From positions 208,754,001 to 208,818,000 of the forward strand of contig OZ024742.1 of assembly GCA_964016885.1 (NCBI GenBank): 64,000 nt of DNA, written 5' to 3'. The notes under the pieces are model-generated. The model was given only the letters and a program-made list of their open reading frames with translations. It was not told the DNA's origin and ran no database searches. Every line of letters begins with the position of its first letter. Position 1 is the stretch's first letter. Source of the DNA: Eledone cirrhosa. Lineage: Eukaryota. Positions 1 to 64,000 of the stretch are shown piece after piece. The position numbers and the translations under genes were made by a program.

Positions 1-164
1 ACCTGGGACTCAAGACAACTAACGGGTAACTTCACATTCCCCACAGCTCCTGAACTCCCGAACTGGAACCTTGCCACTGGATGTAGTTTAATGTCATACC
101 CAGGACAATAATATATATATATATATATATGTATGTATATATATGTGTATATATATATATTTGT

Positions 165-440
165 GTCAGGTCACCAGTTGGTGCTACTGGTAACATGTAT
201 CCCAGTACAACCTGTCTCATGGTCGGGACGTTGGCGACTAAACTGGCAACCCCACCAAGGTTTCTTGGTGAGGAGGCTGACTTTGGACATCCTGCAGGAC
301 TAAAAACAAAACCTGTCAAAGGGCAAAGGAGCTCTTAAGAGTCAATGGCCATCCAAAATCACCGGGAGAGATGTCAAGGCAGAATTCTAGGAGAAGGAAA
401 ACTCTGATATAACACCTGCAACCCTGATGGTATCCAATGA
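165..440 (+). mobile_element. Probable RTE-type LINE 5' UTR fragment
   Basis: Non-coding, starts at a (TA)n tract, and contains 'ctaggagaaggaaaactctga', a motif I recall from RTE 5' UTRs. Recognition from memory only. Confidence 0.35.
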
Positions 441-758
441 TGTTGACTTGTTCTTCTTTTTGGTAAATATCATCTTGGTTAAGAGAGTGGGACTGGCTTT
501 GTGCAGTGCCTTTGCTCACTATAAAAGCTTCACGGCACAGGCATTGCTTTATATCTGGAGATCTCTCTGCACTTGTCCTCACATGGTACCATGGGCCCAG
601 CACTATGTGTCAATAATTGTCACAAGTGTAGTGTTTGTACCAGAGTTTTCAAGTCGCTGGCTGGACTAAAAAGTCACACTCGTTCAGCGCATCAGTAGGC
701 GTTCTCCTACATGGATATAAAGTAGTGGCCGTACTCGAAAACGAGTTGGCAGCCACCA

Positions 759-804
<46 letters not shown>

Positions 805-1190
805 TATGTAGGTCTCCCTGCCCTAACCATAACACCCCAGTGAGCAAGCGGTATGAACAAACATATGTGAACCAAATGTACATCACAGACCCTGTTCGAA
901 TAAGCATTAGTGAAGCAACACCCACTAAATAATAAATGTGCATCCCAGACCCAACTTGAACAGGCACTAGTGAAACAACACCCATAATATAAAAATGCAA
1001 AACACCATCATATGAACAGATATAAAAAACCAAGTGGGACTAGATTGTTTGAACACCGGCCAGAGTTACTGCCCCTGCTCAGCGATAATAACAGCACATT
1101 GACGTAGGCGAAGAATGAACTCTGATGTGAATTTAACCGTGAAACCCCTCCTGGGTCGTGTATTGATCATTTTTTTTTTGTTTTCCATGT

Positions 1191-1226
1191 CCTTGATAAG
1201 CTCAATCTGGGCGAAACATACGTAGG
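1191..1226 (+). ncRNA. Minimal type I hammerhead-like motif, U3-A8 core, weak stem I
   Basis: cc-TTGATAA-gctc(aatct)gggc-GAAAC-atac-GTA-gg, near the end of a (TA)n-flanked module (~820-1283). A more decayed motif lies at 1122-1157. Confidence 0.5.
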
Positions 1227-1277
1227 TGAACTGTTATATAAACATGTTTTAACGGTTTTAAACTCCTTATATTCATT

Positions 1278-1335
<58 letters not shown>

Positions 1336-1751
1336 ATAACTATTTTCATTCTTCTGTATGCAGAATTATCGACGTATGAATAAAGTATATGCGCCGCTTA
1401 GTTTTTAACCATGTATATTAATGTCGACCAGCATGTATAATTAAAGATTATATCGCTTCCGAAATGTCTCCCTTGCTTCATTTATATTTGGTTTAATAAA
1501 ATGTACGCATTTAATTTCAGCAAACATCAATATTATCATTCTTTTATTTTCTTCTCTTGTTTTAGAATTCCACATAGAAACCTTACTAGCAATATTATCT
1601 TTAACTAGCCCGTCACTTTACTCATTCTATCTTTTTCTATGTTTATCGCCTTACAATAAACATGTTTATCGTTCCTTAAAGTCTGCTTCTACTTTCTCCT
1701 ACACCTATCCATTTTTCTCTAGTTCTCCCTAAATATACCCAATATAACTGC

Positions 1752-1856
<105 letters not shown>

Positions 1857-1989
1857 ACATGTGTGTGTGTCTGAACATGTGTGTGTGTCTACACATGTGT
1901 GTGTATGTATGTGAGTGTGTGTCTATATTTTATAAAGAATAGGAAAAATATTTAATTATTGGTGTAGGTTATATTTTTCTTAGAAATCA

Positions 1990-2750
1990 GTTTATAATTC
2001 ATTTCATTATTTAGTGGATGCAGTGGTATATGACCATCATATCGGCTTGGTTGATTCTCAGTTTTTAAGATGGTCCATCAATACAAACATGATGTAAGGG
2101 AATTAACACAATGCAGAATTGGGAACAATAAACGGAGTGCTACTTGGCGGTGCTCATTCTTTGGGTCTTATCCAATATATAGACCGTCGATTATCTCTTA
2201 TTGCCGATGAAATGATACCGCTGGTTTTTTCAATAGCTGGAACTTGTTTGTGAGGCATAGCCAAGAATTTCTAGATCCAGTGAAGTATGGATTGGTTTTG
2301 TGGTCTTATGTTTAATGTTTTGGGAACACATTCCGATCCAGTGTCTTTGAATTTCTACTCGAATTACATGAGACGAGAGTGTTCCTTATACATACTGATA
2401 ATACGGGCTTTTTAAAATGAATTCGACATGACTCTCATAGAACTACATTTAATTCTGGCCCGGAATGATTTATATGCTCTTCTTAAATATCACGTTTTAC
2501 ATAAAAATATCCTCTAGTTTAAAAGTTGATTGATTGAAAGGTTATGCTATTTACAAGTGTCCGTGTTCGTATGTGATTACTATTTGTGAAGTGATGGCAT
2601 TTCAAAAAGATTTGCTGATCTTATTAGGGTTGCTGTTGAATAGTTTGTTGTATCTGTAAATTAAAAAGTTGCTTAAATGGAGACAAGAATTATCCTGTCA
2701 TATTGATATCAACATTCATGGTAAATAGGGAATGAAACCGGTCTTCCTTC
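1990..2750 (-). mobile_element. Highly decayed PLE thumb/GIY-YIG remnant
   Basis: Minus-strand peptide traces (EIIDGLYIG; LRRAYKSFRARIKCSS) with many stops. Confidence 0.35.
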
Positions 2751-2834
2751 GGCTTCTTGTTTCTTCAATGATGTCGTTGGATGTGCTTCTGGATTAGTAG
2801 ATCTTCGTTACATTCGCTGTTACAAACTGCATCG

Positions 2835-2892
2835 TTATGATAGATTATATCGTGACGATGCTCTCTTCATAGTATATGACCACAGCACCACT
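2835..2892 (+). mobile_element. Naiad-type PLE RT fragment (LYRDD motif)
   Basis: 'gattatatcgtgacgatgctctcttcatagtatatgaccacagcacca' is nearly identical to 4478-4526. Confidence 0.6.
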
Positions 2893-3099
2893 GTGAAGAT
2901 AAACGAGTATTTTAATTACGTGAATTGCCTGCTTATATTACAACTAACCATCGCGTATAGTAGCTGTATTGCTATCTGCTACCCGTGACCAGTTCTGTAG
3001 CAGAACAGCTAAGCCAAGTATCACAACCCTTATAGGTAAGGAGCATTAACTAATGGAGAGGGTTAAATGCTACCAGCTAGATATAGTTAGGCTGTTAAA

Positions 3100-4165
3100 C
3101 TAATCACCATCTAGTTATCTGCAGCTTCAGACGACATAAAGCCTAAGAATCCCACAAAACTGGCAGGTCCAGGGCATCATACGCGATAAAGGGGGGCGCG
3201 TTTTTGGATAAGAAGTAAGGATCAGGTATGCAGATACTATTGCATCCAGATTCAGAGAACTGCCTGAGCAAATTGAGGATGTTCAGACAGAGTAGAGATT
3301 GTTCAGCTCAGCAGCTTCTGCTTCAGCTGTTAAATACTGCGGGAGAAAGAGACCTGGTGCGGCGTCGGAAGGCATGATGACACCTTGTTTCAAAGGTCAA
3401 AGTTGCCATCTGAGCAAAGAAGGAGGCCTGCAAAGCTTAGGGTGGGAATAAGTCCTCCTTCTTGTATTTGCCGTACAAGCAGATTTGAAGAATTGTAGCA
3501 GAGACAGTAAACGCATTCAAAGCTAATACATGGGAGCACGTTGGTATTACCCCTATAATCTGACTTCAGATAAGCAAATAAAGTGTTCCGGCAGACCATT
3601 CGCCGATTTCGTAATAAAACGTCTTCCTCCTCATCTGCTACCACGAATGCGCCTGGTGTTCTCCTCTCTTCAAAGAGGTGCATTTTGCGAGGTGGAGAGA
3701 ATACTTTGCTGATCTCTTGAAACCCAATCACAACAGCATCTTCAGATGTACACGATGTGCATCTGCGAGTGTTGACTATCCTCTCTGAGGCTGAGGTCAC
3801 AAGAGGAGTTAAAGAGCCCAAGTGTGGCAAGGCTGCTGGTGATGAAATCTGGTGGTGATGAAATCCGGCCGGAGATATTAAATTCCTTAAATATAGAAGG
3901 TATTCTCTGACTGACTCTTGTGTGCCGGGTGGCCTGGATCTCTGGAAAGGCACCTAAGCAATGGCAATCGGGAGTGATAATCCAAATTTTCGAAATGGGA
4001 GACAAGAGAAATTGTTCCAATTACAGAGGGATCTCTTTGTTAAGCATCCCCGGTAACGTTTATGCTACCGCTCTGGCAAAGAGATGCAGGGAGTTTTTTA
4101 TGAATAATGCAGTTTTTGTCCTCGGTGCAGGATTGAACGCGATTCTCGTGGCTGTGCAGAACATT
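3100..4165 (+). mobile_element. Decayed RTE-clade LINE fragment (start of RT)
   Basis: KQWQSGVIIQIFEMGDKRNCSNYRGISLLSIPGNVYA; near-identical DNA at 51600-51740. Confidence 0.8.
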
Positions 4166-4195
4166 GCATATATCTATCTCTCTCTCTCTCTCACC

Positions 4196-4263
<68 letters not shown>

Positions 4264-4269
<6 letters not shown>

Positions 4270-5875
4270 AATACGGACCTAACCCGAGAGGATGCGAGCA
4301 TCATCCACGCCGCAAGAAAGACCTTAATCCGTTTCGAAGGAGACCTTTGGACCAGGAGGGATTGGCCAAATAACTTTGATATCACGATGGGCTCCAGTGC
4401 CTCAGCACAGGTAACGGACCTGGTTGGGCTCTTCCTGCTGAAGCAGATACAAGATGAAATCCCCTGCCTGGGCGGCGGATTATATCGTGACGATGATCTC
4501 TTCACAGTATATGACCACAGCACCACAAGGGTTGGAGGCGTATTCGTCATTTCTTAAAGAACCAGGGGCTCAGTATCTAACTAAACCCAAATAGAAAGGT
4601 AGTTAACTTCCTAAACACCACCTAAACCTGAACACAGAGCAATACTACCCCTCCCACAAGCCCAACGAGAAACTTGTGTATGTTAACGCCAAGTCAAACC
4701 ACCCTAGATCCATAACCAAGGCCGTGGTGAAGAGTGTATCGGACAGGATCTCCAGCCTGTCCGCAAATAAGGAAATATTTGATAACAACGCGGAATATTA
4801 CAAGGCAGCTCTAAATAAGGCGGCACATGGCCAAAATATAACATATAGTCCGAAACGCCGAGATGGGGATGGCCCAACGGACACCACACCCGCGTTGTCC
4901 GGGAGGAAGCGAACCCTTACAATACAGGCAGAAAAGAAACAAATAAGCACCCTGAGCCCGACACCACCACACGGGCTATGGTGACGAGTACCCTTAACCA
5001 TGAGATGAAACCCAATATGGGTAACAGTCTCAGCGGTGATGATAACCACGCCGGGCTCGACAACCCCAACCGCAGGACAAGTGGGGGGGGGCAACGGGGG
5101 ACCACCCCTCAGTGGATCTCCCAGCGCGGGCAACGACCACCCCACAGATTCGCAAAACAAATAGCAAAACGCAGAGCGCCCAAAAGGGAAGCAACAATGC
5201 GGGAACCACCAGCAACCCAACACTACCAAATTAGGGGTAGAGGTCAGATGTACTTAACAATAGCAAAAAACAAACACTACAGGGAACCTCACCACAGAAA
5301 GAATTTCTATAGACTTTTAACTGAGGAATGCTCTCAAAACTGACCAATGGAAGGAGTGAACTTACAAATTTTTATAACCTTGAGATTGGGTATAACGCAA
5401 ACACATTTTATTTGATTTTTTTTTGTTTCTTTACCACCTTATTCCTTCTACCACTTTATCATTTTTTGAGCTGACTCTATCACCAACACTACAACCAACA
5501 TAAGAGTAGAGGTCAGGTGTACTTAACAATAACAAGAACAACCACTACAGATTGCCTTGCCTCAGAATGAATTTATATAGACTTTTGACTGAGGAATGTC
5601 CTTACAAATGACCAATGAGAGGAGATGTCCTTTGCCGCTGAAATTCGTTTGTTTAAATTCATATGATTCCAGTTCCTCAATGAAACAACAACCCAACCAG
5701 GAACTGGGCATATCAGAGTATTGACAAAGTTAAACACGTCAACAACATGTGTACTCGTCTTTACCACACTAATTCGGACTGCCTGAAGAGGTCACAGCCA
5801 AAGATGGCTGTCACCGAAATATATATAGCAGTAATAAACGAAGCCAAATTTTAAACACTTGACTTATTTATTTTA
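4264..5875 (+). mobile_element. Decayed Naiad-type Penelope-like element with 3' HHR
   Basis: FDITMGSSASAQVTDLVGLFLL...GGGLYRDDDL and thumb YVNAKSNHPRSITK...ISSLS. Frameshifted, (TA)n on both sides, HHR at 5778-5832. Confidence 0.85.
5778..5832 (+). ncRNA. Type I hammerhead ribozyme, canonical core
   Basis: actgc-CTGAAGA-ggtcacagcca(aaga)tggctgtcacc-GAAA-tatata-TA-gcagt: 5-bp stem I, long stem II, palindromic stem III. Confidence 0.85.
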
Positions 5876-5924
5876 TTTTATTTTATATATATATATATCC
5901 AGTTTGACATATATATATATATCC

Positions 5925-8557
5925 AGTTTGACACAGAGAGCTACTATGCTGCAATCACCTTACCGCTACTTACGGCTGCCTTGGACTTCGCCGAAGCACT
6001 TGTGCCCATCACCAACCAGGAAAGAAACATCATCCTCCATGCCAGGAAGACAGTCTTACTCTTTGACAACTCCAAATGGATAAAAAGAGCTCCCGACTCA
6101 CCCTTCGACGTCAGCATGGGCGCGACGGATTCGGCGGAGGTCACAGATCTTATAGGATTATTCCGAATAGCCAAACTCACCGATATGTTTCCTGCATTCG
6201 GTGGTGGATTGTACCGTGGTGATGGGCTCCTTACCCTTAAAGGGTCCGTAAACGATTAATCAGCTTCTTCCGCGACTGGGGATTTTAAATAACCCTACAA
6301 ACGTCCCTGACCCGAGTAAACTTCCTGGACGTTACCGTCGACCTCGATAATGACCTGTACTACCCATACAGGAAACCTAATGACAACCTGCACTACATCC
6401 ACCGCCGATCAAACCATCCTAGGAACATCACCAACAACCTGGTCAAAAACATCTCTTTCTGCATATCCCGTCTGTCAGCTAATGAGCAGATATGCGATGA
6501 ACATGCGCCTTATTACAACCAGGCCCTCAAGCTGAGTGGTTTCCGGGAGGAAATATCCTACTGTCCAGCTCCCATTAGCGGACCCAGCAGGCGACACCGC
6601 CGCTCACGCAATGTAACATGGTTCAATCCTCCCCACAACGCCGAGGTGACAACTCCCATCGGGAAAATATTCTTTAGGCTCATTGAAAAACACTTCCCAC
6701 TACAACACCGCTACCACAACATAATTAACAAAAATACCATCAAACTCTCTTACAGCACTACACCTAACTTCGCACAAAACATCGTCTCCTCCAAGAACAA
6801 AAAACTCAACCCCGATAAAAGAAATAACCTAAATTGCAGTGGACAGCCAACCAGGGGGTGCAACTGTCCTGATGGATCGATTTCCCCCCTCGACAACAGA
6901 TGCAGAGATCGTAATGTGATCTACCAGTGCAACGTGAGGACGGACACCTCCAACAAAGCTTATATAGGATTAACCGCATGTGACTTCAAGACCCGGCTAT
7001 ACCAACACAGACATACCTTCCGAAACCCGGCCCGGCGTCACGCCACTACACTTTCGGGCCACATATGGGACCTCAAGGATAACAACATTACCTATGTCTC
7101 ACTTGGTGATTACTGTCCAGAGCCAACTCTTACACGGGAGGACGCCGTCCGTGCAATTTATGCTCGGAGGAAACTTTACAAATGCTGTTTTCGACGGACC
7201 AACTCCTAAACAAGAAAGATGAACTGGTTCCTGCATGTAAACACAGATTGCGTAGGACTTACCTCGCCCTCAAACCCCATAATGACCCGGGGGGGGGGGG
7301 AAGACTAGGGCTATAACACCCCACTTGCCGATTTTGTATCGGGTAACCCTTGCTTGCTAAGGGAGCCGTAAGATCTTCTTTTATATTCTTTTATCGCTTC
7401 CTCTATATTTCCTTCTTCCCCCCATCCCTCCCTAGTCCTTCCACCCCAGTTCTTTTCCTTTGTCGTCGTCTTTTTCTCGCCCACCCGAGGCAGCCCCTCG
7501 GTCCTTTTTAGCCTCAATAACCCCACCCCTTCCCCTATTCTATGATAGATTTCGCCGACTCCGCTTTTTATAGCAGATGCGTTAGACCCCGGATACTTGC
7601 CCCCCCCCTATCCGACCGCTACACCTTTTTTCCGTACCTTCTATATTTCTCAGTGGCATCTTTGCTTTATTTTCTCGTTTATCAGTATTTATTCATTTTT
7701 TTTTTGGGGGGGGGGATTCTGAATTAATTTTCCGTATTTTACTTTTACTTTGTACGAACTTTCATGTAGCTTGTATAAGAACTTTTGTATCTTGGCGGTA
7801 CCCTTAGAGTTAGTAATAGTATTTTTTTTCGGGACTCTGAATTATTTTTTCGTACTAGTTTACTTTTTTGCACTGGGTAGTTGCTGGCCTTGTGCCTGGG
7901 GTAGAAACTTTTTTAATTATTTCGTGGTAGTTTCTTTAGTATTTTGGCCCCTCCTTTGTTGACCCGTCACCGTATGATATACGTACTTATACCTCTTAAA
8001 AGGGTCTCTTTTTTATTCCGTCCCACCTAGTTTATATTTATTTATTTATTTATTTACTTATTTATTTATTTATTTATTTATTTAATTACTTATTTAGCCT
8101 AGCAATAGCGATAGACTTAGGTCGTTGTCACCAGTAATTGTTTATTTTTTTTTTTACATTTATTCGCTTTTTAACACTCTCAGTATTTTCTTTATATTTT
8201 TACCCTACATTGTTCTACCCACCATTTCGACTTCCTCCCCCTCCCCCTCCCTAGTATCTTCTCTAACCTCACACCCAGCTGTAGCCGGCACTACCAACGC
8301 ATGAATGGCTCTACTCCACCCCCTCTCCCCCTTTCTCCTACTGGCAGGTTTAGTACCCCTTCCCCCCACTAATTTGCCATCATAAAATTATTATGTCTCA
8401 ACTACTAACTATGACCAATCCCTGTGACAAACACTTTGACCATATATGGAATTACCCCTTGAGAAGCTCGGCTATTCAAATACCAGGATAAATTTTCATT
8501 TAGTCCAGAATTAGGCGTCGAAACGGCTTGAGCTCAGCCGTCGGGGTCTTACTCGTT

Positions 8558-8560
<3 letters not shown>
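5925..8560 (+). mobile_element. 5'-truncated Naiad-type PLE (RT, thumb, Cys linker, GIY-YIG, long 3' UTR/pLTR)
   Basis: FDVSMGATDSAEVTDLIG, GLYRGDGL, WFNPP...IGKIFF.LIEKHFP...NTIKLSYS, CNC...C...VIYQC...YIGLT..FKTR..QH. Frameshifts are present; ends at (TA)n. Confidence 0.92.
8454..8547 (+). ncRNA. Type I hammerhead ribozyme, U3-A8 core, in Naiad pLTR
   Basis: acccc-TTGAGAA-[stem II with large loop]-GAAAC-ggct(tgagctc)agcc-GTC-ggggt. Confidence 0.8.
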
Positions 8561-8634
<74 letters not shown>

Positions 8635-8671
8635 GTATTTAAAGGAATAGAGGTATAACACACGAGTTATG

Positions 8672-9053
8672 ATATATTGATAAAAGGAAAAGAAAATGGT
8701 GACAAATTGTTCCCTGTGAAAAATAGTTTAATTAGGAATAAGTAAAAATTATTAATAGTATTGGTTAGTATTCAGTTTTGGTTTTAAGTGTTACCGGTTG
8801 CGCATTTCTAATCCTTTTCAAAAATAATTTTGAGATAGAGCGCTGTGCTGTTTGCTCTGATCTGTGATTGATTAAAGTAAACATCACGGGCGCTCTATCT
8901 CAAAGTTATTTTTGAAAAGCATTAGAAATGCGCAACCCGTAAAACTTAAAACCAAAACTGAATACTAACCAATACTATTACTAATTTTTACTTATTCCTA
9001 ATTAAACTATTTTTCACTGGGAACAATTTGTCAGCATTTTCTTTTCCTTTTAC

Positions 9054-9061
<8 letters not shown>
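8672..9061. repeat. Fold-back: ~170-bp inverted arms with decayed HHR in each arm
   Basis: Arms ~8672-8843 and ~8890-9061 are reverse complements. Motif ttt-TTGAAAA-gcatt..aatgc-GCAAC-c(c/g)-GTA-a at 8909-8945. Confidence 0.85.
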
Positions 9062-9086
<25 letters not shown>

Positions 9087-9180
9087 AATATATACATACA
9101 TATATATATATAAAATATATATATACATACATGCATATATATATATAATATATATATATATATGTGTGTATGTATGTATA

Positions 9181-9247
<67 letters not shown>

Positions 9248-9269
9248 ATATATATATATATATATGAAA

Positions 9270-11844
9270 ACAAAGAGAAAAAGACGATTATTAGGAAGAA
9301 AATATATTGTTTTCCCTTTTATTTTTTCTCTCTTTTGTCTGGGTTAGAAAATGATTAAAACGAAATATTTTACTTTGTGTGAAGTGTTAAGGTATTAGTT
9401 GATTCATTTATTAATTAACAATGGCATTTATCTATATATTTATATATTTAATAATTGTCTATTACCGGTTTCAGCATTTTTATGCATTATCAAATGATAA
9501 TAATATGTATTGGTGTAGAGTGGTGGTGTTGGATATGTTAAAGAAAAGGTGCAGAAAGAATAATGTTATTTACAAACAAGGTTTATGAAGTGAAAAGAAA
9601 AGAGAAAAAAGGGGCGTAATGTGGAGCATAATAAGGCGATGTGAAAGAAACAATAATGTTATTTGCAGGCATAGTTCTTAAAGATAAGCAGATCAAAATG
9701 TTTTAATCTAGCAAGAGTGCTTAGTTGATCCATGATGGTGGCAAATGTTGGACTGGGGTTTGATATGATTTGCCTTTTTAGTGAGTTAATATGCATTGGG
9801 AGGTAATTCATGCTGGATGATATTTAATTTATTTAAGAAAAAGGATTAGGTAGGGTGTAAGTGAGGTAACTCTTTAGAGAAACATGGGTATTTGTAAATG
9901 TTTGATTGTTCGTTCCAGTTTTAGTTTAGTCCGAAGTTTAGTGCATTAAATAGAGGTTGGAATTTGTTAATGAAATACGTTTTCTTATTGGTACGATGGA
10001 TGAAAGTAGCGTTGTCTATGAATTTGTAAAGGGGGAAATGTTAAAGTTTGGATGTTGGTTGGGTGCACAATTGGCAATAAGTTTGCTAAACGCAATCTTT
10101 CTGTATTCCTATATTTTGAATTGTGATTTATGGACGGTAATACGTTGTCGGAGGCTGTATTTTTTCTGTCCTATGTAGCGCTCTTGACAACCAGAGCAGG
10201 TCAAAACATAGGTTTTCAGATGCACATGTAAAGTTGTGTTTAACTGTGAAATGTCCTTGTTTAAAATGGAATGTTGAACCTACTACTAGATTTATGCATA
10301 TGCCACAGTTGGGCCTTCCGCATTTTGTTACTGTAGGGTTCATTGTGAGTGTTTGTTCGATTTTGGCTTGTGTGAGGATGTTTATTATAGATTTAGGTTG
10401 TCTTTTGCTCTTTATGATGTTGTGTGTTGGGAGGATTTTGTTCATTCTTGGGTCTTTTTTTAGTAAAGGAATGTTCTGGAGGAAGGTGTCGAATGCCTCA
10501 TTGTTGAGTGGGTTGTGTGTGGAAAGGTATGGTAGAGTTTTCTGTTGCCGTTCATTCCTGGGTTTGGGGTGTCTGAGTTCCTGGATGTCAAGTTTTAGGG
10601 CACGTTGGAATCCATTGTTGATTAGGGATGGTGGGTAATTTCTGCTGATAAGTGGGTTTTTTAATTCTTCTAGTCGTGTGTAGCGAGAAGGAACTATTGT
10701 GCAGTTCCTTCTCGCTAGGTTATAAGGAATTGCCATTTTGGTGTGTCTAGGGTGGCACTAGTTGAATGGAAGGTATTGTTTGGAGTCTGTGGGTTTGTAA
10801 TATATGTCTGTTTCTATTTTGTTGTTTGTTTTCTTGATGAGGATGTCGAGGAAAGGGAGTTGTTCATGGCTGTAATCCATTGTGAATTGTAAGTTTGTGT
10901 TGTGTCCATTCAGAAGGGTTTTAAACTCAATCAGTCTATCTATACTTTCATGCCAGAGGATGAAGCAGTCGTCCAGATATCTCTTCCAGTTCTTTTCTGT
11001 GTGTTGGTAGAAGTGGTTGCCGTATTTCTCAAGAACTTTGCGGTGGAGAATGGTTTCTAAATATCCCATGACAAGGTTGGCGTATGAGGGGGTACTTTGG
11101 TGCCCATGGCAGTCCCTGATTTCGGTATGTTGTATTTGGCATTGAATTCGAAGAAATTGTTTTCCAATATGAATTTGAGTCCCTTCACAAATTCTTTAGG
11201 GATGCGCTCTGGGAGTTCACTATGGAAATTTTAAAGCCTGAATTGTATTGCCTCTATACCTAGGTTCTGTGGGATATTGGAATATAAATTGATGACGTCA
11301 AAGGTTACTAGTAGGGTATGTTCATTATTGAGTGTTGTTGGGAGGTGGTTGAGCATGTCAAGGTCGTCCCTTATGAAGCTTTTTATGTGTTTTAGGAAAG
11401 GTTTAAGCAGAATATCTAGGAAGTTGCTTAGGCGGTGGGTTTCACTTGTTCGTACCTGCTATTATGGGTCTTAATTTAAGGTCATCAGGAGGAGCTATAT
11501 TGATGTAAATGCCCGTGGCTTGCTTGCAGGCCCTACCTATTACTTCGCTTTTGTATGTCTTTGGGATACCGTAGAAGAGGCTGGTTGTGCTTTTGAAATT
11601 GCTGATGTAATTGTATTCTTTGTCTGTAAGGCCTTCTTTGTAAGGGTTGTTGGGGATTTTAGGTTTCTCATTATTTTCTGTTGTGTGTAGTGTTGGGCCT
11701 TTTCATAATATGTTTGGTTTTCTAGAGGTGAGAGTACTTATCTGTAAGTATTTATCTGAAATTATTGTGCAGATCCTTCTGGCTAGGTTATAAGGAATTG
11801 CCATTTTGGTGTGTATAGGATGGCACGAGTCGAATGGAAGGTAT

Positions 11845-11850
<6 letters not shown>
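9270..11850 (-). mobile_element. Decayed Neptune-type PLE (RT, Cys linker, GIY-YIG, 3' HHR)
   Basis: [63 protein letters not shown]. Frameshifted. Confidence 0.9.
9459..9496 (-). ncRNA. Minimal type I HHR, U3-A8 core, at the 3' end of the Neptune PLE
   Basis: Reverse complement: at-TTGATAA-tgcat(aaaa)atgct-GAAAC-CG-GTA-at. Palindromic ACCGGT stem III; stem I is weak. Confidence 0.6.
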
Positions 11851-11879
<29 letters not shown>

Positions 11880-11924
11880 CGTTTCTGAATTTGTTTAGCA
11901 ACATGACCCTCCCACAGTATAACA

Positions 11925-11962
<38 letters not shown>

Positions 11963-12314
11963 GTATATATTTATATATGTATGTGTGTATATGTGTCTAT
12001 GTATATATATGTGTATACATATATACATATGTATATGTATGTGTATAGGTGTGTGTATATATATGTGTGTGTTCATATATATATATGTACATATATATAT
12101 ATGTACATATATATAAATATGTACATATATATATGAACATATGTATATATATGTATATATGTATATATGTATATATGTATATATGTATATATGTGTATAT
12201 ATGTGTATATATATGTATATATATGTATATATATATGTATATATGTATATATGTATATATATGTATATATATGTATATATGTATATATGTATGTATATGC
12301 ACACGCATATATGT

Positions 12315-12384
<70 letters not shown>

Positions 12385-12457
12385 GTAGGTCCCGGGTTGA
12401 GTCGGGGATAACCACAGTAAGTAAGGTACTCAATACATGGCAGAGTAAAATTTTTTT

Positions 12458-12584
12458 ATTTTATAGAAGGAGCTTCTACATGACTAGTACTGTTTCATTC
12501 AGATGAAATCTTCAGATGAATGCTTCCTGAAGATTTCATCTGAATGAAACAGTACTAGTCCTGTAGAAGCTCCTTCTATAAAAT
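12458..12584. repeat. Fold-back of ~58-bp arms, each with an HHR motif
   Basis: Minus arm: cat-CTGAAGA-tttca(tc)tgaat-GAAAC-agtacta-GTC-atg. The plus arm has the same core. Confidence 0.75.
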
Positions 12585-12591
12585 ATAATTA

Positions 12592-12745
<154 letters not shown>

Positions 12746-12764
12746 TATATCTATATATCTTAGT

Positions 12765-13242
12765 CGTAGATTTTTCCGCGCCGTTCGGCGCATCGATCAG
12801 TATGTACTCGCCAACGGTCACGATCAGCGGCAACTTTTTAGTGACCGTGCCAGGTGATGTTGGCGGCCATCATGTCCTTCCGGAACGTTCGTCGCCAGGT
12901 GATCCTTCGGCAACCCCGCCTCCGTATACCGCTAGGCGGTGTCTAGTTCGTCGCTGTTTTCGAATGACGTTCATTTGGCAGATGCAGAATATAGCCAGCC
13001 AGACGGCACCAACGCCCCGTGACCACTCTCTGTAGCGTTGTAGACTCGGCTCTCCACAGCATCTCTTCGTTTCGCACTCGCTCGCGCCAGGACACACGAA
13101 AGATCTTTCGCAGGCACCGCTGGTGGAAAGCGTTCAGCCGTCTCTCAATGTTTGCCGTACTCTTCCAGGTTTCGCTCGCATAATGCACTGTCGACAGCAC
13201 GATGCTCTTGTACAGGCGGAGCTTGGTCTTGGTGCTAATGCA

Positions 13243-13243
<1 letters not shown>
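12765..13243 (-). mobile_element. RTE LINE 3' fragment
   Basis: STVHYASETW...RLNAFHQRCLRKIFRVSW..RVRNEE...[13 protein letters not shown]. Confidence 0.85.
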
Positions 13244-13321
<78 letters not shown>

Positions 13322-13323
<2 letters not shown>

Positions 13324-13458
13324 TTATTAAAATAACAGATTAAAGTTTAAGCAAAGAATCGCTGCTTTCACCCTTAACGGGATCTTCTGAAATATATTTG
13401 ATATATATTTATCCTTATCGAGCCTTCTTTGGATTTTAGTCTTCACATTTATTATTAT

Positions 13459-13462
<4 letters not shown>
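13322..13462. repeat. Short (TA)n-flanked module, rearranged copy of the 57212-57595 family
   Basis: Inverted copy of 57433-57503 joined to a direct copy of 57525-57593. Confidence 0.7.
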
Positions 13463-13542
<80 letters not shown>

Positions 13543-13755
13543 TTATCTGTGTGCGTGTGTGTGAATATGCTTGTAGACACCTGAAATATAGCTTAAGAGA
13601 AACTTGACAATAAGGAGAGGCCCCCCAAATTTGAACTTCTTTATAGAATTCTTTCTGCCTTTGTCACTCTAAGTAAATCTTTAAAGAATTAGCTTTTAAA
13701 GAATTCCCTTTTCTTTCAACCAATTACCTCCAGCTATCACACCCACCTACCCTCC

Positions 13756-14166
13756 AATGAAACGAAATTTCATTTCCCACTCTTAGTACGGCTGTTACTT
13801 AACTATAAGTATGTACACGTATATACATATATGTATGCAGACGTTCAACTATCTGGCTGGAAGGTATACGTTGCTGACGATAGCTAATAAGCTTGAAACT
13901 AGTACAGGGTTCCTTTGTCAGTGTTGAACAAACGAGCAACGATGTTTGCTAGACACTCCGGCTTAATACGGGATGTTTGTTTACAAACACACCGAGAATT
14001 ATAATAAATGTTCGGTGAATCCATACGTACATATACATGTGTGTGCATGTATGCATATATATATACATACTACTGTACGTTTGTATACATATATGTATGT
14101 ACGTGTACATACTTATATTTAAGTAACAGCCGTACTAAGAGTGGGAAATGAAATTTCGTTTCATTT
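13756..14166 (+). mobile_element. Non-autonomous element with ~90-bp inverted termini and an internal HHR
   Basis: aatgaaacgaaatttcatttcccactcttagtacggctgttactt occurs inverted at both ends. Internal part matches 38630-38845. Confidence 0.75.
13869..13909 (+). ncRNA. Minimal type I HHR, stem I partly decayed
   Basis: tg-CTGACGA-tagct(aata)agctt-GAAAC-TA-GTA-ca; same family as 38654-38696. Confidence 0.7.
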
Positions 14167-14484
14167 TTTTCCATTTATATATATATATACATGTGAAATT
14201 AATACATGAGAATGAGTACTGAATACCAAATTAGAGTTTATATATTCTTTACTATGGCTACATGGTACATCTTATTACACTGCATCTTCATCTTTGTCCT
14301 CGAAATATCATCAGGCAAGAACCTTAACTGATTATCCTGAAAATGTACAGGTGAATCTCCCGAGTAACAAGGCTCACCACTTAACCATAATAAAGAATAT
14401 ATATATATATATATATAAGGCTAAATAATCTTTTCACAACCTAGGTGGGTGTAAAAGAACAGTCTCATCTCTTGTAAATTAATT

Positions 14485-14670
14485 GTTCCTACTTTTGGCA
14501 CAAGTCCAGAAATTAATCCAGTGCATTACTGTTACTTTATTTTATCGACCCCGTAAGGATGAAAGGTAAAGTTAACCTTGGCGGTATTCGAACTCAGATC
14601 ATAAAGGGCCGTAACTCCATGCTGCAACACATGTCGTCAGACGCTCTCCCGATACTGCCAATCCATCGTC
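14485..14670 (-). mobile_element. tRNA-derived SINE (octopus-like family)
   Basis: A-box-like TGGCAGTATCGG, B-box GAGTTCGAATACC, and core ctttcatccttacggggtcgataaaataaagt. Copies occur elsewhere in the window. Confidence 0.85.
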
Positions 14671-17600
14671 GTTGTAAAATAATGCGGCGATGTTTCATTC
14701 GAAATTGATGCTCAATATTTGGAACAAAATAGATGATGTATACATGCTGGAAATTTTGATGAAAGCACCGTGTTATACATATATGTAATAATTCCCAAAT
14801 GCATAATGTCAAAGAGGTTTGATGTCATACCTATGACGTATAACAAAATATACAGATGTGTGCCAGTGTCTAAGTAAATAAGCAGTATACCAATCGATTT
14901 CTACTAAGCGCAGGATGAAAATTCAGTAATTACTATCTAGCTACATAATATGAGTCTGTTTCCGATATGAACTATGTACATCTGTAGTATTTATCCATGT
15001 GCAGATTTACACTCACTACTTCATGTTAAAGAAATATATCACTTGATTTATCAGTATCAAAACTATAATTAATTAATGTGATACAAATTATTTTAAAAGA
15101 TGTTAATCTACAACACAGTGTGGGAACTATATATAATGGATTGCTAGAACAAAGTGAATTATGAAGGATACATTAGAGCAATGTTGGTGAGATACCAAGT
15201 GGCTTCGATTCTTTACACTCGTAAAGTTTTAATGAGTATATCCATAATGAACAAAATAAATATCACAGAAATAATTCTTTTATAATAATTTTAAAAATCA
15301 TTTACTTTGTTGTTCACTAAAATTTCTTATAAAAATAAAACATCACAGTAGCACAACATGGATAATAGAAAAACATGAAGGAAAATATATAAAGCAGCTA
15401 AGGCAAGCTAAAAATATTATTTTTACGCAGCAATTGTTTTTTCGTTTTCTTTACAATAAAGAAAACATTTGCTCTTAGATTACAGTACTATTTAACTTTA
15501 ATTCACTTTGCACAAGCATTCTATCGATCTTGTGTTTTAATCAAATCAGTTTAACAATTCACTTAATGAATGGGACACTTATTTAGTTGCTCGATCTTTG
15601 ATTTCATTTTTTATGACATTGAAAAATACATAGTCATTATTTTGTGATAGTGCAATCATTAATTATTATTATTCAGTAGTATTTAAATGAATATTGATAC
15701 TTCTATTGGTATACATCATATAATAATAACAAAATGAAAAATTAACTAAAACAAGAGAGAGTTGATATTTTATTTAAAATATATCAATATCAGCAGCAAC
15801 AACGACAAGAACAACGGTAAAACCACAGCAATGTCAATATAACAGCAAAACCTTTAAAAGTTAAGATTATCAACTATGTCCAAATCACAAGGGCAAGCAT
15901 AAAATCGCATAATTTATTATAGAAATGGAGTGGTGGGTTTGTAAGGAGTATTACGTGTTAGCCACAAATAAATACATGAACATGAGATATTGATTTCAAC
16001 ATAACTATACGCATATTATAATAACCACGTATGAGCGGTTGATCTGTAAAACTTTGAAATATTTCGCTATCAGCCATTTCCTCGCAGTTATCAGCCTCTA
16101 TGGTTAAATGATGATGGATGTTGCTCCAAACACATGAAATAAAACCAGCTACCATGAGGCTAAGCGTATTAGAATTGTTATTAAATTAAGAGAACGATTA
16201 AAGAAACCTAAACGTTGGTGAGGATCATAGCTATCTTTGCGGTTTGTTACGTTCTATTCGAATCTGGTGAGTGGAACGTAATTAAAAACAAAATTCTACT
16301 GAAAATTTAATTAAATGTAAGGTCTTCATGGAAAGTTATTTATGAACAGTAGACAAAATCAAAAAAATCCAATTAGTAACAGAGAAAAAATACTGATTGT
16401 TTTGCTAAATCGCTGTTTCTAAATTGAATTCATACAAATGTATTGTGCTGTGGTTGTTGTTGAAATTAATGCTATTGTTGGTGCCTGTCTTTGTACGAAT
16501 GATGGTACTGTAGTATTCTTTAACATCAATAAGATTATGAACCATGATTCGAGACTTTCAAATTAATTAATAGAAATCCTATAATTATCAATCGGTATCT
16601 AAGCAATGATTAATTTGTTTTCAATCTATTTACTTTTCCACGCCCCAATGAGAATAACATGTCATTCTTTATACTTTAAAATATAGGATTCCAATCTTGT
16701 CTTAACTCTTTTATTTGTACAACAAATCCTTCACAATTTATTTAAATACTGGCAATATTTGCTGGTATAAAAACATATCTGTTCATCGTGGATGTTACGT
16801 CTTATTGTCGGTGATAATTTTATCAAATATTCATTATATTCAAAATTAGTGGATATTTTGTCAGCTTGGTATGTGTATTTCAATATAAGGACACCCTTGT
16901 CATTTATAGCTTTAAATGCCTTGAATTCTATATAAGAACCATTCTCCTTTTCTGGTGAATATTTTACACGGTTAGTTTATTTGCTTGGAATTTATATCTG
17001 TCAAGTTTCTGAGTGTGAGGAGAAAACTACCTACGAATATACATGTGATTTGTTTTTGATTTAGAGATAATATATGATTGGGGAAATAGAAGTCTCAAAA
17101 TAAATTAATCTACGTCCAAAATTTTAGAGTTATTCCACCTATTATCATTGATACCCGATTACATTCTCGTCCCCATAAGCAAAAAAGCCAACAAAATGTG
17201 CATACGATAACTGCAAGTATATCAAGGAACACTATGCTACTTTAGTTTTGTTTATACGTTTACTACAATAGAATGTATGTAGCCATCAGGCTATAAAATT
17301 GTGTATAAATTTACTAAATTCTATTTATTATCCTGTAGATAATTTTTATCGTGTGGATAATTTTTTGCTTGATTTGTTAAAACTAGCGGCCAAAATTCCC
17401 GCAAGCCACATCCTAACATTCTTAAATATGATGCGCGCAATGGAAAAATATTGAAAGAAATGATGAGATGGTGATACACTATTTTGAAATAAATGTGACA
17501 CTTAAAAATTGACAAAAACTTATGTGCATGTCGAATCTCATTTTACGATGAGGAAAATCAAATCTCATGTAAAAGTTAAACTACATCAAAGCAGAATGTA

Positions 17601-18046
17601 ATTTAAATTGTTTAGTCTGATGATCGAAATTATGATAACAATTTTCACGAAAAGCGCTCTACAAACTCGGTGGCTAATCTAATACAAAAATTCTATTGTG
17701 AGCATTAATTTTTAACTCATAAATCCTGCATTAAGAATCGATCTAATCGATGATTTTCAATACAGTTTCTGTTTCCTAAAATCTACTCATAAGACATTCG
17801 TTGACCAGAGGCAATGATACTAGTCCCCAGACGTACGCTTGAATAGAAATCGCTTCGGAAGAACAAATACCAATAATTGAAAAATGCAGAGAAGTTTAGC
17901 GTGGCTTCTCTGGAAGGATGACTTTAAAATTCGCGAAATGTCTCGTAATTTCCCAAGAGGGCAGTCCCATTGCATAGCCACAGCTCACTAGCTCGAACCA
18001 GGAAAAGTGGACGGAGAGAACATAAACATTTCAAATTTAAATAAGG

Positions 18047-18077
<31 letters not shown>

Positions 18078-18138
18078 CACACACACATATATATGTGTGT
18101 ATGTTTATATATGTATATATGTGTGTGTGTGTGTGTGA

Positions 18139-18174
<36 letters not shown>

Positions 18175-18440
18175 ATATAGAACAAACAGCCAGCTAGTGA
18201 CAAATAAATAAACACATAAAAGTAAATAAAACACATAACACACCCGGATGTAACACATGCGCAGACACAGCACACAACACACAAAAAACATAATGGTGTA
18301 GGACAAACCAACGTAGAGAGACAAAATAAAAAACCCAGTCACTGTGTAGGTCACAGAATGTGTGACGAAAGAGCTTTGACAATATATAAACAATCATCCG
18401 GTTATCGAACCAGCCAGCCAACCAGAAATTTGGTTCTTTA
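18175..18440 (+). repeat. PLE terminal-repeat fragment homologous to 37390-37620
   Basis: Shared cacccggatgtaac, aatgtgtgacgaaagagctttga and catccggttatcgaacc. Confidence 0.7.
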
Positions 18441-18489
18441 TGTAGCAGGGAAGAAATTGGTTGCTGAGCGCAGTTTCAGTTTGAGTGTG

Positions 18490-18612
<123 letters not shown>

Positions 18613-18730
18613 ACACGTAGGTGTCTCAGAGTCTTATGTAGTTGCGTGCGTGTGTATGAAGGGGGTGCATTACCTCCAAATAATTCTTCCTCTTCTTACA
18701 CTCAATAATATTTGTATTTCTTTCATTATA

Positions 18731-18767
18731 TTTCCTGATGAAGGACTAACGTCTGAAACGTTAAGAC
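18731..18767 (+). ncRNA. Decayed minimal HHR motif
   Basis: CTGATGA-aggac(taac)gtct-GAAACGTTA-aga with palindromic AACGTT; stem I is imperfect. Related minus-strand copy at 32664-32700. Confidence 0.55.
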
Positions 18768-19236
18768 ACTTTCCCTATTACATCAAGCGTTAAACTGATA
18801 TGTATCTTTATTGTGCTATACTTTTTTCCATGGCCTGTTTATTAGTTTACTTTTCGCAAATATATATATATTCTCTGAGTTAAAATCTGATATTATTAAT
18901 TTGAAATAACGTCGTATAGTGAGCATCAGACATTCTTCCAAGTTAGTTAGGCTGCTTTTTAAATAGGGTTACAGTTACCATCGAATATCGAGCCATTCTC
19001 TAAAACAAGTTGTGGCCATATCAATACTGATCAAATATGAACGTACGACAAAATAGATGGAGTCATTAGGAATTTGTAACTGTTTGTCATCCTTTATTTC
19101 CTTAATATTAAGACATGGTGAATACGAAAGGGAAACGTTCTTTAAGACTTTAAGCCGCAACTTTCCTTCGGAACCCTTTCACTGTGCGGTTACGGTTAAG
19201 TTTCTGTTAGCATACGAGGATGGGTATGAAGGGATA

Positions 19237-19312
<76 letters not shown>

Positions 19313-19894
19313 TGGAGTAGTAGTAGTATATCGTTGCTGTTGTTGTTTTTCTGCTGGTATTCCTCGGCGTAAGTCAGCGTCAGATTTAGATGCTAATTGT
19401 CTCAGAATCAAAATGATTTCGATTTGACAAAACCACGAACCCCTGCAAAGAAAATTATTTCGATTATATTCCAATGTGCGTAGTGATTTCTTGACAATAT
19501 TTACACTGAGCCCCAGGACATCGTTGAATTAGGAATTATAAGATGACGAGCGTTACATATAATTTTCTGCCTAGCAGGAATGCCAAGTGCGGTTATTATA
19601 TCTTTCTATGGAGTTAAAAAATAATCGTAATATCATATATTACAATATTGTTAGAATGTGCATTGTCACTGGTGAACATCTGCTTTTGATGGTTCTTCTG
19701 CATCAATGAAAGAATGCTTTTCTGCTCTACATTATAACAACACATTATATGATTTCAACGTAACATTTTAGTTATGTTCCTACAACTGCAGCAAGCCCTG
19801 CTAAAAACAGCAAACCATGACAACAACAAATCCAACTACAACTACTATCAATAATAATAATAATAATAATAGTAATAATAATAATTATTATTAT

Positions 19895-20080
19895 TATTTC
19901 TACTTTGGCACAAGGCCAGGAATTATCCCAGTGTATTACTGGTACTTTATTTTATCGACCCCGTACGGATGAAAGGCAAAGTTAACCTCGGCGGGATTTG
20001 AACTCAGAATGGCAAAAACTGTAACTCTATGCGTCAAAGCAAGGCGTCCGACTCTCTACCGATACTGCCAATCCAGCTTC
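19895..20080 (-). mobile_element. tRNA-derived SINE
   Basis: Same A/B boxes and core as 14485-14670. Confidence 0.85.
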
Positions 20081-20089
20081 AATAATAAT

Positions 20090-20600
20090 AATAATAATGA
20101 TTTCTTTATTGGCCACAAGGGTTGACACCAAGAAAAACATTACAGACGGCACAGGACGGTACAGGACGGTACGATGTGGGTTTTGTTCGTGTAAAGATTT
20201 TTATTATTTATATAAGAAAAGAAAAAGAAAAAGAAAAAGACATAGAAACATATATATATATAAACAATGCTTTCTTTATTAACCACAATGGTTTACACAA
20301 AGTATGACAATAAGAAAAATACAGGACAATACAGGACGGTACGAATGGGCATTTCTGCGTGTAAAAAAAAACAGAGGATGTAACAAAAAAAGAAACAAAA
20401 AATTCCCCAAAAGGGGGGAGATTTCCGAGGTACATTCGTGGAGAAAGCCCATTAAAAAAGCCACGGTGACCCTGACAATCAGGGCAAGTGCCCTCTCCCA
20501 GTTTTCCACCTTCAATTTACAGACACATACACGGCCATTCTTGCCTCTCTCACCCATCTTTCAACAAAATGCTGGGAAGAGAGCACTTCTCTCTCTACCC
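20090..20600 (-). mobile_element. Tx1/L1-type LINE 3' end
   Basis: Reverse complement closely matches 50230-50640, with an (ATT)n tail. Confidence 0.85.
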
Positions 20601-20616
20601 TTATTAAATAGTATAA

Positions 20617-20658
20617 ATATGACAAGCTTCGGCCTATTTTACGGCCTCATCAGTAACC
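20617..20658 (-). ncRNA. Decayed HHR-like motif
   Basis: Reverse complement: CTGATGA-ggcc(gtaaaata)ggcc-GAAG-ctt-GTC. A15.1 is mutated and stem I does not pair. Confidence 0.45.
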
Positions 20659-21099
20659 GTTTACTAATATCTGGCCAACAACAGAATAATAACTTATTTA
20701 TGGTATCAATTCAGTATCTTTAAAACCTTGGGCGCATTAAATATTGTAGACCTACTTACAAGAGAAGGACACATTTGAGTATATAATACTGGATCAAGAT
20801 TGCTTTTGATTATAGAATACTGACACAAAGTTTGGCTCTGAGCATATTAAGTGAAGGTGTTTTCCTTGCGATGTATACTTTTGGGCAACAATCATAGGTT
20901 ACTTGTAATTAATTTTTTATCGCGTCTAATGTTACAGTTTATGTGAACAAAATCTGTTAATTTCCAGTTGAATACCAGAGAATCCTATTTTGGTTGGGAC
21001 TGAAAATATTTGAAATAGTACAAATGGTATCTTTTCTATGATGAAATGAAATGAAATATCTATTCTTGTTTGATCAAAAGGAGGATAAAGATGTCTAGT

Positions 21100-21350
21100 G
21101 TTGCTCCTTGTCTACAACACATTTCAGACGACATCAACCAAAGGCGTTCATTCTCGAGCAGCTCAAGATTCACGACCCAAGATCCTCGGAGTGACGGAAT
21201 GAACTACACGGGAGTGAATGACACCAAAATGACGAACGAGAGTGAAATGGAGAGACGAACTTATTCATCATTTACAACTCGAGTGGCCGGGACTGATCCA
21301 TGTCCGACGTCGCTGGAGGCAATCCATGGATGAATTCCTACTGTGATAAT
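21100..21350 (+). mobile_element. Decayed RTE 3' fragment
   Basis: An alternative frame reads ...RTRVKWRDELIHHLQLEW...RRRWRQSMDEFLL with stops, matching the RTE C-terminal W-rich pattern. Confidence 0.5.
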
Positions 21351-23009
21351 GCCCTGATGAAATGAAACATCTAATCTTGTTAGTTCGAAACGAAGAAAAG
21401 ATGTCTTCATTTGTCCATTGTCTGCAAAACTCAGCCTTCCGATGTCGATAAAATAAGTACTGGTTAGTTACTATACTCAATGAAATTGACTTTCTGCTCC
21501 ACACGAAACTATTGGCCTTGTACCTAAATTATTATATATTATTAGTTTGCCAACTTATTTTTGCTTCTTCTCTCTATATGTATGCCTTTATCTCTCTTTT
21601 ATTCATTCGGTTTTCTATAATATTTATGTTACTTTTGCAATATAGTTTTATTCAAATCATTCTTCGTTTTGTCATTCATTTCATATTATTTTTTATAGTT
21701 AACTTGGCTTCGTTTATCTGTGGGCATTTTCGACCAGATTTTTGTTGTTTCTGTTCAGTCATTACACACTAACATTTCTTTATAAATATCGATGTTTCTT
21801 TACAATCAGGTTTATGGTTTCTCCTTTAATTCACACGATTTCAACATTATTCTCTTTCCATCCTTATTAATCATTATAAAATGAATATATATGTCCTTAA
21901 GCTCTTTCTCTCTTAATGAAAAAGCAGAAATATAGGTCAATGAATTGTATAGTTGAATAGATTTTGTATGTTGCCTATTACACAGTTCGCTATTTGCAAT
22001 TCTATCCTGGGATATTTGATATAAAACGTATAATTATATTAATTACACTAATCTTTGAATTTATGACTATTTTTGCACATGTACACCACATCCACCGTTT
22101 GCTCCGGAAAGTTATGAAGTTTTCTATGAATTTTATTTAAAAGTTTCTTAACAATTGCGAAACTTTAGTTTTAATTAACACAATGTCATTTACTAGGTAA
22201 TCAGTGAAGCATTGCATTGAATTTATATGGCTTTTTGTAAATACTCATCTGCCCTAGGTTTAATATGTCTATAAAATAGATATTGATATTGAAAGTACAT
22301 AATAAAGACAACAAGATTAAAGTAAACAAGATTATGAGATGGATTTTTCTTAGGGTTTTGTAATATATATTTTGTAATATCATTTTAAAATAGCTGATTG
22401 AACCAGTTGATTGTATGATAAGCAGCTATTATACAGATCCCTACCCCCAAACAAATAAAGTGTAAGTTGAATATGAATGAAACAGAAAATATAGAATTAT
22501 GTAATATACTTTTGCTAAACATGTAGATTGATCCACTACCCTGAACAGCAACTCGTTACTAGCTTGATGGGCATGTTTATTATTTAAAATCATCTTTAAT
22601 TAGAGGTATTACTCTTCAATAAGTAAGAATTAGAAGTCAAATACATTTAAAACTAGAGCATAACAATTGTGACATGAATCTAAATCATCGCGATGTAATT
22701 TGGATTTTCAAGCATATGTTTTAAGTAAACACTCATTTCCGAAACATAGGTAGTATGGTTATACCACCGGATTTCTTTCCTATGAAAAGGAACAAGAGAC
22801 TAGTTTCAGTATTTTCTTCTTGGAGTCAACCTGAGAGAAAAAAAACATTGGATTTAACAACAGTATTAACTAAACTCACACGCTCTTAAGTTTGACTTAA
22901 ATATATATCTCCCTAACGGTGTATAGCATTCTAGTTAACTCACCTAAATCGTAACCCCCACAAAAAAACTAGATATTCAGTCAAGTCTATAGCAAATGTT
23001 CGATAATAT

Positions 23010-23050
23010 CTGATGATGAGTTTGTAATAGCTTTACAAACTCATCATCAG
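23010..23050. repeat. Perfect 18-bp hairpin beginning with CTGATGA
   Basis: ctgatgatgagtttgtaa-tagct-ttacaaactcatcatcag. Confidence 0.85.
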
Positions 23051-23532
23051 TAAGACTTTCAAGAAACTACTACTTTTATACACTCTGACATTCCTGCTTA
23101 TTCTAATAACATATTACGATATTAGATATGGTCTTATACGATCGTAAATTCTATTTACTAATTTTATTTATACTTTACCAAAATATATTTTTTATTTCAT
23201 TTCTTTATCCCTCTTTATACATGGTAGAACGATTGCTTGAGAGCTATGAACAGAGTATTTTCATTAATTAATTTGGCGCCAGTAAGCAGCATCCGATTGG
23301 TGTCAATTTCTGATGCATAAATCATTTCAAATCTACTCGGCCTCAAGGTTGTGTTGGAATCCAGAAAATACTATCTAAATTTGAAGGAAGTGGTTCAACA
23401 GAAAATGAATGAGCTGGAACATGATATTTTAAAAATAAATTACTATATAGGTGTACACAATACAGACATTTGTTTCTTCTTTTCCCCCCGTCTCTCTCTC
23501 TCTCTCTCTCTCTCCCCCTCTCTCTCTCTCTC

Positions 23533-23597
<65 letters not shown>

Positions 23598-24570
23598 TAC
23601 TCCCTCTATTCCTCTCACATCAATGTAAGTCTATGTAGGTTTTCCTATCTGTAGTAAAAGAAAAAGGATAAAAGAATAGAGAATTATGTATAAATACGCA
23701 TTTGAATGGATGTGATTGTCTGTAAGTGTAGAAAAGGTCTATAGATATGTGTGTTGTGAATGCAATCATATATATATATACATAAATACACCAACATACA
23801 AACACAATTATTTGCATGAATACATAAAAACGCATGACATAAATATTGTCAGGTAATGATGGACATATGTATTACATATTGAAGATCATGTGATATATAT
23901 TTGATTAGTATAGCAGTTTTATAAGAAATGTACCCAATACGTATTTTGGAGAAGTAAGAATATTCATGTATACCAACGTAAGACCGACTAACTGCTGAAT
24001 GGGATCCGTCATCTGGCTGCTATAGAAACACTACAACATTTATATTATCTTTAAATCTTTAACGCATATTCATAGCAAATGTATATATTTCTTATTACAG
24101 CCTGCTCATCTAAAGTGTTTGAAACGTTATGAGGTTATGGTTACCCGTTTTCTTACAGGGATTTATTAATGGGGGAAAATGAAGCAAATGTGAAATCCTT
24201 TCTCTTTTATTAGACAATAATTGATAAATAGCTAAGAGTCGAGTAATTGATGGTAGTTAATATGATAGGGATAAGAACTATGATAGATAGGACTATATCC
24301 AATAAACTATATGGCCACCTCTAGATCATCAACGTATTTGTTGACAAAGAGCTAAATGTTATCGAGAAAATAAGCCCGTTCTTATTCAGTAACGTAGAAT
24401 TGATAGAAGAAGAGAATATAATGCATTTGAATGTCGTAGGTAGATCTAAAGACAAAACTGCGTAAAAAACACCTTTATCTACATATTGCAATCCATAAAC
24501 CTAGACTTTCAAAGATGAAATGATTAAAATACATATCTAATACAAATAAATAAGTGAATGTATATGTTAA

Positions 24571-24652
<82 letters not shown>

Positions 24653-24738
24653 TAAGAGTGAGAAATGAAATTTCGTTTCATTTTTCCCGTTTATATATAT
24701 ATATATATATGTAACCATATATATATATATATATGTAA

Positions 24739-24790
<52 letters not shown>

Positions 24791-24841
24791 GGTTACATAT
24801 ATATATTTATTTGTATTAGATATGTATTTTAATCATTTCAT

Positions 24842-25110
<269 letters not shown>

Positions 25111-25177
25111 CTACCTAACTCGTCCCATGGACTGAGTGCTCTACCACTACGGATATTACCTTCCAGTGTTCCACCAC

Positions 25178-25208
<31 letters not shown>

Positions 25209-25274
25209 GAAGAGAGAAGAAACATTTAGATATAATTAGTAATAAAATGTATCATACCTAAACTGCTCCTAAAT

Positions 25275-25364
25275 TCCTCGACTACGTAGTTTCGTGGCAT
25301 AAACAAAAACAATATATCATAAAGATATAGAGTCCCTGCGAGGTCTGCCGACTTATCAAGAGGA
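25275..25364 (-). ncRNA. Type I HHR, U3-A8 core (copy 1)
   Basis: Reverse complement: tcctc-TTGATAA-gtcggca...tgccac-GAAAC-tacgta-GTC-gagga. Confidence 0.85.
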
Positions 25365-25869
25365 TACCTCATTTTACTAGTCTCAAGAACGCGTCTACAC
25401 GACGTGAGAAAGAATCCCAAAAGGCGGAGGGGGAGATAGTCACGCGATATAACGGTTGAGAAACAGAGCTAAGCCTCTTATAACCACGAAGAAAATACCA
25501 CGGAGGCGGAGGGGGTATTCATATCGAGGCCGCAGAAGAGGTGGTGAAGAAGGCTAGAAGTATGAGTAATGGAAGCTTTCCAGTTGTCCCCACACCTCAA
25601 AGATTGCTCGACCAGAGGGAGTTATTAACAATATATTTAGAAACACACAGATACATGCGGACACACACATATATACATGAATGCATCCGCACCCAACTGT
25701 GAGTTGAGGGTGCCAACTTCACCGATGTTGCTCAATGAATGACCGGGACAGACCAATTCAGTTGAACCAGACTGAACCAGTATCAGAGTTAAAAATACAT
25801 TATGAAGAGAGAAGAAACATTTAGATATAATTAGTAATAAAATGTATCATACCTAAACTGCTCCTAAAT

Positions 25870-25959
25870 TCCTCGACTACGTAGTTTCGTGGCATAAACA
25901 AAAACAATATATCATAAAGATATAGAGTCCCTGCGAGGTCTGCCGACTTATCAAGAGGA
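25870..25959 (-). ncRNA. Type I HHR, U3-A8 core (copy 2)
   Basis: Same sequence as copy 1, offset by 595 nt. Confidence 0.85.
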
Positions 25960-26027
25960 TACCTCATTTTACTAGTCTCAAGAACGCGTCTACACGACGT
26001 GTGTGTCCGCATGTATCTGTGTGTTTC

Positions 26028-26091
<64 letters not shown>

Positions 26092-26096
<5 letters not shown>

Positions 26097-27245
26097 GAGG
26101 GTCATATTGTTGTAATAATATTGCCAGAAATAATAACAGAACACACTCACTGTTTGGTTGGTTTTCGCTTCTGTATCTTTTATATCTACACAGTTAATTC
26201 ATATGATCCTCAATGTTTATCATTGACTGACCAACGGTCAAAAATACAGATATAATATAGATATAAACACATATATAAACACACATATATATAGTCTAAC
26301 AAAGGTTCTTTCGTTGCAAATCTGCAACATCATCAGTGGTACTATTATGTTCCTCCTGTTGTATTGTATGTCTACGCCATTTTTATTTTATTTGTTTATT
26401 TATTTTTGTCTTCTTCTCTGCGCATGCGTTTGCGTGTGTGTATAGTGTTTGGTGTGTGTTCGCGTTTGGGTGACTGTGTTTTGCTTATTGTATTCTATCT
26501 TAGTTTATTAGTGTGTGTTTATATGTGTTTGTTGTTATTGTGTATATATTTATTTATTTATATTTATTTTAAGTCAGTATTGTTTGGGTGTTGTTGTTAT
26601 TCCATTCAATTTTTCTGTTTAGCTTTGGCCTTCTAAGCTCTATTTCGCTTACCACTCTGGTTCGCTTATCTGCTGGGTAATTTCTATGTTTAGATATCAT
26701 TTTAATTTCTATGTTGTCTATGTTGCCGTCATGTTGTTGTCTGGCGTGTTTGTATAGTACTGAAACGATTTTTCTTCCTTTTAATTCCCCCCAGTGTTGA
26801 TCTACACTGTCCCTTATGCTTCGGGCTGTCTGGCCTATGTATGTTATTGTCATGTTTCTGCAAGTACCCTGTGTACAGCTTATGCTATAGACAGTACGTT
26901 GCTACAGTTTATCTGGGGATTTACTTTACAGTTTATCTGGGGGTTTACTTTACATATAACACATTTCCTATTAGTACAGTGGGTTTTCTTAAAAGGTTAT
27001 GTTTTGCTGATCAGGGATTTTATGGTAGTACCTGGCTTTTCTACCACTTTAATATTTAAGTGGGTCTTTCTCAGGGACTTTCTACACTGGTTAGCTAATT
27101 TCCCTCCAGGGGTAACGTCCATGACACTCTACCATCTTTGGTTGTCGTACCATGAGGTGACTTTCCCTATCTTATTATCTTATGTTTAGTCCTATCTAAG
27201 CTATTCCATGATTTTCTCCTGTATAATGGACAAATTGCTATCATG
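26092..27245 (-). mobile_element. Decayed PLE 3' part (GIY-YIG plus terminal repeat)
   Basis: TYIGQTARSIRDSVDQHW...SVLYKHARQQH...KLNRKIEW. HHR-like CTGATGA-tgttgca(gatt)tgcaac-GAAA at 26298-26340; (TA)n flanks. Confidence 0.75.
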
Positions 27246-27248
27246 TAC

Positions 27249-27337
<89 letters not shown>

Positions 27338-27338
<1 letters not shown>

Positions 27339-28330
27339 TAGCAGTGGAGCCTGGCCTTGCATGGGATTGGAAAAATTTAACTTCAAAAGTGTATTAACAC
27401 GTATAAATAAAAAATAAAATATGATTGTGAATTGCCCACATGGAGCGGAAACATAGGTTGTAGTTTGTACCGTGCTATTTTGGTGAAAAAATAAACCAGT
27501 AACACCTGGTGTTATTGTTGCTAACCGTTGGCGGGGACTTTTCAATAGATCCCTTCTGACTCTTTTTCACCAATTAAGCTTTTTCTGGTACAGCCGATGT
27601 CTTATGAAATGCGCCCTTTATACTAAACATCTGTGAATCACGTGATATGCCAGTGGGGAAAAATAATAAACCTGCACGGACCTAGCAGAAACCATGCAAT
27701 TGAAGTGGCCGTTTGACTTGATTTCTGCTGCTAGAGGCTACAGTAGGCACAACACCTAACATTTTATGAGTAAAAAATATTAAACGGAACACAAAGCATA
27801 ATTGGTACAAATTTGAATAAAATCGGCCGCAAACTGTAGAAGTTATTAACGTCGATACTTTTTTAATTTAGTTTTTCTAGCACAGGGCCCAAATTAGATA
27901 AAAAGTCGAAAAATTGGTTAGTCCAAAATAAGGTTTGGTACATGAGGCAAAGTTGTTCCAAATTTGAAGGAAATCGGTCGCAAACTGTAGGCGTTATAAC
28001 AATGCGGATATTTTCGATTCATTTTTTTCTACTCCATGGGAAGCACTAAACAAAATGTTATGAGTCCAAAATAAAGTCGGGAACATAATGTATGTTTGGT
28101 CTAAATTTGAAGGAAATCGGATGTAAACTGTAGAAGTTATTGACATGAATTATTTTCTTGAGTCGGTTTTTCTCTTATAGAGGACGCAGTAGACACAAAT
28201 TTGAAAATGTATAGAGTTCTTAAGAAGGTCAGGAGCATAACGCATTTGTGCGCTAAAATTGCAGAAAATCGGTTGCAAGTTGTAAAAATTATGCAGATAC
28301 AGACACACACACACATAGTCTATTTTATAC
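27338..28330 (-). mobile_element. Probable non-autonomous Helitron-like element with internal subrepeats
   Basis: 3' CTAG at 27338-27341 preceded by a GC-rich imperfect hairpin. Motif aaatttgaa(g/t)(g/a)aaatcgg..aaactgtag repeats at ~27810, ~27960 and ~28104. Confidence 0.55.
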
Positions 28331-28341
28331 ACACGCACACA

Positions 28342-28479
<138 letters not shown>

Positions 28480-28484
28480 TACAC

Positions 28485-28521
<37 letters not shown>

Positions 28522-28644
28522 ATGTAGTATAGCGTTATTCGAAGGCTACAAGCTATGCAAAATGGACGGCTGATTTTGCTATAAATTGAGGGCATCGAAG
28601 AAGGTTTATTATCGGAATAATCGAGCACTATAAATCATGGTTTC

Positions 28645-28795
28645 TGATTTTGGCACAAGGCAACAATTTTGGAGGAGGAAAAGTCGATTAAATTGATTCC
28701 AGTAGGTTACTGGTGCTTTATTTCATCCTTACCCCGTAAGAATTGAAGGCAAATCGATTTTCTGCCGGATTGATCTCAGAACGTAAAGGGCCAAA
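28645..28795 (-). mobile_element. Diverged tRNA-SINE copy
   Basis: ttttggcacaagg...ttactggtgctttatttc...ccccgtaag...gaaggcaaa. Confidence 0.65.
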
Positions 28796-28819
28796 GTTCA
28801 TCGTTCAAAGTTCAAATAA

Positions 28820-29390
28820 TAATAACAATAACTATTTCTTTATTAGCCACAAGAGCCGACACATAGAGGAAAATATCAAAAACAGGGAGAGTAGGGGTTA
28901 TATATAATCGTGTACAAAAAAGACAATAAAATACATAACAATGAATATTCCCCAATACATGGAGTAACACCCTGGGGCGATCAGGAACCCCACCTATCCT
29001 GAACCACCCTACTCTTCAAGAACACACTCGGAGGGCACCCCTCAACTTTCGAAACTATCCACCCTACAGTCGCATGGCCAGAGTGTGCCAAGTCACACGG
29101 GCCGTCATCAATAAATTCACCCACATTTTTACAAATTTACAGGTGGCAGCACTTCCCTCTCTACCCTCAACTTCCTTTATAAGAGAAACTTGAAACAGTT
29201 TTATGAGGGCTTAGTCGAAGAGCAGAGGATAAATACCTGCCATTCCCATCCAAGAGAAGGCGGCGGGTGGGTCTTCATGATAGAATCAGTCCATAGCTGG
29301 ATCCGTCCTACACGTAATAGCCGTTGTTCGAGACAACTCCACAAATCAGTTCCCTCGTTTCTTCTTCATGTTTCACGTTGAAGAAATGAT
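28820..29390 (-). mobile_element. Diverged Tx1/L1 3' fragment
   Basis: Tail ttctttattagccacaag; segments such as cacttccctctctaccctc resemble 20575-20600 and 62780-62800. Confidence 0.6.
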
Positions 29391-29624
29391 CTAATACCAT
29401 TTTCCCCGCTAGCACGTCGGCTGCAATGCCACTAATTTAGCTAACACCGCTTTCTCACTATTTCATTACTAAAGGCTAATAATATCTCTTCAGAACAACT
29501 TACCATCAATTGTTGACGCCTCCGCTTGTCAGCGATTGCAAATCCCACACAATCTCAGCTTGCGTCTAAGATGCCCTCCCAGTCCCCCGCCCACAGTAAA
29601 GAAGAAGACGTCCCAGGAAATAAT

Positions 29625-29802
29625 TGTTTCTACTTTTGGCACAAGGCCAGCAATTACCCAGTGCATTACTGGTACTTTATTTTATCGACCCCGTAAGGAT
29701 GAAAGGCAAAGTCAACCTCGGCGGGATTTGAACTCAGATCATAAAGGGACGTAACTATGCTGGAAAGCATGGCGTCCGACCCTCTACCGATACTGCCAAT
29801 CC
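29625..29802 (-). mobile_element. tRNA-derived SINE
   Basis: A box TGGCAGTATCGG, B box GAGTTCAAATCC, conserved core. Confidence 0.88.
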
Positions 29803-29879
29803 TCGGAGTGCAGACAACCTCTACTGTAGAGGCTCCAACTTTACTGATGCTCACGTCCAGGGTCACCAGATTACCATCC

Positions 29880-30110
29880 GAATCATTGCTACTCTGCTCC
29901 CAATGCCAAGCTGACTAAGTCATGCAAAACTCTCTAGTCGTCAACGATAGGCGCAAGACGTGCGGATTGGAAATCCTAGTCTCACTCACAGCAGTCACAT
30001 CCACATTTAGTGACCTAAGGTCGTTCAAAAAGCGTCCTTCCTTACAGGACGACTCCAAATCACGAAACTGTATGTATTCCACACTTATTACAGCCATGTT
30101 ACCAGCTTAA
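29880..30110 (-). mobile_element. LINE AP-endonuclease N-terminal fragment (Tx1/L1-like)
   Basis: GRFLNDLRSLNVDVTAVSETR, the APE D-x-x-x-x-x-E-T motif. Confidence 0.6.
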
Positions 30111-30844
30111 AGAGAAAATAAGGCTACTTACCCTGCGCGTGCTGTTGGAGTTCGGGTGGCGTTGCCTTTGGGAACCCATTTAAAAGCCTAATGGGATCTC
30201 TCAAATTAGGTATTCTTATGTTGTGCGGAAAGCTTTCCATAATGCTTTTATAAACACCCAGTAACATTCGTACTATCAGTAAAGATTCACGTACTCTAAA
30301 TGTTCTGGTTCCAAAAATCTTCCCATCTTTTTCAATCACTACTTTGTGCTGTGAGGGCCATCACTTCTCCGTTGGCCCTTCTTACTAGCATGGATTTCTT
30401 TGTATGATGTGTTGTTTGCTGTTAATTTTGTGCTGGTATTTTTTCTTTTGGTAGTGTTTGGTTCTGGTTGTGGTAGTGTTGATGGTAATGTGTTTTTGGG
30501 TTTGTGTCGATGTGTGTTGGATGTTTTCTGGAGTGGATGTTGGATTTTTCACTGTCTTTCCACATCCCGGTCAGGTCTTAGTTTGAGTGCACCTACTACA
30601 CTTCTACACCCAAGTCAGAATTATTCTGGCTAAACCATTTAAAATATCTAGGACGCCTATGAAAGGATTAATGGAAATATGAAAGGTTGTTCTTAGAGAC
30701 ACAGATACCATTATTTCCCTTGCAATCCACTGGCATTGGATATAACGGAAAGAATGCTTAGTTAGTTTCGCTACAAAGAAAAGAAGCAAAACAATAATAT
30801 TAGGAAAGAAGATTAAACTAAATCCTTATTAGATATTGATTTTT

Positions 30845-31050
30845 GATTTAGGCACAAGACTAGCAAAGTTTTTTGGGGAAAATAACGATTTAATCGACCC
30901 AGTTCGTTAGTGGTACTTTATTTTATCCATCCCGTTAGGATGAAAGGCAAAATTAACCTCGGCGGGATTTGAACTCAGAACGTAAAAGGCCGTAATTATA
31001 TGCTACAAAACATGTTGTCCGACGCTCTACCGATATTGCCAACCCACTGC
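30845..31050 (-). mobile_element. tRNA-derived SINE
   Basis: Same family core and B box. Confidence 0.85.
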
Positions 31051-32891
31051 TCTTATTCTGATTAGATATTAACATCTGTCCTTTCACTTTCTTGGCTGAG
31101 AACACTGGGCCAATTTATGAACATAAACAAGCCAATTTAGAAACTAAAATAGAGAAATTTAGAACAGAATATTTTCTGAAATAATTCTGTTAATTTGAGA
31201 TAAATTGGGCGGGGGTAGTTGGCGGTTGTGGTAGTGAAGAAGAAGAAGAAGAAGAAGAAGAAGAAGAAGAAGAAGAAGAAGAAGAAGAAGAAGAAGAAGA
31301 AGAAGAAGAAGAAGAAGAAGAATATAATAACTGTGGTATTTACATAGGAAGATGATATGAAAGAAGAAAGAAATGTTAAGAGAAGGCTTGGATGGTCATT
31401 GTTTAGATTTTGCGGAATGGAGTGTTTAAAACAAACATAAGATTCGTCACTTCACACCGAAAATAATACAAAACTCACTTTATTAAATAGCTGGGAAAAC
31501 CAAAAATTGTCGCTGAAATTCTGCTTGCAAAACATTTTCTTCAAAGGGAAAAGGAAACTGATTCGAGGCAAATGATTATGTATGATAGATCTGAAGTAAT
31601 TAAAGTAACTATAAAGTAAGCATTGTAAATGAGATTTTAAGGGAAAAAATAAGAGAGATAAAATCAATAAATTCTTTGAAGAAGAAGAAGAAGAAGAAGA
31701 AGAAGAAGAAGAAGAAGAAGAAGAAGAAGAAGAAGAAGAAGAAGAAGAAGAAGAAGAAGAAGAAGAATGCTAGTGATACTGGAAGGAAGATTAAATAGCA
31801 TAATTAAGGGGTGATAGTAACTGAAAAGCGTTCGGGGGTTGGCCAATAGATTTGAAAGAATCACTTGTATAAATATATTTTTCCTTTCATCTATTTATAC
31901 GTTCAAATCTGTCTAGGGAGTACCAGAGCTGCTTCAGCTCAACAATTTCAAACATGTTGTCCATGGTAGTGCTAGCAAGTGTTGTAACAACAGTTGTACA
32001 AATATACATACAAAGATTGTCATTGATGTTCTTATTTTAGCATATATGTTATAAAAGGCATTTCAGCTGTAAACGGTAGTGTATGAATTAAGGAGAATTT
32101 GTCTGCTATTTCAACAAATGCAGGCTACAAAAATAGCGAAAATTTAATAACATTATGAAATTGAATGTTTTACAAATGGTATGGCAATAAAAAGTATTAC
32201 TTATGATAAGTCGTTTCGTGGTGTATTCAACAATTAAAGGCCGAAAAAATTGAAAGGCAAATTGAAAGGCAAGACAGAGATTTTGCCATGCAGTGCAGTT
32301 TAAACCATTTAGTACCATTAAATTTATTTGTAAACGGTGAATTAAATCCCTCAGCTCTTCAGAGTTTTAAAGAAACATTACAGTCTACTGATATAATTCA
32401 TTTTATATCATTTGACAAACTCTCAATTATAAAACAATTTATAATGGGCAATCAAAGGGGAGATCCAGGAATTACATAGAGGACAACTAACTTTGACACT
32501 TAAAAGCTGCTTGGTCATCAATATATGGTTGTCCAATATGCGCCAGATGCGTGTCCGATGCTCATTACCGGTTTTATCATTTTATTCCGTAATATTTTCA
32601 AAACAAGCAATACAGTACAATGAACATAAATATTACTGTAATGCTTGATACAATACGAAAAGAATCTTAACGTTTCGGACGCTAGTACTTCATCACAAGA
32701 CAGAATACGAAATAAAAGAAGAAATAAAAAGTTAGAGGAGTGTGAGAGGAGAAAGAAACCCCAAAAATATTTTCGGAGGAAAAGCACGTAAGTGTTCAGT
32801 CAGTAAATATATACACACACACAAAGATATACATATGTGTTATATATATATATAACATATATGCACACACACACATACACACACACACACA

Positions 32892-32946
32892 TTACTCTTT
32901 TACTCTTTTACCTGTTTCAGCCATCCGTCTGAGGCCATGCTGGGAC
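32892..32946. mobile_element. Fragment of a second octopus-like SINE end
   Basis: ttactcttttactcttttacctgtttcagcca...ggccatgctgg, recalled from octopus repeats. Confidence 0.45.
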
Positions 32947-33025
32947 ATATATATATATTAGAATTGATGCTCTGAAATAGTGATATTGTTTTAAAGTAGC
33001 GACATTCAATAAAAATCCAACACAT

Positions 33026-33120
33026 AATTTTCGGCAGACAGGGAGAGTGGTGAGTTTTGATAAGTACCAACAAGTACGAAACAGAGCTGTCAAATTATCT
33101 CCCTCTGTCTGCCGAAAATT
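33026..33120 (+). ncRNA. Type I HHR with extended stem I, U3-A8 core (copy 1)
   Basis: ttttcggcagacagggagagtggtgagtt-TTGATAA-gtac(caacaa)gtac-GAAAC-agagct-GTC-aaattatctccctctgtctgccgaaaa. Confidence 0.85.
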
Positions 33121-33344
33121 TAAGTAAGCGACAATGTCGTTACTTTAAAACAATAGCGTGTGGTCTTCAAAATGCTTTTAATTAAGCATACAGTGTATTG
33201 CAAAATACACTATATATACATTCATATATATATCGCTATTTCAGAGCCCCAATTCTAATTTTCAATTCCTGGTGGGCCGGCGACCGCTCTGTAAAATCGG
33301 TTCCTGATTGTTACTGGTATTCTATAAGAATCCAACACACATCA

Positions 33345-33435
33345 TTTTCGGCAGACAGGGAGATAGTGAGTTTTGATAAGTACGAAAAAGTACGAAACAG
33401 AGCTGTCAACTTATCTTCCCCTGTCTGCCGAAAAT
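33345..33435 (+). ncRNA. Type I HHR with extended stem I, U3-A8 core (copy 2)
   Basis: ttttcggcagacagggagatagtgagtt-TTGATAA-gtac(gaaaaa)gtac-GAAAC-agagct-GTC-aacttatcttcccctgtctgccgaaaa. Confidence 0.9.
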
Positions 33436-33568
33436 TTAAGTAAGCAACAATGTCGCTACTCTAAAACAATAGCGTATGGTCTTCAAAATGCTTTTAATTA
33501 AGCATACAGTGTATTGCAGAATACACAATATATACATTCATATATATATATATATATATGTATATAAA

Positions 33569-33646
<78 letters not shown>

Positions 33647-34252
33647 AATATATTACACAAATAGAAGTGTGTTACACAGTGAAATGTGTGTAAAGGATTA
33701 TTATAAGTGATTTTTACCGTTACTGTATAGAAAACAAGCAATTAAATAGAAAGAAAACCTAAGTCAGAATAAAATTACTGAAGTAGAGTTTTAAATTACT
33801 AACCTAATAACTATAAGTTTGTTGATACGAATTAAGTTCGTTTCGCCACAGAAATGTGCAGTTTAACAGACACAGGTTCATCAGTCAGTAAATGTGGATT
33901 CTGTTTACTACACATCTAGCCTCATGGATAGAGAGAAAGCTAATATACACGCTGCCCAGTGTAGGGCAAAATAACGTGTTATTTGCATCAAATAATGGTT
34001 CTCATGGATTGAGAAAATGCTAGAGAGAACAGCCCAACCATTCGAATTTATTTTCACTATGTAACACATTTCTATTTGTGTAATATATTTGTATTCGAGC
34101 TCAGAAGAAAATTCTCTATTCTTTTTTGAGCTAATATTATTATTATTACTGTGAACTGTGGAATACTCTTAATTCCGATCCTTATATATATATTAGGAAG
34201 TGAGTTTTCTTTACAAAATGAACAAAAACGAGGTGTCCTACACGAGTAAAAG

Positions 34253-35886
34253 TATAAGGAAAAAATATGAAATCGAAAATGCAACTGGAGACTTTTTTAT
34301 TTAAAATATATTTATTTGGTTCCTTTACCGGATTCGCAGTTCTTGTGCTTTTCAAAAGTAGAATTGAGATGGATGGTTTGTGGTTTTTGTCGCATCTTGC
34401 TGGTGTTCGAATGTTACTTCTGTTTTATATGGAAAAAAGTGGCTCGAAATGCTAGGTTTTTAGAAAAGTAATTTTTGTTGGTTGATGACTGTCATGTGTA
34501 TATGTATAATAAACTTCGCGCCAGTTCGCGTTACAAGTACTTATTATATTTTAAAAAAGTGTGTGTTCAGATTGTTTTTTCATATATGAGAGAAATTTAG
34601 TTGGTTGATGCAGTCACGTGAATAAGCACATCAGCTTTCACGCCAGTTTGTTTTGGAATTTCTTTTTACTTAAAAAAAGTGACTCACGAAGGCTTTTTTT
34701 ATAAATGTAATTTGATTGGTTATAAATGAAATCATGACTGTCACGTCAACAAGTACATTGAATATCGTGCCCGTATTTTGGTATTTTTGTGTAGCCATTT
34801 AGAGAATTTTGTGCCAAACAAAAGATAATGGTCAAGAAAAAAGGGATGGAGAGAATTGTTCTGTTTCAGTGAGCATGGCTGACGTGCTGAAATGTAATTT
34901 GATTGGTCATAAATGAAATTATGACTGTCACGTCAACAAGTACATTAAAATTCGCTCCCGTATTTGGGAATTTCTTTTGTAGTCATTTTGAGAATTGTAT
35001 GCCAAACAAAAGACAATGGTCAAGAAAAACGGTTCAGTGAGTATGGCTGATGTGCTGGAGTGTCAAAATTCAGACTTTCTATTGAAATAAAGAAAGTAGA
35101 AATATGTATGTTTATTTGTGTGCTGGTGTGTGTGTGTGCCTGAGTGTGTAGGAAGATGATTCTATTTGTAGAAATAGGGGAGGGAGTTGTGTGTGTGTGT
35201 GTATGGGTGTTACATCTGTGTGTGTGTGTATGTGTGTGTGGGAGTATGGTTAGCATGTTAAGACGGAGAGAATATATATTTGTGTGTGTGTAGGAAAATG
35301 ATTCCGTTAGTAGAAATGGGGGAGGAAGTTATGTGTGTGTGTGAAGGGGTGTATGTTTAGCATGTTAAGGTGTTAGAGTATTAACGTATGTTAAGGTTTA
35401 TTTAGCTCTGTTTTTTATTTTATAATATAGAAGGTTTTATGTGTGTGTGTATGTGTCTGTTTGGATGGTGAGTATGTTATGGTGTTGATATAATGTATAT
35501 TAAACTATATTTAGTGCTGGTCAATATTTTTGAATAAACATATTTTCCTTATTTATTCGTATTTGTTCTGTTCTATTGTCAGCGCAAAGATAAAATGGGA
35601 AGACTTGGAATTTGGGTGTCTTGCGCATATGTCTAGATACCACTCAGTGCACATCTAGACATATGGCAGATACCACTCAGTGCACATCTAGACATATGGC
35701 AGGTACCACTCAGTGCACATCTAGACACCAACCAGATGCGAGAACCAACCAGATGCGAGTAAAACCACAAATCCTCCATCTCAACTCTACTTTTGAAAAG
35801 CACAAGAACTGCGAAACCGGTAAAGGACCCAAATAAATATATATAAAAAAAAAGACTCCAGTTTCATATTCGATTTCATCTTTTTT

Positions 35887-35893
<7 letters not shown>
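34253..35893 (+). mobile_element. Non-coding element with ~140-bp inverted termini containing HHRs and internal tandem repeats
   Basis: 34253-34390 is the reverse complement of 35760-35893. Internal ~185-bp duplication (34705/34892) and a 33-bp unit x3 at ~35635-35727. Confidence 0.75.
35788..35826 (+). ncRNA. Minimal type I HHR, U3-A8 core
   Basis: ctt-TTGAAAA-gca(caagaac)tgc-GAAAC-CG-GTA-aag. The inverted copy at 34322-34360 has GAAT. Confidence 0.75.
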
Positions 35894-35958
<65 letters not shown>

Positions 35959-35984
35959 ATGTGTGTGTATGTGTGTGTGTAAAT

Positions 35985-36600
35985 TTATATAAACTTAATT
36001 ACTTTGATAAGTTTTGGCCAGTATTGGCCCAGGCTATGTCTAACTTGATAGCACCACCTGGCAAATTGGTGACTTATATTCAACAAAGAGAAACACATTA
36101 CTTTCCTTTAGTCTTTTAAATCAACATTTGGGCACCATGGCCCACTCAAGAAGGAGTTATTGTTTGCGGACACATATCCGGGTGTAGGAGGTTTATCCGG
36201 GGTTTCTTGAAGGAATTTTTCCAAAGACTTCTTGAACTTTATGGGGTCTTTTAATGTGTTTTGGTGTAATGTTAAAGAGAGTGGGGCCAATTGAGGTGAA
36301 ATAATAGTGCCCTATGTGGATATGGGATGCGAGTTCGATTTTAGTTGTGGGTGGATAGTACGCGCCCACGCCTTGGGTGTAGTTTAAAGGTTATACCAAC
36401 ATCATTTGGGCGATGCTGATGGAATATTTTCCACATAATGCAGATAATGTAGCGCTCACGGCGGCGTTGGAGAGAATAAAGTTTTTCTAGTGACACCATT
36501 GTCAAGGCCTGATATACCGTCTATCTTTTTCGTGATTAACCTTTCAGGATCTCCAATCCTCATGATACTTTGTTTCGTGTGGTGAAACCAAAGTGGACAA
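35985..36600 (-). mobile_element. CR1-like LINE 3' fragment
   Basis: LYSLQRRRERYIICIMWKI and FKKSLEKFLQETPDKP..PGY. Confidence 0.75.
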
Positions 36601-36622
36601 CAGTATATATAGGTATATATAT

Positions 36623-36787
<165 letters not shown>

Positions 36788-36789
36788 TA

Positions 36790-37697
36790 TGTTGTTATAC
36801 TTTGGGAGGGTCATGCTACCAATAAAAGCACTCGCACCTGTTGATTTTCACTTCACTTTATTATGTCTTCGGTTGGTTGGTTGGTTGGTTGGTTGGTTCG
36901 ATAACCATACCGATTTCAAAGATACCCATTTCGAAGATCCCCCTGTGCTGATAGGAAATGCATTGCCTGTAAGCTTAGCCCGCAAACTAACTCTAAAACT
37001 AGGAACGTAGTATATAGCATAATATGTAGTGAGGGACAGTGTAGGAATAAGAATATAACATACATATATAAAACAGCCTGTAGCATAGGAAAAACGATAA
37101 TTGAAGACTGGCGAGAACTCCAGATGGAAAAAAAACTCATCGGTACTCCACCAACATGCTAAAATAGAAAATATTAGAGAACATAGAGATGAAAATGTTA
37201 TCCACACACAGAAATGATGCATTGCTCAGAGAAATCACAGAGGCAACAAATATAAACGAACTCCAACAAAAATTAAACAGAAGACATGTGTGGAATAGCA
37301 ACATCACAACTAGTAATTAAGAAGAAAATGAAGACATACAGACACATACATAAACCAAACTAACAAATCAAATCAGACACAAACAGATAGAACAACCAAC
37401 TAGTGAAAAGTAAATAAGCACATAAATATATAAATAAAAAAATATACACCCGGATGTAACGCATACGCAAACTAAGCACACAATACATAAAAACAAGATG
37501 GTGTAGGGCAGAACAAAGGAGGGATACAAAATAAAAACCTAGTCACACATAATGTGTGACGAAAGAGCTTTGAAAATATAGAAACAACCATCCGGTTATC
37601 GAACCAACCAACCGGAAATTTATAATAAATTGAAGTGAAAACCAACAGGTGTGTGTGTTTTTATTTGCAGCATGATCCTCCCAAAGTATAACAATAT
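36790..37697 (+). mobile_element. Truncated PLE (decayed GIY-YIG) with inverted terminal repeat copy at the 5' end
   Basis: 36790-36907 is inverted relative to 37593-37697. Peptide traces SSVLHQHAK resemble the 26569-26853 ORF. Confidence 0.7.
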
Positions 37698-37730
37698 CTG
37701 TTTCAACACACGTTTTCTCTTATAAAAACG

Positions 37731-37795
<65 letters not shown>

Positions 37796-38487
37796 AATAT
37801 AGATTTAGAGAGAATCGCATTTCGGTGGGTAGAAAAGGCGAAACGAAACGCAAAAATCAGAAATAATGCTGGCAAGCGCTCCATAGTTAAAAAACAGAGC
37901 TAAACAATACAATATGTTAAACCGCCATACAAAACTGAAAAAGTGGTCAAGAAAGCATCAACAACCTAAGGCAAAAAGCAAATCAAGCTAAGTAGGTCAA
38001 AACAAAATAAATGATGAAAAAACAATTATGCTTTCAGTCATTAGAATGAAACTATCGCTGGGCCTATCTTGCTTTCAGGGAAATTAACCTTATTGATTGC
38101 AATACTTCTATCATTCAGGTTCCTTTTCTTATTGATCAAAATTTACCGAACCGCTTGTATGGAACATAATTAAACAGTGACTATAAGATCTCTCTCTCTC
38201 TCTCTCTCACACACGCACACACTTCTGCACATACGTGTCCGCATACGCACGCAGTTACATGTATATATATATATATATATATATAAGTATGTATACGTAC
38301 ATACATATATGTATACAGACTTACAGTAGTATGTATATATATACATGCACACATATATATATATGTACATATGGATATAGCGAACATTTATTATAATGCT
38401 CGGTGTGTTTGTAAACAAACATCCCGAATTAAGCCGTACAGTGTTTAGCAACCATCGTTGCTCTTTTGTTCAACACTGACAAAGGAT

Positions 38488-38529
38488 CGATGTACTAGTT
38501 TCAAGCTCATTAGCTATCGTCAGCACCGT
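38488..38529 (-). ncRNA. Minimal type I HHR
   Basis: Reverse complement: cggtg-CTGACGA-tagct(aatg)agctt-GAAAC-TA-GTA-catcg. Confidence 0.85.
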
Positions 38530-38653
38530 ATACCTTCCTGCCAGATGATTGAACGTCCGAAAGTATATACTCACTCGATATGCAAATTAGGCTGCTCAGC
38601 CGTTAATATGCATAAGGAAAGTATATACGTTCAATCTTCTGGCAGGAAAGTAT

Positions 38654-38696
38654 ACGGTGCTGACGATAGCTAATAAGCTTGAAACTAGTACATCGT
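38654..38696 (+). ncRNA. Minimal type I HHR
   Basis: acggtg-CTGACGA-tagct(aata)agctt-GAAAC-TA-GTA-catcgt: 6-bp stem I, palindromic ACTAGT. Confidence 0.88.
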
Positions 38697-38860
38697 TCCT
38701 TTGTCAGTGTTGAACAAAAGAGCAACGATGGTTGCTAAACACTGTACGGCTTAATTCGGGATGTTTGTTTACAAACACACCGAGAAATATAAATGTTCGG
38801 TAAATCCATACGTACATATATATATGTGTGCCTGTATCTGTATATATATATATATATATA

Positions 38861-39465
38861 TAGGAACCAGTAAGACCCCGACAGCTGAGCTCAAGCCGTT
38901 TCGACGGCTAATTCTGGACTAAATGAAAATTTATCCTGGTATTTAAATAGCCGATCTTCTCAAGGGGTAATTCCATATATGGTCAAAGTGATTGTCAAAA
39001 ATCAGTAGTAATTCTGTGGTTGCAAATTAGTAGGGGAGATGGTGGCTAAACCTGCCAGTAGGAGAAAGAGGGGAGGGGGTGGAGTAGACCCAATCAAGCG
39101 TTGGTAGTGCCAGCTACAGCTGGGCATGAGGTCAAAGAAGATACAGGGGAGGGGGAGGAAGTCGGAACGGTAGGTAGAACAATGGGGGGGTAGAAATAGG
39201 AAAGAAAAAATACTGAGAGTGAAGAAAAGCAAATAAGTGTAAAGAAAAAAGTAAAGTAAATTAAATTCTACGACCTAGGTGTCAGGCTATTGTTAGGCGA
39301 GAATAAAATAAAGAAAGAAAGAAAGAAGTAAATAAATAAATAAATAAATAAATAAAGAAATAAGTAAGAGAACTAGGTGGGACGGATAAGGCAAGGACCC
39401 TTTTAAGAGGTATAAGTACGTAAATGATACGGTGACGGGTCAACAAAAGGGGCCAAAATACTAAT
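38861..39465 (-). mobile_element. Solo 3' UTR/pLTR of the Naiad family at 5925-8560
   Basis: Reverse complement matches ~7935-8560. Confidence 0.85.
38875..38968 (-). ncRNA. Type I HHR, U3-A8 core
   Basis: Reverse complement: acccc-TTGAGAA-gatcggcta...tagccgtc-GAAAC-ggct..agct-GTC-ggggt. Confidence 0.82.
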
Positions 39466-39724
39466 ATATGAATATATGAATTACTTCAAGATGAGAGCAG
39501 ATGCAAATAGCTAGCATCAATCAAACATGACTCGTTGTTAACTTTTACAGAATGGTTCAATCATTGCAATTTTGATATACATTTCACTCTATCCATATAT
39601 AATATACAGGACATTTCGACATTTTTGTCAGTGTAAATCATATAAATCGCAATGAGATAATAGAATAGCTTTAAAATAATGCTTTTCCCATAAAAACGTT
39701 TAATTCCTGCGAAAAGAATTCATG

Positions 39725-40160
39725 AATTTCTTGGAGGAATTTGTCCAAAAACTTTTGAATTTTATGGGATCTTTTTCTTTTTTTTATGTGCTTTGGTGTA
39801 ATTTTAAACAGAGCGGGACTAGTTGGGTTGAAATAATAGTGCCGTAATGAGATGCGAGTTAGGGTTCTGTTGTGGGCGAATAGCATCAGGCCCAGGTCTT
39901 AGATGTATTTTAAAGAGGATGACAACATCATTTAGGAAATGCTGATAGAATGTTTTTCTCATCATGAAGATTATGTTGTAGAGTTTGAGCATTTCTCGTC
40001 TATCCCAATAGACAAGGCCGTTTTGTGATTGAGGTCTGAATTTACAATTGGTGAATATGTCTTACTTTCTGCTGTTTATGTAAGGTGAGAGGCGTTTATA
40101 TGAACATACACATATTTATTCCTATAGATTCTGAAATGTCATCGGCCAAGATCAATGATT
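39725..40160 (-). mobile_element. Older CR1-like LINE 3' fragment
   Basis: DNA similarity to 36200-36480 (gaaataatagtgcc, caacatcattt, tgctgat). Confidence 0.55.
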
Positions 40161-40346
40161 AATAGAGTATTTGCTTTTGAGTATTTTCTGTGAGTATATA
40201 TATGCTAATAGTATCTATGTAATTAGTTATATATTATGTATGGGTACATAAAATAAAAGCTACTTACAAACATGCGTGTGCATATTTGTAAGTAGGTTTT
40301 GTTTTATGTAACATGCTTGCACACACACACACATGAACATACTCCC

Positions 40347-40397
<51 letters not shown>

Positions 40398-40550
40398 GCC
40401 AATCATATAAGTAATATAGAATATGCGTCAATCAATCCCGGTTGGAGCAGTATAAATGAAGTAATTCCGTCGGAAAAGAACAGGAAAAAAAGAGTGCTCT
40501 ATGTAGGTTGCAGAGCTTATTAGTCATGTAATAAACAAGATAAGATAATT

Positions 40551-40612
40551 ATTTCATTTACCAGTGGTTTCTTGAAAGCAAACAAATCTGCTTTCAGACG
40601 TCAGAATGAAAC
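40551..40612 (-). ncRNA. Type I HHR with A9U core variant
   Basis: Reverse complement: tttcatt-CTGACGT-ctgaaagca...tgctttcaa-GAAAC-cactg-GTA-aatgaaa; 7-bp stem I. Confidence 0.7.
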
Positions 40613-41113
40613 AATCCTGGTATTTTTTTTGAAAGTGGATGTGAAAACAAAAACATAAGAAATATGAAAGTGAGGCTGAGGGAAGAAGAAAACAGATTAT
40701 AAATAATAAGTATATAAACACACACACGCACACACAATTATACATATATAATTATATATATACATATAAACACACATAAATACACACACACACATACATA
40801 TATATGTACACACACATACATACATATATATATACACACACACATATATATAAAAAATAAATAAAAATAAATAAACAAACATATACACACTCGACCACGC
40901 GCATGTACTTAAAAATAAGCTGTCACATCAACAGGCATAGAAAATACATATACATGAAGTTATAATAATAAATAAATAAAAGTAAAAAGTAATTAAAGTC
41001 AAATATAACAATAAAAAATAGAAAAAATGAAAAAATAGCACGTTGACAACGATACAAGAGAGGAAAAAACAAATAAAAGTAAACAAACACACGTGGTAAG
41101 CAGTTGCACAAAA

Positions 41114-41148
<35 letters not shown>

Positions 41149-41188
41149 CATACACATACATATATACACACATAAGTAAATATGCACG

Positions 41189-41256
<68 letters not shown>

Positions 41257-41406
41257 AGAAGGGATATTCAATTTGTTGGAAATCCGACAAATATAAATAT
41301 AAATGTTTATAACTGATTTAGAGCACTAAACATGTTCCTGGAATAAATACCAATGATATTAAATATTTTATATCTTTGTATATATATATATATATATATA
41401 TTATTT

Positions 41407-41660
41407 ATTTACGTAGACCACGGAGCAAATGCGCATAAACGCACCTGTACCGTGTCGTATTTGTGACAGTATTGTATAAGCTCAATGTACGAGAACAGAG
41501 CCGTTATATGTAAAAGAAATCAAAGAACGCCTACATACTCATACAATTTTTTTTTTGCTGACAATGTTTGACCTATACCATTGGGCAGGAATCATCAGAG
41601 CTTTATAAACAAAAATACAGTGCTGAGTATAAGCTCTACCGAGCTTAGTCACATGAACAT
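41407..41660 (-). repeat. PLE terminal repeat with decayed HHR (family of 58728-60780)
   Basis: Matches 58728-58980. Reverse complement 41557-41601: gct-CTGATGA-...-CAAAC-att-GTC-agc. Confidence 0.75.
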
Positions 41661-41689
41661 TAGAAATACAATAGAGGGCAACAAGAGGG

Positions 41690-42730
41690 CGCTCGACACT
41701 TCCAATAATTTTGACTTCACCATGGGTTCGTCGGATTCAGCTCAATTGAACGTCTAGGTTGGAATTTTCATCTTGAACTCTTTAAACCGGAAAATTCCTC
41801 AACTTCGCGGTGGAATTTATCGTGATGATGCTCTTTTTAATGTCTCTAATTGAAACAAGTAAACTTTAATATTATTAAGAAAAATATACTTGATCTATTT
41901 AAACGTCTTAACTTAAAAATTGAATTCGAAAATAATGATAAATTAGCAAATTTCCTTGATATATCCCTTAATCTAGATAACCGCCTATATTGCCCATATC
42001 ATAAGGATAATGACAACCTAAATTACGTTAACGTTAAATCTAACCCCCCCCCCCCCTCTAATAATGCTAAAACTGCTATAGTCAGAAGGGTAGAAAAAAG
42101 AATTTCTAATTTATCCTCTAATAAAGATATCTTCGAAGCTAATGCGAACTATTATAATAATGCGTTTTCTAGGGCTGGATATCCAGACAAAATTAGATAT
42201 ACTAAGGAAACTAATCTTGGCAGAACTTATAGTAACTATAGTAATGTAGCTAGTAATAATCATACCACTAACAAAAGGTGGAGACCTAGATATAAAAATA
42301 TCCTTCGGTACAACGCTCCCTTTCCGTTATTAATAATATCCCTAAATTATTTTTTAGGGCTTTATATAACAGCTTCCCTCCTTCACATATATATAGCAAG
42401 ATTTTCAATGAGCATACTGTTAAATTCTCATATTCCACTACTTCCAAAATTTCTAAAATTAACTCAAGACACAATTCTAAAATATTAAATAATAACTCAT
42501 ATGCATCCAACCACGAGAGTCATAATAATAACCGACGTCAATGTAAACTCTAGGCAAAATAACACAAGTATAAATACGACGTCAAATGTAACATTGAGGA
42601 ATGTTTCAAATAGTAATGTAAATCTGAAAACTTTAGCACCTCTTTTAGCTAATTCCACCACTCCAGTTCTAAATATAATTAATCCTGGGCCACTTGCCAA
42701 TAACTCTGTAAATAATTTTAATCGTAAATC
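41690..42730 (+). mobile_element. Decayed Naiad-type PLE RT/thumb
   Basis: FDFTMGSSDSAQ, GGIYRDDAL, NFLDISLNLD..YCPYHK...YVNVKSN...RISNLSS. Confidence 0.85.
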
Positions 42731-42734
42731 CAAC

Positions 42735-44045
42735 TGCCCTCCTCTTGCAATTCCTCATTATCATCTTATCAATAAGTAACTGGTCCTTTGTACCACGGGA
42801 CTCCTTTGGGCATCCTTTCTGTTCGTCCGGTAACAAGTTGTTTGTGTGGAGGTGATGGTAGATTTCCTCAGACATAATGCTTCTTAACAATTTCCACATT
42901 ACGGATAGACATATGATAGGTCTATAGTTGGTAACCTCATTGCCCTTGATTCGGTCTTTCATTACCACGCTGGTACCTCACCCGACATCAAGCAGTCATT
43001 GAACATGGTTGTCAGTTTCGGGTGGAGGGATGTTATATTTTTAATCCAATACCCCTGCACACCATCAGGGCCTGGTGATTTCCAGTTGGTTAGTTTTTTG
43101 GCCAGCCCTTTAAGAGTTTCAGCTGTGATACTTAAATCAGTTTGTTGGTGTCCTTGTTCACTAATCTCCTTGTGTACTGTCTCAATCCACACTGCCTGAT
43201 CATTATGTTCAACATCCTGCTCCCATATTCCTCTCCAGAATGTCCTACTCTGTTCCGCCTCAGGGATCAAGTCGTTGCCTCTTTCTTTCCCTTCACGCCG
43301 CCCAAACAAGATCTTCTGGTTGTTGTCAAACATGCGGTTCTGTCTATACTGACTGACTCTGCTCTTGTATCGCCTAATCTTTGCACTCTTTGTTACAATG
43401 CGTTGCTTCAGTTCCTCTATGATAATATTTAGCTTTTTCCTCCTAGTTTTGTACTTTATTTCCAGTCTATTTTTAGTGTCTATGTTTTTTAGTGTCCCAT
43501 TCAGTAGGGACTCGAGCTTTCCAAAGTCATTTCTCATTTCCCCGAATTGACCATTCAGTCGTTTCTTCCACTAAGGTTTTGATCTTTCTTGTTTGTTGTT
43601 TCCTCTCGTTTTTATACCAAGTAATATCCTCACCGCATTTGCTGCTTCTTTGAGGATATTGTTGTATTGGTGAAGGTTCCTCGCCTCAAGGTATGGGATG
43701 ACTTTGTTTAACTTAGCTGTTGTTTCTTTTAACTTCTTCCTGTCTACAAATCTTTGGTTCATAGGTTTCCCAATATCATTGTTCATTTCATCTTCCATTA
43801 AGTTTAGGATATCAACCAAATCTTGTCCTAGCCCGTCAGCATTCATTTCCTCAATGGCCGTATCTTTGTTCCAGATGTTATTTATGTCAGTATTCAGATC
43901 ATTGTCTGCTTCGAATGGTTCCTCTGGTCTCTCAACCTCTTCACCTTCATTTCCCACTGGCTTGTTTGCCTGGCATACTCCACTTTCCATTTCCAACCGA
44001 ATCTCTCTGCTCAGTTCCTCCAGTTCCAACTCGCTTATCCATCCG
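42735..44045 (-). mobile_element. R4/Dong-clade LINE fragment (N-terminus to early RT)
   Basis: ELKQRI..KSAKIRRY..R..QYRQNRMF, WKSPGPDGVQGYWIK, YRPIICLSVMWKLL, EQKGC...SRGTKDQLLIDK. Confidence 0.88.
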
Positions 44046-44049
44046 ATAT

Positions 44050-47000
44050 TATTATTATTATTATTATAGTTGCATTTATCTTGCTTTATGTTCATACGAG
44101 TTATCACCAAGTCACAACCAGTGACCTCAAGAGACCACAAGGTCCGCCATGTTCAAGACAGAACATACATATACACACATGCATCTTTGGGTGTTTAGAC
44201 TTGTGATGTACTTATATTGACAGAATCTTCCTTAGTATATGGGCAGTTCTCATTAGTACTATCTTTTGTATTTCTCCTATATGCGGGTTTCCTGGAATTT
44301 GCGATAAGTAATCATTGACCCCTTAGGTATCATTCCTAGAGCGCCTACAATCACTGGTATTGTTTTAGTTCTCAATTTCCACATTTTTCCAATTTCTATC
44401 TCCAGGTCCTTATACTTGCTCAATTTTTCAAATGTTTTTATAGATACATTCTTGTCTATTGGAACGGACATATCAATTAGCAGGCATATCCTCTTTTTAA
44501 AGTCCTTCAGTATTATAGCAGGTTTATTTGCATCTATTTTTCGGTCTGTTTGGATGCTAAAGTTCCACAAGATTGAGATGTGATCTTTTTCAAGTATAGG
44601 AGGTGGTTGATGCTCCCACCAATTATTTTGATGGGGCAGGTCAAAATGCTTACACATTATCCAATGTATGTATTGTGCAGCTCTGTCATGCCTGTTTAGG
44701 TATTCGGTTGGAGGTATAGGACTGCACATTGAAATAATATGATCAATGGTCTCTGGTTGTTTTTTAAATACACGGCATAATGGGTTGCATCCATTTTTCA
44801 TTATGTTGGCTTGGTAATTTTTTGTTTTGCAGACACTGATCTTGTACTGATATAATCAGTCCTTCACTCTCCGATTTCAATCGAGAGGATGCCAACCACT
44901 GATGGGTTAAAGTTTTGTCAACATCAGGATTGTTAGCTCTTTCTGTGTATTTTCCATACAGAGGCTTTTCTTGCCATTTCTTAGCCAGTTTCTGTAGCAG
45001 TTCTTTCTATGCAGTTACTTTTACCTGCTCTGCTTTTTCTGTTTTCCATTTCAGCAGTAAATGGGACTTCTGGAATGTGTAGTTCATTACTGTATCTTTG
45101 TGCATGTTTTGTAATGGAGTATGATCTTTTGATGCTTTCGTGCTTCAAAACGAGTTTGATCATCCAATCATTAGATTCCCCTAGATATGTAGATGATCCA
45201 ATTGTTGCAGTTTTCAACGCAATATTTACCTGGATTAACCCACGTCCTCCTACTTTCCTAGGGAGATATATTATATCTGTATCTGCCTTGGGGTGATGCA
45301 TTCTGTGCATGGTTAAGAATTTTCTAATTTGTGTATCGAGCCTACGGATCTCTGTGCTTGACCAGTTGATGATATTGTAACTGTAGGTTACTACTGGTAG
45401 GGCAAGCGTGTTTATGGCATCGATCCTATTCCTTGCATTCAATTTCGTTCTTAAGATTGCCCTTACTCTGCGGTAACATTCCTTCCTTATCATTTCCCTC
45501 ATTGTTGAGTGCTTGATTCCGTCTCCTTCACAAACATCTAGATATTTGTAAGTTTCATCTTGATCAAGTTCTCTTATCACATTCCCCCGATCAAGAATAA
45601 TGTATGAACTTTTCAGCATCTTTCCCGTGGTGCATTTATGTAGTCCAAACTCCATTTTAATGTCATCACTGAATTGCTCTACATTGGAAAATAGCCCTTG
45701 CAATTGTTCATCACTTTTTGCAAATAGTTTCAGGTCATCCATGTAGAACAAGTGATTAATGGTTTTGTCATAGACTTTATATCCATGTTTTGTTTCATTG
45801 AGCATTTTACTTAATGGTATAAGTGTGATGCAGAATAAAATCAGTGATAAAACTCACCCTGAAAAATTCCACAATTAATATTAACTTCTCCAGCTTCCAG
45901 TGATTTTTTTTCACTATTCAAAAGGAGTGTCGTTTTCCATGTATTGATACAAAATGACAGGAACTTCCTGACAACGGGAGATAATTTTGAAAATCTCTAA
46001 ACATTTTCCAATCCAACTGTGTGGCAAACTATCGAATGCTTTTTTATAATCTATACAAACAATCGATATATTTTTGTGTATATTATGACAATCTTCCAGT
46101 ATCATTTTGTTAACCAAAAGCTGATCCTTACAGCCATATGAGCCTCGTTTACACCCTTTTTGCTCATTGGGAAATAGGTCATTTGTTATCAGGTGGTCAT
46201 ATGTATATTCAGTTAGGATTGATATTAAAATGTTATACATTGTGGTCAAGCAAGTTTTCGGTCTGTAACTTTTGGGATTGTTTGTCTCATCATTCTTTGG
46301 AAGCAAGAATGTAATGCCGTTAACTAGCCATGATGGTATCTTTTCTGGCTCCTTAACTATTTCATTGTAAAGTTGGGCTAACAGCTCATGAGACTCTGTG
46401 AAGGCATTTATCCAAAAATTTGGTATTTTGTCTTTTCATGGGGGATTTCCATTTGCTGGTTTTACTAAGAGCCAAACGCCACTGTTCAACTGTTATATTT
46501 TCCCATATTTGTTTCTCAAGGTGAGCTGTATCTTCCATGTGTCTGTCTATCCATGGGTCATGTATTTTATGAACTTTTTCTTCAGCCCAGATCTTTTCCG
46601 AGAATTCTTGCACCTTCTCCTTGGGTGGTATTGATTTAGCAGTTATTGTTGACTTGCCAATTTTTCTGTAGAAGTTTCTTTGGTTGTTTTTGAACATATT
46701 ATTGTCCTTATATAATCTAGATCGTTTTTCAAAGCGCCTTATACAAGCAGCTTTGGCCGACACTTTTTGCTTGATTATTTCTATCAGCATGTCTATGTCT
46801 CTTGTTTATTTTATACTGTATTTTCTTCTCAATTTTCTAAGTTTTGTTTGTTTAACATGTTCACCTACTTTGTAGTTTGTTAACATTTCTATGTCAGATC
46901 GGAGAAGGTTTATTTGACGATTGATGTTCTCTTGCCAAAGGGGTTTCTTGTGGGAATTCCTTTGTTTTTTTCATTTTCACTCCACATAAGTGAGTGATGA

Positions 47001-47995
47001 CTTTAGCCGATGCATAATAGAGATGATTTAAATCAGTAAAGTTTAGTTTGTTTGTGATGATAATGTTTTTGAGAATTATGTTAGTCTTGTGTATTATCTT
47101 TTGGTTCAGTATGGAGTTCTGGATCTTAAGGAGGGTGTCTCGTTCCCCCATGTCAGATTCTTTCATTTTCATCCATTCGATCATAATTTCATCCTTCAAG
47201 TTGGCAAGTACATTCTCATTCATTTCTTTATCATTTATGATCTCATTGTTTTCATTTTGAGTTTCATCTTGAACATGCACTCCCTCCACTTTTTCGATCC
47301 TTTCTTTAATTTGTTCTGTTGTCAGGAATTCGAAGTGTTACAATATACCTCGTTTTCACTGACACGTTTCATTTTCCCTTCGATGACTTTGTGTTAATAG
47401 CTTGATCTGATCAATTTCTATATTGGTTAGTTTGTTACTGTCAATATAGCCTCTGTTTTCGGGATGTTTCTTTTTCCAGTTGATATATTTCTGTTCTGTA
47501 TTCGATCTATTTGATGGGTAGTAAATGGCAGTGTAGAAAGCCTCAAGGACTTCTTTATTATCTTCCCTTGACCATTTTTCTCTCTTTTCTTTGGATTTCT
47601 TGGTGATGAGCATAGAGGGCCAACAGTAGGAGTATTCCGTTTATGGGAGGTCTCCAGCTCTGAAGTAAAGGGAAGGTTTGAACCATTAGCTGATTTTTCG
47701 ACCCCATTCTGGTTCCTCTCTGAGGGACGCGGCCCTTTTTTACCCGGGTGACGGCCGATCCGGTATGAGATTTTATCATTTGACATTTACTTTATTTTGT
47801 CGCGCTTTATGTTTAACCGCCAAGGGGTAATCATTTCGTGTTACCACTTCTAGGACGAGTGTCAACCAAGACAAGAGGCGTCGTCCTCCCCTAGAGACAC
47901 GGCTATTCCCCGCTGGCCCTTGGTCACGGGGTTTTCTTTTTTGTTGTTTTTTAAATTGTTATGATCATGAGTGATTCCTTAATGTGAGCATTGCG
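44050..47995 (-). mobile_element. Near full-length decayed R4/Dong LINE (RT plus restriction-like endonuclease)
   Basis: IDYKKAFDSLPHSW, HLFYMDDLKLF, C..ETIDHIISMC, RHD, NKP.II, LIDMSVP.D, EKLSKYKDL, IPVIVGALG. Bordered by (TAA)n; multiple frameshifts. Confidence 0.93.
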
Positions 47996-48461
47996 TGGCT
48001 TAAAAATGAAATTATTATTAATAATATAATATACTTTTTGTTGAAGTTATTGTTGTTGGCTATGTCGGTGGTGGTACTGGGGCTTTTTATATTGTTGGTG
48101 GGGAAGGGCTGAGCCAACAGTGCCATACTCGTTGACGTTTGACCGGGTCACTAAATCAGTCAACTTATATATTTTGCTAGCCTCTCCCTTGTCTAGTGAT
48201 ACCGCCACCTTCCCCTTTCTTAAGTTAATAGACGCTAATGAGGGAATAGTGGTGGTAGCAATGAAGGAGTGGTGGCGGCGGTGACTATAGTGATGGCGTC
48301 GTCGTTACGGAGTTTTGTTAAATAGACTGTAGTATATGCGTTTGTTTGATCTGTGTATCTATGCGGTTTGTCGAGTATGTTCAATATATATGTTGACATA
48401 TTTTCTTAATATTTAAATTAAACATTTTGAGAAAACTTGAGATACAATAATAGTAATTATC

Positions 48462-50640
48462 GATAATTTCAGGCCCATAACCCCGCTAAACGCAAAGTTC
48501 AAGCTTTTGTCCAAGGTGTTAGCAACGAGGTTGGCGCTTGTCGTCAAGGGTCTGGTGAGAGAGGCGCAGACATGAGCCATTGCGGACAGATCCATACACG
48601 ACAACCTCCACCTCATGCGATACATCGTAGAGAGGGTGGTTAAGGAACCTGGCACTGGTGGGGCACAGACCAACTTGGATCAATCCAAAGCATTCGATAG
48701 GGTCAACCATGGGTACCTGGCGCGGTCCTCGAGGCAGCCGGTTTCGGGCCCGTTTTCAGGGATTGGATCGCTGAGATGAACAGCGAAAATTTGCTCCGTT
48801 GTGAGGTTGAACTGTCACCTGTCGCAGCCGTTCAGCATCATGCGCTCAGTCCGCCAGGGTTGACCTCTCTCGTCACTCTTGTACGTATTGGCTCTCGAGC
48901 CGTTACTGCACAAACTGGGGGGCGTCCCACGCGAACTAGGTTGCGGGAAATCCGAGTCGGCTTACGCCGGCGACATCACCGGATTGGTGTCGAGCACCAG
49001 ACACGTCCAGATGCTCGACACCGCTCTCAAGGAATACGAAGCGGTGACAGGAGCAAAGATAATCCAGGAAAAGTCGGTGGGCTTGCAGCTCGGCACCTGG
49101 AGTGGAAAGTCCATGCAGTCCGACAGCGTCGTGGGGCGTTGGACGGACGGACGGGTTAAATTGCTCGGGGTCTGGTTCGGAACCGGACCTCCAGATGGAG
49201 AAAAAACTAGAACGAGGTGACGAGCAATGTGGCCTACCTCACCCAGAAATGGGCCGAGAGGAAGCTGTCCCTGAAATGCCGGGCGGAGGTGGCGAATGAG
49301 TACATCGCATCCGTCATCTGCTACCGCCTCACCGTCGTCCCTTGCTCCGGCCCAACTCTCACCAAAATGGAGCGCCTCCTCTTCCGCTTTTTGTGGAAGG
49401 ACACGCTCCCATGTTCAGACGATCCATTTGCTGTCAACACCGTTGCGTGGAGAACTGGGCATGCCATGGATGATGATGCGCAAACATGCGCTGAGGCTGC
49501 GACATCTATGGTACTTCCTTGACGGTGAACATGTGTGGTCGCCGTTCGCCAGGCACGTTTTCTCACAGCTCGTCTCCTTGACGGAGCTGCAGTCCTGAGT
49601 CAGGAAAAGACCGAGACTTAGCGCTTGGAAACCGGAATGTCTCCAGGCACTCACCCCCCTCTGCCAGCTGGGCACCAGTATCGGTGGAACATCCACCTCG
49701 GCGTTCTATAGAGGACCAATGGAGGGGAAGAGTGACGACGTCCTCGGAGAGATCCTGGGCGTCGAAGAAGATCAGCTGTTTGCTCTCTTCCAGAGAACTT
49801 TAAGCCCAGGGCCTATTGATAACTTCCAAAAGTCCCTGGCCTGGCAGTGCTACCGGGGAGAGTTGCCGGTTCGAGATAAGCTCTACAGACACGGAAGGGC
49901 CATCAACCGAGCCTGTCCGAGATGCACGCAGGGCGTCGAAACCGTCCTGCACGCACTCGTTCAGTGTCCGAGGATTGCTGACTTGTGGGGCTATGTCAAA
50001 CAGTTGCTGTCGCGTGTAGGACTGATCTGGTTATCGACTGAGACCATTGTGCAGATGGTCTCGCCGTCTTCCTTCGAGGAGGAAGGGCAGGCGGTTTTTA
50101 TCTGCCTGGTGGCCATGGCGAAAGAGATTGTGTGGTGGACAAGGTTGAAAGGGTTAAAGACAGATACTTACCTCTTCGGCGAATCCCTAATTAACTTTTT
50201 CAAGTTTCACTTGAAGAGAAATAACAGGGTGGAGAGGCAAGTGCTGCCTTCTAGCAAGTTTTTTGAAAGGTGGGTGAATGTAGCGAGAAAGGTCCGAGTA
50301 AACGTGACCGCTCTGAATATACGCCTGTAGTTTGAGAAATGGAAAAATTGAGAGAGGGCGCTTGCCCTGGTGGTCAGCGTGGCCGTGGTCTTTTGTTTGG
50401 TTTTCCCCACGAGTAACCCTCGGAGGTTTCCCCCTATTGGGGAATTTTTCATTTTTTCAATTTTCATTTTTTATTGTTTATATATATATATCTTTCTATG
50501 TCTTTTTTTTCTTTTCCTATATAAATAATAAAAATCTTTACACGCACAAAACCCACATTGTACCGTCCTGTACCGTCCTGTGCCGTGTGTAATGTTTTTC
50601 TTGATGTCAGCCCTTGTGGCCAATAAAGAAATCATCATTA
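48462..50640 (+). mobile_element. 5'-truncated Tx1/L1-clade LINE (RT, zinc finger, 3' UTR)
   Basis: FRPITPLN, LDQSKAFDRV, LYVLALEPLL, AYAGDIT, CPRC...ETVLHALVQCP; (ATT)n tail. Confidence 0.9.
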
Positions 50641-50671
50641 TTATTATTGTTATTGTTATTATTATTATTAT

Positions 50672-50763
<92 letters not shown>

Positions 50764-51269
50764 ATAGTGGTGGTGCTAACAGCATTCTACTGCAAACGTA
50801 CATATGAACTGATTATTTGGAAGATAAGCACAGTTCTACAGAGCGAACAGCTCTGAAGTAGAGAAAAGTCTAACTAAAGGAAGATGAGATAGCAGTGAAA
50901 CAACACAGCGTTGGACGCTATGGAATAGGTGGGGGATTAATCGTACTTGCATTGACTCATTCACATGATATGTTGCATTGGCCATCTGGTCTTTGGCTGA
51001 GTCATACAGTGTAGGAAGTGTACGGAATGTCTATGTTATGGATGGTTGAAATTGAAATTGAAAGAAGTTTCGTTTAGGATCATTTTATATATTTAGTTTT
51101 ATTTCTTTCGTAAAGAAAATAACTTTATTTACATAAATATTATCAAAGTGTATACCATAAGGTAACATTGTAAAGTTAAAGAACGAAACAAAAATGTAAA
51201 GGGAAAAAAGAAAAAGATAAAAGATAATTAAACAATGAAAGAAATGGAGAGAGGGTGAGGGAGCAAACT

Positions 51270-51558
51270 CTGAGTTGCGATTCGGCCGTGCCCAGCAGAG
51301 AGAATGACGAGGATTGACCTGTTTTCTTAGTTTTTGTTTCTCGGATTGTTTGTATATTGATTAGACTTGTTTTTCGGATAATATTGTTGCTCAAATTTGG
51401 AGGATATTTTTTTTTTCTTGAGAAGTATTTTCTTCATCTCTTCGAGCCTTGAGCCTATGGCTGTTGGGTTTGAGACTATTGTACAGATTCACTTCGCTAA
51501 GTTAAATGGAATGTTTAACTTGTGTTTTTCTTGTGTTAAATTGATACTCATTCCTGAC

Positions 51559-51560
<2 letters not shown>
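51270..51560 (-). mobile_element. Neptune-type PLE thumb fragment
   Basis: NIPFNLAK*ICTIVS...RLEEMKKILL...YPPNL, homologous to the 10128-10736 ORF. Confidence 0.65.
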
Positions 51561-51599
<39 letters not shown>

Positions 51600-51603
<4 letters not shown>

Positions 51604-52825
51604 CAATGGCTATCGGGAGTGATAATCCAAATTTTGTAAAAGGGAGACAAGAGAAATTGTGCCAATTACAGAGGGATCTCTTTGTTAAACCTCCCCGGTA
51701 ACCTCTATGCTAAATATCTGGCAAAGAGATGCACGGGGATTGTCGAGTCCAAGTTAATCCATGTACAGTGCGGCTTTCGCTCCGGACGCAGCACAGTCGA
51801 CCAAATATTCACGCTGCAGCTGGTCTTCGAGAAATCATGGGAGTATTGAGAAGATATATATTCTTGTTTTGTCGACCTTGAAAAGGCATATAACCGCATT
51901 CCTCGAGGCCTCTTGTGGAAGGTTCTGCAGGTTATTGTTGCCCTGGTATCTCTATACGAATACCCGTATATTTGTGTTCCGATAAATGGTGCTAAATCGA
52001 AACCATTCAATGTGGGAGTCGGACTCCGCCAAGGATGCCTACTGTCACCTATCCTGTTCATTGTTCACATGAACATGTTTGACAGATGCAGCTGGATTAG
52101 AAGTGGTATCATGATTGGCGGGTATCAAATCAGTCGGCTGGAATAAACAGACGACATTGTCTTATTTAACTATATGTAAATGCGAAAACTATATGTAAAT
52201 GGAGTCCCACTGAAGCAGGTAGAGTACTTCATGTATCTCGAATCCATATTCACAACTGATGGAAGACAGGAGGCTGAATTAAGTGCAAGTATTGCAGCAG
52301 CTGGTGCAGTAATGTGCCAGCTTCAGAATTTGGTAATCAGAAGGGAGGTAGGCGGAGAAGCCAAACTCGCAATTTTCAATTCGGTATTCTTTCCCATCCT
52401 TAAGTATGGTCATGATTCTTGTGTAACAACTGAAAGAATATGATTGCGGATACAAGCGGCCGAAATTGGGTTCCTCCGAGGGGTCATTGGAGTAACGTTA
52501 CTCCATAGAATGCGTAGCTCGGAGATCAAAGAGTCACTGCAGGTAGAGCTGTTACTTCTCCGAATTAAGAGACGACAGCTCCGATACTATGGGCATGTGT
52601 TTAAAATGTCTGAGGAAAGAATGGCTGGAAAAATTTTTCGAGGCAAAACCGATCGGCAGTAGTTCCAGGGGTAGACGTGAACAACATGTTGGGATAACAT
52701 ACATGAGCTCGGAGATCCAGCTAGACCAGCTGGAGACGGTTGCTTCTGACAGGACCCGCTGGAAGAAGAAGAAGAAGAAGCAGAAGAAGAAGAAGAAGAA
52801 GAAGAAGAAGAAGAAGAAGAAGAAG

Positions 52826-52856
<31 letters not shown>
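51600..52856 (+). mobile_element. Decayed RTE LINE RT and 3' end with (GAA)n tail
   Basis: QCGFRSGRSTVDQIFTL, FVDLEKAYN, GLRQGCLLSPILF, QLRYYGHV. Confidence 0.9.
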
Positions 52857-53356
52857 TATATATGTATGAGTGACCACTTTATTAACTTAATTAAAGGCAC
52901 AACAGCATTATATATTTGATTACAAAAATGACTATAACATGTGCGTCTTCATTTGTTATATGCCACCTCGTTTATTATCTCTATATGAAAATATAACGTT
53001 ACGGCAATTAGCCGAAATATAGATAGATTATATCTGTATATAAGCAGAATAGAGTTAGCCGATACAGCGTAAATGAGTATATATATATCACACATGTTTA
53101 GTATATAAACATGTAAATATTCGAAATTTAAGTATTCCCTTCTAAATTGAAAAATGATTGTGAGGTTTATATGTCTATATGCTAAAAACGAGTAAAATGA
53201 TATGCACGTTTACGCAATCCCGGTACTTCTATTCTTGAAATATACAGATCTACTTTGACCTTTTAGCGCATAACTTAATATACATTCACATTCACACACA
53301 CACACACACTCATACACACACTCAAATTCATGTATATATATATATTTTTTTTTTTT

Positions 53357-53670
53357 CTAAGGCGGGTAAAATTCCCGTGATCCATGGACGAGTTCTCTCC
53401 AGCGGTCTCTGTCCCTCATTATCGCTGCCATGTCCTGCGTCTCCAACAGACCAGTGTCTGTCCTTAGGGCATCAACATACGTTAACCTTGGTCTTCCTCT
53501 TCTAGTGTGTCCATGTAGGGGCTCCCAAAGGAGCACTGAGTGCAATGTCACCTCTGGATGTCGGTGAGCATGTCCAGCTAACCTCAGTCTCCTCTGTGTC
53601 ACCTTTGAGCTGACTTTTGGGATGCTCCCATACAGCTCTGAGTTTTTCATCCTCAGTGTATACTGATTAA
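53357..53670 (-). mobile_element. RTE LINE 3' fragment
   Basis: ELYG..PKVS.KV..RRLRLAGH..RH.E...LLWEP.HG..RGRP. Confidence 0.85.
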
Positions 53671-53672
53671 TG

Positions 53673-53729
<57 letters not shown>

Positions 53730-55965
53730 ATAGAGAGAGAGAGAGGGGGATATAGGGGAGAGAGAGAGAGAGATAGGGGTAGAAAGAAAGAGGTGATTGT
53801 TTGTGTATGTGTGTGTCTCCCACCTTAGATTTATTTAAGTATTTGCTTAATTATATAAGTAATAATTCAACGGCAACATTTTCCTTTTATTTTTGCGGAC
53901 AGCAGGAAAATCTAAATGGGACTCATAAAGCTGAGGTCAAATTCTAATTGATTTTGTCCACTATTGGAAATTAGTTTTATCAGCAGTTTTCACAAGGTAA
54001 ATTCTTTAATTAATTATCTTGAGAGTGGCTCTGGCGATAATTAATTAAACGTATTTGTTTCACATTTGCCTAGATAGAATCATGAAATCTATAAAATTTA
54101 TGATATCAATCATTTAAAATAAATTTTATAATTAATTTTGACTTCACACAAGCTACAATTTGTAAAGTAAGGTGCAGTGAACGAAATAGATTGCGTAATA
54201 GACAACTACAATATTTTATAACATAGTGAAATAGAATGCAAATTTCGTTGGATTTTGAACAGAATTAATTGTCAAAGGAATTATCCGCTTCATCGTTTCC
54301 ATTGAATCATTCATTCCCGGAACTATAGTTAAAATAATTTTGAGAAAAAAAAATAGAATTGTACTAATTATAAATTCCCTACCTAATAATTGTAATTATT
54401 TCAAAGAACACACACTTTTTTAATAAGAAATATATATACATTATAGTAAATGATATAGTGCGGTTAAATGTAAATAAATTTCAAAATGAGTACGATTTGA
54501 ATTTAGAAAGTTTAGGGGAGCAGTTTATATTTCTGCTATTCCATCTGCTTTAGAGGGAATCGGTGTTAGATTTGTTGTGTGGAGAGTGCTGAGAGTGAGA
54601 GTTAAGAATTATTGGATGTGACACGTGCACTTCGTAACACGTATAAATATGTATTTGCAGCAAATAATCTGAGCCGATATCATATTTATGATTAATTTCT
54701 AACCGAAGACAAAATTATATATTACACGTTATTTTAATAAAACCTTTGTTCATGAGATGATAAATTATCCCAGAATATTAATGGATGAAATTAATCCGTT
54801 CTGTTCAATATTTCATTGCACAGATTTCTTTAAGCCAGTAAATTTTCCTAATGGATTATACATATGAGAAAATTTCAAAAGGATATGAAAATATCGTGTT
54901 TTCATGCCTTTATTAAAAGTAGTATATATGTAAATTGTCTCCTTTTAGTGGCATAATTCATGCGGATATTAAAACATCATTTTCCATATTATAATTATGA
55001 ATTTATTATCTTTACACATGGAGGTTAATAAGGTAAAATTTAGAGGCAAAAATCAAATTCTCCACTAGATCAAAATGACTGATTCTCAATTCATTAAATC
55101 CTCATTTGCTATAGCTCATAGTCTTCTTTTGTTTACCACAACTAATTATCCGTGGTATTACGTACAACATATCGTATCATTTGTATCTAAATTCATGCTA
55201 TTGATCCGTTAGAGTTGTTAATGGCCTTCATATGATGTGTATATATATCAGATAGTGAAATAGTGCCTCCGTTGTAATTGTAGTTATAAAAACCCACAAT
55301 GGAAAAATGAATGAGTATTGACGTACATAGGACACGACCCCACATCGTTGGCTACTATGACCAATTACACCAATACGCCACTCACACAAATTTCCAGTTT
55401 GAAGCTATATAATCATAGCGTATGAATACATATATATATATATATATAATATATTATTATATATCTTCAAATTGAATGAATGGAAAGTATATATATATGT
55501 GTGTGAGTGTATGTGTGTGTGTGTTTGTTTGTGTGTGCGTGTGTGTGAGTGAGTGTGTGTATGTATTTGCATATTTCCATCATTTGTATGATAATTTGAA
55601 TTAGTGTCTCTGCGTAAAGTAGTGCTATTATGATATTTGTATGCTCTATCTTTGTATTAAACCCCGTCCATCTTAAATGATTCAATGCCTAGTAGTATGA
55701 TAGAATGTGAGAGCAATCTAACTATGAAACAACCATGTAGTTGGTGGAACATTTCAAGTGAGATTGATAGACAATAATACTTTGTAAATATTGAACTAAC
55801 TAAAAAGAATTTTTAAAAATAAAGGATGTAAAAATTTTGTGATAATGTATGAATGACTCAGAAATGAAAATTCAACCGGAAATTGGATGGTATAAAAGTG
55901 CAATAAGGTGACTACAGGATTCAATATAAAGAAAATGGCGTATGAAGATACGTGTCTCGATGTTG

Positions 55966-56077
55966 AAGAAAGAAGAAGAAGAAGAAGAAGAAGAAGAAGA
56001 TGAAGATGAAGAAGAAGAAGAAGAAGAAGAAGAAGAAGAAGAAGAAGAAGACGAAGAAGAAGAAGAAGAAGAAGAAG

Positions 56078-56107
<30 letters not shown>
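55966..56107. repeat. (GAA)n microsatellite
   Basis: Direct reading. Others at ~31236-31322 and ~31678-31766; (TAG)n at ~19237-19328 and ~50676-50762; (GATA)n at ~62394-62482; (TA)n and (TG)n throughout. Confidence 0.95.
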
Positions 56108-56108
<1 letters not shown>

Positions 56109-56970
56109 TTCGAAAATCTACGTACGAGGAACAGTAAAGAGATTTTTTTTTTAGAAAACGTCACAAAATTCTTGGAAACTGGTTTTTGAGAAGTATGCCG
56201 AAAATGATATTGAGATTGAAATAAGAAAGATGATATTGTGTGGAAAATATGAAGTGAGAGAAAAACATTATACATTAAAATGATAGGCAATAAATAGGAA
56301 TAAAGAGGATAGAAAAAAAAATGTCAATGCCAGCAGAAATGCTGCTATCCATACCAACGCAAAAAATATGTATAAATATATTTTACTTCAGAGAGTATGT
56401 GTAAAAATGTTGGAAAGAAGTATTAAAGAGAATTTTTTTTTTAAAGTAATAATAATTTTTCTAATAAAACAACTTAATAGAAAATATTTATTCATCTTAT
56501 TTTTTTAGCTCTTGCGTTTCTGTGATTTCAGACTCTTACTTATTGTCGCTTTTATAGTTGTTCATTTTAAATCTGCAGTCATTTAATTTTGGTATAGGTT
56601 TTGCGATATATCGCACTCCACCCATCTCTACTCACTCAGCTTATTACTGGGAATGTTAATGTATTTTGATCTATTTTTATTTCCGTTACTTTTCTTGAGT
56701 TATCGAGATGGAAAAAAACAAACAATTCTAAGAAAAGAAAATAATAAAAGAAAAGCAAGAAGAAAAAAGTTGAAAATATATAAATTGTAAGAAAGAAAAA
56801 CTAGAAAAAAATGTTAGAGAGAATTATGGAGATATATATGTCATCCTGTTGATGAAGTTCACAGATTTTATTATTTCTGCTGGCCTTCCATCGGTGTCAA
56901 GCCTTACTTTACAGCAATTCATTATTTAGGAATCTGAGTTCGTCATTAGTCGTTATGTATATGTATGTAT

Positions 56971-57083
<113 letters not shown>

Positions 57084-57163
57084 CGTATGTATAGGGGTGT
57101 ATTAGAGAGACAGAGATAGTGAGATTTAAGTGTTCAAACGAGAGGAACAAAACTCAGTACACT

Positions 57164-57195
<32 letters not shown>

Positions 57196-57211
57196 CACAC
57201 ACATATATATA

Positions 57212-57590
57212 TTTATTAAAATAACAGATTAAAGTTTAAGCAACGGTTGAGCACTCTATTGACTTATATTCATCATGCAGAAACAACATCTGAATATTTC
57301 TACAATGAACATACCCGTACCAAGCAGGAAAACATACCTAAAACTCCTGAACCGAAGTATCGTCTTCCTGTCTTCCTCCGGTTGCAACATTTTTTGAAAT
57401 ATTCACTTCTGCGTTCACAGATTGACTTTGTTAGTTTCAGAAGATCCCGTTAAGGGTGAAAGCAGCGATTCTTTGCTTAAACTTTAATCTGTTATTTTAA
57501 TAAATATTTGCTCTACGGTTCGTATATATTTGATATATATTTATCCTTATCGAGCCCTCTTTGGATTTTAGTCTTCAAATTTATTATTAT

Positions 57591-57595
<5 letters not shown>
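57212..57595 (+). repeat. (TA)n-flanked module with 5' inverted copy, probably a PLE terminal repeat
   Basis: 57212-57243 is inverted relative to 57473-57504. HHR-like remnant CAGAAGA-tccc(gttaa)gggt-GAAA. Confidence 0.55.
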
Positions 57596-57634
<39 letters not shown>

Positions 57635-57637
<3 letters not shown>

Positions 57638-57696
57638 GTACAGAATTAGCCGTCGAAACGGCTTGAGCTCAGCCATCGGGGTCTTACTTGTTCCTA
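57635..57696 (+). repeat. 3'-terminal fragment of the Naiad pLTR (HHR 3' half)
   Basis: Matches 8500-8560. Confidence 0.8.
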
Positions 57697-58152
57697 TATA
57701 TATATATCCATGAGGGTGTGTCTGTGTATCTATACATATATAACTTATAAACATCTAAATATTTAACTTTACATTTTTTTTTTCTGAATCCTTTTTTCTT
57801 TTCCCTGAATCTCTAACTTTCCTCCTCACTAATACGTTATTTCACATTTTCTTTTACTCTATATGTATGTCTATAATTGTGCTTATTTGTTTGTCTGTGT
57901 GAAATTTGTCTATGTTATCGCGTGATTCATCTGTCTGACTATTAATTTGTGTACATTGTTATGGTATCTTATATATTTTGAATGTTATGTATGGTATGGT
58001 TATCACAATGCATCAATGTTATTTCAATTATGGAAAGTTGTCTATCATTTCAACCTACCAGCAAGCCAGCACGTACGCGCAAGCACGCACAGTTCACACA
58101 CATGAATACTATCTTTCTTACATTTCTCGTTAATCTCTTTCTGTAGTTAAAT

Positions 58153-58274
<122 letters not shown>

Positions 58275-58660
58275 GGATGGGGTTGTTTATATCTCTATGT
58301 AGGTTATAAATTCATCTACGGCTCTATATGCATTTATATCTTGTTCTTATGGAAAACTGACCCCTAGGCTTAATTCCGAGTTTTGTGTAATACACGAAAA
58401 ATTTGGTTGATAAATAAGGAGTGATAATATAGTGTAGAGATTGGAAAGTCGAGAAAGGGAAAGAAGGAATGTGATTTAGAATTATAACCATTCTAGGAGT
58501 TACCTCGTAATAATATGTATTGGATGACACGTACACATCTCAATTAGAATTATTTTTAACCTGGATGATAGACATCGTATTATTTCCAACATTACTTGAC
58601 GCTTGCTTGGTATTTTTCACTTGCTCTCTTTGCCTTATTCTCTCCTTCAGTCGCCCCATC

Positions 58661-58727
<67 letters not shown>

Positions 58728-58732
<5 letters not shown>

Positions 58733-60772
58733 CGTAGACAACGGATCATATGTGCATAAACACATCTTCACAGCGTCATATTTGTGACAGTATCGTATTA
58801 GCTCAATGTACGAAACAGAGCCGTTATATATAAAATAAATCAAAGAACGCCTACATACTTATACAATTTTTATTCGCTAACAATGTTTCATCCATACTGT
58901 GGCGCTGGAATCCCCAGAGCGTAAACAATAACAATATAGTGCTGAATATAAGCTCTACCAAGCTTAGTCACCAGAACAGTAGAGAAAATGTACAGGATAA
59001 CATGAGGGAGACTGGATATGAGAAGGATGGAGAGAATGCGTACTGGGTTTATTAGTCAACATTATAACAAAACATGATAATACAATAACACAGGCAGATT
59101 TTCCCACAAGAGACTGAGGCATGTGAAGGCATACAAAAGCAATCATAAGCACTTAAAGATAATTAAAAAAATATAATTTTAAAAATATATATAAAAAATT
59201 GATTTTATGAAAATTATTTTAAAAATAATAATTAAAAATTATCTTTTGTGCCTTTTACGTCATGGATTGGTGTGTATATACCTATCGCCATTGTGACGAA
59301 CGGTGAAGCGGCGGTGTTTATTTTTTTGCGGAGCCGGGTTCTTGGATTGTTGCGGAGTACAGGAGTTGTCATGTATGACTAGTGTATACCTGTATGAGTA
59401 CGATCTCAATTGATAGACATGCGGTTGTGTCTGGTGGAATTGGGAATATGATCTGAGCACTTTTATGTGATTTTCTGTGTTGCTTGTTGATCCACGTGCT
59501 GCGCGCGAGGGGTCAACGAGAATTTACTGCTGCATGTAATCAGGCAATATTTGGAGTCGGTTACGATTGGAATGCGTAGTGTGTTACATATAATCATAGG
59601 AGGATTTGAGTTATAACTTGGTTATAACTTTGACATGTAACACATCTCAATCTGGAGTTTCGAGCGTCTGAGGATTTGGATGTGTAAAATCAGCTTGTAA
59701 CACACAGTACCATATCTGCTAGTTTGTATTGTTGAACATATGAATACGGTTGGATTGCCATCTACGGACGATCTTCATTTGTTATGACCTTTCGACCATC
59801 TATGGTTGATCCATATGTGTTATGACTTCTCACCATATAGGCCTTAAACTGTGACTAAACCATGTTTATTGTGCTTTGATTGCTTCAGCTTGTTTATGCC
59901 TCAGCTTGTTTATGTATTAACCCCGCTTTGTCTGTTTGGCTCAGATCGGTGTGGTGCCTGTCCATGTGCAAGTTTAACACCTCTTGTCCACACAATTCCA
60001 GAACCTATTGCTATACCCTGTTTGCGCATACTATGGGTGGGGAGATAAAATCCCCTTTAGACCTTCTGAAGATACGTTCCATGACTCTAAGACATGGGAA
60101 TCTAAATCTATAGTAACTATTGCATACCCTCCTTTGTTGATTCTTCACATGCCTCAATTTTTTTTTCTTTTCCCTATTTGTTTAATTACTATTATGTATA
60201 TTTTTAATTACTTTTTAATTTTAATTTTTAATTATTAATTTTTAGGTTTTAAAATTTTTTTAATTATTATTAAATATTTTAAAATATTTTTACTTATACT
60301 TTTATAATTTTTAAATGTTTTAATTCCTTTAAAAACATTTTAGTTACTTCCAATTATTTTTAATTATTTTAATTATTATTTTTAAATTAATTTTCTTAAA
60401 ATCATTTTTTTATATATTTGTTTTTAATTATATTTTTTTAATTCTCTTTAAGTGCTTATGATTGCTTTTGTATGCCTTCACATGCCTCAGTTTCTTGTGG
60501 GAAAAACTGCCTGTGTTATTGTATTATCACGGTTTGTTATAATGTTGACTAATAAACCCAGTACGCATTCTCTCCATCCTTCTCATATCCAATCTCCCTC
60601 ATGCTATCCTGTACTGTTTCTCTACTGTTCTGGTGACTAAGCTTGGTAGAGCTTATATTCAGCAGTATATTTTTTTTATTGTTTACGCTCTGGGGATTCC
60701 TACCCCACGGTAAGGATGAAACATTGTTAGCGAATGAAAATTGTATAAGTATGTAGGCGTTCTTTGATCTAT

Positions 60773-60780
<8 letters not shown>
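58728..60780 (-). mobile_element. PLE-derived element with ~400-bp inverted repeats and a decayed Cys-linker/GIY-YIG-like interior
   Basis: 58830-59240 is inverted relative to 60350-60780. Both arms hold cgct-CTGGGGA-...-GAAAC-att-GTT-agcg. Interior traces are weak (DKRC*TC). Confidence 0.7.
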
Positions 60781-60850
<70 letters not shown>

Positions 60851-60991
60851 TTAGGTTCGAAGGTTGACCACTGGATAGAGCTGGTCATTCCGTATGGTCA
60901 ATCTTGATGTAATAATATGGAGAGTACTCAACGTAAAGCAGCTGAACCGTCTTCGTGTGTGTAGTTGGTGGTGCGAGTACGGAGTTAAATA

Positions 60992-61330
60992 TATAATAAA
61001 ATAACAGGAGGCTGGACCTGTGTAAATCATTGAAAGGTTTATTATACTATGATCATTTCAATGACCGGGTTCCCTATGAATCCGGTGATATCATCAGGCG
61101 TTCGAAATATAATAATAATTGAGGGCGACCGACTAAAGTGGAAGATGCTAGATGGTCGGTCGTCCTCAGGACTATGATTTTCAGCCCCATGGAATTTATC
61201 TGCTAGATGAATTTATTATATTTCGAATACCTGATGATATCACCGGATTCATACGGAACCCGGTCATTGAAATGATTATAGTATAATAAACCTTTCAAAG
61301 ATTTACACAAGTCCAGCCTCCTGTTGTTTT

Positions 61331-61336
<6 letters not shown>
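60992..61336. repeat. Fold-back of ~125-bp arms with HHRs
   Basis: Arms ~60992-61115 and ~61215-61336. Confidence 0.85.
61227..61284 (+). ncRNA. Type I HHR, canonical core
   Basis: atac-CTGATGA-tatcaccgg...ccggtcatt-GAAA-tgatta-TA-gtat. The inverted copy at 61044-61101 has palindromic ATGATCAT. Confidence 0.78.
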
Positions 61337-61408
<72 letters not shown>

Positions 61409-62393
61409 ATATATACTATTTGTAAATCGAAATTTAGCTGCAGTATAGCATGTACAATTCGATTAGTTTTGAGGAAATCAGAGAGCACTCATTGGAGCGA
61501 AAGTTAAAAAGTAACATTAAGTCCAGAATTAAACACCGTAGTTATAAAATGTGACACCAAGATAACCGACCAATGGCACACACTCTACATACAATAAAAT
61601 AACGATATATACAAAACGGTTTTTGATGCCTGGACCATCTCCGAATTATTAAATTGATATAATCAATAAAATTTCAGATGTGTTTCTGGAACCCCCGGAA
61701 GTTATATAACAAGTTATATACAGCACACGTAACACATGTAGATGTAATACATGTGTACTTCCATGGTCGAACAGGAGTTCCTTCTATCTATCTCTCTATC
61801 TATCTATGTATATATATATATATTATATAGTGAGAGATAATACGAAGTTGCATGTCTAGCATAAGTTTCACTGCTAGTACCGGTTGCACATCAGCGTACT
61901 CAATAGATAAGGTTATGTAAAAATCCCAGAGTATACACAAAGTTTCTATACAACACACGTAAATGGGTACCTGAAATCAATACTCATACTAGAATTTCAG
62001 CCACACTTGATAGCAAGAGAGTGCACACTATCCACTGTCGCAATCAGCGCACGTAGCTTCATCAGTGGGTTTCACTTCATCAATAACCAATTGATCGACG
62101 GAATTCAATTCCACTCCGCGTCGGCTATGGCATTGAATTCGACAGTAGTTCGTTAGCAACTGAAATCCCTAGGCTTCATCACAATGCCGTCAACTGATTG
62201 GCTACAGTTTCAGAAATGTACGTGACCGTAGGAGACGAAATTAAAATTCTTCCACCTCAGCCATAAGCACCCACCAACATATCTCAATCAAAAATTAACA
62301 AGTGAGTAAAACATTCGGTTATTAGAGAAAATCAATCTCCTATCGCTATACAATAGAATGGTAGTATTGGACTCCAGTCTCGAAGTAACATAC

Positions 62394-62482
<89 letters not shown>

Positions 62483-62484
62483 CG

Positions 62485-63540
62485 TTTCTTTATTTAATGC
62501 AAGTGCGCACAATAAATGGGACATTACAAGACGTGATGTCGGGGGTTATAACAATTAAAATTAAACAATCGAAATCCCAAATAGAGGGTAACGTTTCTTC
62601 GGGGTTGTTTTACAACCCGTAGATAGACCAACCCTCAACACCGTGAGTACATTTTGTATGTGTACTCGTCTTCCCTCTTTTGTCCTCTTCAACATACAGG
62701 TTTATATACAGAGAAAGCCCATTCACTCAAGCCATTTTCGCAACATTTATCCACCTTTCAGCGAATTTACTGGGTTGTAGCACCTCTCTCTCCACTCTCG
62801 CCTTCCTTCTGAAGTGGTACTTAAAGAAGTGGATGAGTTTTTGTCTGGAGAGAAAGGTGTTTGCTCTCAGTTCTTTCAGTCTCGTCCACCACATTACTTC
62901 ATTCGCAATAGGCACCAGACAGAGGAATACCGCCTTCCATTCGGTGTTAAATGAAGGCGGCGGGGTAATCCTCACGATGGATTCAGCTGACAGCTGGATT
63001 CGTCCCAGAGGTGACAGTAGCTATTCGACATAATTCGACAGGTCGGAGACCCCTGGATACTGAACAATTGCGTGCAGAACGGTTTCGATGTCCTGCTCGC
63101 ATCTTGGATAGGTCCTTTTGCCAGGATCCCTGCCGGGGCCTCTGTGCCTCTAGATTTTGTCTCTCTCGAACTGGTGGAGCTTTGTGATAGCACTGCCAGG
63201 TCAGAGACCTTTGGAAAGTCCTCTCGAACAGACTGGCCAGTTCGACGCCCAGATTCTCCCTGAGAACGCCGTCACACTTATCCTCCACTAATCTTCAATA
63301 GAAAGTTTGCCTTGAAGTCTACACTGATTGTCATTTCCGGACCGTGCTCACCTGATCGCATTGTAAGTGCCAGGCTCCCATTCTCGCTCTTCGCTTAACA
63401 CAGGACTGCTGCTCTGTTTGCGAGACGAAGTGTGGAAAAGATTGACTCACGAACGATGACCACATTGTTCACCGGTCAGGAAAACCTTCAGATGGCGTAA
63501 CTTCCGCGTGTGTTTGTGCATCATCAGACATGACATGCCC
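62485..63540 (-). mobile_element. Diverged Tx1/L1 3' fragment
   Basis: FQRSLTWQCY and VMWWTRLKEL...FFKYH..RK.RVER.VL..SKF.ERWINVAK, homologous to the 49719-50330 ORF. Confidence 0.85.
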
Positions 63541-64000
63541 TGACAGACAGACAGAAAAAAAGAGAGAGCGAATAAAGTGATAACTAGAGACACGGACACG
63601 CAGAAAAATAGGCAGGCAGATATAGTTTTAGTTTTATTTTAAACCAGGTAGTAGTGTGAATGCATTACCAGATAGCAATTGATAGTGGATTATAATCAAT
63701 TGATAATCCTAAATGCATTAGCGGTATGTCTCCGCTATGAGGGGGTTCAGGTCAGTTGGCCGCGCCTAACCCATTTTAACAACGCAACCACGTAATCGAA
63801 GGATGAAAGAAAACAAAGAAAAGAAAATAATGGGATGGTGGACCTGAAGCTGAGGTGTCTGTCCTAAATAGAAAGTTAATCAACGCAGTGATAAAGTTTA
63901 AACAATGTTGTCTATGATCAAGATGAAGTAAGAGTGTATTTGAATACATATAAAAATGAGAAAACTCATCGGAGTGCAATACCGACCCACCGTGGCAGTC

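Follow-up and report, generated by a model that had tools for sequence, protein, structure and literature searches.

Two groups of mobile elements, Penelope-like elements (PLEs, a kind of retrotransposon) and retrozymes, provide the closest described systems, and retrozymes have been reported to derive from PLEs (10.64898/2026.07.22.740005, in the part compared). The passages of PMC11167929 that bear on the subject define the PLE tail by two RT start sites, describe how both target strands are cut and extended, and predict that the protein acts as a dimer. In the portions compared of eight papers (10.64898/2026.07.22.740005, PMC11167929, PMC4209133, PMC8557442, PMC3846280, PMC7229834, PMC3088659 and PMC6765202), a hammerhead core with U3:A8, cleavage in a dimeric form, an inverted copy, a tail at one end only, two RT starts and the circle hypothesis have all been described already. 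PLE tails, inversions and tandems, as well as circles as the template of retrozyme transposition, are open questions in the papers compared. The short, young and abundant family described here makes both testable, since it offers a large set of natural insertion products along with a compact RNA on which two start sites have been mapped.

The element considered here lies in the window, that is, the whole 64,000-nucleotide stretch of Eledone cirrhosa DNA that was analysed. A preliminary description had presented it as an element made of two apparently identical repeats of about 200 bp, each with a minus-strand hammerhead, separated by a non-coding spacer and preceded by a short inverted copy of internal sequence. 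The repeats indeed exist as a pair of 203 nt (25204-25406 and 25799-26001) with 100% identity and a period of 595 nt, and the inverted copy is a 38-nt stretch (25999-26036) matching 25631-25668 in reverse complement; read along the element it is 5'-terminal, and at 25999-26001 it has 3 nt of microhomology to the direct arm. The spacer is non-coding as proposed, but it is not a separate part, being the remainder of a 595-nt monomer. The window copy is a 1.34-unit piece of a 595-nt tandem family and not a two-repeat element. Its features are as follows:

25204 to 26036, minus strand: whole insertion (inverted arm, 5'-truncated unit and one full 595-nt unit)
25999 to 26036, plus strand: inverted arm, monomer positions 131-168, with its outer end at site B
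25799 to 26001, minus strand: 5'-truncated upstream unit, or pseudo-LTR, monomer positions 393-595
25204 to 25798, minus strand: full 595-nt non-coding monomer
25870 to 25959, minus strand: hammerhead 1, type I; core 25954-25948, stem III palindrome 25885-25876, predicted cut 25875/25874
25275 to 25364, minus strand: hammerhead 2, type I; core 25359-25353, palindrome 25290-25281, predicted cut 25280/25279
25200 to 25240, minus strand: site A, fixed 3' end, 76-80 nt past the cut; 3' end of the window copy
25623 to 25660, minus strand: site B, second fixed end, monomer positions 168-175, about 244 nt past the cut
25935 to 25965, minus strand: possible pseudoknot between GAGGU (5' of stem I) and ACCUC (stem II loop)
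25180 to 25201, no strand: (TA)n target, left flank
26031 to 26093, no strand: (TA)n target, right flank

The longest ATG frames of the 595-nt unit span 48 and 46 aa, the former running across the hammerhead and being disrupted in a sister family by a 2-nt insertion, and a tblastn comparison with six PLE proteins revealed no PLE protein remnant in the unit (best E 0.084). Folded as a circle, the monomer gave a z of -5.8 against 25 shuffles. Among 39 loci, none carried the private variants of the window copy as a daughter copy would. The possibility that the duplication is an assembly artefact of this single locus was discarded, as the unit and its ends recur at 58 insertions and contigs from public runs have loose (TA)n ends at or adjoining both end positions (25628-25631 and 25795). 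No RNA run was listed among the sequencing runs that contain the unit, and a single cyclic contig of it, found in one sequencing run, was not retained as evidence of circles, since tandem DNA gives the same result. Directly beside the window copy, positions 24981-25179 form a near-perfect palindrome, made of the head-to-head ends of another hammerhead-bearing PLE-type family with a CUGAAGA core (in the L036 copy) and stem III ACAAUUGU; its right arm is about 62 nt longer, following the same two-end rule, and the sub-threshold Rfam miRNA matches obtained there reflect the hairpin alone. Elsewhere in the window, 17846-17952 (plus strand) is a diverged U6 snRNA-like sequence (46.9 bits), probably a pseudogene.

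The preliminary description had also compared the element with a similarly organised one at 32955 and had seen no sequence similarity between them, a view that was borne out by alignment: the best local score was 26 versus 19.5 +/- 2.0 for shuffled sequences, with 1 of 200 shuffles scoring as high (a 19-nt AT-rich stretch), and that on the other strand was 25 (15 of 200 shuffles). The two elements do have the U3:A8 core in common. The second one (32955-33530, plus strand) shows a period of about 316 nt and has relatives of 72-90% identity at five other loci (L071, L114, L137, L154 and L168).

In the 3.0-Gb genome, at least 214 family matches came from 40 of 1667 candidates scored, all the long ones but one being 98-100% identical. 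Copies of at least 95% identity were also present in 5 of 190 loci (1.13 Mb) that had been taken for other reasons, after one locus overlapping the query was dropped, which suggests that family insertions number in the thousands, an approximate estimate from a sample that favours (TA)n-rich regions. The 58 insertions examined (39 + 19, with two stretches merged and three local copies counted once) are dispersed over many contigs, and the (TA)n-like character of the 3' flank is found at 38 of 39 loci; loci were picked for length and similarity, so that long young copies are over-represented in all samples. Units are arranged in head-to-tail arrays, the largest containing 6.7 + 7.5 units in one inverted insertion of 8.5 kb. 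At one locus (L211, G000:C1:338973500-338983400), a single insertion has been triplicated together with its flank, with a period of 2908 nt. The recent insertion proposed earlier is sustained by the 98-100% identity within the family; the identity of the two repeats, on which it had been based, reflects the copying of one unit in one event and does not date the insertion as that of LTRs would. Relatives of greater age exist at 87% and 73% identity and likewise consist of non-coding tandem units, which indicates that the lineage is long-lived.

The minus-strand motif noted in each repeat was recovered in full. It comprises a stem I (UCCUC/GAGGA), the core UUGAUAA, a 59-nt stem II region, GAA, a stem III made of the palindrome ACUACGUAGU, and C17, with U3:A8 replacing C3:G8 in the core; the stem II region consists of a base helix and a 46-nt loop, which is itself a 13-bp hairpin. 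Rfam detected no hammerhead at the gathering threshold or at E<=10. When conservation of the fold was scored on 23 distinct sequences (of 43 found), 98.5% of the cells were paired and in two pairs both partners had changed: one pair belongs to the loop II helix, the other is formed by palindrome positions 4/7 (A-U in 10 sequences, G-C in 10, G-U in 1 and unpaired in 2). Conservation of the 4/7 pair favours a dimer, because in a monomer it would close a 2-nt loop, and the both-sided change at this pair, by which the palindrome of the 73%-identical sister family differs, amounts essentially to one evolutionary event between subfamilies. In the calculations, the palindrome is far more stable as a duplex (-12.9 kcal/mol) than as a hairpin (+1.5 kcal/mol), and when the folds were forced, the double hammerhead came out 10.3 kcal/mol lower than two monomers. 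It exceeds the free MFE by 8.5 kcal/mol, and the dimer pairs had a probability of about zero in the predicted ensemble. The earlier idea that two palindromic stems III pair with each other as a double hammerhead is supported by the 4/7 change and by the advantage of the modelled dimer, and slow cleavage would be expected from an active fold that is not the predicted ground state. The GAGGU and ACCUC segments, paired in 99% of the cells and nearly invariant, might form a pseudoknot, possible but unproven, and GAGGU could alternatively sequester stem I.

The ends of the family follow a regular pattern. Throughout the 58 insertions the 5' end is variable and the 3' end falls at site A or site B. 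Copies without inversion (n=22) end at A in 16 cases and at B in 6, while the 36 inverted insertions combine both sites in 32 cases, with one A+A, no B+B and three having another end. The sister family of 73% identity retains both end sites and, as judged by eye, shows 17 A+B, 2 B+B and 3 other combinations among 22 inverted insertions. An equivalent rule is obeyed by inverted pairs of autonomous PLE families (11/11, 5/5 and 6/7). Sites A and B are alike in sequence and each lies directly 3' of a conserved hairpin; the tail between them measures 168 nt, in comparison with 55-100 nt in the autonomous families of the same genome, and both element ends show a similarity of 3-5 nt to (TA)n.

A second set of observations indicates how the two arms are related. 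The arms of inverted insertions agree at 192 of 199 informative sites, compared with 63% when matched to other loci, and six of the seven disagreements sit in a single chimeric insertion (L034). Of the 36 inversion junctions, 27 are ungapped and 9 contain 1-9 inserted bases; the ungapped ones display microhomology of at least 1 nt in 24 of 27 cases (43% expected) and of at least 2 nt in 15 of 27 (15.5% expected at random). Both arms can span several units, and the starts of the direct arm are spread over positions 49 to 562, unrelated to the priming site of the other arm. Insertion by a dimeric RT that primes twice on one multimeric or circular RNA is the likely explanation. A PLE protein dimer would bind one RNA at the two similar hairpin-flanked modules, nick both strands of (TA)n and start a cDNA at each of the sites A and B; the two cDNAs would extend 5'-ward through the hammerhead sites, and their 3' ends could then anneal via microhomology of 1-8 nt. 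Each cDNA would thereby serve as the template for second-strand synthesis on the other, and the arms would come to lie head to head in the inversion. Retention of only one cDNA would produce a plain 5'-truncated array. The template is likely a ligated circle or an uncut multimer, and the hammerhead is presumed to cut slowly, as a dimer, releasing units.

The link to PLEs suspected at the outset is strengthened by the fact that target, ends and inversion rule are the same as those of autonomous PLEs, but the proposed search for an autonomous PLE sharing the repeat gave none among the seven families compared. These families (ORFs of about 784, 894, 715, 1167 and 775 aa, plus two older, degraded ones) have no sequence in common with the unit except in AT-rich stretches. 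Several of them are young and keep their ORFs intact, and the U3:A8 core is shared by the 784-aa family and an older one with ends loosely resembling A and B. A 23-nt match of 87% between site A of the sister family and the 775-aa family was rejected because it lies away from that family's real ends, and a 20-nt pattern from a run contig diverging from the unit gave no matches. Pfam yielded no match on seven PLE fragments of the window and RVT_1 on one locus ORF. Judged by motifs, clade names such as Neptune or Hydra might apply to these families. Several PLE pieces lie in the window itself. Positions 26094-26901 (minus strand) contain the 3' end and a GIY-YIG fragment of a family with young copies and ORFs of up to 1167 aa, in which a scan found no canonical hammerhead. 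The stretch 34186-35200 (minus strand) represents the 3' portion of an autonomous PLE of greater age, which has a hammerhead of the U3:A8 type and two ends separated by about 65 nt. A very abundant young PLE (3542-nt unit, 784-aa open frame, loci L101-L120) has left pieces at 5921-7598 (plus), 38860-39464 (minus) and 57633-57697 (plus); in its hammerhead the core is U3:A8 and stem II is bulged in a similar way. Another young PLE (loci L273-L292) has a 4202-nt unit with an intact 775-aa RT-EN frame and apparently a second frame upstream; one of its arms starts exactly at the predicted hammerhead cut.

Taken as a whole, the family is best read, with a probability of about 0.8, as a non-autonomous PLE of the non-LTR retrozyme type, that is, a young, multi-copy 595-nt family with a predicted type I hammerhead, mobilised in trans by the RT/endonuclease of a PLE. 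On the retrozyme side, there are non-coding tandem units with one type I hammerhead motif each and dispersed copies; on the PLE side, a pseudo-LTR with an inverted 5' copy, two RT start sites and a (TA)n target. The family is young and abundant, and its mobility via a PLE enzyme is likely; the element class itself is known and ordinary, the copies present here being an unusually clear record of how insertion proceeds. A plant LTR retrozyme does not fit, since it needs a type III hammerhead in true LTRs and the family has type I motifs, tandem arrays and variable 5' ends. Amplification as a satellite at the DNA level, by unequal exchange or a Helitron-like rolling circle with no RNA step, would agree with local multi-unit duplications such as the triplicated L211 insertion and the period-2 and period-4 variants of L031, but the fixed 3' ends, the variable 5' truncation, the microhomology at inversions, the (TA)n target and the match of the A/B rule with autonomous PLEs make it a very remote prospect, and as to dispersal it is largely refuted. 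Twin priming of the classical L1 type, in which a single linear RNA is used and the second primer marks the stop of the first cDNA, would give the head-to-head geometry and the same-template haplotypes. In L1 twin priming, however, the start of the direct arm is tied to the second priming site; here the 5' end of that arm is untied from the priming site of the inverted arm, and arms can span several units, so that this explanation is improbable.

The nature of the multimeric template is a finer matter, since DNA data by themselves do not tell a circle apart from uncut multimers combined with template switching. Private variants number 13 fixed in all units of an array, 6 of these across both arms, besides 132 found singly and 17 partly shared, and their array-wide fixation implies repeated copying of one unit. 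Junctions between 5' ends and (TA)n near the cut were collected by pattern search (at least 100 rows, corresponding to some 50 loci by hand count): among the approximately 50 loci listed, the start coincides with the cut in 2, lies no more than 2 nt from it in 11, and in about 15 falls at a TA microhomology located 8-10 nt beyond. With so few starts at the predicted cut, linear RNA left by cleavage can hardly be the main template. Speaking against a pure monomer circle, the cut site bears no ligation scar (5 variant sites versus 5.0 expected). On balance, we lean slightly towards a circular template. The competing view holds that the templates are long uncut read-through transcripts, arrays being built by RT template switching between homologous units and by local duplication, and the hammerhead being a slow passenger. 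In its favour, distinct units occur in a defined order in L033, L205 and L215, as well as in L031 with its period-2 and period-4 variants, an arrangement that speaks against a monomer circle because such a circle cannot give it, and in L033 and L205 the ordered heteromers are read by both arms. Chimeric L034, with old and young units mixed and a subfamily switch away from the cut site, and the duplicated unit of L205, out of phase with the cut, point in the same direction, as do published observations, in the parts compared, that PLE insertion in vitro is unaffected by hammerhead mutants (PMC11167929) and that cleavage was absent from 8 of 9 dimers tested from Xenopus (10.64898/2026.07.22.740005). 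Nevertheless, the core and stems are conserved with compensatory changes at 73% identity, and 13 near-identical units over both arms of one insertion, together with variants fixed across arms, need repeated copying of one unit; we find the account by uncut transcripts less likely than not. Returning to circles, a fuller model, in which a PLE RT dimer primes twice on circular RNA at two dedicated hairpin-flanked modules and each subunit rolls for several turns, is put forward tentatively. If true, double priming on a circle would explain the PLE tail, the head-to-head inversion and the tandem arrays together, and the family would fill a gap by providing evidence from in vivo insertions that circRNA can template retrotransposition.

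The literature compared contains no description of the 595-nt family and no paired-end count, although the supplements of PMC11167929 and of the bioRxiv paper may bear on this; what the family adds is the count behind the pairing rule, the evidence for a common template, the 168-nt tail and the read-through of cut sites. With metazoan non-LTR retrozymes, as described in the relevant parts of PMC7229834 and 10.64898/2026.07.22.740005, it shares non-coding tandem units with one type I hammerhead each, arranged from dimers to multimers, and 595 nt falls inside the 51-972 bp reported for such retrozymes, above the examples of about 300 bp in PMC7229834. It differs in its U3:A8 core and its long structured loop II, and in that its circles are hypothetical; the retrozyme passages of both sources are without the fixed paired ends or inversions seen here. 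The partial tandem, the inverted 5'-truncated copy, the tail at one end, the (TA)n target and a hammerhead with a palindromic stem III are features of EN+ PLEs in the passages compared (PMC8557442, PMC3846280 and PMC11167929), from which the family departs by having no ORF and a tail of 168 nt instead of the 30-40 nt in print. The U3:A8 core has been reported for Schistosoma PLEs too (PMC4209133, in part), and the Anolis element primed without homology, in contrast to the 3-5 nt of similarity to (TA)n at both ends here. Finally, according to the sections of PMC8557442 on Chlamys, non-autonomous PLEs such as MRC1 are alike in being non-autonomous, pLTR-forming and multicopy in head-to-tail order, but these generally have their 3' sequence in common with an autonomous family and most are without a canonical hammerhead, whereas the 595-nt family has no such partner among the seven families compared and carries a predicted hammerhead.
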